A DNA stretch of 64,000 nt from Candidatus Woesearchaeota archaeon (GTDB lineage Archaea > Nanobdellota > Nanobdellia > Woesearchaeales > GW2011-AR9). The notes below the pieces were generated by a model that had not been told where the DNA came from, ran no database searches, and saw nothing but the letters and a program-made list of their open reading frames with translations. Below are positions 1 to 64,000 of this stretch, in pieces. The stretch spans positions 22,428-86,427 of the forward strand of contig JABHQW010000001.1 of NCBI GenBank assembly GCA_018696595.1. The letters are read 5' to 3'. How positions within the stretch are numbered: the stretch's first letter is position 1; every line of letters starts with the position of its first letter. The position numbers and the translations under genes were made by a program.

Positions 1-198
1 TCCAGCCTGATCCTGATATTCTCTTTCTGAAAGTAAACAGTATGTGGAAGAGATTAAATCATCTAATGTAACTTCTTTTTCTGAGATTTCATGAGTGGCG
101 CCATAGTTATTAATGGGAACATGTTGCATTGGCACACAAGCTGTTCCTGTTCCCACCAATAATGTTGCGGCTGCAATTAAGTTAACAAGTTTATTCAT
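1..198 (-). CDS. Putative secreted/lipoprotein-like hypothetical protein, truncated at window edge
   Basis: Manual translation MNKLVNLIAAATLLVGTGTACVPMQH..., open to position 1; GGTGA RBS at 204-208; signal-like N-terminus ending in Cys. Confidence 0.65.
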   Translation of the reverse strand, partial: MNKLVNLIAAATLLVGTGTACVPMQHVPINNYGATHEISEKEVTLDDLISSTYCLLSEREYQDQAG

Positions 199-229
199 TC
201 ATATCACCTTTAGCGAGTTTTTTTGATTC

Positions 230-340
230 TCAAAAATGGAAATGGTTTGTATACGGGGCACGGCGGACATCGTACTCCCTTAGAGTACCCGCCTCAGCAA
301 GCTAGGGCCCCCGTATACAACTAACACCCATTTTTTGATT
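230..340 (-). ncRNA. Structured intergenic element, motif family A copy 1 (core 249-318)
   Basis: Stem GTATACGG/CCGTATAC encloses GCC..GA-GGCG..CGCC-GTGCC with inner hairpin GTACTC/GAGTAC; imperfect inverted repeat extends to about 230-340. Confidence 0.55.
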
Positions 341-376
341 TGATTTTAATGGTGGATTAACATCCAAACTTTAGTT

Positions 377-895
377 TTAATCAGTTTCATTCTTATTCAG
401 GATCCCCACCAGTCCACGGTATTGTGGATCATCGTTTTCTTTTTTTGAACGTAAAATGTTGGAGAGGGTGGAAGAATAACAAGCAGTAGCTAAACCGGCC
501 ATAACTGTGCCCATCTGATTATCACCAAGAAAATAATATCCTGCTGAAAGACAAGCCGCCAGTGTTCCGGCTACTGGTTGAAACTTCTTGATAACTTCCA
601 CGGAATCTTGGTTAGAATATCTGTCACCCATAATTGCACTCATTCCGGAAACAGCTAAACCCAATCCCAAAAAAATGTTGTAGGGAAAAGTTTCACAGGC
701 AGCTAAAGCAACTGTAAATCCCCCAGCAGCAGCAAGATCTGAATAGACTGCTAATCGTTCATACTTTCTATCTTGGACAGCTGTAATTTCTTCTAAGGAA
801 ACAAGCTCCTCTTTTTTATCTGGTTTTTCTTTCCACCCCAATTTCCAAATAGAACTTCCCCTTTTAGCGAGATTTTGATGAGGAAGCACCCTCAT
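377..895 (-). CDS. Hypothetical membrane protein
   Basis: 172 aa ORF with about four hydrophobic segments. Confidence 0.6.
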   Translation of the reverse strand: MRVLPHQNLAKRGSSIWKLGWKEKPDKKEELVSLEEITAVQDRKYERLAVYSDLAAAGGFTVALAACETFPYNIFLGLGLAVSGMSAIMGDRYSNQDSVEVIKKFQPVAGTLAACLSAGYYFLGDNQMGTVMAGLATACYSSTLSNILRSKKENDDPQYRGLVGILNKNETD

Positions 896-1081
896 TTTTT
901 TTGTTTACACTTCTGACTTACATTAATGTGAATAGTGTAATATAATGATAAACATGTCGAGAAGATTTTTTATCGATTTGCAGTTTTAAGTTTGAGAAAG
1001 TTTTGCTAGAATAATTCTTAGTTATAAAATGCTAAACATAATTGAGAAAAAAGTTTCTTAATAAAATGAAAGAAAAAAATA

Positions 1082-1843
1082 CTAATTTTTTACAAAGATA
1101 TATCTGTCAGCTACTCTTCTATCAGGCATACCTTCTCGCATTACTTCTCTATATGCTGCCCATTTTTTTTCAAATGAATCATTTGGATCTGCTCTTAGAA
1201 CACCTTGATCAACATACGAAAGAACTAGATCCCTAGTAAATTTAAATTCAGTTGGTTTTAGTCTTTCAAATTCAGCAGCGTCTTTCATAGGTTGAAATAA
1301 ATCTTCTAAATTTCTAGAAACGACAACCCTATTATCATTCTTTCTTCGATCTTTTTCAACAAAATCTATTGATCCCCATAAGGTAAACTGGTTAGGTTGT
1401 TCGTACATTTCAGATGCATTCCCGTGATAATCATTTGCCAAAATATATCCTCCAGGTTTTAAATGTCTAGAAGCCCATTCTGTTGGAATTGCCGGATTTA
1501 ATAAAATCAATAAATCATGTAAATCTTGAGGAGAATATGTTTTAATATCTTGCTTTAATGCTTGAAATCCTGCTTCTTGAAGTTTTTTTACACAACCTTC
1601 ACTTCCTTTCTCAATGTCTACAAAGGTAACATCATCAAAAACTTTTACAGGACTTGCATCAAATCCACAAGAAGGATATAAAACAGATTGAGGATTAAAA
1701 ACTTGATTACAAAAAGCAGTATATATTGTTATCAGATCATCTGAAAAGTATATTTGAGGTTCTTCTCTAGGGGTATCATCATTATCTGCAGGAAATTCAA
1801 AATCATCTGGAAATCCTTCAAAGTCATCATTATTATCTGTCAT
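1082..1843 (-). CDS. Hypothetical protein, possible class I SAM-dependent methyltransferase fold
   Basis: VLYPSCGFD resembles motif I, followed by acidic VTFVDIE; acidic N-terminal tail. Confidence 0.45.
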   Translation of the reverse strand: MTDNNDDFEGFPDDFEFPADNDDTPREEPQIYFSDDLITIYTAFCNQVFNPQSVLYPSCGFDASPVKVFDDVTFVDIEKGSEGCVKKLQEAGFQALKQDIKTYSPQDLHDLLILLNPAIPTEWASRHLKPGGYILANDYHGNASEMYEQPNQFTLWGSIDFVEKDRRKNDNRVVVSRNLEDLFQPMKDAAEFERLKPTEFKFTRDLVLSYVDQGVLRADPNDSFEKKWAAYREVMREGMPDRRVADRYIFVKN

Positions 1844-1990
1844 GTTAGTGTTTGATTTTATTGCCTTTATAAATTTTGTGGTCGTTACTACTCTCTTGTG
1901 AATATTAACTAAGCAGTCATTTCATAATACCACTAAGTTGACAATTTTTAAACCAAAAATCTTAAAAAACAATCTGGTAAAAGTACAACT

Positions 1991-2452
1991 ATGACAAATA
2001 ACTTAACACCGCTCTGCCAAATCAACGGCGGATGTATGGGCTGCTGTGGGCATGACTTCATCTCTAGAGAAAAAATCAAAGAAGCGATTAGATTGAACAC
2101 CTTAGAATTTGAAAACAAAAGCCCCAGAGTTAAAGCACAGTTTCTTGCATTTAGAGATCGTGAACACCCCTCTAACTTAAGACACGGAGTTTGTAGAAAT
2201 CTGATTGAAAAGAATGGGAATATTTTTTGTCCATTACATCCAACCCTACACAATTCAGATTTAAGAGAAAATCATTGTGATATCAAGCATCTTTGTGGTA
2301 CTGCTAAGAAGTATGCTGAATGGGATAAAGAGAAACAAGAAAAGTTTTTAGAGTTTGTTAAAAGTAAAAATATTGATAATCTGGAATATTCTATGCAGAT
2401 GGATAACGGAACTTTGTTAGAGGAATTCGAGAGATTATTCTTTTCTTTCTAA
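1991..2452 (+). CDS. YkgJ/UPF0153-like cysteine-cluster (Fe-S or Zn) protein
   Basis: CxxxxGCxGCC, later C...CPLHP...C...C pattern. Confidence 0.6.
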   Translation: MTNNLTPLCQINGGCMGCCGHDFISREKIKEAIRLNTLEFENKSPRVKAQFLAFRDREHPSNLRHGVCRNLIEKNGNIFCPLHPTLHNSDLRENHCDIKHLCGTAKKYAEWDKEKQEKFLEFVKSKNIDNLEYSMQMDNGTLLEEFERLFFSF

Positions 2453-2920
2453 TTTTTTCGTGGGGCTGAATGAGCTTGTGAATGAACGCCGTACATCGCT
2501 CCCAGTTCGCGAAAGAACTGTTAGAGGAATTTGAAAGTCAAACTTTCTAAGTAAGATTAAAGAGATAATTATTACTGCCACCGAAAACATCAATCCAAAT
2601 ATTAATAAGAAATTCCAAATCCAAGAAGAAGTGGTTTCTGTTAATACTAAAATCAAACTAATGATAAAAATAATTGATTGAGTTATTAAATAAAAATAAG
2701 GCAAAGCATGTGCCAGGTCATCAACTCTATGATGGTGGAAAAAAGAAATTGCTTGAATATTAAATACATAGAATAGAATTATCAAAACAATCATTCCGTG
2801 AGTTAACAGATTATCTACTCGAAACAATCCCAATAAATTATCAAGAATTCCTAAGATACCAAAGGTTAGGGCTAAGTATAAATAGATTCTAAGGAAACCT
2901 CTTTTTGATGTTGTTGCCAA
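2435..2920 (-). CDS. Hypothetical membrane protein
   Basis: Four hydrophobic helices; TTG start uncertain. Confidence 0.55.
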   Translation of the reverse strand: MATTSKRGFLRIYLYLALTFGILGILDNLLGLFRVDNLLTHGMIVLIILFYVFNIQAISFFHHHRVDDLAHALPYFYLITQSIIFIISLILVLTETTSSWIWNFLLIFGLMFSVAVIIISLILLRKFDFQIPLTVLSRTGSDVRRSFTSSFSPTKKLERKE

Positions 2921-3004
2921 ACGTTAATACCTCACTACGAGTTCAAAAAGACGCCAAAAATTTATAAAATTTTTATTGTCTTTTTTGATGTCATGATAAT
3001 AAAG

Positions 3005-3232
3005 TGGGCCTACAGGGACTTTCAAATCTCCAGGAAGATTTGTAGTCTCCTAAAGGATATTTGAACCCTGATCAACCGGTATCAACCCAAACTCTTCTTA
3101 AATAATTTGACTGCAGGGAAAATCCTGTTTTGATCAAACTTTTTTTAAAAATTTGGTCCGAAGCCGGCCGCACTTTTTGGCTAGCGCCTAAACTTTGTCT
3201 GACGCCAAGTATCCAGGTTATGCTATAGGCCC
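3005..3232 (-). tRNA. tRNA-Arg(TCG) with three introns (about 20/21: 3175-3210; 37/38: 3081-3157; 59/60: 3019-3059)
   Basis: Removing 36+77+41 nt gives a 74-nt cloverleaf: acceptor GGGCCTA/TAGGCCC, anticodon arm GCCGG-CT-TCG-GA-CCGGT, T arm CAGGG-TTCAAAT-CCCTG. Confidence 0.9.
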
Positions 3233-3276
3233 ACAATAAAAGGATAAAAGAAGAAGGTATTTTTAAAGTTATTGTC

Positions 3277-3927
3277 TTATTCAGTAATGTGTGGATTTCT
3301 TAACTGATAAAACTTGTGTTCTTCATGTTTGATCACTCCATTTAAATAACCTATTTCAACCAATCCATCACAAACTTTTTCTAAACATTCTAAGGGAAGA
3401 CGTTCATCAAAAGAAAATAAAGTTTCAACAGGAAAACCCGATTGTTCATCTCCATTTAAAATAGAATGGGGAATGTTTTCTTCAACCAACTTTTGCACAT
3501 AAACAGATCTCATAATAGATTCAACTTTAGTCCAAAAAAGAGCCCCATTTTTCCAAAGTACCTTACAACCTGTTCTATCAGCAACTTGACGGTCACGAGG
3601 AGAAATATTTCCAGTAATATATCTAAAATTTATTTGTCTTTCATTTTTACGAAATAAAACCCCCATTTGTTCAGGAGCTAAAGATTCTGTACTACCTTCT
3701 TCTAAATAACCAGAAGCGTCAGGAAGCCTCATGTCTGAAAATCCCCCCCTAGGGAAATTTCCTGTCGAGGATAAGTAAAGTAAAGCGTCTTTTCCTTTAG
3801 TAAAAGATTTATAAGATAATTCTAATAAATCGGCTTTTGCTTCTAATAATTCCAAGATACATTCCTGATCGTCCAAAAACATTAAATCAATTCCTCTCCT
3901 AGCCATGTTTCTATTATGAAGTGACAA
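3277..3927 (-). CDS. Response-regulator receiver domain protein with possible C-terminal winged helix
   Basis: FLDD acidic pocket, SDMRLPD phospho-Asp motif, ITG and downstream Lys. Confidence 0.6.
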   Translation of the reverse strand: MSLHNRNMARRGIDLMFLDDQECILELLEAKADLLELSYKSFTKGKDALLYLSSTGNFPRGGFSDMRLPDASGYLEEGSTESLAPEQMGVLFRKNERQINFRYITGNISPRDRQVADRTGCKVLWKNGALFWTKVESIMRSVYVQKLVEENIPHSILNGDEQSGFPVETLFSFDERLPLECLEKVCDGLVEIGYLNGVIKHEEHKFYQLRNPHITE

Positions 3928-3989
3928 TTGATATTTAAATGTTTCCAGCCAAAAAGTTAATAAATGAAGTAAATAAAAGTAGGATTATT

Positions 3990-4144
3990 GCCCCGGTGGC
4001 CTAGTGGCTATGGCACCTGACTTGTAGCCAACTATCTACTATGTTTACAATAGTAAAGAAAGCATGGTAAGATATCAGGAGATCGCGAGTTCAACTTCCG
4101 TTAGGGAGTTACAATCCCATGGATTGAAAGTCTCGCTCGGGGCT
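3990..4144 (+). tRNA. tRNA-Thr(TGT) with two introns (37/38: 4027-4073; 59/60: 4096-4130)
   Basis: Acceptor GCCCCGG/TCGGGGC, CCTGA-CT-TGT-AA-TCAGG after splicing; clean BHB at 37/38 (CTTG/TAAG helix, CCA/TGG); 73 nt mature. Confidence 0.92.
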
Positions 4145-4173
4145 CTTTTTTCTTTTGTTACTCTAAAGTAATG

Positions 4174-4195
4174 AAATAAACGAAAGATTTATAAA
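4174..4195 (+). promoter_or_regulatory. BRE-TATA promoter of the ORFan cluster
   Basis: AAATAAACGAAAGATTTATAAA, 21/22 identical to 9432-9453. Confidence 0.6.
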
Positions 4196-4245
4196 TCAAA
4201 TTTGTTTCTAGATCATATCACACTAATTATGAGGAAAATAATAAA

Positions 4246-4728
4246 ATGACAGATACAGGAATGGAATTAACACAATCGCATGAACATGCATTAGAAACTG
4301 CAGTTCACCAATTTGGAATTGATTTAGTACCAATTGGTAGAGCTTATATAGATAGTTTAAATCACGAAGATTTTAGAGAAAGCGGAGTTTATGTTCTTTT
4401 TAGACCATTAGATGTAAATCCAGAATTGGGAGATTATAAAGAAAGGTTAGAAATGCTTACTAGAACTTATCTTCCTGGAGCTACAGAAGAATTTTTACAA
4501 TTAGAAACTGATCGAAGAGAACTTTCTACTCAGTTAACTACAAGTAGAATGGGACTTAATAAACGAGAAATTGCTGATTATGAAAAAAGATTTCCTTTAG
4601 GTAAAAGCCGAGGTTATGAAGTTTTTGTAAAAGGCGGAAGAGGAAGTATTGACGTTTTAGCATTAAGAGAAACTAATACTATCCACACAGCAGAAATGAA
4701 AGATCATGATTTAGTTCCTTACGAATAG
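4246..4728 (+). CDS. Hypothetical protein
   Basis: 160 aa ORF with GAGG RBS; first gene of a co-oriented cluster. Confidence 0.65.
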   Translation: MTDTGMELTQSHEHALETAVHQFGIDLVPIGRAYIDSLNHEDFRESGVYVLFRPLDVNPELGDYKERLEMLTRTYLPGATEEFLQLETDRRELSTQLTTSRMGLNKREIADYEKRFPLGKSRGYEVFVKGGRGSIDVLALRETNTIHTAEMKDHDLVPYE

Positions 4729-4740
4729 AGGTAAAATAAA

Positions 4741-4980
4741 ATGAGAAGAATGATTACTGATAAAAAGCGTGAAGAAGATTTAGCTAATGAAGTTATAGAA
4801 GATTTGGAACATTGGACAAATCCATATAATGGTGCAGTTAATTCAAGTACAACTTATCAACAACTAGGCGTTGGATTTTTTGCTGCTGAACCAGACTCAC
4901 AAGAATTATTGGATCAAGGATTTAATAATCGTGTTGATGGCTCATATTTTAGAAATAATCGAATTGAAGAGGATGAATAA
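4741..4980 (+). CDS. Hypothetical small acidic protein
   Basis: 79 aa ORF, GAGGT RBS, tight spacing. Confidence 0.55.
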   Translation: MRRMITDKKREEDLANEVIEDLEHWTNPYNGAVNSSTTYQQLGVGFFAAEPDSQELLDQGFNNRVDGSYFRNNRIEEDE

Positions 4981-4981
4981 A

Positions 4982-5416
4982 ATGAAAATATTAGAAAAAA
5001 TTGTTAATGCAGGAAAATACATTGCAGGAACCGCTAGTCTTTTAGCTATGGCCAGCGGATGTGCAACTACTACAACTTATGATGTAAACCAATTCTGTGG
5101 AAAAATGCCATTTCAAGATGGAACAGTAAAAGAAGCCGTAAAGAGAGTTGATGACCGAGGTATTGAGATATCATATTTAAGAGTAGAAAATGATTCAGAA
5201 ATATTTGAAAAGATGGATTATGATGGAGATGGATTTTCTGAAACTCAAGTTTATAGGAAAACTCACTCAGATGGTTCAAAAACTTTTGTAAGATGTGCAA
5301 ATGATGAAGGAGTTTTGAATGGTCAAGTAACAAAAAAAGGAGCTTGGACTTTAAGTCAAACTGAAAAGAATGCCGCAGGAGAAATAGTTAAAGAAGATTA
5401 TCAAATTGCTAGATAA
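4982..5416 (+). CDS. Putative lipoprotein
   Basis: Start moved to ATG 4982 (MKILEKIV...); lipobox-like LLAMASGC. Confidence 0.6.
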   Translation: MKILEKIVNAGKYIAGTASLLAMASGCATTTTYDVNQFCGKMPFQDGTVKEAVKRVDDRGIEISYLRVENDSEIFEKMDYDGDGFSETQVYRKTHSDGSKTFVRCANDEGVLNGQVTKKGAWTLSQTEKNAAGEIVKEDYQIAR

Positions 5417-5417
5417 A

Positions 5418-5600
5418 ATGACAGGAATCAAATACCAAAAACCAGTACTTGAAACAAGACCATTATTTGAACCTTCTGGGCAAGTTGATTTAGATGCTTT
5501 TTATATTGCGGCGAAAGTTATTGATGAAAAGAAATATGTTAAGATGTATCAAAGAGAATTAAAAGCAGTAATGGCAGATAAATTAAATAAAGAGGAATAA
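5418..5600 (+). CDS. Hypothetical small protein
   Basis: ATG 1 nt after the upstream stop; 60 aa. Confidence 0.5.
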   Translation: MTGIKYQKPVLETRPLFEPSGQVDLDAFYIAAKVIDEKKYVKMYQRELKAVMADKLNKEE

Positions 5601-5603
5601 AAA

Positions 5604-6245
5604 ATGACATACCAAATACATGATGTTAACACAATAAAAGCTCGCTTCGGAGAATCAGCAGAAGCATTTGAACAAGGACTTAATTTTCAACATTCAGATT
5701 CAATTTTCTTGAGAGTAAAACAAAGGTCAGTAAATCCAGAAGAGATGGACTGTAGTTTAGAAGGAATGGACTTACTAATCTCTGGAAACCATTATGAAGC
5801 AGAAGAGGGTGAACTTGTTGAGTTAGATTATGAGAATGAAACTTGGCACAAACCAGTTCAAGGGCAGAAAGTAGAAGTTCCTTTTAAGGGTACAGTACAA
5901 GTAACCCATCTTGGAGAAGATTCTGTTCGTCCCCCATTTCAGATAAAGGAAGGAGAATTTGATTATAGTAAAACCACATTTTTATTTCAAAGAGAAGATT
6001 GCCCTGATTTATATTTCTTAGGAGACTCTTTGAGAGGAGCTTACGGAACAGTTGGCTTAAGTCAAGAAATTGTGGATGAATTAAGTAAAGAAAATGCATT
6101 ATACAAAGTTCTTACAGAAGAACCAATAACATTAGGCCCAAAACAAACATTAATAGTGCCTCACGAAGGAATTGTTAGAGTTAGTTTAGAAGCAAGATTA
6201 AATGATCCAGATAAAGAAGTTGTTGTTAAAGGTTCAGGGATTTAA
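5604..6245 (+). CDS. Hypothetical acidic protein
   Basis: 213 aa ORF with GAGG RBS. Confidence 0.65.
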   Translation: MTYQIHDVNTIKARFGESAEAFEQGLNFQHSDSIFLRVKQRSVNPEEMDCSLEGMDLLISGNHYEAEEGELVELDYENETWHKPVQGQKVEVPFKGTVQVTHLGEDSVRPPFQIKEGEFDYSKTTFLFQREDCPDLYFLGDSLRGAYGTVGLSQEIVDELSKENALYKVLTEEPITLGPKQTLIVPHEGIVRVSLEARLNDPDKEVVVKGSGI

Positions 6246-6349
6246 TTTTAATTTTCTTTCTCTTTTTTTCCGCAATATTTATATATATAACAACTATTTT
6301 CAACATAAAATAATGATAGATGTGATAAAGCATTCTGAAGGTGTTTAAT

Positions 6350-6985
6350 ATGAATGAACAATTAAAAACTGGTACTACTACGGTAGGAATTGTATGTAAA
6401 GACGGAATTGTTTTAGCGGCTGATAAAAGAGCAACCGCAGGAACAATGATCGTGGACAAAAGAGCAGACAAAGTACACATAATCAATGACGATTTTGCTG
6501 TAACTTGGGCTGGGACTGTTTCAGATGCGCAATTAGTAACTAAGTTACTAAAAGCAGAACTAAAACTGAAAGAAGTTAAAACTAACAAAAGACCAACTGC
6601 AAAAGAAGCAGCTAATTTATTGGGTGGATTATTATATTCAAGTATTAGAAGGCCAAGCATGATTCCAAGCATTGCTCATTTTTTGATGGGTGGAAAAGAT
6701 ACAAGTGGGATTCATCTTTACGATTTATTCCCTGATGGCAGTGTAACAAAAATAACCGACTTTGTATCTTCGGGATCTGGAAGTGTATTCGCTTTAGGAG
6801 TATTAGAAACACAATACACTCAAGATATGACTACAGAGAAAGGTGTTGAATTAGTAGTAAAAGCTATCAATACCGCCTTACAGAGGGATTCCTGTTCTGG
6901 AAACGGAATTGACGTAGTTGTAGTTAAGATGGAAGACATCAAGAAGGTGATGCACAAAGAAATAAGTTACAGTTTATTAAATTAA
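6350..6985 (+). CDS. psmB: Proteasome beta subunit
   Basis: Propeptide MNEQLKTG then TTTVG; AADKRAT; SGSG; start moved to ATG 6350. Confidence 0.97.
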   Translation: MNEQLKTGTTTVGIVCKDGIVLAADKRATAGTMIVDKRADKVHIINDDFAVTWAGTVSDAQLVTKLLKAELKLKEVKTNKRPTAKEAANLLGGLLYSSIRRPSMIPSIAHFLMGGKDTSGIHLYDLFPDGSVTKITDFVSSGSGSVFALGVLETQYTQDMTTEKGVELVVKAINTALQRDSCSGNGIDVVVVKMEDIKKVMHKEISYSLLN

Positions 6986-6995
6986 ATTTTATCTT

Positions 6996-7023
6996 CATAA
7001 AAAGGCGCAAGTGCTTTTTTATG
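6996..7023 (+). terminator. Hairpin with T-tract after psmB
   Basis: CATAAAAAGGCGC-AA-GTGCTTTTTTATG inverted repeat. Confidence 0.4.
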
Positions 7024-7102
7024 ACTTTTTTCATATTCACTTTAAATATTCTTAAAAGAATTAAACAATGAGGACCCAATAAAATAAGGGTAAAATAAAA
7101 CA

Positions 7103-7188
7103 AAAATGGCAGACATAAAGAAAAATTTTCAATTTTTAAATGTCGGCCATTTGGAAAATAAATAAAAGGAAAATAAAATGGCAGATAT
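7103..7188 (+). promoter_or_regulatory. uORF (7106-7165, 19 aa) with alternative hairpins at the aCPSF1 start
   Basis: ATGTCGGCCATTT (7140-7152) is complementary to both AAATGGCAGACAT (7104-7116) and AAATGGCAGATAT (7176-7188). Confidence 0.45.
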
Positions 7189-9067
7189 ATTAAAAGAAAT
7201 TATTAAAGTACTACCACACAATAAAATATCAGATGCAGCTTATGAAGCAGCAAACATCGTACTTTACACTAAAGATAAAGATTACTTCTTAGACAATAAA
7301 GGAACAATCAGAGAAGCAGTTAAACAATTCAAAAAAAGAATTGAACTTAGACCAGACCCATCAATGTGTATGGAAATGGAAAAAGCAGAAAAACTAATCA
7401 AAACACTAATTCCAAAAGAAGCAGGAGCACAAAATTTCATTTTTGATGCACCAAGATCACAATTAATTATTCATGCTGATAAACCAGGCGTAGTTATTGG
7501 AAAACAAGGAGAAATTCTGAAAGGTATTAAAGAAAAAACAATGTGGGTACCATTAATTAAAAGAAACCCACCAATAAGATCAAAACTAATTGAAAGTATT
7601 CGTTCAGTATTATATGAAAACGCTGATTATAGAAAAAAGTTCTTAGATAAAACCGGTCATCGAGTTTATGATGGTTGGTTAAGAGAAAAAAAACACGAAT
7701 GGGTAAGATTAAGTTTCTTAGGAGCAGCAAGACAAGTAGGAAGAGCTTGCTTATTATTACAAACACCAGAATCAAGAATAATTATGGATTGTGGGATTGA
7801 TCCCAGTCAAGATGGACCAGAATCTTATCCTTACTTAGATGCACCAGAATTTAACATTGATGAAATTGATGCAGTTATTGTAACACATTCACATTTAGAC
7901 CATAGTGGTTTAATTCCTTACTTGTTTAAGTATGGATATAAGGGTCCCGTTTATTGTACCTTGCCAACAAGAGATGTAATGTCCTTATTACAGTTAGACA
8001 TGGTTAAGATTCAAAGAAATGAAGGTAAAGACCCAATTTACACTAGTGAAGAAGTTAGAGACATGGTTTTACATACAATCTGCTTAGAGTTTGATGCAGT
8101 TACAGATATCACACCGGATGTAAGGATTACTCTTTACAATGCGGGACACATCTTAGGAAGTTCATTGGTTCATTTGAATATTGGTAATGGTTTGCATAAC
8201 ATTGTTTTTACTGGCGATTTAAAGTATGGTCGAACAAACGTTCTAGAAGCAGCAAATACTCAATTTCCAAGAGTAGAAACTTTAATTATGGAATCCACTT
8301 ATGGTGGAAAAGATAACGTTATGAACGAACAAGAAGCTGATGCATATATGGTTGATGTTGTTAAGAAGACCTTTGAACGTGGTGGAAAAGTTTTAATGCC
8401 CGTTCTTGGAAGTGGAAGAGCACAAGAAGTAATGATTATTGTTGAAAGGTTAATGAGAGAAAAGAAAATCCCTCAGGTGCCCGTATATTTAGATGGAATG
8501 TTATGGGACATCACAGCAATCCATACAGCCTATCCGGAATTCTTAAACAGAAACATTAGGCAACAGATCTTTCATAAAGAAAATAATCCGTTCTTATCTG
8601 AAATATTTAAAAGAGTAGGATCTAAAAAAGAACGGGACCAGATTATTGCGGAAGAAGGTGCTTGCTTAATTCTAGCAACATCAGGAATGTTACAGGGCGG
8701 ACCATCTGTAGAATATTTAAAACATCTGGCAGAAGGTAAAAAACATAGTTTAGTATTTTCTTGTTATCAGCCACCTGGAAGTTTAGGACATCGTATTAGG
8801 GGTGGAGAAACCGAGATTATGATGAGAGAAAATGGTAAACAGCAAGTTCTTAGAATCAATATGGATGTGCACAAAGTTGAGATTACTAACCATTCAGATA
8901 GAAAGCAATTGATGAACTATGTTAAGAGATGTAACCCAACTCCAAGAAAAGTGATTTTAATGCATGGTGAGAGTTCTAGATGTCTAGACTTAGCTTCGTC
9001 TTTACATAAACAGATGAGAATTGAAACTAATGCACCTAAGAATTTAGAAGTTATTCGAATTAGGTAA
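7178..9067 (+). CDS. fttA: aCPSF1/FttA beta-CASP ribonuclease with KH domains (transcription termination factor)
   Basis: KPGVVIGKQG KH motif, THSHLDH metallo-beta-lactamase motif, AGHILGS; adjacent to psmB as is usual in archaea. Confidence 0.95.
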   Translation: MADILKEIIKVLPHNKISDAAYEAANIVLYTKDKDYFLDNKGTIREAVKQFKKRIELRPDPSMCMEMEKAEKLIKTLIPKEAGAQNFIFDAPRSQLIIHADKPGVVIGKQGEILKGIKEKTMWVPLIKRNPPIRSKLIESIRSVLYENADYRKKFLDKTGHRVYDGWLREKKHEWVRLSFLGAARQVGRACLLLQTPESRIIMDCGIDPSQDGPESYPYLDAPEFNIDEIDAVIVTHSHLDHSGLIPYLFKYGYKGPVYCTLPTRDVMSLLQLDMVKIQRNEGKDPIYTSEEVRDMVLHTICLEFDAVTDITPDVRITLYNAGHILGSSLVHLNIGNGLHNIVFTGDLKYGRTNVLEAANTQFPRVETLIMESTYGGKDNVMNEQEADAYMVDVVKKTFERGGKVLMPVLGSGRAQEVMIIVERLMREKKIPQVPVYLDGMLWDITAIHTAYPEFLNRNIRQQIFHKENNPFLSEIFKRVGSKKERDQIIAEEGACLILATSGMLQGGPSVEYLKHLAEGKKHSLVFSCYQPPGSLGHRIRGGETEIMMRENGKQQVLRINMDVHKVEITNHSDRKQLMNYVKRCNPTPRKVILMHGESSRCLDLASSLHKQMRIETNAPKNLEVIRIR

Positions 9068-9079
9068 GTGTTAGCAATC

Positions 9080-9192
9080 GCACTACCGCCAATGGAGGCG
9101 ATTTTCTGAATATGTTCTCAAGATTACTAATACATGAAGCAACGCGAAGTGCTTGAGAACTGAGGAAAATAATAAACGCCGTGCCGTAGTGC
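9080..9192 (+). ncRNA. Structured intergenic element, motif family A copy 2
   Basis: GCACTAC/GTAGTGC stem; CGCCAATGGA-GGCG..CGCC-GTGCC; inner ATTTTC/GAAAAT and GTTCTCAAG/CTTGAGAAC stems. Confidence 0.6.
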
Positions 9193-9253
9193 TATTTTTT
9201 CATTGAATTTTACCTAAACTTTTATAAACCGCTTTATTTCTTTATCTTTTATT

Positions 9254-9405
9254 GCCAGCGTCGCATAATCCGGTATTGCGCTGGTCTTGAAACCTTTGGT
9301 TTTGACCTAATACCAGATAACCAGTTCCTTTTGGAATTCCCGGTTCAAATATCCCCCAGGGAGACTACAAATCTTCCTGAAGATTTGAAAGTCCGGGCGC
9401 TGGCG
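9254..9405 (+). tRNA. tRNA-Ser(TGA) with two introns (37/38: 9292-9318; 59/60: 9350-9391)
   Basis: Acceptor GCCAGCG/CGCTGGC, G discriminator, long variable arm TTCCTTTTGGAA, CTGGT-CT-TGA-AA-ACCAG; 83 nt mature. Confidence 0.9.
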
Positions 9406-9431
9406 CTTTTATTCTTCACTCAATAGTGATA

Positions 9432-9453
9432 AAATAAACGAAAGGTTTATAAA
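9432..9453 (+). promoter_or_regulatory. BRE-TATA promoter of the Fic gene (probably leaderless transcript)
   Basis: AAATAAACGAAAGGTTTATAAA, ending 22 nt before ATG 9476. Confidence 0.65.
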
Positions 9454-9475
9454 GAGTTAAGTCAACAATAAGACT

Positions 9476-10483
9476 ATGTTTACACTACAACCCCAAATTG
9501 GTGAAGCTAGAAGAAAAAAAGAAGCAATTCTTAGGAACCCCGAATATTCTAGAAGCAAAAGAACTCAATTTACAAACATGCTCCAACTAGAATCTAATGT
9601 GAATTCTGCAATTATGGAAATTGCAAGTGGTAGTACTGAAATGGGTGTAACTAAATCTAGTACTGGCGATGTTGATTCTCCTCATGTATTAAAAAGAAAT
9701 GTGGAAGATATATGGAAGTGGTTATTAGAAGAAACAGAAGACAAGATATCAATAGACCAACCAAATATTATTGCTTTAGCAAAAAAATTTAGCCCAATGA
9801 ATACTAATTTCAATTATCGTCAAGACAGAGTACATATGAAAGGATTACAATATGCGCCACCTAACCCCTTAAAAGTACCAGAATTAATGGATAGTGTGGA
9901 ACACCACATCTCATGTCAAGACATTAATCCATTAGAAAGAGCTTTAATAGCACATTTCCATATAACTAGAATCCAACCTTTTAATGATGGTAATAAAAGA
10001 ACAGCAAGAATGGTACAAAATTTAATTTTACATAAAAATGATTATGTGCCAATTTTAATTAAAGAAGGAGAAAGAAGTTTTTATATAGACTTATTAGAAT
10101 CTGCAATGATAGCCTTTAAAGATCGGACTTCAAGTTTAGCCCCAGGATCAGAATCATGTTTTACTCCTGAATTATCTCAACAAGAAAGACAATTCTTTAG
10201 CTATTTGGTTGCCAAAGAAGTATCTGCATTAGATGATGTCAAAGATCATTTAGCGAAAAATAGAGAATATTTAGTTACAATGGGAAGACAAGAACCAGGA
10301 GTACTTTACGCAGGTAAAAAATTAATCAAAGGATTTTTCAGAAAAAGAGATTTAAATGGCAGAGTTAAACTAAATCAGCAAGAACGTTATTTAAAGATTT
10401 TCGGAGATATTAGCAGAGATCAAGTAGAAACAATATTAGATAGCAAACCGGGCCAATACGAACTAAAAACAATTACAGACTAA
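9476..10483 (+). CDS. Fic/Doc family protein with variant motif
   Basis: HFHITRIQPFNDGNKRTAR; upstream YRQDRV...PP flap region. Confidence 0.85.
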   Translation: MFTLQPQIGEARRKKEAILRNPEYSRSKRTQFTNMLQLESNVNSAIMEIASGSTEMGVTKSSTGDVDSPHVLKRNVEDIWKWLLEETEDKISIDQPNIIALAKKFSPMNTNFNYRQDRVHMKGLQYAPPNPLKVPELMDSVEHHISCQDINPLERALIAHFHITRIQPFNDGNKRTARMVQNLILHKNDYVPILIKEGERSFYIDLLESAMIAFKDRTSSLAPGSESCFTPELSQQERQFFSYLVAKEVSALDDVKDHLAKNREYLVTMGRQEPGVLYAGKKLIKGFFRKRDLNGRVKLNQQERYLKIFGDISRDQVETILDSKPGQYELKTITD

Positions 10484-10932
10484 AATCTTTTTTCTAACCT
10501 TAAAGAACCGTCAACAGAAACAAATCCATGTTTTTCAGTCCAATAAGTTTTAGCACCAGTATCTTTATCAGCAACTAAAGAAACACTTTCAAAACCAAAC
10601 TTTCTTGCAGTTTCCATTAGATCAGAAATAAAACCGGTTCCAATCCTCTGACCCGAATACTCTTCTTTAATATAAGCATTCTCAATCCCCAATCTTCCAG
10701 ATAAATCAATATTAACTAACATGCCCGGTAAAGAAGAATTTGAGTCAACTTCTTGATCTTCAAATAATAGATTCCCGGAATCATCATAAAGATTAACACC
10801 CACACAGATCTTACCATTATCACCTATTGAATGTGGAACAATCTCGGTTCTTGAAGAATCAACAGCAGGATGTTCAAAAGATTGCATTTGTTTAGCAAAC
10901 AAACCAACAACAGCAAGATTATAAGAAACCAT
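10480..10932 (-). CDS. GNAT family acetyltransferase
   Basis: YSGQRIGTGFI acetyl-CoA motif A; YWTEKHGF terminal motif. Confidence 0.7.
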   Translation of the reverse strand: MVSYNLAVVGLFAKQMQSFEHPAVDSSRTEIVPHSIGDNGKICVGVNLYDDSGNLLFEDQEVDSNSSLPGMLVNIDLSGRLGIENAYIKEEYSGQRIGTGFISDLMETARKFGFESVSLVADKDTGAKTYWTEKHGFVSVDGSLRLEKRF

Positions 10933-10957
10933 TTTAAATCATAAATTATCAGAAATT

Positions 10958-11272
10958 TTAAACATCAACCATCTCAATCTCAATATTAAGATTTTCAGGA
11001 ATTGGAACCCTCATCACCAAACGAAGAGTTCTTTCATCAGCAGAAATATCAATCAAACGTTTGTGGATACGCATTTCATAACGTTCCCAAGAAGCTTTTC
11101 CATCCCCGCAAGGACTTTTTCGAGAAGTAACTTTTAATTTTTTTGTAGGCAAAGGAATAGGGCCACGTAAATTTACGCCAGTCTTATTAGCTATTTCATT
11201 AATATCTCCACAGATCTGATTGATCTTATCAATATCGATACTTGCTAGTTTTATTCTTGCTCTTTGCGCCAT
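10958..11272 (-). CDS. rps10: 30S ribosomal protein S10
   Basis: GPIPLPTKKL...RKSPCGDG...EMRIHKRLID. Confidence 0.97.
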   Translation of the reverse strand: MAQRARIKLASIDIDKINQICGDINEIANKTGVNLRGPIPLPTKKLKVTSRKSPCGDGKASWERYEMRIHKRLIDISADERTLRLVMRVPIPENLNIEIEMVDV

Positions 11273-11396
11273 TGTTATTTATTTTTGACATGATAATTTT
11301 AAATCATCATGAGTTACTCATTTGGGACCCCGGTTCTTTATAAGTGTTTTGGTTTAACCTTCAAAAAATAAAAGAAGGTAAAAAAAATAAAAATTT

Positions 11397-12689
11397 TTAC
11401 ATCTCTTTCTTAACTAATTCCTGACACATACCAGCTGCTACAGTAACACCAGAATCCCGGATTGCGAATCTACTCATCTGAGGGATTTCAGAGTTTTTCT
11501 CAATAACTAGTGGTTGTACAGGTCTCAATCTTACGATTGCTGCATCGCCGTTTCTTAAGATGTCTTTATTCTCAGTAACCTCGTTACCAGTTGCAGGATC
11601 CATTTTCTTAATAATCTCTACAAATTGGCAAGCAATCTGTGCTGTGTGAATATGGAATACTGGAGTATAACCAACAGTTACAACACTAGGATGGCTCATG
11701 ATTACAATTTGTGCAGTGAATTCAGTTGCTACACTAGGAGGTGCATCAGCAGGGCCGATAACGTCTCCACGAGCGATGTCTTTCTTTCCGAATCCTCTAA
11801 CGTTAAATCCAATGTTATCACCAGGTCCAGCTTGCTGAACTTGTTCGTGATGCATTTCAATAGATTTACATTCGCCAGGAACTCCTTTACCTTCTCTTCC
11901 AGGAACTGCAATAATCTTGTCACCAATCTTCATAATACCAGTTTCAATTCTTCCAACAGGAACAACTCCGATACCAGTAATATTGTAAACATCCTGTAAA
12001 GGAAGTCTTAATGGTAAATCGGTTGGTTTTTGAGGAACCTCAAACTTATCAATTGCTTGTAATAAATTGTCTCCAGTCCACCAAGGCATTTTCTCAGTTT
12101 TCTTAGCAATATTATCTCCAGGTAAGGAAGCAATAGGTAAGAAAGCAATCTTATCAGGTGCCCATCCAGCTTGAGCTGCATGTTTTTTAACTTCTTCTAC
12201 AACAGCTTTGTATCTGTCTTCAGAATAATCTACACCAGAAATGTCCATCTTGTTAACAGCAACAATTAATTGGCCTACTCCAAAGATCTTGGATAATTTC
12301 AAATGTTCAATAGTTTGTGCATTAACACCATCGTTAGCTGCAACAACTAAAACAGCACAGTCAGCTTGAGCTGCACCAGTAATCATGTTTTTAATAAAGT
12401 CTCTGTGCCCAGGAGCGTCGATAACAGTAAAGTAATATTTGTCTGTATCGAATCTTTTGTGAGCCAAGTCGATTGTAACTCCTCTTTCCTGTTCTTCTTT
12501 TAAGTTATCCATAACGAAAGCAAACTCGAATCCTTTTTTACCAAGTTGTTCAGCTTTCTCTTTTAATTTTCTCATAGTTTGTTCGTCAATATTTCCTGCG
12601 TCGAACAATAATCTACCTACAGTTGTGGATTTACCGTGATCTACGTGACCGATAAATACCAAGTTAATATGTTCTTTTTCTTTTGCCAT
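11397..12689 (-). CDS. tuf: Translation elongation factor EF-1 alpha
   Basis: [28 protein letters not shown]. Confidence 0.98.
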
Positions 12690-12867
12690 TTTATTCCTCC
12701 ATTTTTATACTATAATAAGTATAATTGTTTAAGTTTGTTTTTGGCGGGTTTATTTATAAAGGTTTCTGAAATTTTAGTTTAAAATCTCTGAAAAACTAAG
12801 AAAAATGTTATTTTTCTGTATAGTTTTGGTAAAAAGTAATAGAAACCGAGAGAGATAAAATGAATTT

Positions 12868-13695
12868 TTATTCTTCTTTCCCTATGTGTAACTGACTAAA
12901 ATAATCATAAGCCAGTTTACGGGCTTCATTCATCATTCTTCTAATTTTATCTTCTGGTAAAGGAATTAAGTCTTCTTCTGGAGTAATTTCCGCTTCGACA
13001 AAATGTGTTCCCCCGCTTGAATCAAAATAAACAGATCTTTCTCCATTTACAATATGTGCATTTTTTAGTCTTTCTTCAAGTTCTTCGCAAAAGAATTTAT
13101 TTAAGTCTGGTTTATCTCCTTGAATTCTTTGAGAATACTTCACTAATTGAGAAAAAAAGTCTAATCCTTTTTGGTAAGGATTATCAAGTATTAATTTCTT
13201 TTCCGACCCAATATAATTATCGGCTTTAAGTCGTGCCAATTCATCTATACTTTTTTCTTTAACATCCCTAACTAAACTCTCTAAATCACTTTCATCAGGA
13301 AACCGAGAACGAATTAATCCTAAAAAGATTTCTGCTAATTCATTGGAATCAGTCTCTCCATAAGATATTAATCCACCAATAAAAGTTAACATTCTCCCTT
13401 TGTTATCACTTCCAACTATTCCTTTCTGGATTCCACTTATAGTTGTATAACTTCCTTCATCTTTTTTCAATAAAAAGAGTGAACTTTCCAAACCCTCTGA
13501 TTCTGAACTAGGAACAGCCATGTATAAAAGGACAGATTCATCGTTTAATTGATACTGAAAAACAATTTCAGGACTAGAAACAATCTTAAAATAAGGTCCA
13601 AGACATCTTGCAGAATATTCTTTTGTAGTTTCATTAAATTGAAGTTTAAAATCTCTGTCTTCAACTTTCTCCCATTGGTAATCTTTATCAACCAT
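12868..13695 (-). CDS. Hypothetical protein between EF-2 and EF-1 alpha
   Basis: 275 aa ORF with its own TATA-like element; no recognised motif. Confidence 0.65.
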   Translation of the reverse strand: MVDKDYQWEKVEDRDFKLQFNETTKEYSARCLGPYFKIVSSPEIVFQYQLNDESVLLYMAVPSSESEGLESSLFLLKKDEGSYTTISGIQKGIVGSDNKGRMLTFIGGLISYGETDSNELAEIFLGLIRSRFPDESDLESLVRDVKEKSIDELARLKADNYIGSEKKLILDNPYQKGLDFFSQLVKYSQRIQGDKPDLNKFFCEELEERLKNAHIVNGERSVYFDSSGGTHFVEAEITPEEDLIPLPEDKIRRMMNEARKLAYDYFSQLHIGKEE

Positions 13696-13786
13696 TACGG
13701 TAAACTAAGAAGCAGGAATATATAAAAGTTATGATACAATCACTAAAGAGTTAAAAAATATAAAAAAGAAAAGAAAAAAAGAAAAT

Positions 13787-15985
13787 CTAAGCCCCCAAAT
13801 TACCAGCAGTTAAACCTTTCCTCTGTACAATCTGAGTCTGAATCTTATCCTGTAATTCTCTAGGTAACATCTCAAACGACTGATCAACCAATGAAGAATT
13901 TCCACGGCCACCAGTACCTGAACGAAGATCGTTACTCCAACCGAACAGTTCACCAACAGGCAACTTTGCAACAATTACAGTAATGTCTCCTTCTTGGTTC
14001 ATTTCCAATAATTGCCCTCTCTTAGAAGAAACCAATTTAGAAATTTCTCCAACATACTCGTCAGGAACTTCAATTCTAGTTACTTGTAATGGTTCGTACA
14101 ATAAAGGACCAGCTTGCATCATTGCTCCCCGGATACCTTCTCTTACAGCAGGATACATCTGAGCAGGACCACGATGAATAGCATCTTCGTGCAAAGTACA
14201 ATCCATTAATCGAACTTTAACTTTAATACATGGTTCTTTTGCTAAAGGACCAGCGTTCATTACATCTTCAAACATGTCAAGAAGTAATTCCATGATTTCA
14301 TTAATGTGTACAATACCACGAGTATTATCCATGAATAGATTACCATTACATTCTGCTCTAACACTTTGAGCAGTTTTTGTGTCCCAATCACATTCATCTC
14401 TTAAGAAAGATATTACTTCAGCATCTTTCTTTTTGAATCTTCCATGACCCATTTTATCAGCTTTAATTCCAGCAACAACATCATCTTCTAAAGGTTCAAC
14501 AATAAAGTAAAGTTTATTGTGTTTGTTAGGAGACTTTCCTTCAACTTGTGGACTGGTTTTAGTAATTGCTTCACGATAAACAACAATTGGAGGAGAAGTT
14601 TTAACTTCAACACCTTTCTCTTTAATGATTCGGTGTTCAATAACTTCCAAATGTAACTCTCCCATCCCGTGAAGTAAATGTTCCCCAGTTTCTTCGTTAA
14701 TCTCAACAACAATTGTAGGATCTTCTTTTTGTACTTGTCGAAGAACTTCAATTAATTTAGGTAAATCACTAGGTCTTTTTGCTTCAATTGCTTTAGTAAC
14801 AACAGGATCAAAGAGATGAGAAATCTTTTCAAAAGGTTCAGCTTTTCCGTCAGAAGTAACAGTTTCACCAGGCATACCGGCTCTTAAACCACCAACACCA
14901 ATAATGTTTCCAGCTGAAACATTATCAACAATTTCTTTCTTCGCTCCATTATAGATGTAAACTTGCTGAATTCTTCCAGCAGACTTAGCCATGTTTAACC
15001 AAACTTCTTCTCCTTTCTTCATTGTTCCACCAAAAAGTCTACCTGCAGCAATTTCTCCTGCTTGTGGATCAACAACAACTTTAGTAATTACAAAGAATAA
15101 TCTTCCTTTAGGATCACAATTCATCAGAGTTTTCCCGTCAGCAGATTCTAAGTCTCCTTGCCATAATTTTGGAATTCGATATTTTTGTGCCTGAACAGGA
15201 TTAGGATGATGTTCAACTGACATGTCTAAAACAACTTCGTGAATAGGTGCTTTTTTTGCCAAAGCTTTAACTTTTTCATCAACTTCATCACTAGTTCCTT
15301 CATAAGCATCAATAATTTCTTTAAAAGAAATTCCTTTCTTCTGCATGTAAGGTAAACTGATTCCCCAATTGTGGTAAGCAGAACCAAAACCAACTGTCCC
15401 TTTTTCAATACCAACTTGCCAAAGATCTTTATACTCATCAGGGGCCACGTTTCTAATAATTTTATTAACGTCAGCAATTTGTTTAATGAACCTTTGCTGC
15501 ATTTGTTCAGGAGTAAGTTTTAATTCTTTGATTAACCGATCAACTTTGTTAATAAACAAAACAGGTCTAACTCTTTCTTTCAAAGCTTGTCTAAGAACAG
15601 TTTCGGTCTGTGGCATTGCCCCTTCTGAAGCACAGATTAAAACTACTGCCCCGTCAACTGCTCGCATTGCCCTTGTTACGTCTCCACCAAAGTCTACGTG
15701 GCCAGGAGTATCAATTAAGTTAATTAAAAACTCTGTCTCACCTACGGTGTGAACCATAGATACGGAAGCGGAATCAATTGTAATTCCTCTTTCCTGTTCG
15801 TCCTCATGAAAGTCAAGCTTACAAGCTTTACCTGCATCTTCTTCACTCATCATACCTGCACCAGCAAGTAAGTTATCGGAAAATGTTGTCTTCCCGTGAT
15901 CGATGTGTGCGCAAATTGCGATATTTCTTATTTGGTCGGGTTTACTAGCTAACCTCATAACCATGTCAACCATTTTTTCTGCCAT
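13787..15985 (-). CDS. fusA: Translation elongation factor EF-2
   Basis: AHIDHGKTT, DTPGHVDF, NKVD; diphthamide-site loop HEDAIHRGPAQ. Confidence 0.98.
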   Translation of the reverse strand: MAEKMVDMVMRLASKPDQIRNIAICAHIDHGKTTFSDNLLAGAGMMSEEDAGKACKLDFHEDEQERGITIDSASVSMVHTVGETEFLINLIDTPGHVDFGGDVTRAMRAVDGAVVLICASEGAMPQTETVLRQALKERVRPVLFINKVDRLIKELKLTPEQMQQRFIKQIADVNKIIRNVAPDEYKDLWQVGIEKGTVGFGSAYHNWGISLPYMQKKGISFKEIIDAYEGTSDEVDEKVKALAKKAPIHEVVLDMSVEHHPNPVQAQKYRIPKLWQGDLESADGKTLMNCDPKGRLFFVITKVVVDPQAGEIAAGRLFGGTMKKGEEVWLNMAKSAGRIQQVYIYNGAKKEIVDNVSAGNIIGVGGLRAGMPGETVTSDGKAEPFEKISHLFDPVVTKAIEAKRPSDLPKLIEVLRQVQKEDPTIVVEINEETGEHLLHGMGELHLEVIEHRIIKEKGVEVKTSPPIVVYREAITKTSPQVEGKSPNKHNKLYFIVEPLEDDVVAGIKADKMGHGRFKKKDAEVISFLRDECDWDTKTAQSVRAECNGNLFMDNTRGIVHINEIMELLLDMFEDVMNAGPLAKEPCIKVKVRLMDCTLHEDAIHRGPAQMYPAVREGIRGAMMQAGPLLYEPLQVTRIEVPDEYVGEISKLVSSKRGQLLEMNQEGDITVIVAKLPVGELFGWSNDLRSGTGGRGNSSLVDQSFEMLPRELQDKIQTQIVQRKGLTAGNLGA

Positions 15986-16012
15986 TTTTATTTTACCTCG
16001 TTATAATTTATC

Positions 16013-16657
16013 TTAATTGTTATCAATTGCTGTGAAAACTTTTTCCATGATCTGGTCTTTATACTTGCCCATGTCTTCATTGATTGTTAATTCTCGTAAC
16101 AAACCTTTTTCTTTGTAATAATCGATCAAGGGAGCGGTTTGTTCCTCGTAAACTTTTAACCTTTCTTCAATTACTTCTGGAAGTTCATCAGATCTTTGAA
16201 TTAATTCCCCTTCACATTTATCACAAACCCCTTCCACTTGAGGAGGTAAGTTAACCATATGGAATGTTGCTGCACATTTCTTACAAGTTCTTCTTCCAGT
16301 AAGACGTTGCATGATGATTTCTTTATCTGCTTTGAAATTAATAGCCATATCAACCTCAACAAATTCTGCTAAAGCTTCTGCTTGCGGAATTGTTCTTGGA
16401 AAACCGTCCAAAACAAAACCTTTCTGGGTATCTTCTCTACTTAGACGCTCTTTCATCATTTCAATAGTGATTTCATCAGGAACTAAGTGGCCAGCATCAA
16501 TTAACTCTTTAGCTTTCTTTCCCAATTCAGTTTCATTTTTAATATTCTCTCTAAATAGATCCCCACTAGAGATTGTAATAATACCATACTTCTCGACAAT
16601 CAATTTAGCGTAAGTACCTTTGCCCACTCCTGGACTTCCTAAAGCAATAATTTTCAT
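16013..16657 (-). CDS. adk: Adenylate kinase (bacterial-type, Zn-LID)
   Basis: GSPGVGKGT, LDGFPRTIPQA, CKKC...CDKC LID. Confidence 0.95.
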   Translation of the reverse strand: MKIIALGSPGVGKGTYAKLIVEKYGIITISSGDLFRENIKNETELGKKAKELIDAGHLVPDEITIEMMKERLSREDTQKGFVLDGFPRTIPQAEALAEFVEVDMAINFKADKEIIMQRLTGRRTCKKCAATFHMVNLPPQVEGVCDKCEGELIQRSDELPEVIEERLKVYEEQTAPLIDYYKEKGLLRELTINEDMGKYKDQIMEKVFTAIDNN

Positions 16658-16669
16658 TTTTATAACACC

Positions 16670-17251
16670 TCAATATTTATGCATAACTTTCCAGCGGTTT
16701 GTTTCCCAACCAAAGATTTCTTCTGGTTTGAACCACAAAGCAACTTCATTATCAGCTTCTTCCTTATTTCCAGAAGCGTGTACTAAATTTCTTAACGGCC
16801 TTCCCAACTTATCAGCCATACCATAAGATTCAGTACTGAAATCTCCACGAATTGTTCCGATTGGTGCGCCTTTTGATTCTGCAGGGCCAACAATTTTTCT
16901 TCCAACTTCAATTGCATGGAAACCTTCCCAAATCATCGCCACAACTGGACCTTCAGTAAGATATTTCATGTTCCAATTCTTAACCCGAGTAGCAATTTCT
17001 TCATTAGTTTCTTTTACTTCTGCCCCCCTAGAAGCAGCAGCTTTACGAGTATTCTCTCCTAACTTCTCAATAAATGCAGGAGTTAAAACATAATGTTTGT
17101 CTGCAATTGCTTCAGTAGGAAAAACCATTTTCATTGCCACTAGTTTAAGTCCTCGCTGTTCAAATCTTTTAATAATTTCTCCAACTAGTCCTCTCTGAAC
17201 ACCGTCGTGTTTAACGGCGATAAAAGTTCTTTCAATTAAATCTTTAACCAT
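16670..17251 (-). CDS. ndk: Nucleoside diphosphate kinase with internal insertion
   Basis: ERTFIAVKHDGVQRGL, GTIRGDF, RNLVHAS. Confidence 0.93.
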   Translation of the reverse strand: MVKDLIERTFIAVKHDGVQRGLVGEIIKRFEQRGLKLVAMKMVFPTEAIADKHYVLTPAFIEKLGENTRKAAASRGAEVKETNEEIATRVKNWNMKYLTEGPVVAMIWEGFHAIEVGRKIVGPAESKGAPIGTIRGDFSTESYGMADKLGRPLRNLVHASGNKEEADNEVALWFKPEEIFGWETNRWKVMHKY

Positions 17252-17252
17252 T

Positions 17253-17558
17253 TTATTTTGTCACCTCGTCGATCCATTCTTCTACACCTTCAGTAGATCG
17301 TTCAATATGAATCACTTCTATTGCAAGCAAGTCGTAAGGATGAATTTCTTTAATTTTGTTTATTGTTTCTTCAACTAAAGAGTCTTTAGTTTTTATCATT
17401 AAAGTAAACTCGTTTGTTTTTTCGATATTACCTTTCCACCAATAACTACTTTTTCCTGGAAGAATATTAACACAAGCTACTAATTTTTCTTTTAGTAAGA
17501 CTTCAGTTATTTCATCAGCTTTTTGTTCGTCATTGATGTAAGTAATTATCTTCTTCAT
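17253..17558 (-). CDS. cutA: Divalent cation tolerance protein CutA
   Basis: EKLVACVNI, SSYWWKG, HPYDL. Confidence 0.9.
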   Translation of the reverse strand: MKKIITYINDEQKADEITEVLLKEKLVACVNILPGKSSYWWKGNIEKTNEFTLMIKTKDSLVEETINKIKEIHPYDLLAIEVIHIERSTEGVEEWIDEVTK

Positions 17559-17749
17559 TCTTTCTGATCTTTTTTATGTTCCTTTCTAAAAAACTCAGTC
17601 CATTTTACTCTTAATGGCTTTCGTTTTAGTACTAACATGTTTTTCTCACACTTGCCGGAACAAAAGTTCAGAATTTTACCAGAAGCATAAACAAATATTT
17701 TTCCAGTACTTTTCTGAATGGAATTTCCACAAAAATTACACTTAGGCAT
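17555..17749 (-). CDS. rpl24e: 50S ribosomal protein L24e
   Basis: CNFCG...FCSGKCEK...KWT. Confidence 0.93.
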   Translation of the reverse strand: MPKCNFCGNSIQKSTGKIFVYASGKILNFCSGKCEKNMLVLKRKPLRVKWTEFFRKEHKKDQKE

Positions 17750-17751
17750 TT

Positions 17752-18045
17752 TTATTTCCTCCCGCCGCGTCTACCGCCGCCGAGACGTTGAGCCTCAATT
17801 TCTGTCTCTAATAACATTAATGTGTCGCCAACTCTTACTGGGCCTTTAACGTTTCTTCGAAGAGATTTTCCTTTGTCTCTGCCGTCTAAAACATTACACA
17901 TTACCTGAGTGATTTCTCCTCTAGAACCTGCCCGGATTACAATTTCCTTAACTTCTGCAGGAATTCCAGGAGTAAAAGTAACTTGACCTTCTACTTTACT
18001 TCCCTCAGCTTTTTTATCGTTCTTACTAACCATTTTCTGGGCCAT
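17752..18045 (-). CDS. rps28e: 30S ribosomal protein S28e (N-terminally extended)
   Basis: [13 protein letters not shown]...[23 protein letters not shown]. Confidence 0.93.
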
Positions 18046-18047
18046 AT

Positions 18048-18365
18048 TTATTCACCCTTAAGAGCTTCAATTTGTGCTTTAGCATCTCCTTCTTTAACAA
18101 CAGCTACTGCTGCGGTTGAAACTGCTAATCCTGCTGCTGCACCTAAATCTTCCTTTTTAGTAATTTCTACACAAGGAATGTTTTTATCTTTGCACAACAA
18201 TGGTAAATGCATAACTACTTCTTTAGGAGATACGTCTGCTGCGTAAACTACTAATTTTGCGTTACCTTTTTCGATTGCTTTAGTTGCTTCGTTAGCGCCT
18301 TTTCTAATTTTACCGCTAGTTCTTGCGATTTCTACTATTTCTAATACTTTTGCTTCATCAGCCAT
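18048..18365 (-). CDS. rpl7ae: 50S ribosomal protein L7Ae
   Basis: [23 protein letters not shown]; start moved to ATG 18365 behind a GAGG RBS. Confidence 0.95.
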
Positions 18366-18384
18366 TTTATTTGTCCTCTCAGTT

Positions 18385-18509
18385 ATTTCGCGAACTGGGA
18401 GCGAGGTGCGACACATGAAAATTAACAAAGATTAATTTTCAGTGCTAAAATTTGATAGTTTTCAAATTTCATGCATGCGTTCGTTACACTTCACTTAGTC
18501 TCACGAAAA
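18385..18509 (-). promoter_or_regulatory. Long structured 5' leader of rpl7ae containing motif family B
   Basis: TTTCGTGA/TCGCGAAA outer stem, AGTGA..CGCATG/CATGTG..TCGCT inner stem, two terminal perfect hairpins; shares about 30 nt with 47951-47985. Confidence 0.5.
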
Positions 18510-18681
18510 AACTATTTATTTTTTTATAGTAACAAAGAATTATCAATGTTACCTCGTTGTGTTTACCCAACTCATTGGTAATATAAGTTAAATCAGTGAG
18601 TTCTTTATAAATGTTATGGGGGGAATAAAGTAATATCCAATTCCACAAACTTCTTAAACAAAAAAAACAAAGCGATGTACT

Positions 18682-20421
18682 ATGTGTGGAATAATTGGTT
18701 ATATTGGTGATAGAGAAGCTAATGATATTCTTATAGCTGGTTTAGAAAGATTAGAATATAGAGGATACGATTCTGCAGGGGTTGCTACGATTCACAATAA
18801 TTCTCTTTGTATTAATAAAAAGGAAGGAAGAGTTCAGAACCTAAAAGAACTGCCAAAACTTTCTGGGAACGTTGGAATCGCCCACACCAGATGGTCAACA
18901 CACGGTAAACCTTCTGATAGAAATGCACACCCATTCACAGACAACACCAACAGTTTTACTTTAGTACATAACGGAATCATTGAAAATTATTTAGAACTCA
19001 AAGCCGGCTTGCAAGAAGCAGGAGTTAATTTTACATCTGATACAGATTCAGAAGTTATTGTTCACTTAATTGCTAAAGCCTACATAGGAAACCTGAAAGA
19101 AGCTGTTTTGAAAGTAGTAAACTATTTGCAAGGCAGTTTTGCTCTTTGTGTAATTAACAAAGATTCAGACGAAATTATTGGCGCTAGGAACGGATCCCCT
19201 TTACTTGTTGGTTTAGGAGATAATGAAAACTTTCTAGCTTCGGATGCATCTGCGATAATTGAACATACAAAGAAAGTGATTTATGTAAATGATTTTGAGG
19301 TTGTAGGAGTAAAGAAAGATTCTGTTAATATTTACGACTTTAATGGGAATGAGAAACCAAAAGAAATTAAAACAATTAATTGGGATTTAGAACAAGCTCA
19401 GAAATCTGGTTACAAACATTTCATGTTGAAAGAGATTTATGAACAGCCAAAAGTCATTGAAGATTCAATGCAAATTAATTTTAATGAAATGTTGAATACT
19501 GGGGCTAATTTCAATAGAATAATAATAGTTGCCTGTGGAACTGCTTCATATGCAGGATTAGTTGGAAAATATGTGATTGAAAAAGTTGCCAAAGTCCCAG
19601 TAATAAATGAAATTGCTTCTGAGTTCAGATACAAAGAATGTTTAATTAATGAAAACGATTTAGTAATTGCCATCTCTCAATCTGGAGAAACGGCTGATAC
19701 CTTAGCAGCGATTAGATTAGCTAAACAAAAAGGAGCAAAAACTCTTGGACTAATTAATGTTGTAGATTCAACAATTGCTAGAGAAGTTGATGATGTTGTT
19801 TATACTCGTGCTGGGCCAGAAATTGGTGTTGCATCAACAAAAGCTTTTACTTCTCAATTAATTACTTTGTACAAATTAGCTTTTCACTTAATTGGAGAAG
19901 AGTTCCAGTTTGATGTTGAGAAAATTAAACAAGCGTTATTATTAAATGAATCTATTAGAAAGTTAGCAAAGAAGTATTATCAATCAACTAATTTTCTTTA
20001 CATTGGCAGAAATTTAAGTTTTCCTTTAGCTTTAGAGGGCGCCTTGAAATTAAAAGAGATTTCTTACATTCATGCAGAAGCTTATCCTGCAGGTGAGTTA
20101 AAACACGGACCAATTGCTTTAGTTTCAGAAGAAATGCCAACCGTTGCTATTTGCCCCAGGGATTCTGTTTACGAGAAAACTTTTTCTAATATCGAAGAAA
20201 TCAAAGCACGGTCTGGAAAAGTAATTACTATCGCTACTTCTGGAGATGAGAAAATTAAAAAAGTTTCTGATGACGTAATTTACATTCCAGAAGTCCAAGA
20301 GATTCTTTATCCTTTAATTGTTGCTATTCCTTTACAATTGTTTGCTTATCATGTTGCAGATTTGCGTGATTGTGATGTTGATAAACCAAGGAATTTAGCT
20401 AAGAGTGTTACGGTAGAATAA
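18682..20421 (+). CDS. glmS: Glutamine--fructose-6-phosphate aminotransferase
   Basis: MCGIIG, EYRGYDSAG, HTRWSTHG, SQSGETADT, KHGPIAL, PRNLAKSVTVE. Confidence 0.97.
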   Translation: MCGIIGYIGDREANDILIAGLERLEYRGYDSAGVATIHNNSLCINKKEGRVQNLKELPKLSGNVGIAHTRWSTHGKPSDRNAHPFTDNTNSFTLVHNGIIENYLELKAGLQEAGVNFTSDTDSEVIVHLIAKAYIGNLKEAVLKVVNYLQGSFALCVINKDSDEIIGARNGSPLLVGLGDNENFLASDASAIIEHTKKVIYVNDFEVVGVKKDSVNIYDFNGNEKPKEIKTINWDLEQAQKSGYKHFMLKEIYEQPKVIEDSMQINFNEMLNTGANFNRIIIVACGTASYAGLVGKYVIEKVAKVPVINEIASEFRYKECLINENDLVIAISQSGETADTLAAIRLAKQKGAKTLGLINVVDSTIAREVDDVVYTRAGPEIGVASTKAFTSQLITLYKLAFHLIGEEFQFDVEKIKQALLLNESIRKLAKKYYQSTNFLYIGRNLSFPLALEGALKLKEISYIHAEAYPAGELKHGPIALVSEEMPTVAICPRDSVYEKTFSNIEEIKARSGKVITIATSGDEKIKKVSDDVIYIPEVQEILYPLIVAIPLQLFAYHVADLRDCDVDKPRNLAKSVTVE

Positions 20422-20429
20422 AAAAGAAA

Positions 20430-21356
20430 TTAAGAATAATGTTCTAAAAATTTAGTCAAAGCAGCTGCTCCTGAAGGAACCATTGTTGGACCATGTTCTC
20501 TTAAATAATCTGGCAATTCACCAAGTTTTACAATCTCAAGATCAGAATGCTCATACTTTCCCGGGGCTTTATCTTTCCAGGCCCTTAATAACTTAGTCGG
20601 GGGCAAATAAACAGGCACCATCCCAATTGCTTCTGGAATCCTTGAAGGGGTTTGTCGGATTATTCCTAAGAAACTTCCACCACCTACCCTTTCTGAAGGA
20701 ACCCCTCCTTCTGCTTGAATTTCTCTTCTAGTTTGTTTAACAAAGTCAACCCCCCCTTTCTCTTCATCAACATTCATAAATCCACCAAAGACATGCCTAG
20801 TCTCTGGATATATCGCAACTTTGTCTGAACGTTTTCCAACCACGACAAAAGGTTTATCGCCTCTTTCGAATCCGTAAACCACAGCACAAACACCCATCCC
20901 ATTAGCAAAATAAATATTAGGATCAGCAAAATCTTCCAAACCAGCTTGCATGATTCTTTCCCTAAATTCGGGATCAACAACTGCTTGTTGATGAGTTCCA
21001 ACAATATTCGAATAACCAACATGACCTAATGCTAACCGCAAAGTTTTCTTCCCTTCCTCAAAATGGATTTGGTCAACAACATATTTAGCATTAAATCCCC
21101 CGATCTGACCAACCATTCTAGCAACAGCTAAAGGATCAGAACTTTGCATTGCATCTCTAAGATCTCCATCTCTTGCAATAGCTACATTTTGCATATTTCT
21201 AGTCCAAAAATCACAAATTAGACTATATAATTCAGGACGATGATCTTCCACTTTTGGACGAGACCCGCGTTTCTTCGCTATCTTAGTCGTTAAATCATCG
21301 TAAGGAATTGGTTCAGATACAGTCACAATTTCTTCCCAGGTTGGTTTGAATGTCAT
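20430..21356 (-). CDS. Extended Nudix-fold protein (NUDT22-like)
   Basis: ANGMGVCAVV...VVGKRSDKVAIYP..HVFGGF...RREIQAEGG, degenerate Nudix box. Confidence 0.55.
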   Translation of the reverse strand: MTFKPTWEEIVTVSEPIPYDDLTTKIAKKRGSRPKVEDHRPELYSLICDFWTRNMQNVAIARDGDLRDAMQSSDPLAVARMVGQIGGFNAKYVVDQIHFEEGKKTLRLALGHVGYSNIVGTHQQAVVDPEFRERIMQAGLEDFADPNIYFANGMGVCAVVYGFERGDKPFVVVGKRSDKVAIYPETRHVFGGFMNVDEEKGGVDFVKQTRREIQAEGGVPSERVGGGSFLGIIRQTPSRIPEAIGMVPVYLPPTKLLRAWKDKAPGKYEHSDLEIVKLGELPDYLREHGPTMVPSGAAALTKFLEHYS

Positions 21357-21433
21357 AATATATAGTCACACCAATGTTTGCTTTATAAATATTACCAAAC
21401 TTCAGAACATCATAACACATTAGAAAACAATAA

Positions 21434-21940
21434 TTATATCTCTTTAGACATTGCCACCATTCTAAAGTTTTCCCCATTAATATCATGATCTAAATCATTA
21501 ACAACATTGTAACCTCTTGTAATATAAAAGTTTAAACTCAGGGGAATGTTCAATGATTCTAAATAAAAATAACTTGCTCCTGATTGTTTAGATTTATTTT
21601 CAAGGTGATCCATAATTAATGTTCCAATCCCTTTACTTTGCATTTTTGGATTAACGTAAACAGATTTAATTTCCCAATACTTTTCACATTTAGCAACCGC
21701 ACCACAACCCAGGATTTCTTTTCCTTCTTGATAAACAATGAAATATCTATCGGCAAGATTGTGTTTAATCCCTTCTGGGGTAAAAAGAGAAGCAAACAAT
21801 ACCAATTGTTTAGCAGAATAATGTCCTTCTCCTGAAGAAAGTAATGTTTCCTTAATTAATGAAACAATATCTATTAAATCTTTATCATTTGAAGTTATAA
21901 CCCCATCAAGCGTACTAATTTCCCTTAATTCTCCAACCAT
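21434..21940 (-). CDS. GNAT family acetyltransferase
   Basis: SVYVNPKMQSKGIGT; NFYITRGY. Confidence 0.85.
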   Translation of the reverse strand: MVGELREISTLDGVITSNDKDLIDIVSLIKETLLSSGEGHYSAKQLVLFASLFTPEGIKHNLADRYFIVYQEGKEILGCGAVAKCEKYWEIKSVYVNPKMQSKGIGTLIMDHLENKSKQSGASYFYLESLNIPLSLNFYITRGYNVVNDLDHDINGENFRMVAMSKEI

Positions 21941-22060
21941 TTACAAATAAAAAACAAGAGACATATAAAAACTTTGCGCTTATGACTACTGGTCAGAAGT
22001 TAAAAAACCAAGTATTGGAAAACAACAATAAATATAAACAACAACAAACCCAACAATTCT

Positions 22061-23284
22061 ATGAAATATGCTCATTTAGCAGACTTGCATCTTGGAAGTT
22101 GGAGAGATGATAAAATGAGAGAACTTTCCACGAAAGCTTTCTTAACAGCAATAGATGACTGTGTTCAGAAACAAGTAGATTTTATTCTTTTTGCAGGAGA
22201 TTTGTTTAACACATCTCTTCCAAACTTAGACACGTTAAAAATAGTAACTAAGAAACTTAAAGATCTTAAAGACAAAAACATTCCTGTTTATGCAATTGCA
22301 GGCAGTCACGATTTCTCACCAACAGGAAAAACTATGATTGACGTTTTAGAAAATGCGGGATTATTAATTAACGTTTGTAAAGGATCAGTAAATCAAGAGA
22401 ACAAACAGTTACATCTGGGTTTTACAGTAGATCCAAAAACAGGAACAAAGATAACCGGCATGTTGGGCAAGAAAGGTTTACTAGACAAAATTTATTATCA
22501 AAACTTATTTTTAGAAAATTTAGAACAAGAACAGGGCTATAAGATATTTATGTTTCACACAACTTTATCTGAATTGAAACCAAAACATTTAGAGAAGATT
22601 GAGTCTCAACCAGTATCATTTTTACCAAAAAATTTTCATTATTATGCTGGTGGTCATATCCATCATCCTACAAAAGTCCATCAGGAAGGTTATGGAACAT
22701 TAACTTATCCTGGCGCGTTATTTCCAAATAACTTTTCTGAGTTAGAAAAGTATAGTAAAGGAAGTTATTTTTTAGTAACTGTTGAGAATGATGAACAAAA
22801 AGTTGAATTAGTACCATTAGAAATTATAAAACATAATTCTTTAATCTTAAACTGCCATCGTAAGACTCCAGAAGTAATCTCATTTGAAATACTAAATCAT
22901 TTCCACGAATTAGATGTAAAAGAAAGTTTGATTACAATCCGTCTCACTGGAACCTTAGATAAAGGTAAGGTCTCAGATATTAATTTCAAAGAAGTTTTTA
23001 GTCAACTCTATAGTAAAGGGGCATTTTTTATTATGAAGAATACTGCTCAGTTAACTTCGGAAGAATTTGAAGAAATTAAGATTTCACATTCTAATCCCGA
23101 AAATGTTGAAGAAGAAATTATTAAAGAACATTTACAACAGATTAAACTATTTGACAGAGACTCCGAATTACACCTAACTAAATCTTTGATGAGGGTTCTT
23201 AATACTACAAAGAAAGAAGGCGAGACAGTAACTGATTTCCAAGGCCGAGTAAAAGAAGAAGTTAGTAAGTTACTGAATTTGTAG
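22061..23284 (+). CDS. mre11: Mre11/SbcD-like DNA repair nuclease
   Basis: HLADLHLG, AGDLF, AGSHD, MFH, YAGGHIH phosphoesterase motifs plus capping domain. Confidence 0.8.
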   Translation: MKYAHLADLHLGSWRDDKMRELSTKAFLTAIDDCVQKQVDFILFAGDLFNTSLPNLDTLKIVTKKLKDLKDKNIPVYAIAGSHDFSPTGKTMIDVLENAGLLINVCKGSVNQENKQLHLGFTVDPKTGTKITGMLGKKGLLDKIYYQNLFLENLEQEQGYKIFMFHTTLSELKPKHLEKIESQPVSFLPKNFHYYAGGHIHHPTKVHQEGYGTLTYPGALFPNNFSELEKYSKGSYFLVTVENDEQKVELVPLEIIKHNSLILNCHRKTPEVISFEILNHFHELDVKESLITIRLTGTLDKGKVSDINFKEVFSQLYSKGAFFIMKNTAQLTSEEFEEIKISHSNPENVEEEIIKEHLQQIKLFDRDSELHLTKSLMRVLNTTKKEGETVTDFQGRVKEEVSKLLNL

Positions 23285-23325
23285 AAACAAAAGTAATTTA
23301 AACTAAAAAGAATTATCTAACACAT

Positions 23326-24519
23326 ATGAAAACATTCCACTTATTACAAACACCAGTAAGAAATAAAGTAGTATTTCTTAGAACAGATTATAATGTCCCT
23401 CTTAGAAATGGAAAGGTGTGGGACGCCCATAAAATTGAAGCTTCTTCATTAACAATAAAATATCTTTTACGAAACAATTGTAAAATTATTATTGGAACCC
23501 ATTTAGGAAGACCTAAAGGAAGAATTGTAAAAGAACTTAAAACTGATCCGTTAGTAAAAGAATTAAAGAAGTTATTTCCAAAAATAAAAATAACTAAGTT
23601 GAATGATTGTATTGGAAAAGACATTAAAGAAAAGATTCAAAGAGCAAAAACCAAACAAATATTCTTATTAGAAAACTTACGTTTCTACAAAGAAGAACAA
23701 GCTAACGACCCTGCTTTTGCTCATTCCCTTGCAGATCTTGCTGACATTTACGTAAATGATGCATTTGCCGTTTCGCACCGAAAACATGCTTCTTTAGAAG
23801 CGATCACACATTTCTTGCCCGGCATTCCAGGAATACAGTTTGAGAAAGAAATTATTTTTCTGAATAAAGTACTAAAAACAAAAAGAAAGTCGGTCTGGAT
23901 TATTGGCGGAGCGAAATTAGACAAAGTAGATTTTATTAATAAAGCGTTGAAGAAAGCAGATAAAGTTCTTATTGGTGGAGCATTAATCTTTGCATTTCTA
24001 AAAGCTAAGGGTTACAAAGTGGGACATTCTAAAGTGGATAGAACTTCTGTAGAAAATGCAAAAAAGATTTTAAGAAAATTCTCTGCTAGAAAGTTAGTTT
24101 TACCTCTTGACTTTGTTGTCGCGGACAAATTATCACCAAAAGCAAAAACAGAAATTGTCCCTTACAATCAGATCCATCATCAACAAATTGGCTTGGACTT
24201 GGGGCCAAAAACGGTGGAACTTTTCAAGAAACAACTAGCTAAAGCCAAAGTGATTATTTGGAATGGCCCGTTAGGTTATTCTGAATGGGTGAAATTCTCT
24301 CAAGCAACAAAAGAAGTTGGCCGATTCCTAGGTAAGATGAAAGTACTTAAGGTAGTTGGGGGAGGAGAAACTGCGGAAGCGATTTACCGATTTCATTTAG
24401 AACGTAACTTTTCTCACGTTTCTACTGGAGGGGGGGCTACGTTAACATTTATTTCTGGAAAGAATATGCCTGGAATAAAAGCTTTAGAAAGAAACTTTAA
24501 GAAATTTAAGAGATCTTAA
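23326..24519 (+). CDS. pgk: Phosphoglycerate kinase
   Basis: RTDYNVP, THLGRP, LLENLRF, VNDAF, WNGPLG, STGGGA. Confidence 0.92.
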   Translation: MKTFHLLQTPVRNKVVFLRTDYNVPLRNGKVWDAHKIEASSLTIKYLLRNNCKIIIGTHLGRPKGRIVKELKTDPLVKELKKLFPKIKITKLNDCIGKDIKEKIQRAKTKQIFLLENLRFYKEEQANDPAFAHSLADLADIYVNDAFAVSHRKHASLEAITHFLPGIPGIQFEKEIIFLNKVLKTKRKSVWIIGGAKLDKVDFINKALKKADKVLIGGALIFAFLKAKGYKVGHSKVDRTSVENAKKILRKFSARKLVLPLDFVVADKLSPKAKTEIVPYNQIHHQQIGLDLGPKTVELFKKQLAKAKVIIWNGPLGYSEWVKFSQATKEVGRFLGKMKVLKVVGGGETAEAIYRFHLERNFSHVSTGGGATLTFISGKNMPGIKALERNFKKFKRS

Positions 24520-25801
24520 TTTCTATTTCTCGACCAAAAGAAACCAGCATTAAATTCTGGAATAATTCAACTTCCCTTTTCTGGATTGCTCTTAAATCAT
24601 CTAACTCATCCTCAGCATCAGCCACTTCTTCAACAAGTTTTGTTCCTTGTTTGGTAAAATGTTCCAATCGATATTTAGCTTCTTCCACTTTCATCAGATT
24701 ATCTTTATTTCTAAAAGAAGGTTCTTTTAACATTTCCAGTTCTTCTTTTGCTCTAATAGATTGTTCTTGTAAAAGTTTTAGCTTCCCACTAGTACATTCA
24801 TCAATAATTCTTAAAGCAGTATCGTTTTGCATGGGGTCCAGTTTAATTCTTCCTTTAGTAATTTGTTCCCTCATCTCTCTTAACAGATTATTAATTGCTA
24901 AAAATTTATCTTCGTAAAAAGTGTGGACTGGTTCTTCCAAATACTTCTGAATTAACTGATTAGATTGATTAAGACCCACTTGTTGTCTAAAAGCTGGTTT
25001 AAGTTTAGATAATAAAATTGACACCTGGCCATCCAAATCCACTAAAAGTGCAACTAATTCGGTTTCTCTGTTCTTTCTCTTCGATAAATCTTCAGTATTG
25101 TCATTATTCTTAAGAACACGAGATAATTCTTTTTCCTTCTCTCCTTTTGATTCTTCTGCATTCTTAAACCGTTCTCTTTTAGAAGAAAGATCGTCTTTAA
25201 TTCTCTTAATTCTTTCTTGAGTTTCTTCGATCAAGTTAGCCTTATCCAAAAGGTTGTCCATCTTACTATAACCACAATTGATAATCTTGCTGTCAAAACT
25301 TTCTTTAAGTTGTTCAATCCCGATTAGTTCTTTTAATAATGGGTTAATTGCTAAATCTTTCTCCTCTTTGTTAAGAACAAAAGTATAATTGTAAGCGAAA
25401 GAACTTGCTTCAACAAGTTTTTGTAATTTTTCCAAATGGTCAGAAAGTTTATAATTTAATTTCATGACAGATTTAAAGTTAGGACTTTCTTTAAAAGTTA
25501 AGAAATCTAAAAATTTTCTTGAATGATTAAAGATGGTAGAAATGTCTTTAGTATCATAATCTAATCCCAAAGTGATGATTTTCTTTTCCCAATCATCAAT
25601 CTTACATTCTAATAACCAACGCTTGTCTTTTAATTTGTTCACATAATTAATTAACCAATCATCTAACTGATTATTATGAACGAGATCGTCTATCTTAATT
25701 TTAACCCAATCAGACAAATCGTTAATATGAATATATTCTAACTCAGATTCGTCCTCTTCGGCAACGCCGAGTTTCTTTAGAAAGTTTACTAGCCACCCCA
25801 T
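24506..25801 (-). CDS. Hypothetical coiled-coil protein
   Basis: 431 aa with long heptad-rich charged helices; no Walker A. Confidence 0.65.
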   Translation of the reverse strand: MGWLVNFLKKLGVAEEDESELEYIHINDLSDWVKIKIDDLVHNNQLDDWLINYVNKLKDKRWLLECKIDDWEKKIITLGLDYDTKDISTIFNHSRKFLDFLTFKESPNFKSVMKLNYKLSDHLEKLQKLVEASSFAYNYTFVLNKEEKDLAINPLLKELIGIEQLKESFDSKIINCGYSKMDNLLDKANLIEETQERIKRIKDDLSSKRERFKNAEESKGEKEKELSRVLKNNDNTEDLSKRKNRETELVALLVDLDGQVSILLSKLKPAFRQQVGLNQSNQLIQKYLEEPVHTFYEDKFLAINNLLREMREQITKGRIKLDPMQNDTALRIIDECTSGKLKLLQEQSIRAKEELEMLKEPSFRNKDNLMKVEEAKYRLEHFTKQGTKLVEEVADAEDELDDLRAIQKREVELFQNLMLVSFGREIEIKIS

Positions 25802-25868
25802 AAGAGACTTCTGATTAAATTAGTTTATAAGGATTTCTGTAGTAGGAAATAAGGATTAGGGTTATAAG

Positions 25869-27068
25869 CTATTTGCCAGCAACAATTTCAACGATATCAG
25901 AATGTTTCAGCAGATGTTCCTTCCCTACTGTCATCTTTGTTCTTACATCTTTTGCACAGATGAATTTCTTACCAAAATCTGTATGCAATTTGTAAGCAAA
26001 GTCTAAAGCAGTTGTACCTTCCGGCATAAGAAAACAGTCAGGCAAACATCTTCCTTCAGAATCTTCTAATTTAGAAACTCCACCTGGGAAAATTGCAATA
26101 TATTTCAGAACATTAAATACAGCTTGATCTAATGTTTGTTGTACTCCCGTAGTTCCAAATTTTTCTAAAATGTTCTGCCGGATAAATTCTAAAGCGGCTT
26201 TTTGTTTCTCATTCATTCTCTCTTGGTTTAAATTCAAGAAAGTATCATCTCCGGGAACATATTCAATTAACTCTGCTTTTGCTGCTTCTCTTAAAGCAAG
26301 CTCAGATTCTGCTGAACAAGCAACGAAAGTGTGACCAGTAAATTGTGTCTTTAATTTCTCATAATTTTCTTTTGCACCAGGGATATCAATTTTATTACAA
26401 GCAATAATCATCGGTTTAGTTTGTTTACGTAAACTCGTTGCTAAAGACTTCAGATCTTCAGCAGTCCAAGTGTTAGGCTTTTCTTTATCAAAACCTAATT
26501 TCTTAATAGTATCTTCAACCATATTTTCAGTAACACCTAGACCAGATAATTGTTTACCTAAAGCCAAATGAATTTCTGCTTTTTCTTGCATTACAGTCCG
26601 GGCAAACTTTTCCCAACCTTTCTTTAATATGCCAAGATACCACATATCTAATTCCACTTCTAAAAATTTAACATCATTAGCAGGATCGTAACTTCCAGGA
26701 GTGATAGGTTCACCTTTCTCATTAGTTGAACCAGCAACATCGATAACATGAATTAAAACGTCTGCTTGCCTAAGATCATCTAAGAATTGGTTACCCATTC
26801 CGTGCCCTTCATGCGCTCCAGGAACTAACCCAGCAACGTCAATCATTTGAACTCCAACAAATCTAGAATCTTTTAATACAAAACCAGTTCTTGGATTAGA
26901 GACTTTATCAAAATCTAATGCTGGATCTTTAACTTTAACATGTCCAACCCCGGTATTAGGGTCAATCGTTGCGAAAGGATAATTAGCAATTTCTACTTCT
27001 GCCAGCGTAGCTGCTTTAAAGAATGTACTTTTACCAACGTTTGCTTTTCCCACTACTCCTACAATCAT
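25869..27068 (-). CDS. ychF: YchF/Obg-family GTPase/ATPase with TGS domain
   Basis: GKANVGKST, ANYPFATIDPN, DVAGLVPGA, NKID, C-terminal TGS. Confidence 0.9.
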   Translation of the reverse strand: MIVGVVGKANVGKSTFFKAATLAEVEIANYPFATIDPNTGVGHVKVKDPALDFDKVSNPRTGFVLKDSRFVGVQMIDVAGLVPGAHEGHGMGNQFLDDLRQADVLIHVIDVAGSTNEKGEPITPGSYDPANDVKFLEVELDMWYLGILKKGWEKFARTVMQEKAEIHLALGKQLSGLGVTENMVEDTIKKLGFDKEKPNTWTAEDLKSLATSLRKQTKPMIIACNKIDIPGAKENYEKLKTQFTGHTFVACSAESELALREAAKAELIEYVPGDDTFLNLNQERMNEKQKAALEFIRQNILEKFGTTGVQQTLDQAVFNVLKYIAIFPGGVSKLEDSEGRCLPDCFLMPEGTTALDFAYKLHTDFGKKFICAKDVRTKMTVGKEHLLKHSDIVEIVAGK

Positions 27069-27177
27069 ATAAACTCCAGAGAATTAAATCCTTTTTAATA
27101 TTTTCTGTAAAAAAGAAGGTTAATCTAAACAATAATTCTGGAAAAAGTTTATAAATCACCTCCAAAGCCACAATTAT

Positions 27178-27855
27178 ATGGATGTAAGAGAAGAAATAAT
27201 TAATTGTATTTCTGAAAGCGATTTAGTATTGGTAGATGCTTGTATTTTTGGTTGTACAGATCCGAGTGGTTCACATCGAGAGATCTCTGAACATCTTTAT
27301 GATGCAAAGAAAATTTCTCAGTTGGAAAACTTAACAGAAGAAGTTTTTGCATTACACATGGCTTGGCGTTGGGATTTACATTGTATTGTAAGTAAAGATA
27401 ATGTTTATACAATCCCAGGGGTTGTTGAAGAGATTAATGGGTTTTCAAGAATTTTACAAAATTCATATAGCTGGCATACGGAATTGATTAGAAATCCAAA
27501 GAGAAAAGGAAAACCTTCTAAAAATATGGGTGACCCTCGTGAAGAATTTCCAGTATTGGATTATTTAGATTCTTTAATTAAAGATGTTGGAAGAACAATT
27601 AATAGACTGAATATTTATCGGGGCCCAAAGGTAGAATTATTCAGAAATGTTGAAGGTGCATCAGAAACAGATTATAATTTGGTAGAAGCCGCAGTTGGTT
27701 ATTCTTTAAGCCATCCAGAAATGAAAGTTGAAATACTTTCTGAAGATAGACATGTCCATAAGATAATTAATAACTATTTAAAAAATAAAATTGCTAGAAC
27801 AATAAATGAAACACAAACTGATTTAGAAACAATTACTGGAATTTCTCAATCTTAA
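27178..27855 (+). CDS. Hypothetical protein, possible PIN-domain fold
   Basis: VLVDACIF, ETDYNLVEAA, ILSEDRHV match PIN acidic-residue spacing. Confidence 0.45.
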   Translation: MDVREEIINCISESDLVLVDACIFGCTDPSGSHREISEHLYDAKKISQLENLTEEVFALHMAWRWDLHCIVSKDNVYTIPGVVEEINGFSRILQNSYSWHTELIRNPKRKGKPSKNMGDPREEFPVLDYLDSLIKDVGRTINRLNIYRGPKVELFRNVEGASETDYNLVEAAVGYSLSHPEMKVEILSEDRHVHKIINNYLKNKIARTINETQTDLETITGISQS

Positions 27856-28471
27856 CATCCCCATCTGGAATGCCAATATCGACAATAACAGTTTTATCTT
27901 TAAATTTCTCTAAACCTTTCTTTAAATCATGGAAACAAATAATTAAATCTGCTTGACAAACCTTTTCTCCTTCTCCAGTATCCCCGTCCATTCCAGAAGG
28001 AAGGTCAACAGCCACTTTAGCACCAGAAGTTGAATTAAATAAATCAATTGCAGAAGCGAATGGTTCTCTAACTATTCCAGTAAATCCGGTTCCCAATAAA
28101 GCATCAATTAAAATATAATCTTTATTTTGAAAATGAAACGCTTTAAGTTCTTCTTTATCTCGGATTTCAATTACTGCGTCTTTAATCTTCTTATAATTCT
28201 GTTCGGCTTCTTCAGATTGTTTCTCTACATCCCCAAAGAATAGAACTAAAACTTTACTTTCCTCGGCAAAATGTCTAGCAGCCACAAAACCATCACCGCC
28301 ATTATTACCTTGGCCACAGAAGATAACAATCTGTTTATTATCTAGTTCAAACTTTTGCTGAACTGTTTCAAACACAGCTTTCCCCGCATTTTCCATCAAC
28401 TCAGAAACAGAAATTCCTTGCTGAATTGCTTGCTCTTCAAGAGCTTTCATTTCCTTTACAGTAATCATCAT
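27833..28471 (-). CDS. nnrE: NAD(P)H-hydrate epimerase (YjeF N-terminal domain)
   Basis: LMENAG, CGQGNNGGDG, DALLGTG, AVDLPSG. Confidence 0.92.
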   Translation of the reverse strand: MMITVKEMKALEEQAIQQGISVSELMENAGKAVFETVQQKFELDNKQIVIFCGQGNNGGDGFVAARHFAEESKVLVLFFGDVEKQSEEAEQNYKKIKDAVIEIRDKEELKAFHFQNKDYILIDALLGTGFTGIVREPFASAIDLFNSTSGAKVAVDLPSGMDGDTGEGEKVCQADLIICFHDLKKGLEKFKDKTVIVDIGIPDGDVKIEKFQ

Positions 28472-28510
28472 TAAACCGAAATCTAAACTACTTTATATGT
28501 GTTTAGCATA

Positions 28511-29335
28511 TTAGTATTCAACAAATTGTCCATCCACTAACTCTCCAAAAGAAATCTTGCAACCTCGAACCCTTAAAGCCTGTACTGTTCTTTTGTAGGC
28601 GGGTTCTTCCAAGCTGGATAAGAAAGTAGCACAACCATCCCCAATCAGTTCCCCTGTTGAGAAACTTTCAACAATAAAGTCTAATAGTTCGGATTCATTT
28701 ATTGGGACTAATTCATTTACCAAAAGCGGATCTATTCTCTCTTTTAATTCCGGAAAAGATAAATGTGTTCTTGCTTTATAAGAAACCATGTTGCCACCAT
28801 ATCCATAAGCATCGTGCACGTTTGTTGGAGAAACTTCAATTAAGTCACTTCTTTTTAATCCAAGCTCTGTCTCCATTCTTACTCTTAAAAATTCTTCAAA
28901 TTCCAAATCTCCTTCTTTTAGATTACACATCCCTGCGGCTGAACAATCCAATAAACCAGCGGCCAAAATGTTGTCCCCTCTTCTTTGAACAACTAATTTT
29001 TTATCACTAGTGTATAAAGCAACACCTACAGAAGATGCCCTTGATAAATCATAAAGGTTTTCGCTTAAAGGCCGTTGTGGCAGTGATATTGTAGCGGAAA
29101 TAACATCATAATGACGAAAATTAATCCCAATAAAAGATAATGCGCCTTGAGTATCCCAAAAATTTCCTAAACGCCCGTCCCATTGACCATTCTTTCTTTC
29201 CTGCCAAATTTGTCTAAATATTTCTTGATCTTTGTTATTAAGAAAATCCCCATAATCTCCTTCTAAACGTATTGGAGAAGCAATAACATCAGAAAGATTA
29301 TTTGCTTCAAAACAATAAAACTTAATATCTCCCAT
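28511..29335 (-). CDS. Extended Nudix-fold protein (NUDT22-like)
   Basis: SVGVALYTSDKKLVVQRRG...SAAGMCN...RMETELGL. Confidence 0.5.
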   Translation of the reverse strand: MGDIKFYCFEANNLSDVIASPIRLEGDYGDFLNNKDQEIFRQIWQERKNGQWDGRLGNFWDTQGALSFIGINFRHYDVISATISLPQRPLSENLYDLSRASSVGVALYTSDKKLVVQRRGDNILAAGLLDCSAAGMCNLKEGDLEFEEFLRVRMETELGLKRSDLIEVSPTNVHDAYGYGGNMVSYKARTHLSFPELKERIDPLLVNELVPINESELLDFIVESFSTGELIGDGCATFLSSLEEPAYKRTVQALRVRGCKISFGELVDGQFVEY

Positions 29336-29402
29336 AATAAATTGTCAGCTGAAGATAACTTTTATAAAGTTTCTGAATTTATAGAATTGAAAAGAGGGTA
29401 AT

Positions 29403-31214
29403 ATGTCTTTAAGCTTAAAGAAATATCAAGAAATTGATCTGAAACACAATCTTAAAACATTGTGGGGTTTTGTTAGTAAATACAAGTTAATTCTCTTTTC
29501 AATCATTGGACTTATGTTTGTTAATGAAGGGGTTGTTTTCTTAGACAATTTTATTTTCAAATATTTGGTTGATAAAGGAACATTATTTACAAATAATGAA
29601 CTTAGTGCAGAATTATTTGCTAAAGTAATAATTGGTTCAGTATTAGTTTATTTGGGATTAAAAGTTATTGATGCCGTTCTTTGGTATTTCATGATCCATT
29701 TTACTAATCGCTTAGAATCAAAAATGATGTCAGACATAGAAAAGAAATCATTCTGGCACATTCTAAAGTTATCTTACAGATTTCATTTAAACAAAAAAAC
29801 AGGATCTATTATTTCACAGTTTACTCGGGGTATTAACAAAGTAGAAACTTTTGCTGACGCTTTCTTATTTCATTTCGTTAAAGTTTTCTTCAGAATAATA
29901 CTTGCCATCGGAGTGATTTTCTATTTTGATTTAGCTACAGCATTGACATTGTTGGCGATGATTGTCGTATTTGTATTTGTTGGGTTCCATATTACTAACT
30001 TACAAAAGAAACCGCAAAACATTGCTAATTATCGTGAAGATGTTTTGAAACAAAACCTGAGTGATGTTTTCCTAAACATTGAAACTGTAAAATATTTTGC
30101 TAAAGAAAAAAGCACGCAGGGATTCTTTAGTGCATTATCACACAGATTAAGAGATTCACGTTATAAGTTCTGGAATTACTTCTCCTGGCACGCTGGAATT
30201 CAAACTATGGTTTTAGGGATTGGAATCTCTTTAATCTTCTATTTCAGTTTTACTGGATTACTTACTGGAAGATTAACTTTAGGAACAATTACACTTATTT
30301 ATGCTGCAGTTTGGAAATTAATTCCAAACTTATTCGGACTAATTCATGGATACAGACAATTTGTTAGAAGCATTGTCGATGTAGATGCTTTATTTAAGAT
30401 GTTTAAAGAAGAGAATGAGGTTAAAGATTTAGTTCATGCAAAGAAATTAAAAGTTGATGAAGGAGAGATTGTATTTAAGAATGTTACTTTCACTTATCCC
30501 GTTACCAAACAAAGCCATCAACCGAAAACTGTTATTAAGAATTTTGATTATAAAGTTAAAAAATATCATAAAGTTGCCTTTGTCGGTCCTTCAGGAGGAG
30601 GAAAAACAACAATGATTAAGTTACTTTATAGGTTGTTTGACCTTTCAGAAGGAAAAATATTAATTGATGGCCAAGATATTAGTAAAATCACTCAAGAATC
30701 TCTTCGTGACAATATGAGTGTTGTTCCTCAAGAACCTTTGTTGTTTGACAATTCTCTGTGGTACAATATTGCTTATGCCAATCCAAAAGCAAGTAAACGA
30801 CAAATTTGGAAAGCGATTAAGTTTGCTCAATTAGATAAGTTTATTGCAGACCTTCCTAACAGAGAGAAAACAATTGTGGGTGAAAGGGGTGTTAAGTTAT
30901 CTGGTGGAGAAAAGCAAAGAGTTTCTATTGCTCGAGCTTTGCTTGCAAACAAAAAAATATTAGTTTTAGATGAAGCTACTTCTGCTCTTGATTCAGAAAC
31001 AGAGAAAGAGATTCAGAAAGATTTAGAGAAGTTAATGAAAGGCCGAACAACCATTATGATTGCTCACAGATTATCTACAATTATGAAAGCTAATGAGATT
31101 GTTGTTATTAGTAAAGGTAAGATTGTAGAGGCCGGAACCCATAAAGAATTGACTAATAAACGCGGTGGATTGTATAGGCGGTTATGGGAACTGCAAAGAG
31201 GCGGTGGATTGTAG
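29403..31214 (+). CDS. ABC exporter, fused TMD-NBD (MdlB/Atm1-like)
   Basis: Six TM helices, GPSGGGKT, LSGGEKQR, LDEATSALD, AHRLST. Confidence 0.93.
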   Translation: MSLSLKKYQEIDLKHNLKTLWGFVSKYKLILFSIIGLMFVNEGVVFLDNFIFKYLVDKGTLFTNNELSAELFAKVIIGSVLVYLGLKVIDAVLWYFMIHFTNRLESKMMSDIEKKSFWHILKLSYRFHLNKKTGSIISQFTRGINKVETFADAFLFHFVKVFFRIILAIGVIFYFDLATALTLLAMIVVFVFVGFHITNLQKKPQNIANYREDVLKQNLSDVFLNIETVKYFAKEKSTQGFFSALSHRLRDSRYKFWNYFSWHAGIQTMVLGIGISLIFYFSFTGLLTGRLTLGTITLIYAAVWKLIPNLFGLIHGYRQFVRSIVDVDALFKMFKEENEVKDLVHAKKLKVDEGEIVFKNVTFTYPVTKQSHQPKTVIKNFDYKVKKYHKVAFVGPSGGGKTTMIKLLYRLFDLSEGKILIDGQDISKITQESLRDNMSVVPQEPLLFDNSLWYNIAYANPKASKRQIWKAIKFAQLDKFIADLPNREKTIVGERGVKLSGGEKQRVSIARALLANKKILVLDEATSALDSETEKEIQKDLEKLMKGRTTIMIAHRLSTIMKANEIVVISKGKIVEAGTHKELTNKRGGLYRRLWELQRGGGL

Positions 31215-31222
31215 AGATTAAT

Positions 31223-31627
31223 ATGTTAACTGCTGCAAGAGTAATCATTCTGAAAAATAACAAAATTCTTTTTATTCACAGAATAAAGTACGGAAAAGAA
31301 TATTATGTTCTTCCTGGCGGTGCGATTGAAGCTAATGAGACTCCTGAAGCAGCAGCAGTTAGGGAAATTAAAGAAGAAACTAATTTTGAGATTAAAATTG
31401 ATAAATTACTTTGGGGATCTGAAGAATTTGTTAAAAGTGAAAAAAGATATGCTTATTATTTCTTAGCAAAAAGTTTTACTGGTAAATTAAAACTGGGTGG
31501 ACCAGAAATTGTAAGACAAGCTGAAGATAATCAATATATATTCGAATGGTTAACAATATCTGAATTAGATAAGTTATTAGTTTATCCAGAAGGATTAAAA
31601 GAAAGAATTAAAGAATATTTCTCTTAA
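31223..31627 (+). CDS. Nudix hydrolase
   Basis: PGGAIEANETPEAAAVREIKEET; start moved to ATG 31223. Confidence 0.9.
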   Translation: MLTAARVIILKNNKILFIHRIKYGKEYYVLPGGAIEANETPEAAAVREIKEETNFEIKIDKLLWGSEEFVKSEKRYAYYFLAKSFTGKLKLGGPEIVRQAEDNQYIFEWLTISELDKLLVYPEGLKERIKEYFS

Positions 31628-31707
31628 AATAAATATATAATATCAATTTGGTAGTTTGTGAGAAAATAGTAGCAAAATATTTAAAATAAACACAAAATAA
31701 ACAGTTT

Positions 31708-32232
31708 ATGGGTAAAAAAAGTAATAAAATTAGCAGATTAGAAAAAAATTTAATGAAAGTAAACGCGGTAATCCTAATCCATCCTGCTTATGACTTAAGA
31801 GATTTAGAATCACATAACAAAAGTCCAGAATCTTATATTGGCGGATTAAAAGAAATGAACCAAATAGCAATCAGAGTAGGTAAACCAATTTATGCTATTC
31901 CTTATACTTTAGCTAACCCTAAAAAGTTACCCCCAGAGATTATAGAACCTTGGGAAATACTCCACCCTGGTATGTATGGTGTTAATCCAAACATGGGGTT
32001 ACAGCAAATATCTGCAAAAGAGAATGTTCCACTAAAAGAATTAGTTATTGCCTTAGGGGGAATGTATGAAACAGCTTGTATGGCATTATGGGGCCAATGT
32101 TGTTTTAGAAACTATTATGGTAGAGAAGTTAGAGATGAGTATCAAGATAATCTTGAAATATTAACTAAAACTATTCCAATAAAAGGTCGTTCTGCAAAAG
32201 TGATTCAATCTATAACTCGTGATAAATCTTAA
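31708..32232 (+). CDS. Hypothetical protein
   Basis: 174 aa ORF with TATA-like element upstream; weak resemblance to cysteine-hydrolase fold (LGGMYETAC). Confidence 0.55.
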   Translation: MGKKSNKISRLEKNLMKVNAVILIHPAYDLRDLESHNKSPESYIGGLKEMNQIAIRVGKPIYAIPYTLANPKKLPPEIIEPWEILHPGMYGVNPNMGLQQISAKENVPLKELVIALGGMYETACMALWGQCCFRNYYGREVRDEYQDNLEILTKTIPIKGRSAKVIQSITRDKS

Positions 32233-32639
32233 AGTAGATAATAAACCCCAACACTAACCAAGAATCCTAACACAGAGCCAACGATAACTTGTAAAGGGGT
32301 ATGGCCCATAGAAAAGTGGGTTTTCTTTTTCATCTTTAACTTTTTCATGATATCATTAATAACAATACCTTCTTCACCAGCAGTTCGACGCACACCAAAA
32401 GCATCTCTAAGAACAACCATAGCAAAAACTAAACTAATAGCAAAACTAGTAGACAAACCCTCTACCAAATAAATTATTGTAACTAAAGAAACTACGAAAG
32501 CAGCATGAGAACTTGGCATTCCACCAGTTACGACTAAGTCATGCCAACTTAAAGTCTTATGTTTAAACCATAAACCAATCAATTTTATTACTTGCGTACC
32601 AAATCCCGCTAGTAATAAAGCCAATATTATTTTGTTCAT
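32229..32639 (-). CDS. Divergent PAP2 family (DUF212-type) membrane protein
   Basis: TGGMPSSHAA, VLRDAFGVRR, MGHTPLQV. Confidence 0.88.
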   Translation of the reverse strand: MNKIILALLLAGFGTQVIKLIGLWFKHKTLSWHDLVVTGGMPSSHAAFVVSLVTIIYLVEGLSTSFAISLVFAMVVLRDAFGVRRTAGEEGIVINDIMKKLKMKKKTHFSMGHTPLQVIVGSVLGFLVSVGVYYLL

Positions 32640-33454
32640 TTACGTCCTCTTTTTTTCTTAGTAAGTTTTTTGGGTTTATTAGTTTTTCTGAAATTAAAAT
32701 CAATCATAATAGGTAAATGGTCAGAGAAAGGAAATTTCAAAACAGAATAATTAGTTACATTTATTTCTGGAGAAGTTAAAATATAATCTAATCTCCGATG
32801 AGGATTCCAAGCAGGTTCTGTGAATGGAACAGAATTCTTATCCAAACTAATTTTATCTTTCAAATGTGTTTTTTTCATTAATTCATTAATCTCTTTAATG
32901 CCATTAAAAGTGTTAAAGTCACCCATTAAGATCACGGGCGTTTTTATCCCATTTACAATATCAATTAATTCTTTAATTTGTTTACCTCTGGCTTTCTTAC
33001 CTAAAGATAAATGAGCAACTAGAAAAGTGACTTTTTTTGGACACTTAACAGTTGCTTCTATAACCATTCTTTTAGTTCCTTCATGAAAAACATGGTATTT
33101 AATATCAGTAAGATTAAATCTAGAGATTAAAGCATTAGCTTGTTTTCCTAATATAGGAAGATGATGAAATAATTTTAACCAACCAGTTATAGGATATTTT
33201 ATTTTTTCTATAAATGAATTTAATCCTAATTCCTCTTCTATAAAACGAACTTCATCTTTTCCCCTAGAACGTAAAGACCCAGTATCAACTTCAATTAAAG
33301 CAAGGATATCCGCTTTAAGTTGTTTAAGAGAACCAATAATTCTTTCATCTAACTTTTTGGGTGGGAAAAATATTTTCCAGAATTTCAAGTATTGGTACCA
33401 TTTCCCGGGAATCCCCTCACAATATTCAATGTTATAACTAATCACCCTTACCAT
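32636..33454 (-). CDS. Endonuclease/exonuclease/phosphatase (EEP) family protein
   Basis: ISYNI, ALIEVD, MGDFN, RLDYI, FSDHLP; start moved to ATG 33454. Confidence 0.88.
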   Translation of the reverse strand: MVRVISYNIEYCEGIPGKWYQYLKFWKIFFPPKKLDERIIGSLKQLKADILALIEVDTGSLRSRGKDEVRFIEEELGLNSFIEKIKYPITGWLKLFHHLPILGKQANALISRFNLTDIKYHVFHEGTKRMVIEATVKCPKKVTFLVAHLSLGKKARGKQIKELIDIVNGIKTPVILMGDFNTFNGIKEINELMKKTHLKDKISLDKNSVPFTEPAWNPHRRLDYILTSPEINVTNYSVLKFPFSDHLPIMIDFNFRKTNKPKKLTKKKRGRK

Positions 33455-33559
33455 CTTTTGTTTTATTAAATCAATGAGGTATAAAATACTTTCCAAAGTA
33501 ATATATATTATAACACAAACTAAAAAAGCTTATAAACCAATTCTTAATTTAAACAAATA

Positions 33560-34015
33560 ATGTTAAAGACAATCAAAAAAATTACTGAACAAGCTTTTAA
33601 GGAACTAACAACTTTAGGAGGATCAATATTCTATGCTTTTATTTTACTTTTAGTTTTACTGTTAGGAGAACTAGAATTATTCATTCACTTGCTGATCGGA
33701 TTATTTTTCAGTTTACTGATTGTTGTTTTGATCAGAACATTCTATTTTAAGAACAGACCAAAGAAACAGAGATATAACAATTACTTAGAAAGAATTGACG
33801 CGTCTTCGTTTCCTAGTTGGCACGCAGCCAGAGCAATCTTCTTGGCTTCAATGTTCTCTTACTTCTTCATTAACAAATATATGACTGGGGCTTTGATATT
33901 AACTGCTTTAGCGGTATCTTATTCTCGGATTTATCTTAAGAAACATGATTGGGTTGATATTCTGGGTGGATTAGTTTTAGGTATGGTTACTTTCTTGTTA
34001 GTGTTCTTGATTTAA
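33560..34015 (+). CDS. PAP2-superfamily membrane phosphatase
   Basis: KNRP, SFPSWH, SRIYLKKHDWVD. Confidence 0.8.
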   Translation: MLKTIKKITEQAFKELTTLGGSIFYAFILLLVLLLGELELFIHLLIGLFFSLLIVVLIRTFYFKNRPKKQRYNNYLERIDASSFPSWHAARAIFLASMFSYFFINKYMTGALILTALAVSYSRIYLKKHDWVDILGGLVLGMVTFLLVFLI

Positions 34016-34024
34016 AAATTCTAA

Positions 34025-35314
34025 TTATTTAAGTATCCCATAACCGATTAACCTAAATCTATCACCAACTCTTCTAGAAATAGTAATTCTTTCACCAGCA
34101 TTTGCTGCAATAGGTTTCTTCAAAACACAAGTAGTATTTTTCTTACTAGGATCTGTAACAACACCAACAGTAGCGGCAGAATTTACATTAAGCATTAAGA
34201 TTTCATTCTTAGCTAAAGGTTTAACATCTGTTTCTTCTTTAGTCCCAACAACTCTTTCCAACAAGTTTGTAACTAAAGAAATTTGATTTCTAACTTCTGG
34301 AAGTTTACCAGAAACGCCGACTAATGAACCAGTTAATGAATCAGATTTAACAATTGTAGGATCTAAAGTAGTAGCAATAGCCATACTTCCACCGGGAGAA
34401 ATTTCATCCACAGGAGCACCACCAGAAAAGATTTTAGTAATTTTAGTTTTCAAAGATCTCCAAACTTTTTTATTTTTTTCTTCTACACTATAACCAGGAA
34501 CAATCTCAATCTCATCACCAACTTTAAATGTGCCTTGTTTAATAGTTCCACCTAAAACTCCACCAATTAAATTATCTGGCTTAATTCCAGGTTTATTAAT
34601 ATCAAAAGATCTTGCTACTAACATAATTGGTTCTGCATCTAGATTTCTTTCAGGAGTAGGAATAAATTCTTGAATTGATTTAACTAAAACGTCAACGTTA
34701 ACGTTAGCTCTTGCAGACATAGGAATAATTGGAGCATCTTTATAATCAGTAGTAGATAAAAATTCTTTAATTTGGCCATAATTCTTCATTGCTTCTTCAG
34801 GGCTAACTAAATCTATTTTGTTTTGAACAATGATAATATTCTTAATTCCAGAAATTTGTAATGCCATCAGATGTTCTTTAGTTTGTGGTTGAGGGCATTT
34901 TTCGTTTGCTGCCACCATTAATAGTGCTCCGTCAACGATTGCCGCTCCACTAAGCATTGTTGCCATTAAGGATTCGTGGCCAGGAGCATCAACTAAAGAA
35001 ATTTTCCTAATAAACTTAGTTTCTTTATTACATTTAATACATTTACTTTTAGGAGTATGAAAATCGCATTTGTCGCAGTAATAAACTGAGAAGTCAGCAT
35101 AACCTAAACGGATAGTAATACCTTTCTTTAACTCTTCTGAATGTGTATCTGTCCACTTTCCAGATAGTCTTTCGGTTAAAGTAGTTTTACCATGATCAAC
35201 ATGACCAACTAAAGCGATATTTAGAACTGGTTGAACAACTTCTTCTTTTGCTTTCTTTTTAGTAGAAGTCTTCTTTTTAGTTGTTTTTTCTGTAGTTTCT
35301 TTCTTCTTAGCCAT
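34025..35314 (-). CDS. eif2g: Translation initiation factor aIF2 gamma
   Basis: GHVDHGKTT, KGITIRLGY, DAPGHESLM, QNKID. Confidence 0.97.
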   Translation of the reverse strand: MAKKKETTEKTTKKKTSTKKKAKEEVVQPVLNIALVGHVDHGKTTLTERLSGKWTDTHSEELKKGITIRLGYADFSVYYCDKCDFHTPKSKCIKCNKETKFIRKISLVDAPGHESLMATMLSGAAIVDGALLMVAANEKCPQPQTKEHLMALQISGIKNIIIVQNKIDLVSPEEAMKNYGQIKEFLSTTDYKDAPIIPMSARANVNVDVLVKSIQEFIPTPERNLDAEPIMLVARSFDINKPGIKPDNLIGGVLGGTIKQGTFKVGDEIEIVPGYSVEEKNKKVWRSLKTKITKIFSGGAPVDEISPGGSMAIATTLDPTIVKSDSLTGSLVGVSGKLPEVRNQISLVTNLLERVVGTKEETDVKPLAKNEILMLNVNSAATVGVVTDPSKKNTTCVLKKPIAANAGERITISRRVGDRFRLIGYGILK

Positions 35315-35368
35315 GTAATTGTTAGAAATGCGAGTTATTTATAAAGTTTTAGTGATTATTTAGTTTTA

Positions 35369-36298
35369 ATGTTCCCAAAACTACCATCAGACACAATCTT
35401 AGCACCAATGGCTGGCGTTACAGATGTAGCTTTTAGACTCTTGTGTAAAAAGTACGGCGCTGGATTAACAGTAACGGAAATGATTTCTGCGAATGCTTTA
35501 GCTAGAAATAACCAAGCTACAATAAGGATGATTGATGTAGTTGAGGAAGAGAAACCAAGAGTAATTCAACTATTTGGCCAGAATGTAGAGAGTTTAGTAA
35601 CAGCAGCAAAATATTGTGAAGATAAATGTGAAGTTTTAGATTTAAACTTTGGTTGCCCTGCTGCCAAGATTATCAGACAGGGATCAGGATCAGCATTATT
35701 ACAACGACCTAACAGACTTAAAGAGATTGTAGAGGCAGTTGTAAAAGCCGTTAAAATCCCCGTAACTGTTAAAGTTCGATTAGGCATAAGAAAAACAAAC
35801 ATCAATGTAGTAAAGATTGCTAAATTATGCGAGGAAGCTGGCGCTAGTTTAATTGCTATTCATGCCCGAACACAAAAGCAAGGTTACACGGGTAAAGCAG
35901 ATTGGGCTTGGATCAAAGAAGTAAAAGAATCTGTTTCTATTCCCGTTGCGGGAAATGGAGATGTTAGAACAGTTGAAGATTATTTAAAAATGAAAGAAGA
36001 AACAGGTTGTGATTATGTAATGATTGGTAGAGGAATCATGGGTAACCCCTACTTGTTTAAACAAATTGAAGATTATAATAAAACAGGAAAATATTCTGAA
36101 CGAGATAAGAAACAACAACTGGAAGATTTCTTTGAATATCTTAAATTAGCAGAGAGATATCAAATAAATATATTGCATATTAAATTTCATGCTCAAGCTT
36201 TTACAAAAGGCATGAAAGGCGCTTCTCAGATTCGTAATTTGTTGGGCAGAGCTAAAACATCTGCTGAAATCAAAAAGATAATGCTCACAGTACAATAA
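35369..36298 (+). CDS. dus: tRNA-dihydrouridine synthase (DusB-like)
   Basis: [30 protein letters not shown]. Confidence 0.92.
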
Positions 36299-36399
36299 TA
36301 TTTTTATACTTCTCCCAGATCCCATTTGCAAACAACATTTTAAAATTAAACGATATTACAATACAATAATGATTATAAATAAAGAAAATATTCTTCCAA

Positions 36400-37116
36400 G
36401 TGTCTCCAACAGATAGACCTATTTTCTTTGAATTTCCTAATTCCCCAATTAGAGGCATCCCACTCATTTCTGAATCAAGAGAATATCTAAACTTAGGATT
36501 TATGGAAGTGGGATGTAAACCTACAAGAAAAAGAACCCAATTAAGAGATAAGAAAGAATTATTTTACAAATGGTGGGGAGACCAATATAAGAATCAACAC
36601 GGAATTGAATGGACCCCAACAGTTTACCGAATCTTAGCACATTATTGTCCGGAGATACAACCGCGACTTTATGCTAGAAAAACAGAATTAGATGTAGTAG
36701 TCTTGTATACTGAAATTAGTCCAGAAATGTTAGGGGGATTAAATGAGTATGACAAAGAACAGATTTATCGAGTTGTTAAGAATAATCAAAGAAGAAGAGA
36801 TTTATTAGAAGAAATAATTGAAACAAAAGATGCAGAAAGTTTACATAAATTAATTGTTGAAGGTGGAAGAATACCCCAGGTGGAAATGTTAAGAGGAAAA
36901 ATGGCAGAAATTTTAGCTCAGAAAGATATTGAAGAAAATTTACCGTTTGGCATGAATTTCTTTCGTAATAGTTCCATCAATTATTTTAATCGAAGATATA
37001 GAAATGGAACTGAAATTGATGGTGTTTTAACTTTTTATGGAGAAGAGACATTTATGGAATTAGTAGAAAGATTTGGAACTATCGATCATTTAACAATTAA
37101 AGATAGATGGAACTAG
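36400..37116 (+). CDS. Hypothetical protein
   Basis: 238 aa ORF, GTG start, no recognised motif. Confidence 0.55.
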   Translation: MSPTDRPIFFEFPNSPIRGIPLISESREYLNLGFMEVGCKPTRKRTQLRDKKELFYKWWGDQYKNQHGIEWTPTVYRILAHYCPEIQPRLYARKTELDVVVLYTEISPEMLGGLNEYDKEQIYRVVKNNQRRRDLLEEIIETKDAESLHKLIVEGGRIPQVEMLRGKMAEILAQKDIEENLPFGMNFFRNSSINYFNRRYRNGTEIDGVLTFYGEETFMELVERFGTIDHLTIKDRWN

Positions 37117-37142
37117 TAAATGAATAAATAAAATTAAAAAAA

Positions 37143-37478
37143 TTATTTCTTTTTCAATCTTTTCTTAACGGCCTTCTTAATACTCTTACGGCCCTGTTTC
37201 AATCTACTTTTAACAACTCTCTTAACTTTTCCTAAATCGCCTTTCTTAATAACCCCAGAGTTATGTAAAGCACCTTCAAATTGTCTTTTAGCTGTACCTA
37301 AAACAACTTTTGCAGTTTTCTCAGAAGTACTAACTAACTCTCGAGCCAATTTTAAACTCTCTTTTTCAGTAAGACCTAAATCTTTCTTAACTTTTGCAGC
37401 AACTTTTTTTCCTTCAGCCAAAGTTAATAATCCTAATCCATAACCTGTTTTAATTGCTTTCTTAACAACATCTTCCAT
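37143..37478 (-). CDS. Phasin-like small amphipathic helical protein
   Basis: Start moved to ATG 37478 (MEDVVKKAIKTGYGLGLLT); directly downstream of the AarF kinase. Confidence 0.5.
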   Translation of the reverse strand: MEDVVKKAIKTGYGLGLLTLAEGKKVAAKVKKDLGLTEKESLKLARELVSTSEKTAKVVLGTAKRQFEGALHNSGVIKKGDLGKVKRVVKSRLKQGRKSIKKAVKKRLKKK

Positions 37479-37479
37479 C

Positions 37480-39150
37480 TTAATCAACCCCCCTATTCTT
37501 CCTATGTGAAAAAATAAAGTATAAAAATAGTAATCCAGTAACACTTATTAATATTACGCTTAAAGGAAAACCAAACAAAGTGGTATGTCCCTCAATGTAT
37601 AATAAGAAAATAGAAGCTAAGAACAAAACTAAAAAAGCAAAACCCACACTTCTTTTGTGTTGTTGATCTACTAGTTCATGTTCAATTTCTTCTAACTTTT
37701 GAGTATCTAATTGTTGCGGTTTATCTTCTTGTTCTAATTTACGAATAATTCTTACAATATGATCTGGCAACTCTAATAATAAATCTTTATTTTTCCAAAA
37801 TGTATCTTTTACTTTATTAATAATCTTTCCAGCAGAATATTGTTCTTTAAGAAACTTATCTGTAAATATCTTGAACCCTTCTGCAACTTTAAAACTTGGA
37901 TCTAGTTGATAACCTAATCCTTCTGCTTGATAAACTGCTTTCGCCAACATCACATGATTCGCATCAAAAATAACTCCATATTTAGCACCTTCAGAAATAA
38001 TTTCATATAAAGCATGACCAAAACTAACTTCACCAATAGAATGAAAATAAACATCTTCCATAACCTGAATACATTTTTCTCTAAATTCTGAAATGTCATT
38101 CGTTTTTACTTCCCGTGCCAAAGAAAGAATAATGTTAAAACTTTTAATTGGATCTTTATCAGGAATAGTAGAAATAAATTTAACTACTTTTTTCATGTCT
38201 TGAGGCCTAACTTCGCCCATAATTCCAAAATCAATATAAATCATTCTCCCATTCTTTTTAACAAGAATATTTCCTGGATGCGGATCAGCATGGAAGAAAC
38301 CATAAAGTAAAGCTTGTTCTAGAACAGAATTAAAATAAGTGAGAGCTAAATTTCTACGATTAATATGTGCTTTCTTTAAGAATTTATAATCATCAATTCT
38401 CACTCCGGAAACAAAATCCATTATTAATACTTTTTTTGAGGACAAATCAGAATAAACTTTAGGAACATCAACTTTAGAATCAGTTTTTAACTCTTCTTTT
38501 AAACGAATAGCATTTCTTGCCTCAATCTCAAAATCAATTTCTCTTCTTGTCCAAAGAGCAAACTCTTTAACCACGTCTAGTGGCCGATAGTTCCTTAACT
38601 TTGGAAAATGTTTTTCTAATTCTTTAGCAATGAAGAATAAGATGTCTAAATCAGCATCAATAGTCTCTTTAATATTCGGACGCTGAACTTTTACCGCAAT
38701 TACTTTGCCGTTCTTTAGAACTGCTTTATGTACTTGAGCAATAGAAGCAGAAGCTATTGGTTTTTTGTCAAAACTTTTAAAGATTTTATCAATTGGTTTC
38801 TTTAATTCTTCTTCAACTATTTTTTTTGATCCTGAATAAGAGAAAGGTTGCACTTCATCTTGTAATTTTTCAAACTCTTTAGAAAATTCTTTAGGAACTA
38901 AATCTGGACGTAATGAAAGTAATTGTCCTAGTTTAACAAATGTTGGACCTAACCTTTCAAACGCTCTTCTTAACTTATACGCTTGTACTTCTTTATTATT
39001 AATGTGTTTGTGTACTAGAAAACGTTTCATGAACGGCAAATGTCTTTTGAACTTTGTTTTTGCTAAGTAATAACCTAGACCTTCTTCAAAAAAAACTAAG
39101 AGAATCTCCTTAAACCTACGAATATCTTTAATATCTTTTTTTAAGTTCAA
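37480..39150 (-). CDS. AarF/ABC1/UbiB-family atypical kinase with C-terminal TM helices
   Basis: LGPTFVKLGQ, ASASIAQVH, AVKVQRP, HADPHPGN, IDFGIMG. Confidence 0.93.
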   Translation of the reverse strand: MNLKKDIKDIRRFKEILLVFFEEGLGYYLAKTKFKRHLPFMKRFLVHKHINNKEVQAYKLRRAFERLGPTFVKLGQLLSLRPDLVPKEFSKEFEKLQDEVQPFSYSGSKKIVEEELKKPIDKIFKSFDKKPIASASIAQVHKAVLKNGKVIAVKVQRPNIKETIDADLDILFFIAKELEKHFPKLRNYRPLDVVKEFALWTRREIDFEIEARNAIRLKEELKTDSKVDVPKVYSDLSSKKVLIMDFVSGVRIDDYKFLKKAHINRRNLALTYFNSVLEQALLYGFFHADPHPGNILVKKNGRMIYIDFGIMGEVRPQDMKKVVKFISTIPDKDPIKSFNIILSLAREVKTNDISEFREKCIQVMEDVYFHSIGEVSFGHALYEIISEGAKYGVIFDANHVMLAKAVYQAEGLGYQLDPSFKVAEGFKIFTDKFLKEQYSAGKIINKVKDTFWKNKDLLLELPDHIVRIIRKLEQEDKPQQLDTQKLEEIEHELVDQQHKRSVGFAFLVLFLASIFLLYIEGHTTLFGFPLSVILISVTGLLFLYFIFSHRKNRGVD

Positions 39151-39220
39151 TTAAGTATACCTCTTTTTAACTAAATAAAGAATAATAAGTATATAAGCGT
39201 TTTGTTAATTGTAAAAGCCC

Positions 39221-39946
39221 TTATGATTCTTTATTCAGAAAGTAATCTAAAGAAGCACTATTAACATTCTTCATAGAAAATAAAACTCTAACACCAGTTT
39301 TTGCAGCTTCTGAATTGTAAAAATCTTTAACAACTTGATAAGCAGCAGAGTCAGAGAATTCAAAACGATCTCTTAATCCATCCCAACTAAAATGTGGCAT
39401 TTCACAACCAACAGATTTACCTTGATCGATAGCCAAAAAATGAAACAGTGGATCTAATTCAGCAGAGATTACAGAAACTATACCTTTTGTTCCTTCTTGT
39501 TGATTACGTTCTTCAACTTTTTCTTTTAATTCAAAAAGAAACTCAAGATAATCATGCGGATGAGGATTATTTCCTTCATAATGAGATAAAGCAACAGGAC
39601 CAAAAAGTAAACGATAAGCAAAATCAGGGTTTCTATCAAAAGAATCTTCAAGTGTTTTTTTTAACGAATCATTTTCTGAATAAACAAAACCACTAACTTG
39701 ACCATTTACATGAATAATTTCCTGTTCCGCAGTCCTAAATAACTGAGCAACAAATGGTTTGTATTCCACCATAGAAATATTTTTGATTAAAGATAATGAA
39801 TCAACTTTAAGATCTCTTAATTTTTCGTAGACTTCATACCATTTAGGAAAGTCTGCTTTTAAGAGAGGTTCAAATAACTCTTGAAGTTCTGCATTTTCAA
39901 ATAAAATAGATTGTAGCATTGTCATCTTAAGAATAAAATTCAACAA
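39221..39946 (-). CDS. Hypothetical protein
   Basis: 241 aa ORF; faint PLD/TrmB-like secondary-structure pattern. Confidence 0.55.
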   Translation of the reverse strand: MLNFILKMTMLQSILFENAELQELFEPLLKADFPKWYEVYEKLRDLKVDSLSLIKNISMVEYKPFVAQLFRTAEQEIIHVNGQVSGFVYSENDSLKKTLEDSFDRNPDFAYRLLFGPVALSHYEGNNPHPHDYLEFLFELKEKVEERNQQEGTKGIVSVISAELDPLFHFLAIDQGKSVGCEMPHFSWDGLRDRFEFSDSAAYQVVKDFYNSEAAKTGVRVLFSMKNVNSASLDYFLNKES

Positions 39947-39951
39947 ATAAC

Positions 39952-40140
39952 CTAACTTTCCATTCTTTTAAGTCTAGTCATGTAACCAGAAATAACATTC
40001 TTCATCTTCTTACTAGTAAGCTTAGTATACTTTGCAGTAGTTTCTTTGTTCTTAGAGAACTCTGTAGTAAACTTGTCCCCATGTAACTTTAATAGCTCTT
40101 TAGTTTTTCGCTTGATAAATGTAGTCTTAATTCTTCCCAT
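39952..40140 (-). CDS. rps17e: 30S ribosomal protein S17e
   Basis: MGRIKTTFIKR...FSKNK...KNVISGYMT. Confidence 0.95.
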   Translation of the reverse strand: MGRIKTTFIKRKTKELLKLHGDKFTTEFSKNKETTAKYTKLTSKKMKNVISGYMTRLKRMES

Positions 40141-40258
40141 TTTAAGTTCTATTATTCTATTTGTTTTATAAACTTTTCCTTTAATTTAATTAGAGAGATA
40201 CCACTCCCCAGTATACCTTTTAGTAACATTTATATATTAAGCTACCTTTCCTATTTAG

Positions 40259-40654
40259 ATGGTTATTCTCTTCGACCAATTCAATCTGCCAGAGGACATT
40301 TACAAGATCATCTTTGCTACAGAACAGCAGGAGATAGTTGGTAAGATGTTAATTAAGTATATGTGGGATAACGGCGGAGAGATTGGTAAAACTGAGATGA
40401 GTCTATTTGCCACTGCCTTACATGAAGGTAAAGCTGTTGTTAAAGAGAAAGGTAAATCGCCGATTGGAAAAGAAACTCGTCTTTCATATAATAAAAGACA
40501 ATTCTATGATCGAATTCTAACACCAATGCGCGGAATGGGTTTAATTGATTATGATTTGTATAAGAAGACTTACAAAGTTTCTGACAAGTTTAACAAGTTA
40601 ATGATTAAGATTGGTTTAACTTGGTTAAGAGAGTTAGATAAGCATAAGAAATAG
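40259..40654 (+). CDS. Hypothetical protein, probable winged-helix
   Basis: FYDRILTPMRGMGLIDYD recognition-helix/wing-like pattern. Confidence 0.6.
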   Translation: MVILFDQFNLPEDIYKIIFATEQQEIVGKMLIKYMWDNGGEIGKTEMSLFATALHEGKAVVKEKGKSPIGKETRLSYNKRQFYDRILTPMRGMGLIDYDLYKKTYKVSDKFNKLMIKIGLTWLRELDKHKK

Positions 40655-40745
40655 TTTTAAGTTCTAGATTTTTATTTCTGTTTAATATTAATTTAAGAAA
40701 ATGTTTAATTCTTGTTTATTAGAAAAAAGAAAAAAAAGAAAAAAA

Positions 40746-41462
40746 TTAATTAACGCCAAAAGTTTCATATGCGAATCCAGAAAATTCACAATTTTTAACG
40801 GTAGGGTTATTCCCATCAAAATTAATTCCTGTTCCAGAATTCATATTCCCAGTTATAGTATGTCCTTGACAATCAAAAACAACATCATCACCATTGATAT
40901 CTAAACAAACAGGAACCGGAAGTCCAGGTTGTGACGCAATATTAATCTGACAAGTGATATCTTCTCCAAGAACAATATTTTTCTCCCCAGTAATTACCAA
41001 CCCTGGATGTGAATCTGAGATCATACTATTATCCAAAACTAAAGGTCCTTCTTCAACTTGATAAATAGTACCTTCTAAAGCTTTATCATAACAAACATTG
41101 TAACAAACGCTGAATTCAGATTTCAATTGTTTATAACTAAACCACAAATTAGTAGCAACTCTTTTTCCTTTCATTAATTGTTGAACCTTTCGTAGCTCAT
41201 TTCTTATTGCAGAACAATCTTGTTTATAACAATCATAAAACTCAGATTTACAAGCAGAATCTAATTTACAAATTTTCTTTTCTGCAGTTGTTGCTTCTCC
41301 AGCTAAAGCACTATCTTCACTATCTTCAGGAACTGCTACTGCTTCTATTGCATCTAAGGCCGCTTCTGCTTCATCAACTTCTACTTCTTCAACTGCACAA
41401 CTTACTAAAAATATGGCCAATACCATTAGAGCAATAACCATCAACTTCATAACTTTTTTCAT
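40746..41462 (-). CDS. Secreted/lipoprotein with Cys-rich segment and short beta-helix-like C-terminus
   Basis: Lipobox-like FLVSC; CLDINGDDVVFDCQGHTI..VKNCEFSGF; GGTGA RBS. Confidence 0.6.
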   Translation of the reverse strand: MKKVMKLMVIALMVLAIFLVSCAVEEVEVDEAEAALDAIEAVAVPEDSEDSALAGEATTAEKKICKLDSACKSEFYDCYKQDCSAIRNELRKVQQLMKGKRVATNLWFSYKQLKSEFSVCYNVCYDKALEGTIYQVEEGPLVLDNSMISDSHPGLVITGEKNIVLGEDITCQINIASQPGLPVPVCLDINGDDVVFDCQGHTITGNMNSGTGINFDGNNPTVKNCEFSGFAYETFGVN

Positions 41463-41565
41463 TTCACATCACCTTTTTTATTTCTAATCAACTTGATTAT
41501 AGAGGAAGTAAGAAGTTGTCATTTATAAAACTTATTATATTAGAGAAGGGGAAAAAGAAAAAAAA

Positions 41566-42780
41566 TTAAAAAGTGTTTTCTTCAACTTTGTTTATTTCTG
41601 GAGGAGTATCTGTACTCTCAAAATTCAATCCAACTTTCAAAGCTTCTACCTTATCAGTTTTTTCCCAAGTAAAGTCTGGGTCGTCTCTTCCAAAGTGTCC
41701 GTAAGCAGCAGTCTTCTTGTAAATTGGTCTTCGTAAATTCAATTGGTCAATAATTGCTTTTGGTCTAAAATCAAAAGTATTCTCAACCAACTCAACAATC
41801 TTCTCTTCAGGAATTTTATTAGTTCCGAAAGTATTCACTAAAACAGAAACTGGTTTTGCAACACCGATTGCATAAGCAACTTGAACTTCACATTTATCAG
41901 CCAAACCAGCAGCAACAACATTCTTTGCCACATACCTAACGTAATAAGATGCACTTCGATCTACTTTACTAGGATCTTTCCCAGAGAAAGCTCCACCACC
42001 ATGACTACCATGGCCACCGTAAGTATCAACAATAATTTTTCTTCCAGTTACACCAGCATCACCAACAGGACCACCGATTACAAACTTTCCAGTTGGGTTA
42101 ACAAAGTAGTTTGTATTGTCATCAATCCAATCAGCACAAATTGGTTTAATGATTTTTTCAATCATGTCTCTATGGATAGTTTCCAAATCCACATCAGGGT
42201 GATGTTGAGTAGAAATAACAACAGTTTCAACTCTTTTAGGTTTACCATCCTCATACTCTACTGTAACTTGTGATTTCCCATCTGGACGTAAATACCAAAC
42301 TTCTCCTCTTTTACGAGCAGAAGCTAATCTTTGACATAATTTATGAGCAAGAACAATTGGTAAAGGCATATATTCAGCAGTTTCATTTGATGCATAACCA
42401 AACATTAAACCTTGATCTCCTGCTCCTTGTTCGTCATATAATCCTTCTCCCTCAGAAACTCCTTGAGAGATATCTGGGGATTGTTCTGATAATGCTGCCA
42501 ATACACCACAAGTAGAACCTTCAAAACCAAATTCTGGTTTATCATAACCAATTTCTAGAACAGTATCTCTAACAATTTTCTGTACATCAATATAAGTTGT
42601 AGTAGTAACTTCTCCAGCCACAACAACGAATCCTGTTTTTGTTAAACATTCTACTGCAACCCTTGCATTAGGATCGTCGGTATAAATTGCATCTAAGACT
42701 GCGTCCGAGATCTGGTCACACATTTTATCAGGGTGACCTTCAGTAACACTTTCACTTGTAAAAAAATATTTATTTGCCAT
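41566..42780 (-). CDS. metK: S-adenosylmethionine synthetase, bacterial/eukaryotic type
   Basis: [25 protein letters not shown]. Confidence 0.97.
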
Positions 42781-42797
42781 TTTATTTTATTCCTCCT

Positions 42798-43202
42798 TTA
42801 AAAAAATCCTCGTTTATAATTGGGATTATCTTCCCCTTCATCACGAGGGGCATTTGCAACTATTCTACTTATTAAATCATGATCAGGATTATTTCGTGGC
42901 ACACTTTGTAAAATCACTTTACTTCTCCAATCATTAAGTTCTACTTCTGGCATTCTTCCTTTAACATAAGCTAACGCTTTTCCATACTGATTATTTTCAT
43001 CAAAAACATTAACCCCTGCTTCTCTTGCTGCAGTACAAACTGCTAAACCTAAAGTAAAATATAATGAATCTATTTGTGGACGATCATCAGTCATCACGTA
43101 TTTCCTAGCTAAAGTTTCAAATTTTCTGTCTTCAATTGCATTCGCCACTTCACCATAAAGATTCAGCATTTCATCGGTTCTCTTCAAGTTTTCTGCAACC
43201 AT
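42798..43202 (-). CDS. Hypothetical protein
   Basis: 134 aa ORF with GGAGG RBS. Confidence 0.65.
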   Translation of the reverse strand: MVAENLKRTDEMLNLYGEVANAIEDRKFETLARKYVMTDDRPQIDSLYFTLGLAVCTAAREAGVNVFDENNQYGKALAYVKGRMPEVELNDWRSKVILQSVPRNNPDHDLISRIVANAPRDEGEDNPNYKRGFF

Positions 43203-43264
43203 AATTAATTACCTCCAATTTAATCATAAAACAACCCAAATAATATATAAATACTCTTGACAAC

Positions 43265-43284
43265 AATATTCCAATAGGAATATT
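43265..43284. promoter_or_regulatory. Palindromic putative operator overlapping the TATA region of the HTH-CBS gene
   Basis: AATATTCC-AATA-GGAATATT running into TTTATAAA. Confidence 0.45.
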
Positions 43285-43312
43285 TATAAAGAAATAGTAT
43301 TCTTGAGCATAT

Positions 43313-43864
43313 ATGTTAGAAGACTTAAATGAAATTAAAAGAATTAGAAAGAAGCACGGACTTAACCAGAAAGAACTAGCTGAGAAAGCAGATGTTTCTC
43401 AGTCGCTAATTGCTAAAATTGAATCTGGAAAGATTGAACCTTCATTTTCAAATGCAAAGAAAATATTCCAGGCATTGGAAGAATTAAGAGAAAAAGAAGA
43501 ACTAAAAGCTAAAAATCTGATGAATAAGAAGATTGTCTTTGCAAAAGCTAATGATAAAGTTAAAGACATAATCCAAGTAATGAAGAAGAAAAGCATTTCT
43601 CAAATTCCGGTAATGAATAAAAATAATATTTGTGGATTATTAACTGAAGGATTAATCTTAAGAAAGATTGCTGCAAACCCAGAAGCAATCAATCAATTAA
43701 CAGTGGAAGAGATTATGGAAGATGCCCCACCAATAGTTTCAATAAGAACAGGATTAAAAGTAATTTTAGAATTGTTAAAAGATAACTTAATTGTCCTAGT
43801 TGCCAAGAAAGGAGATATCAAGGGAATAATCTCTAAAAGTGATTTATTGGGCAAGATAGAATAA
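43313..43864 (+). CDS. Xre-HTH plus CBS-pair transcriptional regulator
   Basis: LNQKELAEKADVSQSLIAKIESGKIEPS; two CBS domains. Confidence 0.92.
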   Translation: MLEDLNEIKRIRKKHGLNQKELAEKADVSQSLIAKIESGKIEPSFSNAKKIFQALEELREKEELKAKNLMNKKIVFAKANDKVKDIIQVMKKKSISQIPVMNKNNICGLLTEGLILRKIAANPEAINQLTVEEIMEDAPPIVSIRTGLKVILELLKDNLIVLVAKKGDIKGIISKSDLLGKIE

Positions 43865-43868
43865 ATAA

Positions 43869-44747
43869 TTAATTTTTAATTGCTTGAAATGCTAGAATGT
43901 CTTCTGTACTTAACTTTTGTCTTTTCTTCATCTTTTCCTTTACTTCATCGGTTCTTTCTCGAGCTTTACTTTTGTAATCACGTTCATCTTCTTCATTAAG
44001 TGATTTAGCTAATTCTTTAACTCTCTTCTGAATTTCTTCGACTTCTCTACGGGTATTTTCATAACCTACTTTTAATTTCAGATGTTTCTCTACAAAAGGT
44101 TGTTCCTCTTTCTTAAAGGATTTAACTTCTTCAAATAACTTGTTAATTTCTTCATGCTTTCCTTGAGACTGTCCAGCAAATTCTTGAACTTTTTTATGAG
44201 CCTCTTCTGCTTTCTTTCTACTTTCTGAAAAGTCAGAGGAGGTAGAACTAATTTCTTTCCAAGCATCTCCAAGTGCATCCAGTTTCTTAAGTTGTGATTT
44301 TAACTCTTTGATTTTCTTGTTAAGTTGTTTTTCTGTAGAAAAAGGAATAACTTCAGTTTCAATTTTAGTTTCTAATTGCAAAATCTCTCTTTTGATACTA
44401 GAAGGATTTCCTTGAATATCTGTTTTAGAAAATAATTCTTGTTTCTTTTTGTCAACTTCTCTTTTTTGACCAGACTTTTCTTTAACAATCTTGTTAAATT
44501 CGTCCCTTTCTTTCTTAAACTTCTTAACTTGTTTTGTTAAACCATCTCGTTCTTTCTTAAAAACTTTGATCTTATCTTGACGATCACGAATTTTATCACG
44601 TACAGATTTTAATTCACGGTACGCTTTTTCTTTTTCAGAATTTTGAGAATTTAAAGTGGACCTTAATTTAGATAACTCTTTCTTCTTGTCTTGAAATTCC
44701 TTTCTAAGCTCATTTAAATTTTGTCCTTCTTCGGGCATGATTATCAC
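43869..44747 (-). CDS. Archaeal coiled-coil protein (COG1340-like)
   Basis: All-helical charged protein ending in KLSTEDILAFQ. Confidence 0.7.
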   Translation of the reverse strand: MIIMPEEGQNLNELRKEFQDKKKELSKLRSTLNSQNSEKEKAYRELKSVRDKIRDRQDKIKVFKKERDGLTKQVKKFKKERDEFNKIVKEKSGQKREVDKKKQELFSKTDIQGNPSSIKREILQLETKIETEVIPFSTEKQLNKKIKELKSQLKKLDALGDAWKEISSTSSDFSESRKKAEEAHKKVQEFAGQSQGKHEEINKLFEEVKSFKKEEQPFVEKHLKLKVGYENTRREVEEIQKRVKELAKSLNEEDERDYKSKARERTDEVKEKMKKRQKLSTEDILAFQAIKN

Positions 44748-44800
44748 TTGTCGTTGATTTAATTAAAAAATAAAAAATAAAAAACCGAATAAAAATTAAT

Positions 44801-45130
44801 TTATCCGAATAATGCGCCTAAACCTGCAGCTGCTGAATCATCAGCTTTCTTTTCATCTTCTGCGGATTTTTTGTCATCTTTCTTTTCTTCTTTTGGTGCT
44901 TCTTCACTAGCCACAGGAGCGGCAGCAACAGGTGCAGCAACAGAAGCTTTCTTAATTGCTTCTTCAATATCTACTCCCTGTAAGGCAGCAGCTAAAGCTT
45001 TAACTCTTGCTTCATCAACAGTAACACCAGCAGCAGTTAAAACTGCTTTAACAGCGTCCTCTGTAATTTCTTTTCCTGCTTTGTGTAAAAGCATCGCAGC
45101 GTAAACATATTCCATTTTATTTTCCTCCAT
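44801..45130 (-). CDS. rpl12: 50S ribosomal protein L12 (aP1)
   Basis: [11 protein letters not shown]...[10 protein letters not shown]. Confidence 0.96.
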
Positions 45131-45139
45131 TAATAATTA

Positions 45140-46330
45140 TTAATCGTCTTTTCTCAAAGTTCCTTCTTTTTGAAGTTTCTCTAAAAGTTCTTGAGCTTGA
45201 TCAGTGGAAACATCTCCTTGTTTTGGATGTAATTCAGATTTTTCTTCTTCCTGTTTAGGTTGATTAATCTCAATCTTTTCATCCGGAATGTTTTCCATTG
45301 CTTTTTTGATTTCTTCTTCAGTTGGCTTTTCCTCAGCTTTAGGTTCCTCTGCAGGTGCAACTTCTTCCTTAGGAGCTTCTTCAACTTTCTCTTCTTCCTT
45401 AGGTTCCTCTACTGGAGCAGGTTCTTCCTTAGGAGTGTCTTCAACTTTCTCTTCTTCTTTAGGTTCTGCTTTAACAGGAGCAACACCAACTTCGATTTTA
45501 CCTTCAGATTTAACAGACAAAGCTTGTGATTCTGCTTTAGCTAAGATTTCATCTTTAGTAACATCATTCATGATGTTCTGTTCTAAAGCAACAGCTTTTG
45601 CTTCTCTGAAAGCTTTCTGTAATAATAAGTCAGTAGTTTCTTTAGTAGGGAATGCTGTTTCCATAGCTAAGTTAGTTGCCCACTGAGCTGCTTGAACAAA
45701 GTTTTCAAAGTATTCTTGTTCATCGATATGTAATTGCTTAGCAGCAAAGATTGTACCGTTTTCCCAAACAGCAACTAAATCCAGACCAACTTCCATTGGT
45801 TGAATATCTAATCGCTTCAAGTTCTCAGCTAATTTAGGGGTTATTGGGTCGCCTTCTTTAGCAACAACAACATCGCCAACAATTTCTAATTTTCCGTCTG
45901 TAACTTTGGTTTTAATACCAACAGCACCCAATTCAGAAATAATTGGCCCAGGAGCGAAACTAGTCATTCCAGCCTTAACAACAATATCGTTTGGAGCAGT
46001 TTGTCCAGCTTTTGCAGGAGCTTTAGATTTATTCTTCTGAATCATTCCATATAAAGTAAAAGGATTATCTTTACTAAGGATTAATGCTGGCATACCTTTG
46101 ATTTTATCTTCCAGTTGTGCAACATTATCTAATTTGGATTCTTTTAATGCTAAAGAGATCAGTTTCTTTCTAGTCATAACTATTTTAACACCTTTTTCTC
46201 TCAACATCGCTCGCATATTCTGTAACTGTTGAGCAGGCAAGTTTTCCATATTTACTAGACCAACGATTGGATTAGATTGAATATCTTTAACTAAATCCTT
46301 AACCAAACTCTTTTTCTTTTCGCTAACCAT
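45140..46330 (-). CDS. rpl10: 50S ribosomal protein L10 (aP0) with extended acidic tail
   Basis: KAPAKAGQTAPNDIVV, SFAPGPIISEL; long E/K/P tail. Confidence 0.95.
   Translation of the reverse strand: MVSEKKKSLVKDLVKDIQSNPIVGLVNMENLPAQQLQNMRAMLREKGVKIVMTRKKLISLALKESKLDNVAQLEDKIKGMPALILSKDNPFTLYGMIQKNKSKAPAKAGQTAPNDIVVKAGMTSFAPGPIISELGAVGIKTKVTDGKLEIVGDVVVAKEGDPITPKLAENLKRLDIQPMEVGLDLVAVWENGTIFAAKQLHIDEQEYFENFVQAAQWATNLAMETAFPTKETTDLLLQKAFREAKAVALEQNIMNDVTKDEILAKAESQALSVKSEGKIEVGVAPVKAEPKEEEKVEDTPKEEPAPVEEPKEEEKVEEAPKEEVAPAEEPKAEEKPTEEEIKKAMENIPDEKIEINQPKQEEEKSELHPKQGDVSTDQAQELLEKLQKEGTLRKDD
45339..45467. repeat. 60-nt (20 aa) tandem repeat in the rpl10 tail
   Basis: EEEKVEDTPKEEPAPVEEPK / EEEKVEEAPKEEVAPAEEPK; TTAGGTTC recurs at 45339, 45399, 45459. 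Confidence 0.85.
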
Positions 46331-46971
46331 TATATCTTCACCGCCTTAGTCATTGTAAACTTTAACAGTACGTTTTTGATATTCTGCATTTCGTTAGGAA
46401 CTTGTTTCAAAACAGCTTGATATACAGTTAGAATATTATCAATAATTTCTTCTTCCTTCTGATCTTCCTTACCAATAATACATTGTAAATTAGTTGCTTT
46501 CTTAGCTGTTAACTTAACAGACTTGTTTAGTTTTTGTATTAATGGTTCCAAGTTAGCGTTAGGAGGAACTACACATCCCAATTTAGGGTTAGGCATCTTT
46601 CCTTTTGGACCAAAAGTTCGACCGAAAGCGGCTGCCACTTTTGCCATTAAAGGTGCTTGTGCAATAAAATAATCATAAGTTTCTGCTAACTTTTTCATTT
46701 CCTTTTTATCTTTATACTTAGGAAAATCTTTTTCTTCGATAACTAAATCACAGAATTTTTCAGCTTGTTCTTTCAACATTTGATCCACAAATGCTGCAAC
46801 TTTAATTTTCTTACCTTTAGGAAAGTGTAGAGTTGCGAAGAAATCAACTGGATTCTGTTTAGTATCCAGATTCTTTAAGTTGATAATTAAGTCATAAGAT
46901 TGAGAGAAATTTCTTTTCTTACTTTGCTTCTTAAGTTCGGTTATAGCTTTTTTAACTTGATCTTTATCCAT
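46330..46971 (-). CDS. rpl1: 50S ribosomal protein L1
   Basis: RNFSQSYDLIINLK, FGPKGKMP. Confidence 0.96.
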   Translation of the reverse strand: MDKDQVKKAITELKKQSKKRNFSQSYDLIINLKNLDTKQNPVDFFATLHFPKGKKIKVAAFVDQMLKEQAEKFCDLVIEEKDFPKYKDKKEMKKLAETYDYFIAQAPLMAKVAAAFGRTFGPKGKMPNPKLGCVVPPNANLEPLIQKLNKSVKLTAKKATNLQCIIGKEDQKEEEIIDNILTVYQAVLKQVPNEMQNIKNVLLKFTMTKAVKI

Positions 46972-47041
46972 TTAATGACCTCCTACTAAACGTAGTTTTA
47001 ACGGTAATTACTCTATTTTCAATGGTAGTTTATAAAGTTTA

Positions 47042-47197
47042 CTATTGTTTTGGATTTTTAGTATAATCAACTTGTGAAGATCTTAACTGGGCTGGATCTG
47101 TATTAAGAATTTCATAACCTTTTGTTATTCCTTCTTCCATCTCTCTAATTGCATCAGCACTAGTATAAACATTCATTGCTTTTAACATTTCATACAT
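47042..47197 (-). CDS. Small hypothetical protein (51 aa, not in ORF track)
   Basis: Manual translation MYEMLKAMNVYTSADAIREMEEGITKGYEILNTDPAQLRSSQVDYTKNPKQ; GGAGG RBS 7 nt upstream. Confidence 0.55.
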   Translation of the reverse strand: MYEMLKAMNVYTSADAIREMEEGITKGYEILNTDPAQLRSSQVDYTKNPKQ

Positions 47198-47260
47198 TTT
47201 TATGCCTCCAAAGAAAAAATAGTTTTAAGTGATGATATAAAAGCTTTTTGCAAGAATAAA

Positions 47261-47620
47261 TTATTTCCTAACTACTTTAGGTTTAAACCACTGTTCTTGG
47301 AATTCTGTTAATGCTAAAATTTGTTCATCAGAGTAATCTTTATCTTTAGGAACAACAATTAATTTTGCATCATCGTCATCATCACGAAAGATTATAGCTA
47401 TACATTTACCAGTAAATTTTTCCACTGGTTCAAATATTCCTAAAACATAAGCATCTAAATCATCCCCATCAGGAGCAGTGATCCCTTCAATAAAACCATA
47501 ATTCACAGGATAAATAAAACCACACTTAGGATGTTTACTTCCTAAAGGCCTGTCCATTGTAACTTCTACAATTGTGCCAATAAGTTTTTTGATTTCCCGA
47601 TAAGAAATATTTTCACTCAT
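47261..47620 (-). CDS. ppa: Short family I inorganic pyrophosphatase
   Basis: YPVNYGFI, DGDDLDAYVL, DDAKLI. Confidence 0.85.
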   Translation of the reverse strand: MSENISYREIKKLIGTIVEVTMDRPLGSKHPKCGFIYPVNYGFIEGITAPDGDDLDAYVLGIFEPVEKFTGKCIAIIFRDDDDDAKLIVVPKDKDYSDEQILALTEFQEQWFKPKVVRK

Positions 47621-47918
47621 CTTCTTTCTTGTCTTTTCCTTCTTTCATTTCTTTAACAGTCTTCTTAAATGCTTCAACTTGTTTCTCAGAAAGATTCTCG
47701 AATCGAATATAAGCTTGTTTAATATTTCTCAAGAAAGCATTCTCTTCATAGAATTTCTTGGGAATGTCAAAGAATTTCTTCATCTTTGGATCTTTAATCT
47801 CTTTCTCAATCTGTTTCATGTGACATTTAACACAAATAGGAAACTGTCTCGCTGAGAACATAATTACCCAATCGGTTTTACACATTGCACATTTCTGTTT
47901 GAATTTTGCTTTCGCCAT
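47613..47918 (-). CDS. Small zinc-finger protein
   Basis: Start moved to ATG 47918; CAMC...CVKCH. Confidence 0.6.
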   Translation of the reverse strand: MAKAKFKQKCAMCKTDWVIMFSARQFPICVKCHMKQIEKEIKDPKMKKFFDIPKKFYEENAFLRNIKQAYIRFENLSEKQVEAFKKTVKEMKEGKDKKEDE

Positions 47919-47950
47919 ATAACCTTTACAAAGGTTATCATCCAAAGACA

Positions 47951-47985
47951 GCGAGATGCGTTCGTTTACACTCACTTACTCACTA
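47951..47985 (-). repeat. Motif family B copy 2
   Basis: AGTGAGTAAGTGAGTGTAAACGAACGCATCTCGCT versus GTGAGACTAAGTGAAGTGTAACGAACGCAT..CTCGCT in the rpl7ae leader. Confidence 0.55.
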
Positions 47986-48116
47986 AACCTTTAGTAATAA
48001 CACTTGCCTCCGTTAATTATCATTAATTATTGTATTGTTTATTAAGTTTTTGGAAAGAACAATTGTAATGAAGAATACAAATCAATATATATTTAGATAC
48101 ATCCTTCCTAATTAAA

Positions 48117-48413
48117 ATGATGGACAGAACATTAGATGTTGGAAAAGAAATGACAATCGACAAGAGATTGTTGAGCAGCGTAAGATTAAAATACGAGGGA
48201 TTAAGTGAAAACGGAGACACTCTAAAGTTAACAGTAACTCAAAGCGGATTATTTAAGAAAACAACAAAAACAGAAGAAGAATTTCCAGTTGAAGAAGATG
48301 GATCTTTTGATGTTAAACCGGTTTCCAGCCCCACTCGTTATTTAAGAGTAATTGGAGTATCTCCAGAAAGTATTGATTTTTATTTAAGAGACCCAGCAAA
48401 AAATTACCAATAA
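48117..48413 (+). CDS. Hypothetical protein
   Basis: 98 aa beta-rich ORF. Confidence 0.55.
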   Translation: MMDRTLDVGKEMTIDKRLLSSVRLKYEGLSENGDTLKLTVTQSGLFKKTTKTEEEFPVEEDGSFDVKPVSSPTRYLRVIGVSPESIDFYLRDPAKNYQ

Positions 48414-48506
48414 TAAAAACCAATCCAAACAACTACATATTATGTTTCAACATTCAAAAGAAATTAAAATAAAAGAGTTCTGATAAATAAATGGGAGAAA
48501 ATAAGA

Positions 48507-48914
48507 ATGACAGACAATGACCAATATCAAGTATTCAATTCAGCGTATAGTAATTTGTTGAGAGAAATCATACCAACAATGTCAGGAGATCAAGTTTCTA
48601 AAGCACTAGATGTAATAAATCGTAAATTAGTTCCTTTGCATGGCCAGGAAGAGAGTTCCAAAACAGATTGGTCAACACGAGAAATTTTAGGAGTTAGCAA
48701 AGACAAAGAATTCGTGGTCTCCAGATTTAATGAACCAAGATTACAACATTATCATGCAATACCACCAGAAGAATTAAAGGATGTAATAAGAAGAAGCAGG
48801 GGGCATTATGATGAAAGGAAAGAATCACGTCCAGATTCTTTAAGTGAAGCAAATCATCGAGAATATCAAAGGAATAAAGAATTGTTAGTAGAATTAGAAG
48901 ATTTAGTAGGCTAA
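48507..48914 (+). CDS. Hypothetical protein
   Basis: 135 aa ORF, GGAGA RBS. Confidence 0.6.
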   Translation: MTDNDQYQVFNSAYSNLLREIIPTMSGDQVSKALDVINRKLVPLHGQEESSKTDWSTREILGVSKDKEFVVSRFNEPRLQHYHAIPPEELKDVIRRSRGHYDERKESRPDSLSEANHREYQRNKELLVELEDLVG

Positions 48915-50035
48915 CCAAAGACTTTCTTAAAGAAACTCTTGTGAGGTTTAGTTTCCTTCAACTGTTTTAAGGTATCTTTAATTTTCTTTGTGATTTTCTT
49001 AGGAACTTCAATTTTAACTTTTACGTACTGATCCCCATTTTCATGGTGGTGCAAATGTTTAATTCCTTTCTCTTTCATCCTAAACAAAGTTTCAGAATCT
49101 GTCCCAGAAGGAATCTTCAAAGTAGCTTTACCTGTAATAGTCGGAATTTCAATTTCATCCCCAAGAACTGCTTGAGTATAAGATATTGGAACAGTAATGT
49201 AAAGATCGTCACCTTCCCGTTCAAAGAACTTGTGTTCCTTAACGTGAACTGCAACGTATAAATCTCCAGAAGGGCCATTGTTAGAACCAACTTCCCCTTC
49301 ACCAGAAACTCTTAACCGCATTCCATTCTCAACACCAGCAGGGATAGCAATCTCAATTTTCTTTTTCTTTCTTACTAAACCTTCTCCCGCACAATCAGAA
49401 CAAGAATCTTGTGGTAATTCACCCTTACCATGACAGTAAGGACAAGGACCTGTTTGTTGAAATAATCCGAATGGAGTTCTTTGAGTTCTTTTTACATGTC
49501 CAGAACCTTGACAATGATGACAACTTTCAAATTTCGTTGCACCTTTACCATCACAATCTGGACAATGTTCTAATTTATTTAATTGTAAATCTTGTTTTGT
49601 TCCAGTAGCAGCTTCTTCTAAAGTAATTTCTGTTTCATAAAGTAAATCAGAACCCCTTCTTGCTCTGGTTCCTCTTCTCCCACCAGAACCGCCGAATAAT
49701 TGATCAAAAATGTCGTCAAAGTTTCCAAAAGAACCACCACGAAATTGTGACATGATATCAGAGTAATCAAATCCTTGATGACCAGCTCCGCCCATTCCAC
49801 CTTGGAAAGCTGCTGAACCAAATTGGTCGTACTGTTGACGTTTTTTATCATCACCTAAAATAGAAACAGCTTCATTAATTTCTTTAAACTTTTCTTCATA
49901 CTCTTTTTTCTTTTCTTCAGGAGCTCTGTCTGGATGATATTTCAAAGCCAGTTTCTTAAACGCTTTCTTGATTTCTTCTTTAGTTGCGCTCTTTTCCACT
50001 CCAAGTTTTTTATAATAATCTTCACTCATTTTCAA
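48911..50035 (-). CDS. dnaJ: Chaperone DnaJ
   Basis: J domain with YHPD, G/F region, four CxxCxGxG repeats. Confidence 0.97.
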   Translation of the reverse strand: MKMSEDYYKKLGVEKSATKEEIKKAFKKLALKYHPDRAPEEKKKEYEEKFKEINEAVSILGDDKKRQQYDQFGSAAFQGGMGGAGHQGFDYSDIMSQFRGGSFGNFDDIFDQLFGGSGGRRGTRARRGSDLLYETEITLEEAATGTKQDLQLNKLEHCPDCDGKGATKFESCHHCQGSGHVKRTQRTPFGLFQQTGPCPYCHGKGELPQDSCSDCAGEGLVRKKKKIEIAIPAGVENGMRLRVSGEGEVGSNNGPSGDLYVAVHVKEHKFFEREGDDLYITVPISYTQAVLGDEIEIPTITGKATLKIPSGTDSETLFRMKEKGIKHLHHHENGDQYVKVKIEVPKKITKKIKDTLKQLKETKPHKSFFKKVFG

Positions 50036-50639
50036 TTCTTTGTGCTAGTTCCTCTGCAGGAAATCCTAACTTATTAAATATTTCTTTTTCTATCTCCTTA
50101 TATCTGTTAAAATATTTTCTTTTTTCTTCAGAGATACCGTACCTTTCTTTGAGATAAGCAAATCTCTGTTCTAAAGTTACAACTTTTCTCATTGCAATCT
50201 TATCTGCATAATTTAATAGAATTGCTTCTTTACTCAAGTCTGAATGAAGAATATCATTAAGAGCATGATTTAAAACAACCTCTGCTAATTCGGGATAATC
50301 TTTAAGAATCTCAGCTCCCATTTCAGTATGCAAATAGTTTTCTGGAAATTTTTTCTTCTCTTCTTCCCAAAACTCAAAACTTTCTTCGGGAACTGGATCC
50401 CAACCAAACTTTTCTGCTTCCCCTGGTTTTTGTCTAGGGAAGGTTAAGGGTTTTGCAATATCATGAAGTTCTGCACCCACAGACAATAAATCTAAATTAT
50501 AATCATCTCCCTTTTTATTCAACCCTTTAGCTAAAAAAAGAACAACTTTCTTTACAGTTTTAACATGATTTAAAAGATGATTAGGAAAACGATAATATTT
50601 CTGTAATTGTACAACTTCTTCTTCTGTTGGCAATACCAT
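50022..50639 (-). CDS. HD-domain protein
   Basis: NHV...ELHDIAK...HTEMG...NHA...YADK. Confidence 0.85.
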   Translation of the reverse strand: MVLPTEEEVVQLQKYYRFPNHLLNHVKTVKKVVLFLAKGLNKKGDDYNLDLLSVGAELHDIAKPLTFPRQKPGEAEKFGWDPVPEESFEFWEEEKKKFPENYLHTEMGAEILKDYPELAEVVLNHALNDILHSDLSKEAILLNYADKIAMRKVVTLEQRFAYLKERYGISEEKRKYFNRYKEIEKEIFNKLGFPAEELAQRIENE

Positions 50640-50672
50640 AATAAAATTAAAAAAATAAGAATAGATATAAAT

Positions 50673-52568
<1,896 letters not shown>

Positions 52569-52605
52569 TTTAATTTTCCTCCAACTTGTCGGGGGCACCA
52601 AAAAT

Positions 52606-53118
52606 CTATTGATTTTTCTGTGCCTCTGTATTGTCTTTTTTTCCACTGCTAATCTTTACTTTAGCGTGTCTTAATACTTTATCATTAATCATAAAACCTT
52701 TTTGTAATTCTTCTATAACCACATTCTCAGGCAAATCAGAATTAACTTTCATTAAAGCCTCATGGAAATAAGGATCAAATTCTTTTTTCTCAGTTACCAT
52801 TGGTTTAACATTATTGTTTTCCAATAAACTGAAAAATTGTGAATAAATTAATTCTACGCCTTGCAAAAAGTCTTCAGGATTAGTATTAGTATCTGCTGAT
52901 TTTAAAGCCAGATTAAAATTATCTAGTATAGGTAATAATTTGAAGATTAAATTTTTATTTGCTAACTCTTTCATTTCAATAAAACGTTTATCAACTTGTT
53001 TTCGATAGTTTTCAAACTCAGCTTGTTTTCTTTGTAAGAGTTCTCTCATCTCTTGCAACTCGTTCCTCTCTTTCTTTTCTTCAGTTTTGGTTTCTTCTTG
53101 TTTTTTCTCTTTTGTCAT
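52606..53118 (-). CDS. grpE: Nucleotide exchange factor GrpE
   Basis: [35 protein letters not shown]. Confidence 0.96.
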
Positions 53119-53202
53119 TTTAGTTGTTTACCTCTAAAATGGCGCTCAAAAATCGCCTAATTTTTGTATGTGTCATTTTTGTTGAACCCCTTTGACTCTT
53201 TA

Positions 53203-53219
53203 GTTGACTTTAAGTCAAC
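53203..53219. promoter_or_regulatory. Perfect palindrome at the predicted grpE-dnaK transcription start
   Basis: GTTGACTT-T-AAGTCAAC, starting 25 nt downstream of the minus-strand TATA TTTATATA (53244-53251). Confidence 0.55.
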
Positions 53220-53294
53220 GTAAGCTACTTAAAACGCACTTAGTATATAAACTTTTTGGAAAATATTTATAAATTCGAAAAGAATTCTGATTTT

Positions 53295-53690
53295 ATGGGT
53301 AAAAGAATCACAATTATTAGAATCAGAAAAACTCCAACCCCAAATATAAACCAAGAGTTACAATGGCTAGGAAATTCTTTAGGACTATTTAATGTTAGAG
53401 ATCGAGACAGTAGTTGCTTTCGGGTCTTTATTACATTAGTAAGAAGAGCCAGACAAAACAAACATGTTACTTCTGATAATATTGCAGAGAAATTAAATTT
53501 AAGTCGAGGCACAGTCGTTCATCACCTAGCGAAATTAATGGAATCTGGCATCGTTTTAAGAGAAAAAGAAGGTTATATTCTTCGTGAAAGTAATATGCAA
53601 GATTTGATTAAAGACTTACACCATGATATGGAACGAATGTTTTCTGAGTTAAAAGAAGTCGCTAAAGAGATTGATTTAAAGTTGGGTTAA
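53295..53690 (+). CDS. Winged-helix transcriptional regulator, divergent from grpE
   Basis: TSDNIAEKLNLSRGTVVHHLAKLMESGIV; start moved to ATG 53295, 21 nt after TTTATAAA. Confidence 0.85.
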   Translation: MGKRITIIRIRKTPTPNINQELQWLGNSLGLFNVRDRDSSCFRVFITLVRRARQNKHVTSDNIAEKLNLSRGTVVHHLAKLMESGIVLREKEGYILRESNMQDLIKDLHHDMERMFSELKEVAKEIDLKLG

Positions 53691-53695
53691 GAAAA

Positions 53696-54181
53696 TTAAA
53701 CTAATTCTACACTCTTAACAAAGATATCCCAGGCGCCATTGCCCAACAGAGAAACTAATAAAACAATAATCCCGGCAATCAAAACGCCGATAACTGCTGC
53801 CAGAAAGAAATCTCTTTTTCTAAAGCCCAATAAGTAAGCAGCCAATGCCCCAGAATAAACACCCGAACCAGGAAGAGGAACACCAATAAATAAAGCAAGT
53901 CCAAGAACGCCATACTTCTCAACGGATTTATGTACCTTCCTTTGAGTCCTTACAACAATCTTTTGATAAATCCGATCAATAAACTTAATCCGAATAAACA
54001 AATGTACAAAGTTATCCAAAAGAAAATAAATTATTGGAGCCAGAATAATATTAGTTATAACACAAATTAGAAACACAGTCAACCAATGTAAATTTGTGCT
54101 AAAGATACCATAAGGAATAGAAGCTCTTAATTCCAAGAAAGGTAAAAGAGTTATCCAAATCAAATTTATTATCTCTGACAT
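53696..54181 (-). CDS. Small multidrug export family membrane protein (COG2426-like)
   Basis: LPFLELRASIP, FIGVPLPGSGVYSG. Confidence 0.85.
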   Translation of the reverse strand: MSEIINLIWITLLPFLELRASIPYGIFSTNLHWLTVFLICVITNIILAPIIYFLLDNFVHLFIRIKFIDRIYQKIVVRTQRKVHKSVEKYGVLGLALFIGVPLPGSGVYSGALAAYLLGFRKRDFFLAAVIGVLIAGIIVLLVSLLGNGAWDIFVKSVELV

Positions 54182-54206
54182 TAAGAAAACTAAAATTCGA
54201 CCATAT

Positions 54207-54329
54207 TTAAATCTTTATCTTATTGTGACAATAGTGACAGAAAACACCAGTCATCCCAGGGAATAGGAACGCTACAAAACTGTACTTACAATATGGACAT
54301 TCAAAGCTTTTTTTGTTGATTTCGCTCAC
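54207..54329 (-). CDS. Small zinc-ribbon protein (40 aa, not in ORF track)
   Basis: GTG start after GAGGGA; MSEINKKSFECPYCKYSFVAFLFPGMTGVFCHYCHNKIKI. Confidence 0.65.
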   Translation of the reverse strand: MSEINKKSFECPYCKYSFVAFLFPGMTGVFCHYCHNKIKI

Positions 54330-54434
54330 CCGGTTTCCCTCAATTAATAATTAATAGAAAAACTGATTTATAAAATTTTCTACTTAAATTTCGTATTTTT
54401 TGCAGAAATAAAAAGAAAGAAGAAAAATAAAAAA

Positions 54435-54812
54435 TTAATCAGATGCAAGTTTCCAAATTGCTTTCATTCCCACAATGATTGCCCCAGGAACAACGAAAAC
54501 AACAATGTTACTTAAAATGCTTCTTAAGTATAACCCAACACCAGGAATCAAACCAAGATTAACAATTCCCGCCAACATTAAAGCTAATGCCGCAAGTAAG
54601 AAAGGTTGTGTTTCTTTTGCTGTTAGATTGAACAGACCTACAAAGAATCCCAAAATTACTAAAGTAGTTACTAATACTTGTGGAGTCACCACATTTCTAA
54701 ACAATCCTGCAATAATTGCGATTAAGATTCCCGCAAAGAAAGTATAATGTGCAACCTGATGGATTTCCATACTGGTTTTTTTTGAAACAGACCTTTTCCT
54801 CTTTTTTGCCAT
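54435..54812 (-). CDS. Hypothetical membrane protein
   Basis: Four TM helices; start moved to ATG 54812 behind GGTGA. Confidence 0.7.
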   Translation of the reverse strand: MAKKRKRSVSKKTSMEIHQVAHYTFFAGILIAIIAGLFRNVVTPQVLVTTLVILGFFVGLFNLTAKETQPFLLAALALMLAGIVNLGLIPGVGLYLRSILSNIVVFVVPGAIIVGMKAIWKLASD

Positions 54813-54914
54813 TTTGAATATCACCTCTTATGATATTCCTAATAAATTATTTTAGTATATAAATTATTCGTTTTTTTAGGTTAAATTTATAATAGAAATT
54901 AACATTTCTTTTCC

Positions 54915-55175
54915 ATGGTTAAATTTTCATTAGCGAAATGTAAAACAAAAGCGGCCTTCTCTGCAAAATTAATGCAGAAAGGGAAAATTGATTTAAAGAA
55001 AGTTGCTAAGAAGTTTGAAGTAGTTATGGAAACACCAATTCTTTTAGTAATTAAAACTGAAACAGGAGAAGTCATTGTTCATTCTCATGGTGAAATTTTG
55101 TTTAAGAAATGTATGGATACAGAATTGATGGAGAAGGTTGCAGAAGAGATTTATGAGATTGGGTTAAAAAAATGA
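54915..55175 (+). CDS. Hypothetical protein
   Basis: 86 aa; CKTKAAF...IVHSHGEILFK. Confidence 0.6.
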   Translation: MVKFSLAKCKTKAAFSAKLMQKGKIDLKKVAKKFEVVMETPILLVIKTETGEVIVHSHGEILFKKCMDTELMEKVAEEIYEIGLKK

Positions 55176-55555
55176 GAACTGTTGTTAAGATTGCATTAAT
55201 CAATAATGAAAATAAAGTTTTACTAAACTTACGTGATAGAGATCATCCCGAAAATCCTCACGTCTGGGCATTTCTTGGCGGCGGCGTTGATAAAGGTGAA
55301 ACTGAAGAAGAAGCCCTTCTGAGAGAAGTAAAAGAAGAGATTGATTATGAATTAAAAGAGTATAAGAAAATTAAAGAAGTATTTCTAGAGAAGATTGGGA
55401 AACGGATATTTTATGTTGGTAAAATAGATAAAGAGATTAACGAACTAACATTAAGAGAAGGAGAAGAAATTAAGTTTTTTAATTATGAAGAAACTAAAGA
55501 GATTAAGATTAATAAGTTACATTTAGAAGTTCTAAAAAAGATTTATGAAAAATAA
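55172..55555 (+). CDS. Nudix hydrolase
   Basis: GGGVDKGETEEEALLREVKEEI. Confidence 0.9.
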   Translation: MRTVVKIALINNENKVLLNLRDRDHPENPHVWAFLGGGVDKGETEEEALLREVKEEIDYELKEYKKIKEVFLEKIGKRIFYVGKIDKEINELTLREGEEIKFFNYEETKEIKINKLHLEVLKKIYEK

Positions 55556-55559
55556 AAAG

Positions 55560-55674
55560 CGCCCCCGAAGAGATTCGAACTCTTGATCCGTCGGTATCTT
55601 CAAGAGGAGCTCTTGTAGATCTTGAGTTCCTCAAATAACAGCCGACTGCTCTAACCGGACTAAGCCACAGGGGC
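55560..55674 (-). tRNA. tRNA-Asn(GTT) with one 37/38 intron (55596-55635)
   Basis: GCCCCTG/CGGGGGC acceptor, GTCGG-CT-GTT-AA-CCGAC after splicing, AAGAG-TTCGAAT-CTCTT; 75 nt mature. Confidence 0.92.
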
Positions 55675-55730
55675 AACAAATTATCAAAAGAGGCAAATCA
55701 TTTATAAATATTGTGGAGAAAAACAAAACC

Positions 55731-56450
55731 ATGCAAATATTAGATAACATAGAAATCGTGGACTTAGCTTTATGGATTAAAGATAAACAGATCTTAATAA
55801 TTAGCGATGTCCATTTAGGACTAGAAGAATCTTTGCATCTGAAAGGAATTTTAATTCCAAAACAACAATCAAATCTTATCATTGATTCATTGAAAAATAT
55901 TCTTTCAAAAGTTCAGCCAAGAACAATTATTATTAACGGAGACCTAAAACATAATTTCGGCAAGAATCTTAAACAAGAATGGGAAGATACTTTCAAACTA
56001 ATTGATTTTTTAAAACAGAATTGTGAAGAACTTATTTTTATTAAAGGTAATCATGACAATTTCTTGAAAACTATTGCTAATCAGAAAGATATTAAAGTTG
56101 TTGATGAACTGATTGTAGGTAATATTCTTCTTTTACATGGGGATAAACTAAGAGAAATAAACAAAGATATCAAAACCATCATCATTGGACATGAACACCC
56201 AGCGATTTCTTTGAAAGAGAAAAGCAAAATGGAAAAGTTCAAATGTTTCCTTAAAGGCAAATATAAGAATAAAGAATTAATTGTAATGCCCAGTTTTAAT
56301 CCACTTTCTTATGGTTCAGATATATTAAATAAAAGTAGATTCAGTCCTTTCTTAAAAGACATTTCAAAATTCGAAGTGTTTATTGTTGGTGATGAAGAAG
56401 TATTTAAATTTGGAAAAGTTAAAGCCATCAATAGATCATTTTCTGTATAA
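55731..56450 (+). CDS. Metallophosphoesterase (ICC-like, COG1407-type)
   Basis: ISDVHLG, NGDLKH, KGNHD, LHGD, GHEHP; start moved to ATG 55731. Confidence 0.88.
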   Translation: MQILDNIEIVDLALWIKDKQILIISDVHLGLEESLHLKGILIPKQQSNLIIDSLKNILSKVQPRTIIINGDLKHNFGKNLKQEWEDTFKLIDFLKQNCEELIFIKGNHDNFLKTIANQKDIKVVDELIVGNILLLHGDKLREINKDIKTIIIGHEHPAISLKEKSKMEKFKCFLKGKYKNKELIVMPSFNPLSYGSDILNKSRFSPFLKDISKFEVFIVGDEEVFKFGKVKAINRSFSV

Positions 56451-56676
56451 ACAAAACAAACCACAAAGTAGCATTAATTGTGGCAACTATTGCAGAAAAG
56501 TATAAACCTAATGTGAAGAAAGCAACCGCCATCGCATACAAACCAATAAAAGTTAAAACAGAAGTTGTTATTGTTAAGAATCCTGTCTTTTTCTTAAAAC
56601 CATGATGAACTTGATTAATTAATGAATACGTGAACATTAAATTGGCAATAGTAATAATAATATCCTGCCAAATCAT
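56428..56676 (-). CDS. Small three-TM membrane protein, possible SemiSWEET/PQ-loop-like
   Basis: Three helices with LINQV where LPQ is usual. Confidence 0.45.
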   Translation of the reverse strand: MIWQDIIITIANLMFTYSLINQVHHGFKKKTGFLTITTSVLTFIGLYAMAVAFFTLGLYFSAIVATINATLWFVLFIQKMIY

Positions 56677-56912
56677 TTATCACTCCGGGCTTTCTGATTA
56701 TATCCTTTCTGTAATTTCTGATGAAACTTACAAAATACAATTCCAGAAACAGCTTTCTCTTTACATCTAACACAAATTCCTGCTTTCTTTCTCTCAGAAT
56801 AACTACCACGTCTTTCTTTGTTCAACTTCTCTTGATGAAGATAATAGTGTTTAAGAAATCTGTTTGCATACTTTTTTTCTTTCTTGAATTTCTTTAAAAG
56901 CTTTTTAATCAT
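56673..56912 (-). CDS. Small basic zinc-finger-like protein
   Basis: CVRC...CKFH; ATG overlaps the fpg stop (ATGA). Confidence 0.6.
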   Translation of the reverse strand: MIKKLLKKFKKEKKYANRFLKHYYLHQEKLNKERRGSYSERKKAGICVRCKEKAVSGIVFCKFHQKLQKGYNQKARSDK

Positions 56913-57709
56913 TTTTGGCATTGAGGACAATAATAAGTCCCTCTACCACCTAAAGTTATTTTCTTTAATAAATGTTTCTTTGGACATCTATCTTTAAAGT
57001 AAACGGTTAAATATTTCTGAAACCCGCCAGAACCCTCAATATGAACATAATTCTCTACAGTAGTCCCATGTTTCTGAATAGCTAGTTTTAAGATCCGTTT
57101 CATTTCTTCATAAAGTCTCTTAATCTCGGCTAAAGACAATTCACCCACTTTTCTAGTTGGATCAATCTTGGCATGATACAATGCTTCTTGAGCGTAAATG
57201 TTACCAATACCCACTATTACTTTCTGATCCATCAAAGTTGTTTTTATATTAGCCCTCTTTTTCTTACTTAGAATCCCTTCAAACTCTTTAAAACTAATTT
57301 CCAAAGGTTCTGGCCCTAACTTAGACAACTCTTTTTCCAACTGTTCCTGATTAAACAATTTAATTGAACCAAATTTTCTGATAGAATTATGGGTTAATAT
57401 AGAACCATCATTAAAATAAAACATAGCTACAACAAACTGTTCAGATTCTGGTTCTAACTCTCTTCCTTTAGGAAGATAATGAAAATGGCCAGTCATCCGT
57501 AAATGGATTAACAAGAAATTATTCCCAGAAAGTTCAACAATGATTGATTTTGCTCTTCTTTTGGCAGAAAGAACTTTAGAAGGAATAATTTTCTTAATTT
57601 TTTTATCAACAACTTTAGGATCAACAATCTCAACAGATTTGATTTTCTTCCCAACAACTCTTTTTTTCAATTGCTGGACAATAGTTTCAACTTCTGGTAA
57701 CTCCGGCAT
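56909..57709 (-). CDS. mutM: Formamidopyrimidine-DNA glycosylase Fpg/MutM
   Basis: MPELPEVE, HLRMTG, H2TH GIGNIYAQE, terminal GRGTYYCPQCQ. Confidence 0.95.
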   Translation of the reverse strand: MPELPEVETIVQQLKKRVVGKKIKSVEIVDPKVVDKKIKKIIPSKVLSAKRRAKSIIVELSGNNFLLIHLRMTGHFHYLPKGRELEPESEQFVVAMFYFNDGSILTHNSIRKFGSIKLFNQEQLEKELSKLGPEPLEISFKEFEGILSKKKRANIKTTLMDQKVIVGIGNIYAQEALYHAKIDPTRKVGELSLAEIKRLYEEMKRILKLAIQKHGTTVENYVHIEGSGGFQKYLTVYFKDRCPKKHLLKKITLGGRGTYYCPQCQK

Positions 57710-57762
57710 GTTATAAAAAACTACAACAAAATATATAAACCTTTTTGGTATTACTAAAGATA

Positions 57763-58239
57763 ATGGAACCAGAAACCGAGTTTAAACCGATGACATTCTT
57801 AAGATCAAGGAAAGCGTTTCTTATTGAATATTTTTGTGCAGGGATACTTTTAGTGTTCTTAGTTTTGGCTTATGCGTTTGGTTTAGTGTTAAAAAACTAT
57901 GTTTTGTACGTTTTGATTGCATTGATTGTTATTTTCATAGCAACTGCGGAGCTTTCTAGGGTCATGCTAAGGTATAAGATTGTGGAAGATAAACTAGTAA
58001 CCATTGAAGGACTAATTAAACAAAACAAGAAAAATATTTATTTTCATCCACTAGGGTTCGTCCCAGACATTAACGTAAAACAAAGTAGATTACAAAGAGT
58101 ATTAGGTATCGGAACAATCTCAGTAACAATGGGTGGCGAGAATTTTCAAATTAAGGATGTTGATTATCCACACCGGATTATTGATATTATTGAAGAAAGA
58201 ATTGAAGCCAGTAAACATCCTGAAAGGAAAAGAGAATAG
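57763..58239 (+). CDS. Membrane-anchored bacterial PH-domain protein
   Basis: Two TM helices then YKIVEDKLV..INVKQSRLQRVLGIGTI; start moved to ATG 57763. Confidence 0.75.
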   Translation: MEPETEFKPMTFLRSRKAFLIEYFCAGILLVFLVLAYAFGLVLKNYVLYVLIALIVIFIATAELSRVMLRYKIVEDKLVTIEGLIKQNKKNIYFHPLGFVPDINVKQSRLQRVLGIGTISVTMGGENFQIKDVDYPHRIIDIIEERIEASKHPERKRE

Positions 58240-58259
58240 ATACCATAAAAACAATTGTG

Positions 58260-58422
58260 TTTTGAATAGAAAATATTTGTATACTGCGTGCCGGCGCGTG
58301 GATTTTATGAGCAGCGCCAAAGGAGGCACATTTTCTGAACAAAGTGAAGAAAATCTAAGTGCCGTGCCCTGCTCAAAAAATGCGCCTATTGCAGGCAATA
58401 TACAAAATCATGTTATTCAAAA
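58260..58422 (+). ncRNA. Long hairpin element, motif family A copy 3 (core 58309-58374)
   Basis: GAGCAG/CTGCTC stem; CGCCAAAGGA-GGCAC..GTGCC-GTGCC; outer stems GGCGCG/TGCGCC, TGTATA/TATACA, TTTTGAATA/TATTCAAAA. Confidence 0.6.
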
Positions 58423-58489
58423 ACAAAAAGTTTATTAAACACTATAGACTCATATAAAAATAACTAATAATAAAGGAGAGGTGTAAACT

Positions 58490-59281
58490 ATGATTGGACC
58501 ACATCACGCGTCACACGGCCACAAATTAAGATTTTATATTGTTATGATTACTTTAGTAGTAGGAGCGACATTTCTATTTCTGTTTATCAACAATAATACC
58601 GAAGGAATTAGTCTAACTAGTGCTTTTGTTAGTGATATTACTGATGAAACAGTTGAAGGAGAAGCAGAAGATCTCTCTTTAACAGAAAGTTTCTTTGAAA
58701 AGGTTGAAGAAGTTGAAGAAGAAAGTAACAAGAAGGTTAATTTAGGAACAAATCTGGTTAATTTCAAACTATCTTTTGACCAGATCCCAGAAATTAATAA
58801 AGAAGCTAAACTTGAAGAAATTGAGCTTGGATTTACAGATTTAACGACTAAGATTAATGTTAACACAGATAAGTTAGAGTTAAACAATTTGCAAGAAGTT
58901 AATCTAAAAGTTAAAGATTTTGTAGGCAAGGTTGAATTTAATGAATTAGGAATCTCTATTGATGGGACTGCTAACAGAATTGAAGTTAATAACATTGCCC
59001 TCTCTTCAAATGGAGAAATCAAGTTATCTTTCAGTGATTTAGATTATAACTTCTTAAACATTAAAAACTTAGAACTAAAAGAAATTGAACTGCCTAATGG
59101 AGAAGGATCCTTAGAAGTAGGAGAAAAGATGAATTACGATTTAGATAACGAAGAAGTAAACATTTTCTCTTATGAAGGAGAAGTAACCATTAATAGAGAA
59201 TCAGGTACCAGTTTAGATTTAGTTGGAAGTGCTAAAGGTTTAGGTGTTAATGGAGATAACTTACAGTTAAGTTTAAGTTAA
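58490..59281 (+). CDS. Membrane-anchored acidic beta-rich hypothetical protein
   Basis: Single N-terminal TM helix; GAGGTG RBS. Confidence 0.7.
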   Translation: MIGPHHASHGHKLRFYIVMITLVVGATFLFLFINNNTEGISLTSAFVSDITDETVEGEAEDLSLTESFFEKVEEVEEESNKKVNLGTNLVNFKLSFDQIPEINKEAKLEEIELGFTDLTTKINVNTDKLELNNLQEVNLKVKDFVGKVEFNELGISIDGTANRIEVNNIALSSNGEIKLSFSDLDYNFLNIKNLELKEIELPNGEGSLEVGEKMNYDLDNEEVNIFSYEGEVTINRESGTSLDLVGSAKGLGVNGDNLQLSLS

Positions 59282-59339
59282 TTCTTTTTTTCTTATTTTA
59301 TTATTTACTATAAATATTTAGTTTAGCCCACAAAAACAA

Positions 59340-59612
59340 CTACAACAAAAAGCTTCCAGTAAGCACTGAACATTTTCTAAGAACATCTAATTTTCTTATT
59401 TTATCTCTTACAGATTTAACTTTAGATAATCCAGAATTTTTATTTTCTTCCACCCATTTCTCAACAATATCAATCTCTTGTTTAAGAAAATCAGTTAAAT
59501 GTTCTTTAGTTTCAATGTTATGGAGTTTAATATGATCCAGTAAAGCATGGAAATGGGGCTCTTCTTGTAATGACCTAGGAACTTTTTCTAATAGAATTTG
59601 TTTCAATGACAT
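59340..59612 (-). CDS. Hypothetical protein
   Basis: Start moved to ATG 59612 behind GGTGA. Confidence 0.6.
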   Translation of the reverse strand: MSLKQILLEKVPRSLQEEPHFHALLDHIKLHNIETKEHLTDFLKQEIDIVEKWVEENKNSGLSKVKSVRDKIRKLDVLRKCSVLTGSFLL

Positions 59613-59667
59613 TTGTATCACCTAAAGAAGTAATACTTGTGTTGTTAATAAAAGTTATGGAATGAAA

Positions 59668-59844
59668 CTAATACAAACCTTTCTTCTTTAGCTCTTTCTT
59701 TTTAACTTCCCTAATCATCCCAGCATACTTGTCATCTAAAGAAAACTTAGGTGGTCGCGGAAGAATTGCTTTCCCGCCACAACTACATTCCTCAGAAAGT
59801 GTATATTTGTTACAAGAAATACATTTGTAAATATGTTTCGCCAT
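59668..59844 (-). CDS. nop10: H/ACA RNP protein Nop10 (not in ORF track)
   Basis: Manual translation MAKHIYKCISCNKYTLSEECSCGGKAILPRPPKFSLDDKYAGMIRE...; follows eIF2 alpha. Confidence 0.9.
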   Translation of the reverse strand: MAKHIYKCISCNKYTLSEECSCGGKAILPRPPKFSLDDKYAGMIREVKKKELKKKGLY

Positions 59845-59846
59845 TT

Positions 59847-60623
59847 TTAATCTTTATCTCTTTCAAAACTGGCTTCAGAAATTTTATCATTAAACTTACG
59901 AATAATTTCTTCAACTGCTTTAAGATTCTTCTCTGCAGGCTTATAATCCTCATCTTCAATAATCATTTTGTACCTTCCTGCTCCAAGATAAAACAAACTG
60001 ATTGTTGGAGAAACTTTTTCAATGTCAATTAATGCTTTTTTAATTTTCTCAACACCTTCAGAATGGTAAGTACTAATATTAATCTCGCCCTCGATAGTAA
60101 TTTTTTCAGGAACGAATTTATCCTTAATAATTTCAGTTAATTCTTTAGCAATTTCTTTATCAACACCCATCTTAGCCAGATCTGCTTCTTTAGAAGCAAC
60201 ATCTTGAAAACAGATGTAAAAATGAGAATATTCTTCGAAGATTGGTCCTTTAATTTTGTTATAAACATCTTCAGTTTTCTGTTTAAGTTTTTTAGCTATA
60301 CTTTTAACAATACTTTCTGCTTTTAATTCTGACTTGATTTCATCCAACTTTTCTTTTCGCTGGTTAGAGTTTACTCTTCTTAAAGATAAATCAATGTGAC
60401 CTCTTTCTCGATCAATCCTTAGAACTTTACAAACAATCTGTCTGCCAATAGAAACAAAGTCTCTTAAATTTCTAATTCTTCCCGGAGAAACTTCTGAAAT
60501 GTGAACCATCCCAGAATCTTTATACTCTATCATATCTACGAAAACGGAATTAGGATAAATTTTAGTAACTTTACACAGTACAATTTCGTCAACTTCTGGC
60601 AATCCTTCTCGTTTATAGATCAT
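59847..60623 (-). CDS. eif2a: Translation initiation factor aIF2 alpha
   Basis: S1 domain, HISEVS..RIRN, IDLSLRRV. Confidence 0.96.
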   Translation of the reverse strand: MIYKREGLPEVDEIVLCKVTKIYPNSVFVDMIEYKDSGMVHISEVSPGRIRNLRDFVSIGRQIVCKVLRIDRERGHIDLSLRRVNSNQRKEKLDEIKSELKAESIVKSIAKKLKQKTEDVYNKIKGPIFEEYSHFYICFQDVASKEADLAKMGVDKEIAKELTEIIKDKFVPEKITIEGEINISTYHSEGVEKIKKALIDIEKVSPTISLFYLGAGRYKMIIEDEDYKPAEKNLKAVEEIIRKFNDKISEASFERDKD

Positions 60624-60666
60624 AAATATTAAAGAAAGTATGTACTTTATAAATGTTATTGAGAAA

Positions 60667-60840
60667 CTATTCCAACACTTCTAAAACTCTTGCAGAAATT
60701 CTTGCTTTTCCACCAGTTGGATAAGCTAATTCTTTGTTACAAACTAAACACATAACAACCTGACTTGCGTTACCGAAAATGATCTGTTCGTTTTTACACT
60801 TTGAACATCGTACTTTAATAAATTTGCTTTTACCTGTCAT
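60667..60840 (-). CDS. rps27e: 30S ribosomal protein S27e (not in ORF track)
   Basis: Manual translation MTGKSKFIKVRCSKCKNEQIIFGNASQVVMCLVCNKELAYPTGGKA... Confidence 0.93.
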   Translation of the reverse strand: MTGKSKFIKVRCSKCKNEQIIFGNASQVVMCLVCNKELAYPTGGKARISARVLEVLE

Positions 60841-60842
60841 TT

Positions 60843-61151
60843 TTAGATGAACTCCACTCTCTTAGCTCTGATACCTTTATGTTGGCAACTAGATTTTTTA
60901 CATTTAGCACAAGCATACCTTAAATCAGTTTTCTTAGTATTCTTTGCCCCAGTACGTTTAAACTTAGTAACTGCTGGTTTTGAATATCTTCCTAAATTAC
61001 CAACGCCCTTAGCTTTTCCTCTCTTTTTAGCTCTAACTTTTGAGCCTCTACTTAAAGGACTTGCAGTTTTTCTTTTAGTCTGAGAAATCTTATGCTCAGT
61101 ATGAGACTTACAAGTTTTACAAAGCCGTTTTATTGTTTTAGGAATTTTCAT
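60843..61151 (-). CDS. rpl44e: 50S ribosomal protein L44e
   Basis: MKIPK..CKTCKSHTEHK...LRYACAKC. Confidence 0.95.
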   Translation of the reverse strand: MKIPKTIKRLCKTCKSHTEHKISQTKRKTASPLSRGSKVRAKKRGKAKGVGNLGRYSKPAVTKFKRTGAKNTKKTDLRYACAKCKKSSCQHKGIRAKRVEFI

Positions 61152-61208
61152 TTGAATTATGTCTTTAGAATGTAATTCATTTATAAATGTTTTGGGTCAG
61201 GAGGCTAT

Positions 61209-62015
61209 TCAAAGAAATTCTTCAACATTCCTGAAACTAGTCTTAACAAACTTGTTAAAATCCAATCCTCTTTCTTTAAGTTCGTGTAATGCCAATTTTA
61301 CATGCGTACTGCCTTTAGGTATTGGAAATTTAGCTAACATGCTCAAATAATTAAACTGTTTCAAAGCAGCATCTCGAGCCAAGACAGAAGCTGCAGCAAC
61401 TTCAATATATTTTGATTCTGCTTTTGTTTCTCTAATATCTCCGATATTACAGCCAGGATATTGATCAACAACATGTTTTCCGGGTTGTAAATATTGAGCA
61501 CATTGAAAATGTAATTTGTTTAACATCAAAGTCACTTTACCATTTTTATTATATTCTTCGGGTAAAATACTTTTGACTTCACAAGGAACAATTTTTCTAA
61601 TTTTTTCTGCCATAGTAACAATTTCATTATCAGAAAGAGTTTTACTATCAGCAACACCAATTTCTTTTAGTTGGTCTCTCATTTTTTTATCTGCTTTAAC
61701 TGCAGCCACAACTAAACCGCCAAAAGTGTCCCCTTTCAAAGATTCATCACTACCAATAATTGTTCCAGTTTCTCTTCTAAACTTTTCTGCTTCTTTCAGT
61801 TCACCAATATGTTTTCTTCCTAGCTGGATAGCAACTTTTTCTACCGATTCTTCTTTACCTTGTAAGAGAAGTTTTCCTGATTCGTATAGAATTGCTACAA
61901 CCCCACCTTTCTTATAACGAATAGTTTCGTACATTGTTTTAGGGGCTTCTGGAATGAACTTTAGCGTTTTTAATTTTTTCATGTCCTCTTTTTTCACATC
62001 AGCAAATACTACCAT
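61209..62015 (-). CDS. rnhC: Ribonuclease HIII-like
   Basis: N-terminal TBP-like segment (AILYESGKLLLQG), IGSDESLKGDTFGGLVV, VAAASVLAR. Confidence 0.8.
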   Translation of the reverse strand: MVVFADVKKEDMKKLKTLKFIPEAPKTMYETIRYKKGGVVAILYESGKLLLQGKEESVEKVAIQLGRKHIGELKEAEKFRRETGTIIGSDESLKGDTFGGLVVAAVKADKKMRDQLKEIGVADSKTLSDNEIVTMAEKIRKIVPCEVKSILPEEYNKNGKVTLMLNKLHFQCAQYLQPGKHVVDQYPGCNIGDIRETKAESKYIEVAAASVLARDAALKQFNYLSMLAKFPIPKGSTHVKLALHELKERGLDFNKFVKTSFRNVEEFL

Positions 62016-62051
62016 TAAGAATAAGTAAATGATTTGGGTTTAAAAATCTTG

Positions 62052-62717
62052 CTAGAAATCGCCTAACTGACTCTGCCTTTTCTTCTCAACAGCATTATTA
62101 TAAGACTTCCAACTTTTTCTGAAAAGATGTCTGTGTTCTTCATGATATTTGTCCAAGAAATCTTGAGTTTTTTTATCAGACATATAACCAGAACCAAAAT
62201 CAATTCCAATTTCTGTTTTTAGTTTTTCTATATTTCTGTCCCTAATAACTTTAGCAAGAATTGATGCTGCAGCAACAACAACGTAATTCATATCTGCTTT
62301 ATGTTCAACAATAAGTTCTGCTTTATCTTTTACTGCTTGACTTAACTTATTTGCAAAATAATCTTTGTAAGCTGTTAGGTTAATACTTGGACAATCTACG
62401 ATGATTTTGTCTGGATCTAACTGAGAAACTAATCTGGCAGAAGTATCTGCTTCTAACCAGTTTAAATTTGATTCTGTTTCTTTTAATGACAGATCTATTG
62501 CATCTGGTTCAATAACTTCTATTCTGAAATCTTCAACAACATCTCTCAATTGATCAAACAGTTCTTCTCTAACTGAGGAACTTAATAATTTAGAATCTTT
62601 AACACCCATCCACTCTAACTTTTTTATATTCTCTTCTTTGACAGCAAGAGCTACCATTACTAACGGCCCTAAAACTGGGCCACGTCCTGCTTCATCAACT
62701 CCGACAATTATGCTCAT
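62052..62717 (-). CDS. rnhB: Ribonuclease HII
   Basis: GVDEAGRGPVLGP, DSKLL, VDC, KAD..VAAASILAK, GSGY. Confidence 0.96.
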   Translation of the reverse strand: MSIIVGVDEAGRGPVLGPLVMVALAVKEENIKKLEWMGVKDSKLLSSSVREELFDQLRDVVEDFRIEVIEPDAIDLSLKETESNLNWLEADTSARLVSQLDPDKIIVDCPSINLTAYKDYFANKLSQAVKDKAELIVEHKADMNYVVVAAASILAKVIRDRNIEKLKTEIGIDFGSGYMSDKKTQDFLDKYHEEHRHLFRKSWKSYNNAVEKKRQSQLGDF

Positions 62718-62806
62718 TTTAGCTTAATAATACAAATTTGCTTTTTAAAGTTGTGTAAGAAGGGTTAATATTAAAAAGAAAATAAAAAATAAAAACAAAT
62801 TCTTAT

Positions 62807-64000
62807 TTATTTACAATTTAAATTTCCATTTCCGTCAATCTTAAAAATCCAAGGTTGAGTAGAAACATTTAAGTTTGTAGAACCAGCAACAACATACTTC
62901 CCATCATTGGTTTGTTTAATTGCAAATAACTTATCAGTTGTACCACCAGAATATTCTTTTTCCCATTCCAAATTTCCATTTGAATTTGTTTTAAAGATCC
63001 AAGCTTTACCACCCTGTGAAGAACCAAAATGACCAGCAACAATATATCCATTATCGTTTGTTTGATCTATTGAAATGCCAAAAGTCTTTTCACTTTTCTT
63101 AAACTGTTTTTCCCAATCAAGATTTCCGTACTTATCAAGTTTAGAAATTTTTGGTTCGGAATTATATCCTTCTGTAAACACAGCAGACAACATAACATAA
63201 TTACCATCATTTACCTGTTGAATTGAATGTAGACCATGGTCACCTTGAAAGGTTTTATCCCAATCCAGACCTCCATCTGAATCCATCTTTACAACCCAAG
63301 TATGATATCCCCCTACCCCAGATATAGCACACTTACCTGCCGCAATGTATCCACCATCATTTGTCTGCTCAATGTGATTTAAATAACTATTATCAAGTCC
63401 TTGAGAAAAATCCTTATCCCACTTTATGTTTCCACTTGAATCAAGTTTTAGAACTTGAGCATCAAGAAAACTGCCCTCATCTGCAGTCATCAAACCAGTC
63501 AGAATATAACCATTATCAGTTGTTTGGTCAATGGAATAAGGCCCACTAGTAATATTATCCGCACTGAAAAATTTTTCCCATTGCAAATTTCCAGTTGAAT
63601 CAAGTTTAGAAACCCAAACACCATTCTCTGTATAATCTTTTTCAAGAGCCATGATATACCCATTATCGTTTGTTTGCTGAATTGAATTTATTGAAGGATT
63701 TGAGCCCCCTTCAAATGTTTTATCCCAAACAATATCTCCATTTATATCAAGCTTAAATGCTCTAAGCTCATAAGTTGTTTCCGCCCAAGTACTACCCGCA
63801 ATAACAGACCCACCATCATTTGTTAAACCCATAGCACTAGCAATTCCTGAGGCGTCATAAATATGTTCCCAACAAGCAGGTTTCTCAGTAACTATTTCTG
63901 TTACTGTTATATCCTTACCCGGAGCAATTGTTGTATCTTTACCTGGACTTACTGTCACATCTTTACCTGGACTTACTATTAGATCTTCACCAAAATTATC
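62807..64000 (-). CDS. Secreted beta-propeller-like repeat protein, N-terminus beyond window
   Basis: Frame stays open to 64000; repeated QTxDxGY(I/V)xxG...K(L/M)DxxGxxxW(D/E)K units; preceded by 8-aa PGKD repeats. Confidence 0.75.
   Translation of the reverse strand, partial: DNFGEDLIVSPGKDVTVSPGKDTTIAPGKDITVTEIVTEKPACWEHIYDASGIASAMGLTNDGGSVIAGSTWAETTYELRAFKLDINGDIVWDKTFEGGSNPSINSIQQTNDNGYIMALEKDYTENGVWVSKLDSTGNLQWEKFFSADNITSGPYSIDQTTDNGYILTGLMTADEGSFLDAQVLKLDSSGNIKWDKDFSQGLDNSYLNHIEQTNDGGYIAAGKCAISGVGGYHTWVVKMDSDGGLDWDKTFQGDHGLHSIQQVNDGNYVMLSAVFTEGYNSEPKISKLDKYGNLDWEKQFKKSEKTFGISIDQTNDNGYIVAGHFGSSQGGKAWIFKTNSNGNLEWEKEYSGGTTDKLFAIKQTNDGKYVVAGSTNLNVSTQPWIFKIDGNGNLNCK

Follow-up and report, generated by a model that had tools for sequence, protein, structure and literature searches.

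The window, by which we mean the whole stretch of 64,000 nucleotides analyzed here, contains three tRNA genes with interrupted T-loops: tRNA-Arg(UCG) at positions 3005-3232 on the minus strand, tRNA-Thr(UGU) at 3990-4144 on the plus strand and tRNA-Ser(UGA) at 9254-9405 on the plus strand. The first-pass annotation had reported the inserts at 3019-3059 (minus strand), 4096-4130 (plus strand) and 9350-9391 (plus strand), and all three strings are present with exactly these coordinates and strands; its assignment of them to three different tRNAs was also correct, each host being a real tRNA gene with its T-loop broken by the insert. Run on the unedited window, ARAGORN found zero tRNA genes, and Rfam found only one tRNA, at 55560-55674, unrelated to the three. 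Once each insert is cut out, a 7-nt T-loop is regained, and ARAGORN recognizes the Thr(UGU) and Ser(UGA) genes; the cloverleaf of Arg(UCG), a gene with three introns, was rebuilt by hand (acceptor GGGCCUA/UAGGCCC, anticodon loop CUUCGGA, T-arm CAGGG..CCCUG). In addition to the 41-nt T-loop intron at 3019-3059, the Arg(UCG) gene carries a 77-nt intron at or near position 37/38 (approximately 3081-3157, minus strand) and a 36-nt D-loop intron (approximately 3174-3209, minus strand), the latter missing from one relative's metagenome contig. The Thr(UGU) gene has a 47-nt intron at 37/38 (4027-4073, plus strand; ARAGORN i(38,47)) and the 35-nt T-loop intron at 4096-4130, whose nearest copy lies in Thr(GGU) on another contig. 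The Ser(UGA) gene has a 19-nt intron in the anticodon loop region (9292-9310, plus strand; ARAGORN i(39,19)) and the 42-nt T-loop intron at 9350-9391. It lies about 190 nt downstream of a gene for the termination factor FttA/aCPSF1 (7178-9067, plus strand, identified by Pfam), with a Fic-domain gene on its other side (9476-10483, plus strand); the linkage of FttA to Ser(UGA) is kept in many relatives and makes a handy syntenic anchor.

The intron-bearing Arg and Thr genes recur without differences on marine metagenome contigs from other studies and are therefore no assembly artefact. Weak hints of intron-less variants in relatives, each from a single contig, come from a 15-letter loose end at 4096 and from letters between 3080 and 3210. 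An A/T-rich segment of about 30 nt is common to the anticodon-loop intron of Arg(UCG) and to an intron that a genome of another genus has in a different tRNA (locus L062, genome G029, C1 ~1373969-1374049); because of this shared segment, intron families may occur at positions other than 59/60 as well.

Each of the three T-loop inserts can be folded with its host into a bulge-helix-bulge (BHB) motif, the outer helix of which is the T-stem. The central helix of 4 bp pairs U54-A57 with UGAA (or UGAG) near the 3' end of the intron, and the two 3-nt bulges consist of A58-A59 plus the first intron base and of the last two intron bases plus U60. It is this register (UUCA/UGAA helix, AG|U and AA|U bulges) that sets the insertion point between positions 59 and 60, upholding the placement first proposed, and it also bears out the proposed pairing of the TGAAAG tail with the T-loop TTCA, as TGAAAG supplies the 3' strand of the central helix together with the bulge. 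Of the two splice sites, only the 3' one is strict; the 5' one is relaxed, its 3-nt bulge facing one extra unpaired U. The folds were computed under constraints for each sequence separately, since gaps in the MAFFT alignment misplace the 3' strand of the long hairpin described below. Of the 23 family members folded, which come from this genome and its relatives, 21 take up the constrained BHB fold at a cost of no more than 3.2 kcal/mol relative to the free minimum, and the free fold differs chiefly by a register slip that pairs A58-A59-U1 and bulges the next three bases. The T-loop and the intron strand of the central helix covary (UUCA/UGAA, CUCA/UGAG and UUCG/UGAA, with a UUCA/UGAG variant too).

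Under the BHB constraints, the remainder of the intron forms one long hairpin in every family member; its stem shows compensatory changes between copies, and its apical loop is conserved as C(U/C)ACAAA. Two hairpins had been proposed initially. For the core type, to which the Arg and Ser introns belong, this model fails, the single long hairpin being better by 2.8-10.3 kcal/mol, whereas for the Thr type the two alternatives are isoenergetic and the two-hairpin fold is viable. The second of these hairpins (CAAAUC/GAUUUG) is incompatible with the pairing of tail and T-loop because the two share a UG that must pair with C56-A57. The apical loop ACAAAUC (3031-3039 on the minus strand in the window, and its equivalents elsewhere) mimics the junction of T-loop and intron, UCAAAU-AUC, so that the 3' strand GAUUUGA has two possible partners and the resulting folds exclude each other.

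Structure and gene content suggest that the inserts are archaeal BHB introns, with splicing predicted to be by the endonuclease EndA and the ligase RtcB. The genome encodes RtcB and a single EndA, a 207-aa ORF (C7:39417-40040 of the assembly, minus strand) with the N-terminal and catalytic Pfam domains that is nearest to the catalytic alpha subunit of Nanoarchaeum equitans. The alpha4-type EndA enzymes are a class long held to require strict BHBs; here, the lone EndA looks alpha4-type while the 5' bulge is relaxed. For DPANN archaea, PMC5829648 reports that heavy disruption of tRNA genes goes together with alpha4 EndA enzymes bearing an extra loop. Two other identities were considered and rejected. 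The inserts are not group I or group II self-splicing introns or endonuclease-encoding introns, being 35-42 nt long and ORF-less with no Rfam hit at these loci, and they are not C/D-box sRNAs, as CUGA is present but the C box is absent and the length is too short.

We refer to the genome that holds the window as G000, to its congeners as G001 and G002, and to a genome of another genus as G016. The G000 assembly is 97% complete (1.19 Mb, 32% GC), and close relatives of its FttA gene come from marine and groundwater metagenomes and bear the name Candidatus Woesearchaeota. Standard finders recover 14 (ARAGORN) or 17 (Rfam) tRNA genes in this assembly. A scan for T-arms with inserts identified 18 genes interrupted between positions 59 and 60, 15 of which become detectable by ARAGORN once the insert is excised; Arg(UCU), a CAU tRNA, the initiator and Pro(GGG) are further carriers. 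At least 20 of the approximately 37 tRNA genes that could be located carry some 59/60 intron. Several tRNA genes in G000 have three introns, and more than half of those located have a T-loop intron.

An nhmmer profile defines a family of eight copies in G000, 35-42 nt long and all in T-loops at 59/60. Four belong to the core "CT" subtype (Arg-UCG, Arg-UCU, Ser-UGA and Gln-UUG), two to a "CC" subtype (Glu-UUC and the CAU tRNA) and two to a shorter "Thr" type (Thr-UGU and Thr-GGU). In the window, the pattern of the shared core has two matches, against zero expected from 100 shuffles, and the Arg and Ser introns are identical at 37 of 42 aligned columns. The TGAAAG tail, which had been taken as a sign of homology, has to be set aside for that purpose: nearly all 59/60 introns of G000 have it, as a requirement of splicing. 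The homology of the intron bodies, on the other hand, stands. With the 6-nt tail stripped, the four core copies are 0.86-0.94 identical, whereas all 210 pairwise comparisons of 59/60 introns give a median of 0.42 and the mature host tRNAs of the core copies are just 0.55-0.76 identical. Neither the splicing motif nor common descent along with the tRNA bodies thus accounts for the likeness. Convergence, in which the splicing motif alone imposes the likeness, can draw on the final six nucleotides (UGAAAG) and the first U, which recur in almost every 59/60 intron of G000 whatever its family; it can hardly be the explanation, given that the identity persists without the tail, that a covariance model finds the family in related genomes at scores of up to 73 bits, and that the apical loop and a GAGAC motif are conserved though the BHB needs neither.

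The same identity table contains further 59/60 families, linking Ala-GGC with Ile-GAU, Leu-GAG with Leu-UAG, and Pro-GGG with another gene. The family common to Ala(GGC) and Ile(GAU) (77-84 nt, three hairpins; G000 C6:257147-257295 and C6:131757-131936, minus strand) is also present in a close relative, where it fills the syntenic Ser(UGA) gene; another relative has a deleted form (L094, L095).

Short repeated elements in a metagenome-assembled genome might also be MITE-like DNA transposons that inactivate tRNA genes, or assembly artefacts. This is extremely improbable here: all eight copies sit in T-loops, no target duplication is seen and the T-loop is exactly 7 nt after removal; covariation across the junctions preserves the BHB; ARAGORN, Rfam and T-loop scans found no second copies of the host genes; and independent metagenome contigs have the identical sequence.

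The two Thr copies call for a separate reading. Their host genes, Thr(UGU) and Thr(GGU), are 81% identical, and because of this the shared intron may reflect paralogy or conversion at the level of the gene and not movement of the intron alone. The Thr(UGU) gene of G000 is closer to its own Thr(GGU) gene (0.81) than to the Thr(UGU) allele of the congeners (0.69). Position 55 of tRNAs is nearly universally U; several Thr tRNAs of this genus have the T-loop UGCAAYU, with G at this position (G000 C3:380383-380455, minus strand, and Thr(UGU) of G001 and G002). Alleles with this loop, which is unable to pair with the UGAA strand, have no 59/60 intron. G000 also contains a partial 3' end resembling tRNA-Gln (C8:~23140-23200, minus strand), 22 kb from the intact Gln gene, which consists of the start of a T-loop, two small hairpins and ..GGGGCUA.

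Beyond G000, a covariance model of the T-arm with its intron matched 24 of 59 related genomes. Across relatives and metagenomes, the family occupies at least 19 anticodon classes and 11 isotypes, always at 59/60. Its hosts are Tyr in G001; Phe and Thr(CGU) in G002; Glu in G016; Leu(UAA) in G036 and G058; Arg(GCG) in G018; Trp in G029; Ser(GGA) in G012; Ser(GCU) in G014; and Gln in G004 and G034. On JGI metagenome contigs, it was found in Arg(CCU), Ser(GGA), Glu(CUC), Met(CAU) and Gln, again without exception at 59/60, and a scan of viral contigs for the core motif returned no match. G001 has two tRNA-Tyr genes (C7:12549-12716 and C41:16416-16592), one without a T-loop intron and one with a core-type intron that matches the Ser(UGA) intron of G000 at 40 of 42 bases; at the same 59/60 site, Tyr of G000 has an unrelated intron of 18 nt.

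The decisive evidence comes from orthologous genes. Along the syntenic stretch that holds Arg, Thr and Ser, the congeners are 77-84% identical to G000 in DNA sequence, and around the genes compared the identity is roughly 73-89%; their assemblies are 81-84% complete, which limits the intron absences that can be checked. Syntenic orthologues of Arg(UCG) are present in both G001 and G002, and both have an intact, intron-free T-loop. The T-loop of the syntenic Ser(UGA) gene is likewise intact in G001, and the 59/60 site of Arg(UCU) is empty in G001 and G016. In Gln, this site holds a core-type intron in G000 and a Thr-type intron in G002, G004 and G034, and it is empty in G001. Phe is filled in G002 and empty in G000 and G001, and Thr(CGU) is filled in G002 and intronless in G000. 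Eleven Ser(UGA) genes downstream of FttA were recovered from relatives, six with an empty 59/60 site and five with unrelated introns: a long one of the Ala/Ile type, a shortened version of that type and three others. Among Ser(UGA) genes with long 59/60 introns unrelated to the core type are those of G016, G004 and G012. The introns of Glu and Thr(GGU), in turn, look vertical, the latter matching at 32 of 35 positions between G000 and G002. Because orthologous introns are themselves conserved between species to this degree, copy identity of about 90% alone dates no event. It is the empty or differently occupied orthologous sites that lead to the two conclusions drawn from this comparison: 59/60 is an old site, often filled, at which one intron gives way to another, and the spread of the core type in the G000 lineage came after its split from the congeners.

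Vertical inheritance with differential loss would instead place the introns in the ancestor of the genus, followed by precise losses in the congeners, with the likeness among copies maintained by structural constraint. On the one hand, Glu has the same subtype in G000 and in G016, the Thr(GGU) intron is orthologous and conserved between G000 and G002, the presence of some 59/60 intron in Ser(UGA) of G016, G004 and G012 marks an old site, and losses do occur, as in Gln of G001. On the other hand, the outgroup Ser introns are unrelated to the core type in sequence, Arg(UCU) and Arg(UCG) are empty in the relatives named above, and the core introns are far more alike than the exons of their hosts, which diverged before the last common ancestor of archaea; other 59/60 introns under equal constraint are just 42% identical. 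We consider this scenario very unlikely. The first-pass annotation had named ancient orthologous intron-bearing genes as evidence that would speak against its proposal; the congeners' syntenic copies of Arg(UCG), Arg(UCU) and Ser(UGA) are not of this kind. Its proposal, a family of T-loop introns that moved recently in an archaeon of the DPANN group, is borne out by the empty or differently filled orthologues, the identity across isotypes and the Woesearchaeota relatives.

Overall, it is probable that positions 3019-3059 hold a BHB intron at 59/60 of tRNA-Arg(UCG), one of eight copies of a family that has spread by a non-vertical process, with DNA conversion as the likeliest route. In the precursor, the T-stem would form the outer helix, U54-A57 would pair with UGAA (or UGAG) as the central helix and the rest of the intron would fold into the long hairpin; from structure and gene content, the lone alpha-type EndA would cut both bulges and RtcB would join the exons. 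The comparison of genomes shows that copies have come, gone and been exchanged at 59/60 of many different tRNA genes since the congeners diverged. This would have happened through ectopic conversion between T-arm regions at the DNA level, selection retaining only those products that still fold into a cleavable BHB. Breaks that start such conversion may come from LAGLIDADG endonucleases encoded next to tRNA genes, as the positions of these genes suggest.

We put the chances that conversion of variable-length T-arm segments in DNA is the route of spread at about even. What points to it are changes in the T-arm that accompany the intron. The exons of Phe in G002 and G000 differ solely at four T-stem positions, adjoining the intron gained in G002, and in Thr(CGU), the CAU tRNA and Glu, the sequence of the T-stem or T-loop is altered together with the intron. 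Among the family copies of G002, none was found to be a donor for its Phe T-arm (GUGGG/CCCAC). By comparison, Arg(UCU), Ser(UGA) and Gln have unaltered exon sequence on either side of the intron, and their events are exact to the splice sites, which fits a unit defined in RNA as well as it fits a short conversion tract.

The main rival operates on RNA: introns or pre-tRNA halves would be mis-joined by RtcB into another pre-tRNA cut at 59/60, or reverse-spliced, and the chimera would be copied into DNA. Besides the splice-site-exact events in the three genes with unchanged exons, such swapping could account for the frequent replacement of one 59/60 intron by another (in Gln, in the CAU tRNA and in Ser(UGA) across relatives) and for the single position of all copies, with a nearly universal exon side, UUCAAA|U. 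Against it, a search of the 97%-complete genome for reverse transcriptase genes (RVT_1) came back empty; a T-loop without an intron has no BHB that could be cut, and the Arg(UCG) and Arg(UCU) orthologues are intronless in all relatives checked; and the T-stem changes seen in several events are not predicted by a unit that consists of the intron alone. On balance, RNA-level swapping is unlikely.

Some involvement of LAGLIDADG endonucleases in the spread of the introns may be suggested by where their genes lie. G000 has three free-standing LAGLIDADG_3 ORFs of 200-240 aa, each 5-78 nt from a tRNA gene: one at C3:151502-152221 (plus strand), 28 nt from tRNA-Cys and 107 nt downstream of Arg(UCU), which hosts a core intron; one at C1:36191-36796 (minus strand), 78 nt from tRNA-Leu; and one at C2:56324-56929 (plus strand), 5 nt from the initiator tRNA. 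In relatives within the order (L133-L152), seven of 17 LAGLIDADG loci have a tRNA or 5S rRNA gene detectable by Rfam within about 600 nt, and two more adjoin intron-rich tRNA genes that Rfam misses. In G001, an ORF of 206 aa overlaps the 5' end of Thr(UGU) (L039:600-1530; G001 C27 ~36400-37320, minus strand), and a 17-nt remnant upstream of it resembles the Thr(UGU) allele of the G000 type; the same new Thr(UGU) allele is found in G002 without the ORF. The G001 locus looks like a cassette of endonuclease and tRNA that has displaced the resident Thr gene, as far as its sequence can tell.

A bolder possibility, which we regard as doubtful, is that the 59/60 introns are true mobile cassettes with determinants of their own, engaged in an arms race over the T-arm. 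One such determinant could be the apical loop C(U/C)ACAAA, which mimics the T-loop and can pair with the same UUGA strand. Free-standing LAGLIDADG endonucleases or integrases that target tRNA genes would make the breaks, and ectopic repair would then copy intron-bearing T-arms, immune to cleavage, among tRNA genes.

Families of transposed introns are known from Thermoproteales (Fujishima et al. 2010, Mol Biol Evol 27:2233, cited here through PMC4090602). These are near-identical BHB introns in tRNAs of different isotypes with exons that are not closely related, and their gain is inferred to have followed speciation; the Thermoproteales work yielded families and no mechanism. The family described here has the same hallmarks, with introns in different isotypes that reach the identity of at least 80-90% expected of a transposed family (0.86-0.94) and dissimilar exons (0.55-0.76). 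Close relatives have intron-free orthologues for Arg(UCG), Arg(UCU) and Ser(UGA), and their Gln genes hold another intron type or none. Judged from these sequence comparisons, the tRNA-intron "transposition" of the Thermoproteales type extends to a new lineage, the Woesearchaeota. A recent preprint counts 28% of introns in Thermoproteales and 1.5% in Asgard archaea as members of cross-isotype families (bioRxiv 10.64898/2026.10.13.758758); the share found here is similar to the former and far above the latter, allowing for the different method of the preprint. There are also clear differences from Thermoproteales. The host belongs to the DPANN archaea and has a small genome rich in A and T; its single alpha-type EndA contrasts with the (alpha-beta)2 enzyme of Thermoproteales, which has a Crenarchaea-specific loop. 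In addition, all copies are at one position, 59/60, the same site has been re-occupied repeatedly by different families, and in some events the whole T-arm was carried along.

Another DPANN archaeon, ARMAN-2 (Ca. Micrarchaeum), resembles G000 in having many multi-intron tRNA genes with short BHB introns at non-canonical positions, but its EndA is of the epsilon2 type, compared with the one alpha subunit of 207 aa here (PMC3239211, PMC5829648). In their available parts, these two sources cover enzymes and intron positions, and not families shared across tRNAs or presence and absence among near relatives. As in G000, such tRNA genes in ARMAN-2 are missed by standard finders. A third comparison is with the BHB introns of archaeal rRNA genes that carry LAGLIDADG homing endonuclease genes and spread by homing at the DNA level. 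The likeness lies in BHB splicing and in the LAGLIDADG genes that are common in this lineage beside tRNA and 5S rRNA genes; the difference is that the introns here are non-coding and only 35-42 nt long, and the endonuclease genes are free-standing next to RNA genes.

One practical consequence is that tRNA-based quality metrics are biased for DPANN genomes, since only 14-17 tRNA genes are recovered by standard finders in a genome that is 97% complete. The broader question addressed is how protein-spliced tRNA introns arrive in genes; the Asgard census of 2026 reports repeated intron gains and gives no route (bioRxiv 10.64898/2026.10.13.758758). This lineage offers clean material for that question: one fixed site, several recognizable intron families, congeners in which one and the same syntenic gene can be seen empty, filled or filled anew, and events both with and without co-conversion of the T-stem. 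The boundaries of the tracts, the rates and the possible role of neighboring homing endonuclease genes are therefore directly measurable. If the reading of the 59/60 introns as mobile cassettes in an arms race over the T-arm were true, it would provide a concrete and testable route for the gain of BHB introns.

Follow-up and report, generated by a model that had tools for sequence, protein, structure and literature searches.

The window analyzed here, a 64,000-nucleotide stretch of one contig from Candidatus Woesearchaeota archaeon, belongs to a genome (G000) of 1.19 Mb in 8 contigs with 32% G+C that is 97% complete. A preliminary description of the window, made from its sequence, had placed one candidate structured RNA motif in three unrelated intergenic regions, at 9080-9192 on the plus strand between the genes for aCPSF1 and tRNA-Ser, at 58309-58374 on the plus strand and at 318-249 on the minus strand. 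All three copies are found at these positions, and inspection of each bore out the proposed layout, in which an outer stem (P1 and P1') encloses (C/G)GCC, four to ten nucleotides, GA, a strand beginning GGCR, a stem-loop with a 3' bulge, and YGCC followed by GTGCC. The features of the three copies are listed below.

9068..9214, plus strand: copy 1, a putative long-form, degenerate MITE of the 'GTGTTAGCAAAAGCACTAC' subfamily, as aligned with the intact 130-nt MITE of genome G080 and with relatives in G021 and G000; covariance-model score 51.3 bits
9080..9086, plus strand: 5' strand of copy 1 P1, GCACTAC, with its partner GTAGTGC at 9186-9192, a P1 also seen in further copies and genera
9087..9096, plus strand: 5' junction of copy 1, CGCC-AATGGA, of which GCC and GA are near-invariant throughout the family
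9097..9100, plus strand: 5' strand of copy 1 P2, GGCG, with its partner CGCC at 9177-9180; P2 covaries in the family
9101..9170, plus strand: P3 and long-form insert of copy 1, with ATTTTC (9101-9106) facing GAAAAT (9165-9170); the insert forms an 8-bp helix (9115-9122 with 9152-9159) whose loop contains ATGAAGCAACGCGAAGTG, a block common to long forms
9181..9185, plus strand: 3' junction of copy 1, GTGCC, conserved in the family
58255..58425, plus strand: copy 2, a composite rod of about 170 nt, fold z = -6.7; inner unit at 58305-58380, with P1 58309-58314 pairing with 58369-58374
229..330, minus strand: copy 3, a putative MITE of about 102 nt in the 'TGTATAC' subfamily, core 245-319, with a longer 5' junction GCC-CTAGCTTGCT-GA
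331..340, minus strand: left flanking direct repeat of copy 3, AATCAAAAAA; the right repeat lies at 219-228

Copy 1 carries AATAAA as its 3' bulge and can be aligned to the intact G080 element from GTGTTAGCAA through GTAGTGCT. Its right terminal repeat is a diverged ATTGAATTTTACC, and of its left one nothing remains except, at most, GGTAA, which overlaps the aCPSF1 gene's own stop codon; judged from this alignment, copy 1 is a degenerate relic of about 9068-9214. The spacer between aCPSF1 and tRNA-Ser holds the element in G000 and lacks it in G001, a genome of the same genus, in which a small ORF of about 80 codons is found instead (L029:1200-1460; contig C27, minus strand); no metagenome contig was found to join the two sides across copy 1. 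The tRNA-Ser gene that follows (window 9255-9405, plus strand) was missed by Rfam and by ARAGORN, which reported zero tRNAs in the window. Read by eye, it contains two insertions, one past the anticodon region and another, about 40 nt long and missing from the G001 ortholog, within the T-loop. This is probably an archaeal tRNA gene with introns, one of them an extra specific to the species, and on such a gene the ARAGORN result is silent.

Copy 2 is built as one unit within another, the inner unit occupying the place of P3 in an outer degenerate unit of opposite polarity. The outer stem pairs TTTGTATACTGC with GCAGTATACAAA, and the outermost arms are GTGTTTTGAATA and TATTCAAAAACA. Four composites of this type occur in G000; their intermediate arms are identical, whereas the inner P1, loop and outermost arms vary from one composite to another in a compensatory way. 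Nested model matches on opposite strands were also obtained in G002, G070, and G080. Two elements of G018 (L224, contig C9:5770-6165, and L223, contig C15:3330-3670), of 297 and 243 nt and with the same terminal repeats, contain further small hairpins within the 5' junction and P3 and fold overall as a single rod (z about -11), which shows repeated nesting of hairpin units. Copy 3, which has a sister copy at C5:71000-71110, is flanked by AATCAAAAA(A). Two stretches around it are replaced in metagenome contigs, and one such contig (run X11) joins position 219 to position 349 without copy 3, a weak hint of an element-free allele in that the short side of the joint has only 26 letters. The sequencing runs listed for the locus include none of RNA.

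The consensus of the family consists of the outer stem P1, a YGCC-AANNGA junction, a five-base-pair P2 (GGCNC:GNGCC), P3 and a GUGC(C) junction. The covariation proposed in the preliminary description was upheld in 86 copies from 15 genomes, in which 20 of the 25 pairs were changed on both sides and standard pairs filled 97.6% of cells, compared with 71.5% in shuffles and 36-51% with slid partners. Each variant of P2 (GGCAC, GGCGC, GGCCC, GGGGC, GGUAC, GGGAC, GCCGC) and of P3 (AUUUU, ACGAG, AUGGCG, AUAAAUU, AUGAGUU) is met by a matching complement, and the pairing continues well outside the P1 that was first drawn. The unpaired letters GCC, GA, and GUGC are near-invariant across about 170 copies, and the asymmetric bulges, namely 5' (C)AANNGA, the 3' bulge and the GUGC(C) junction, are identical in all subfamilies. 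For this junction the energy model prefers a GC:GC plus G.U register over a three-base-pair YRY:GUG helix, two registers between which so invariant a junction does not allow a decision. Mismatches are more often G.U than A.C (31 vs. 15, p = 0.026), and a constant G.U is present in the junction, so that the given strand folds better than its complement, a hint that one particular strand folds. Conservation across the family is much stronger in this internal core than at the termini. Long forms have an extra P3 helix, the loop of which carries the common block (A)YGAARCAAMGYGNAGUG (window 9123-9151; G000 C2:52958-53077, C3:348587-348706, and C3:230587-230704), and short forms have a reduced block, GAAnnnnRUGA, in the P3 loop.

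The three copies first reported are real but understate what proves to be a dispersed repeat family. A covariance model built from nine copies recovered 22 in the window's own genome, and two more with a longer 5' junction (window 245-319 and its sister on contig C5) lie beyond the model set, which brings the total in 1.19 Mb to no fewer than 24 copies, 75-190 nt in length; the word GCCGTGCC alone tags 11 of them. Some G000 copies, such as C3:210037 and C3:122270, are degenerate. Of 61 genomes in this taxonomic family, 25 contain the motif, the number per genome ranging from 0 to 28, while the same-genus genomes G001 and G002 have 0 and 39 copies, respectively, the range in the family being 0-39; none was found in 24 genomes representing 24 other families of the order. 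In a pattern scan of 185,579 species genomes, AT-rich matches were restricted to metagenome-assembled genomes (MAGs) labeled Woesearchaeota, Nanoarchaeota or (in TPA bins) Methanosarcinales, and the covariance model confirmed 86 more copies in these MAGs. The GC-rich bacterial matches of the same scan look like chance, as do two GC-rich matches in viral contigs.

Orthologous sites are as patchy as genomes. The spacer that contains C3:344180 in G000 is near-empty in G002 contig C161, the only clean empty site obtainable between species, since intergenic DNA is too diverged for such comparisons at 70-80% coding identity. The spacer holding C6:176181 in G000 carries, in G002, a different subfamily in the opposite orientation (G000 C6:176181-176259 vs. 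G002 C28:6929-7045), and a further pair of orthologous spacers likewise holds different subfamilies (G000 C8:61296-61366 vs. G002 C19:927-998), which suggests insertion hot spots or turnover by replacement.

The genes beside the G000 copies encode RFC, NFACT halves, Fic, HIT, YdjM, PolB, an AsnC-type regulator and hypothetical proteins, with no pathway in common. NFACT is represented by two genes on different contigs, each adjoining copies of the element: one encodes NFACT_N (363 aa; L003:1825-2913, G000 C3:282924-284012, minus strand) and the other the end of NFACT_N with NFACT-R (272 aa; L001:2130-2945, G000 C2:53129-53944, plus strand), and the two could be a split gene or paralogues. The element had been described as sense to both flanking genes, which is true of the three copies in the window but not in general. 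Among 80 copies with both neighbors called, 29 lie in divergent spacers, 7 in convergent spacers and the remainder in co-directional spacers, where 27 are sense to both genes and 17 antisense to both, a difference that is not significant (p = 0.17). The preference for the promoter side is clear (divergent 29 vs. convergent 7, p = 3e-4). Copies stand 50-100 nt from the start codon with a TATA-like box in between, so that most are situated upstream of a promoter, or between two that diverge, and not within leaders or 5' UTRs, and no conserved promoter or T-run was seen at a fixed distance from the copies.

Complete elements measure about 90-190 bp and are bounded by terminal inverted repeats of about 13-16 bp, of which GGTAATGTCAAGTTA, TGGTCTGTCCAGAATA, and GGCTTCATCCGGAATA and their relatives are the principal forms. 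The form varies by genome, with TGGTCTGTCCAGAATA in G018, GGCTTCATCCGGAATA in G002 and G000, GGTAATGTCAAGTTA in G080, and GGCTTAGTCAAAT in G033, and pairs at the two ends include GGTAATGTCAAGTTA with TAACTTGACATTACC, TGGTCTGTCCAGAAT with ATTCTGGACAGACCA, and GGCTTCATCCGGAA with TTCCGGATGAAGCC. The terminal repeats enclose two long imperfect arms, which on one strand are the P1, junctions, P2, and P3 of the motif. In 151 distinct copies, the longest flanking direct repeat was exactly 9 bp in 38 cases; when flanks were mismatched as a control, 12 of 151 gave this length (p = 4e-5). These repeats are mostly symmetric, about 25 nt outside the model match, and are exemplified by CTATAAACA, CCCTAAAAT, CATTCAGC, TGCCCCACC, and CGAATAGTT, with further cases in CTTTTTTAA, ATTCTAAGG, and TGAGGGGA. 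Three identical copies of about 120 nt in G018 and four identical copies of 130 nt in G080 sit in unrelated flanks, each with an 8-9-bp duplication of its own, which points to recent activity. Repeats tend toward contig ends in short-read assemblies, and the four equal-scoring copies of G079 that were examined with their flanks each lie within about 100 nt of one.

The element thus transposes, or did so in the past, at the DNA level through staggered-cut insertion; the terminal repeats, the 9-bp duplications and the identical copies in unrelated flanks together mark a miniature inverted-repeat element (MITE) inserted by a staggered-cut, DDE-type transposase. The family is non-coding, multi-copy and patchy both among genomes and among orthologous sites, and it combines short dispersed copies with terminal inverted repeats, a duplication of fixed length and insertion polymorphism. 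The motif is therefore very probably a MITE family, whose two long imperfect arms make up the apparent structure. It resembles the hairpin MITEs known from other prokaryotes (Correia elements of Neisseria, enterobacterial ERIC/IRU, pneumococcal RUP and the SM-type elements of Sulfolobus) in being short (90-190 bp), non-coding and multi-copy, in its terminal inverted repeats and target-site duplications, and in its patchy occurrence, its intergenic placing near promoters or gene ends and the long imperfect hairpin formed by one strand. It differs from them in its Woesearchaeota host and its 9-bp duplication, in a core that is more conserved than the termini, with asymmetric bulges that stay the same though the stems differ completely, and in cores that nest in opposite polarity.

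Mobilization would occur in trans by a DDE transposase, and the most likely source is an element of about 1 kb found in relatives. This insertion sequence (IS) encodes a 325-aa IS5-family transposase (PF01609, 1.3e-15; NF033579, 138.2 bits, where the cut-off is 140), ends in terminal repeats GGCTCTGTAGAAWTGC and is flanked by 9-bp duplications (TATATTACA, GGAAAAAAC, CTAAGAACA). Complete copies with 16-bp terminal repeats are present in three Woesearchaeal MAGs (L240:1439-2436, L241:1075-2064, and L251:633-1626), each with a weak subterminal hairpin near one end. The interior of the IS lacks the motif core, the best model scores there being 15 and 13 bits, on subterminal AT-rich hairpins. Close homologues of the transposase (58-100% identity) occur in G060, G066, G080, G079, and G013, which have 12, 17, 25, 28, and 0 MITE copies, respectively, and copy number is higher in IS-bearing genomes than in the other 56 (Mann-Whitney p = 0.002), although presence or absence alone gives no significant association (Fisher p = 0.085). 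The termini of IS903 begin GGCTTTGTTGAATAAATC, and the IS of G060, G066, and G080 resemble those IS5-family members that make 9-bp duplications (the IS903 group) in their DDE transposase, their termini starting with GG and their 9-bp duplications. The MITEs share the GG start and the 9-bp duplications, and several also have TGT(C)A-GAA.

The termini of MITE and IS are nonetheless similar rather than identical (about 60-85% alike, GG-N3-TGT(C)A-GAA), and since the match is imperfect and MITE termini vary by subfamily, this IS is no more than a candidate for cross-mobilization. The IS was, moreover, not found in G000 or in G018 (91% complete) despite the identical MITE copies of the latter. We infer that the IS5-family element is the likeliest driver, with perhaps an even chance that this is correct. 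Other candidate movers were set aside: the IS6 family (PF13610), found in 13 of 61 relatives, is unlinked to the element and has unlike termini, and PF01609 as a whole, found in 25 of 61 genomes, is likewise unlinked, only the IS5 type of about 325 aa tracking copy number among its members. At 97% completeness, G000 itself yielded no gene for a Y1 transposase, TnpB or a DDE enzyme of the IS6 or IS4/IS5 type, nor any protein gene in repeated copies, so that the MITE copies it holds, about 24 in number and with copy 1 among them, are probably relics left stranded.

The preliminary description had taken conserved junctions with compensatory stems as the signature of a riboswitch, ribozyme, RNA-processing or protein-binding element; the motif, its covarying stems and its conserved junctions stood up to analysis, but a riboswitch, ribozyme or other gene-specific cis-regulatory RNA did not. 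Such an RNA would have been new, as the motif, in agreement with the earlier failure to place it by eye, matched no known family: with Rfam 15 at gathering thresholds the whole window returned one tRNA only (55560-55674), matches at E <= 10 around the three copies were at chance level with none better than E = 0.6, and no self-cleaving ribozyme (twister, pistol, hatchet, hammerhead, HDV-like) was among them. The compact multi-helix fold, conserved junction nucleotides and covarying stems do recall the riboswitch and small ribozyme families of Rfam 15, but the genomic distribution is that of a repeat and not of a regulon. A riboswitch keeps a fixed position in the leaders of related genes and is retained at orthologous loci, whereas here about 24 copies adjoin unrelated genes, lie 5', 3', and antisense to their neighbors in all four orientation classes, and are absent from orthologous sites within the genus, with 0 to 39 copies among close relatives. 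The preliminary description had itself named random strand orientation as a pointer to a REP- or MITE-like DNA element, and the 27:17 ratio, the terminal repeats and 9-bp duplications, the degenerate copies and the nesting in opposite polarity all go the same way. A gene-specific regulatory RNA is thus largely refuted by the distribution and is highly improbable. Judged by eye against the consensus structures, the motif did not suit a reading as a K-turn, for which a second GA is missing, or as a C/D box, H/ACA, bulge-helix-bulge, HDV-like, hammerhead, tetraloop-receptor or archaeal SECIS motif, for each of which a defining letter or spacing is lacking; P2 has five base pairs and not four between the bulges, and the junctions are constant and not guide-like.

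Another reading is transfer in single-stranded form by an HUH (Y1) transposase (IS200/IS605 or RAYT type), which would make the element comparable to REPs or PATEs. Enzymes of the Y1 class, like integron integrases, recognize bulged hairpins that are imperfect and specific to one strand, in which the extrahelical bases are conserved and the stems vary, and several copies here are preceded by TTA(C/G/A)N. The dispersed imperfect palindromes, strand-specific hairpins and mosaic or nested layouts of REP/BIME elements with RAYT and of IS200/IS605-derived PATEs are similar to those seen here. IS200/IS605-type insertion produces no target-site duplication, however, and these elements require a Y1 HUH enzyme, whereas the Woesearchaeal elements have terminal inverted repeats and 9-bp duplications in a genome with 0 matches to Y1_Tnp (PF01797; 6 of 14 control genomes were positive) and 0 to the TnpB domain (PF07282). 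Movement by an HUH transposase is accordingly very doubtful, and a relic of a TnpB/IscB guide RNA (omega RNA) was rejected on the same absence of PF07282. A functional structured RNA carried by, or exapted from, the MITE deserves more weight and is compatible with mobility: the GCC-AANNGA and GUGC junctions and the covarying stems would be kept because the RNA works, whether as a protein-binding hairpin, a processing or stability element, a terminator or a read-through insulator. Near-invariant unpaired letters amid covarying stems in about 170 copies, asymmetric bulges common to all subfamilies, relics that have lost their termini with the hairpin intact, and two orthologous spacers struck independently in two species all speak for it, as does the 31:15 excess of G.U over A.C on the strand that folds better. 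Single-stranded DNA also tolerates G.T wobble, and this strand asymmetry therefore does not point to RNA alone. Orientation to co-directional genes is not significantly biased (27:17), most copies lie upstream of promoters or between divergent ones, in places covered by no known transcript, conserved promoters or T-runs at a fixed distance were not seen, and in sister species the corresponding loci lack the element. A functional RNA is on balance rather unlikely, though far less so than a riboswitch or HUH-driven movement.

The MITE reading must still account for the fold. Binding of a transposase to double-stranded ends does not by itself explain covarying arms with asymmetric bulges, whereas a folded single strand, either DNA during mobilization or RNA after transcription, does predict covarying arms with constant asymmetric junctions. 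Since subfamilies with different P1, P2, and P3 all keep complementarity and the same asymmetric bulges, the pairing of the arms appears to be selected at the level of the element. In mobilization one strand would fold back and bring together the two ends of a very short element, which is most likely the reason for the kept pairing, a role at the RNA level being the main alternative. In many G000 copies neither terminal repeats nor duplications can be recognized, but pairing in the core stems remains at about 96-99%, which plain neutral decay would not explain; host-level selection on the hairpin, or a second spreading route for the bare core, could do so. It is conceivable, if improbable, that the core is a single-stranded functional module, a protein-binding RNA or a single-stranded DNA hairpin, for which MITE backbones serve as vehicles and which the host keeps after the termini decay. 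Were this so, it would be a new structured nucleic-acid element, specific to Woesearchaeota and spread by transposition.

Identification of the MITE family removes a false lead, in that a covarying DPANN "RNA motif" very probably reduces to a transposon-borne fold-back, and it illustrates that the arms of an inverted repeat may satisfy a covariation test though no RNA function is involved. Literature searches returned no paper on Woesearchaeota together with miniature inverted-repeat elements and nothing specific among the papers listed for DPANN and MITEs. The family is perhaps the first MITE to be reported from Woesearchaeota, and an IS5-family element is its plausible driver. Recognition of the element is of use in annotation, as it makes spurious ORFs and breaks MAG assemblies, as at the contig-end copies of G079. 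In very reduced genomes of about 1 Mb, which contain from 0 to 39 copies, the family is a possible marker of recent mobile-element activity, and its well-kept asymmetric core and self-nesting pose the problem of how very short transposons are recognized.
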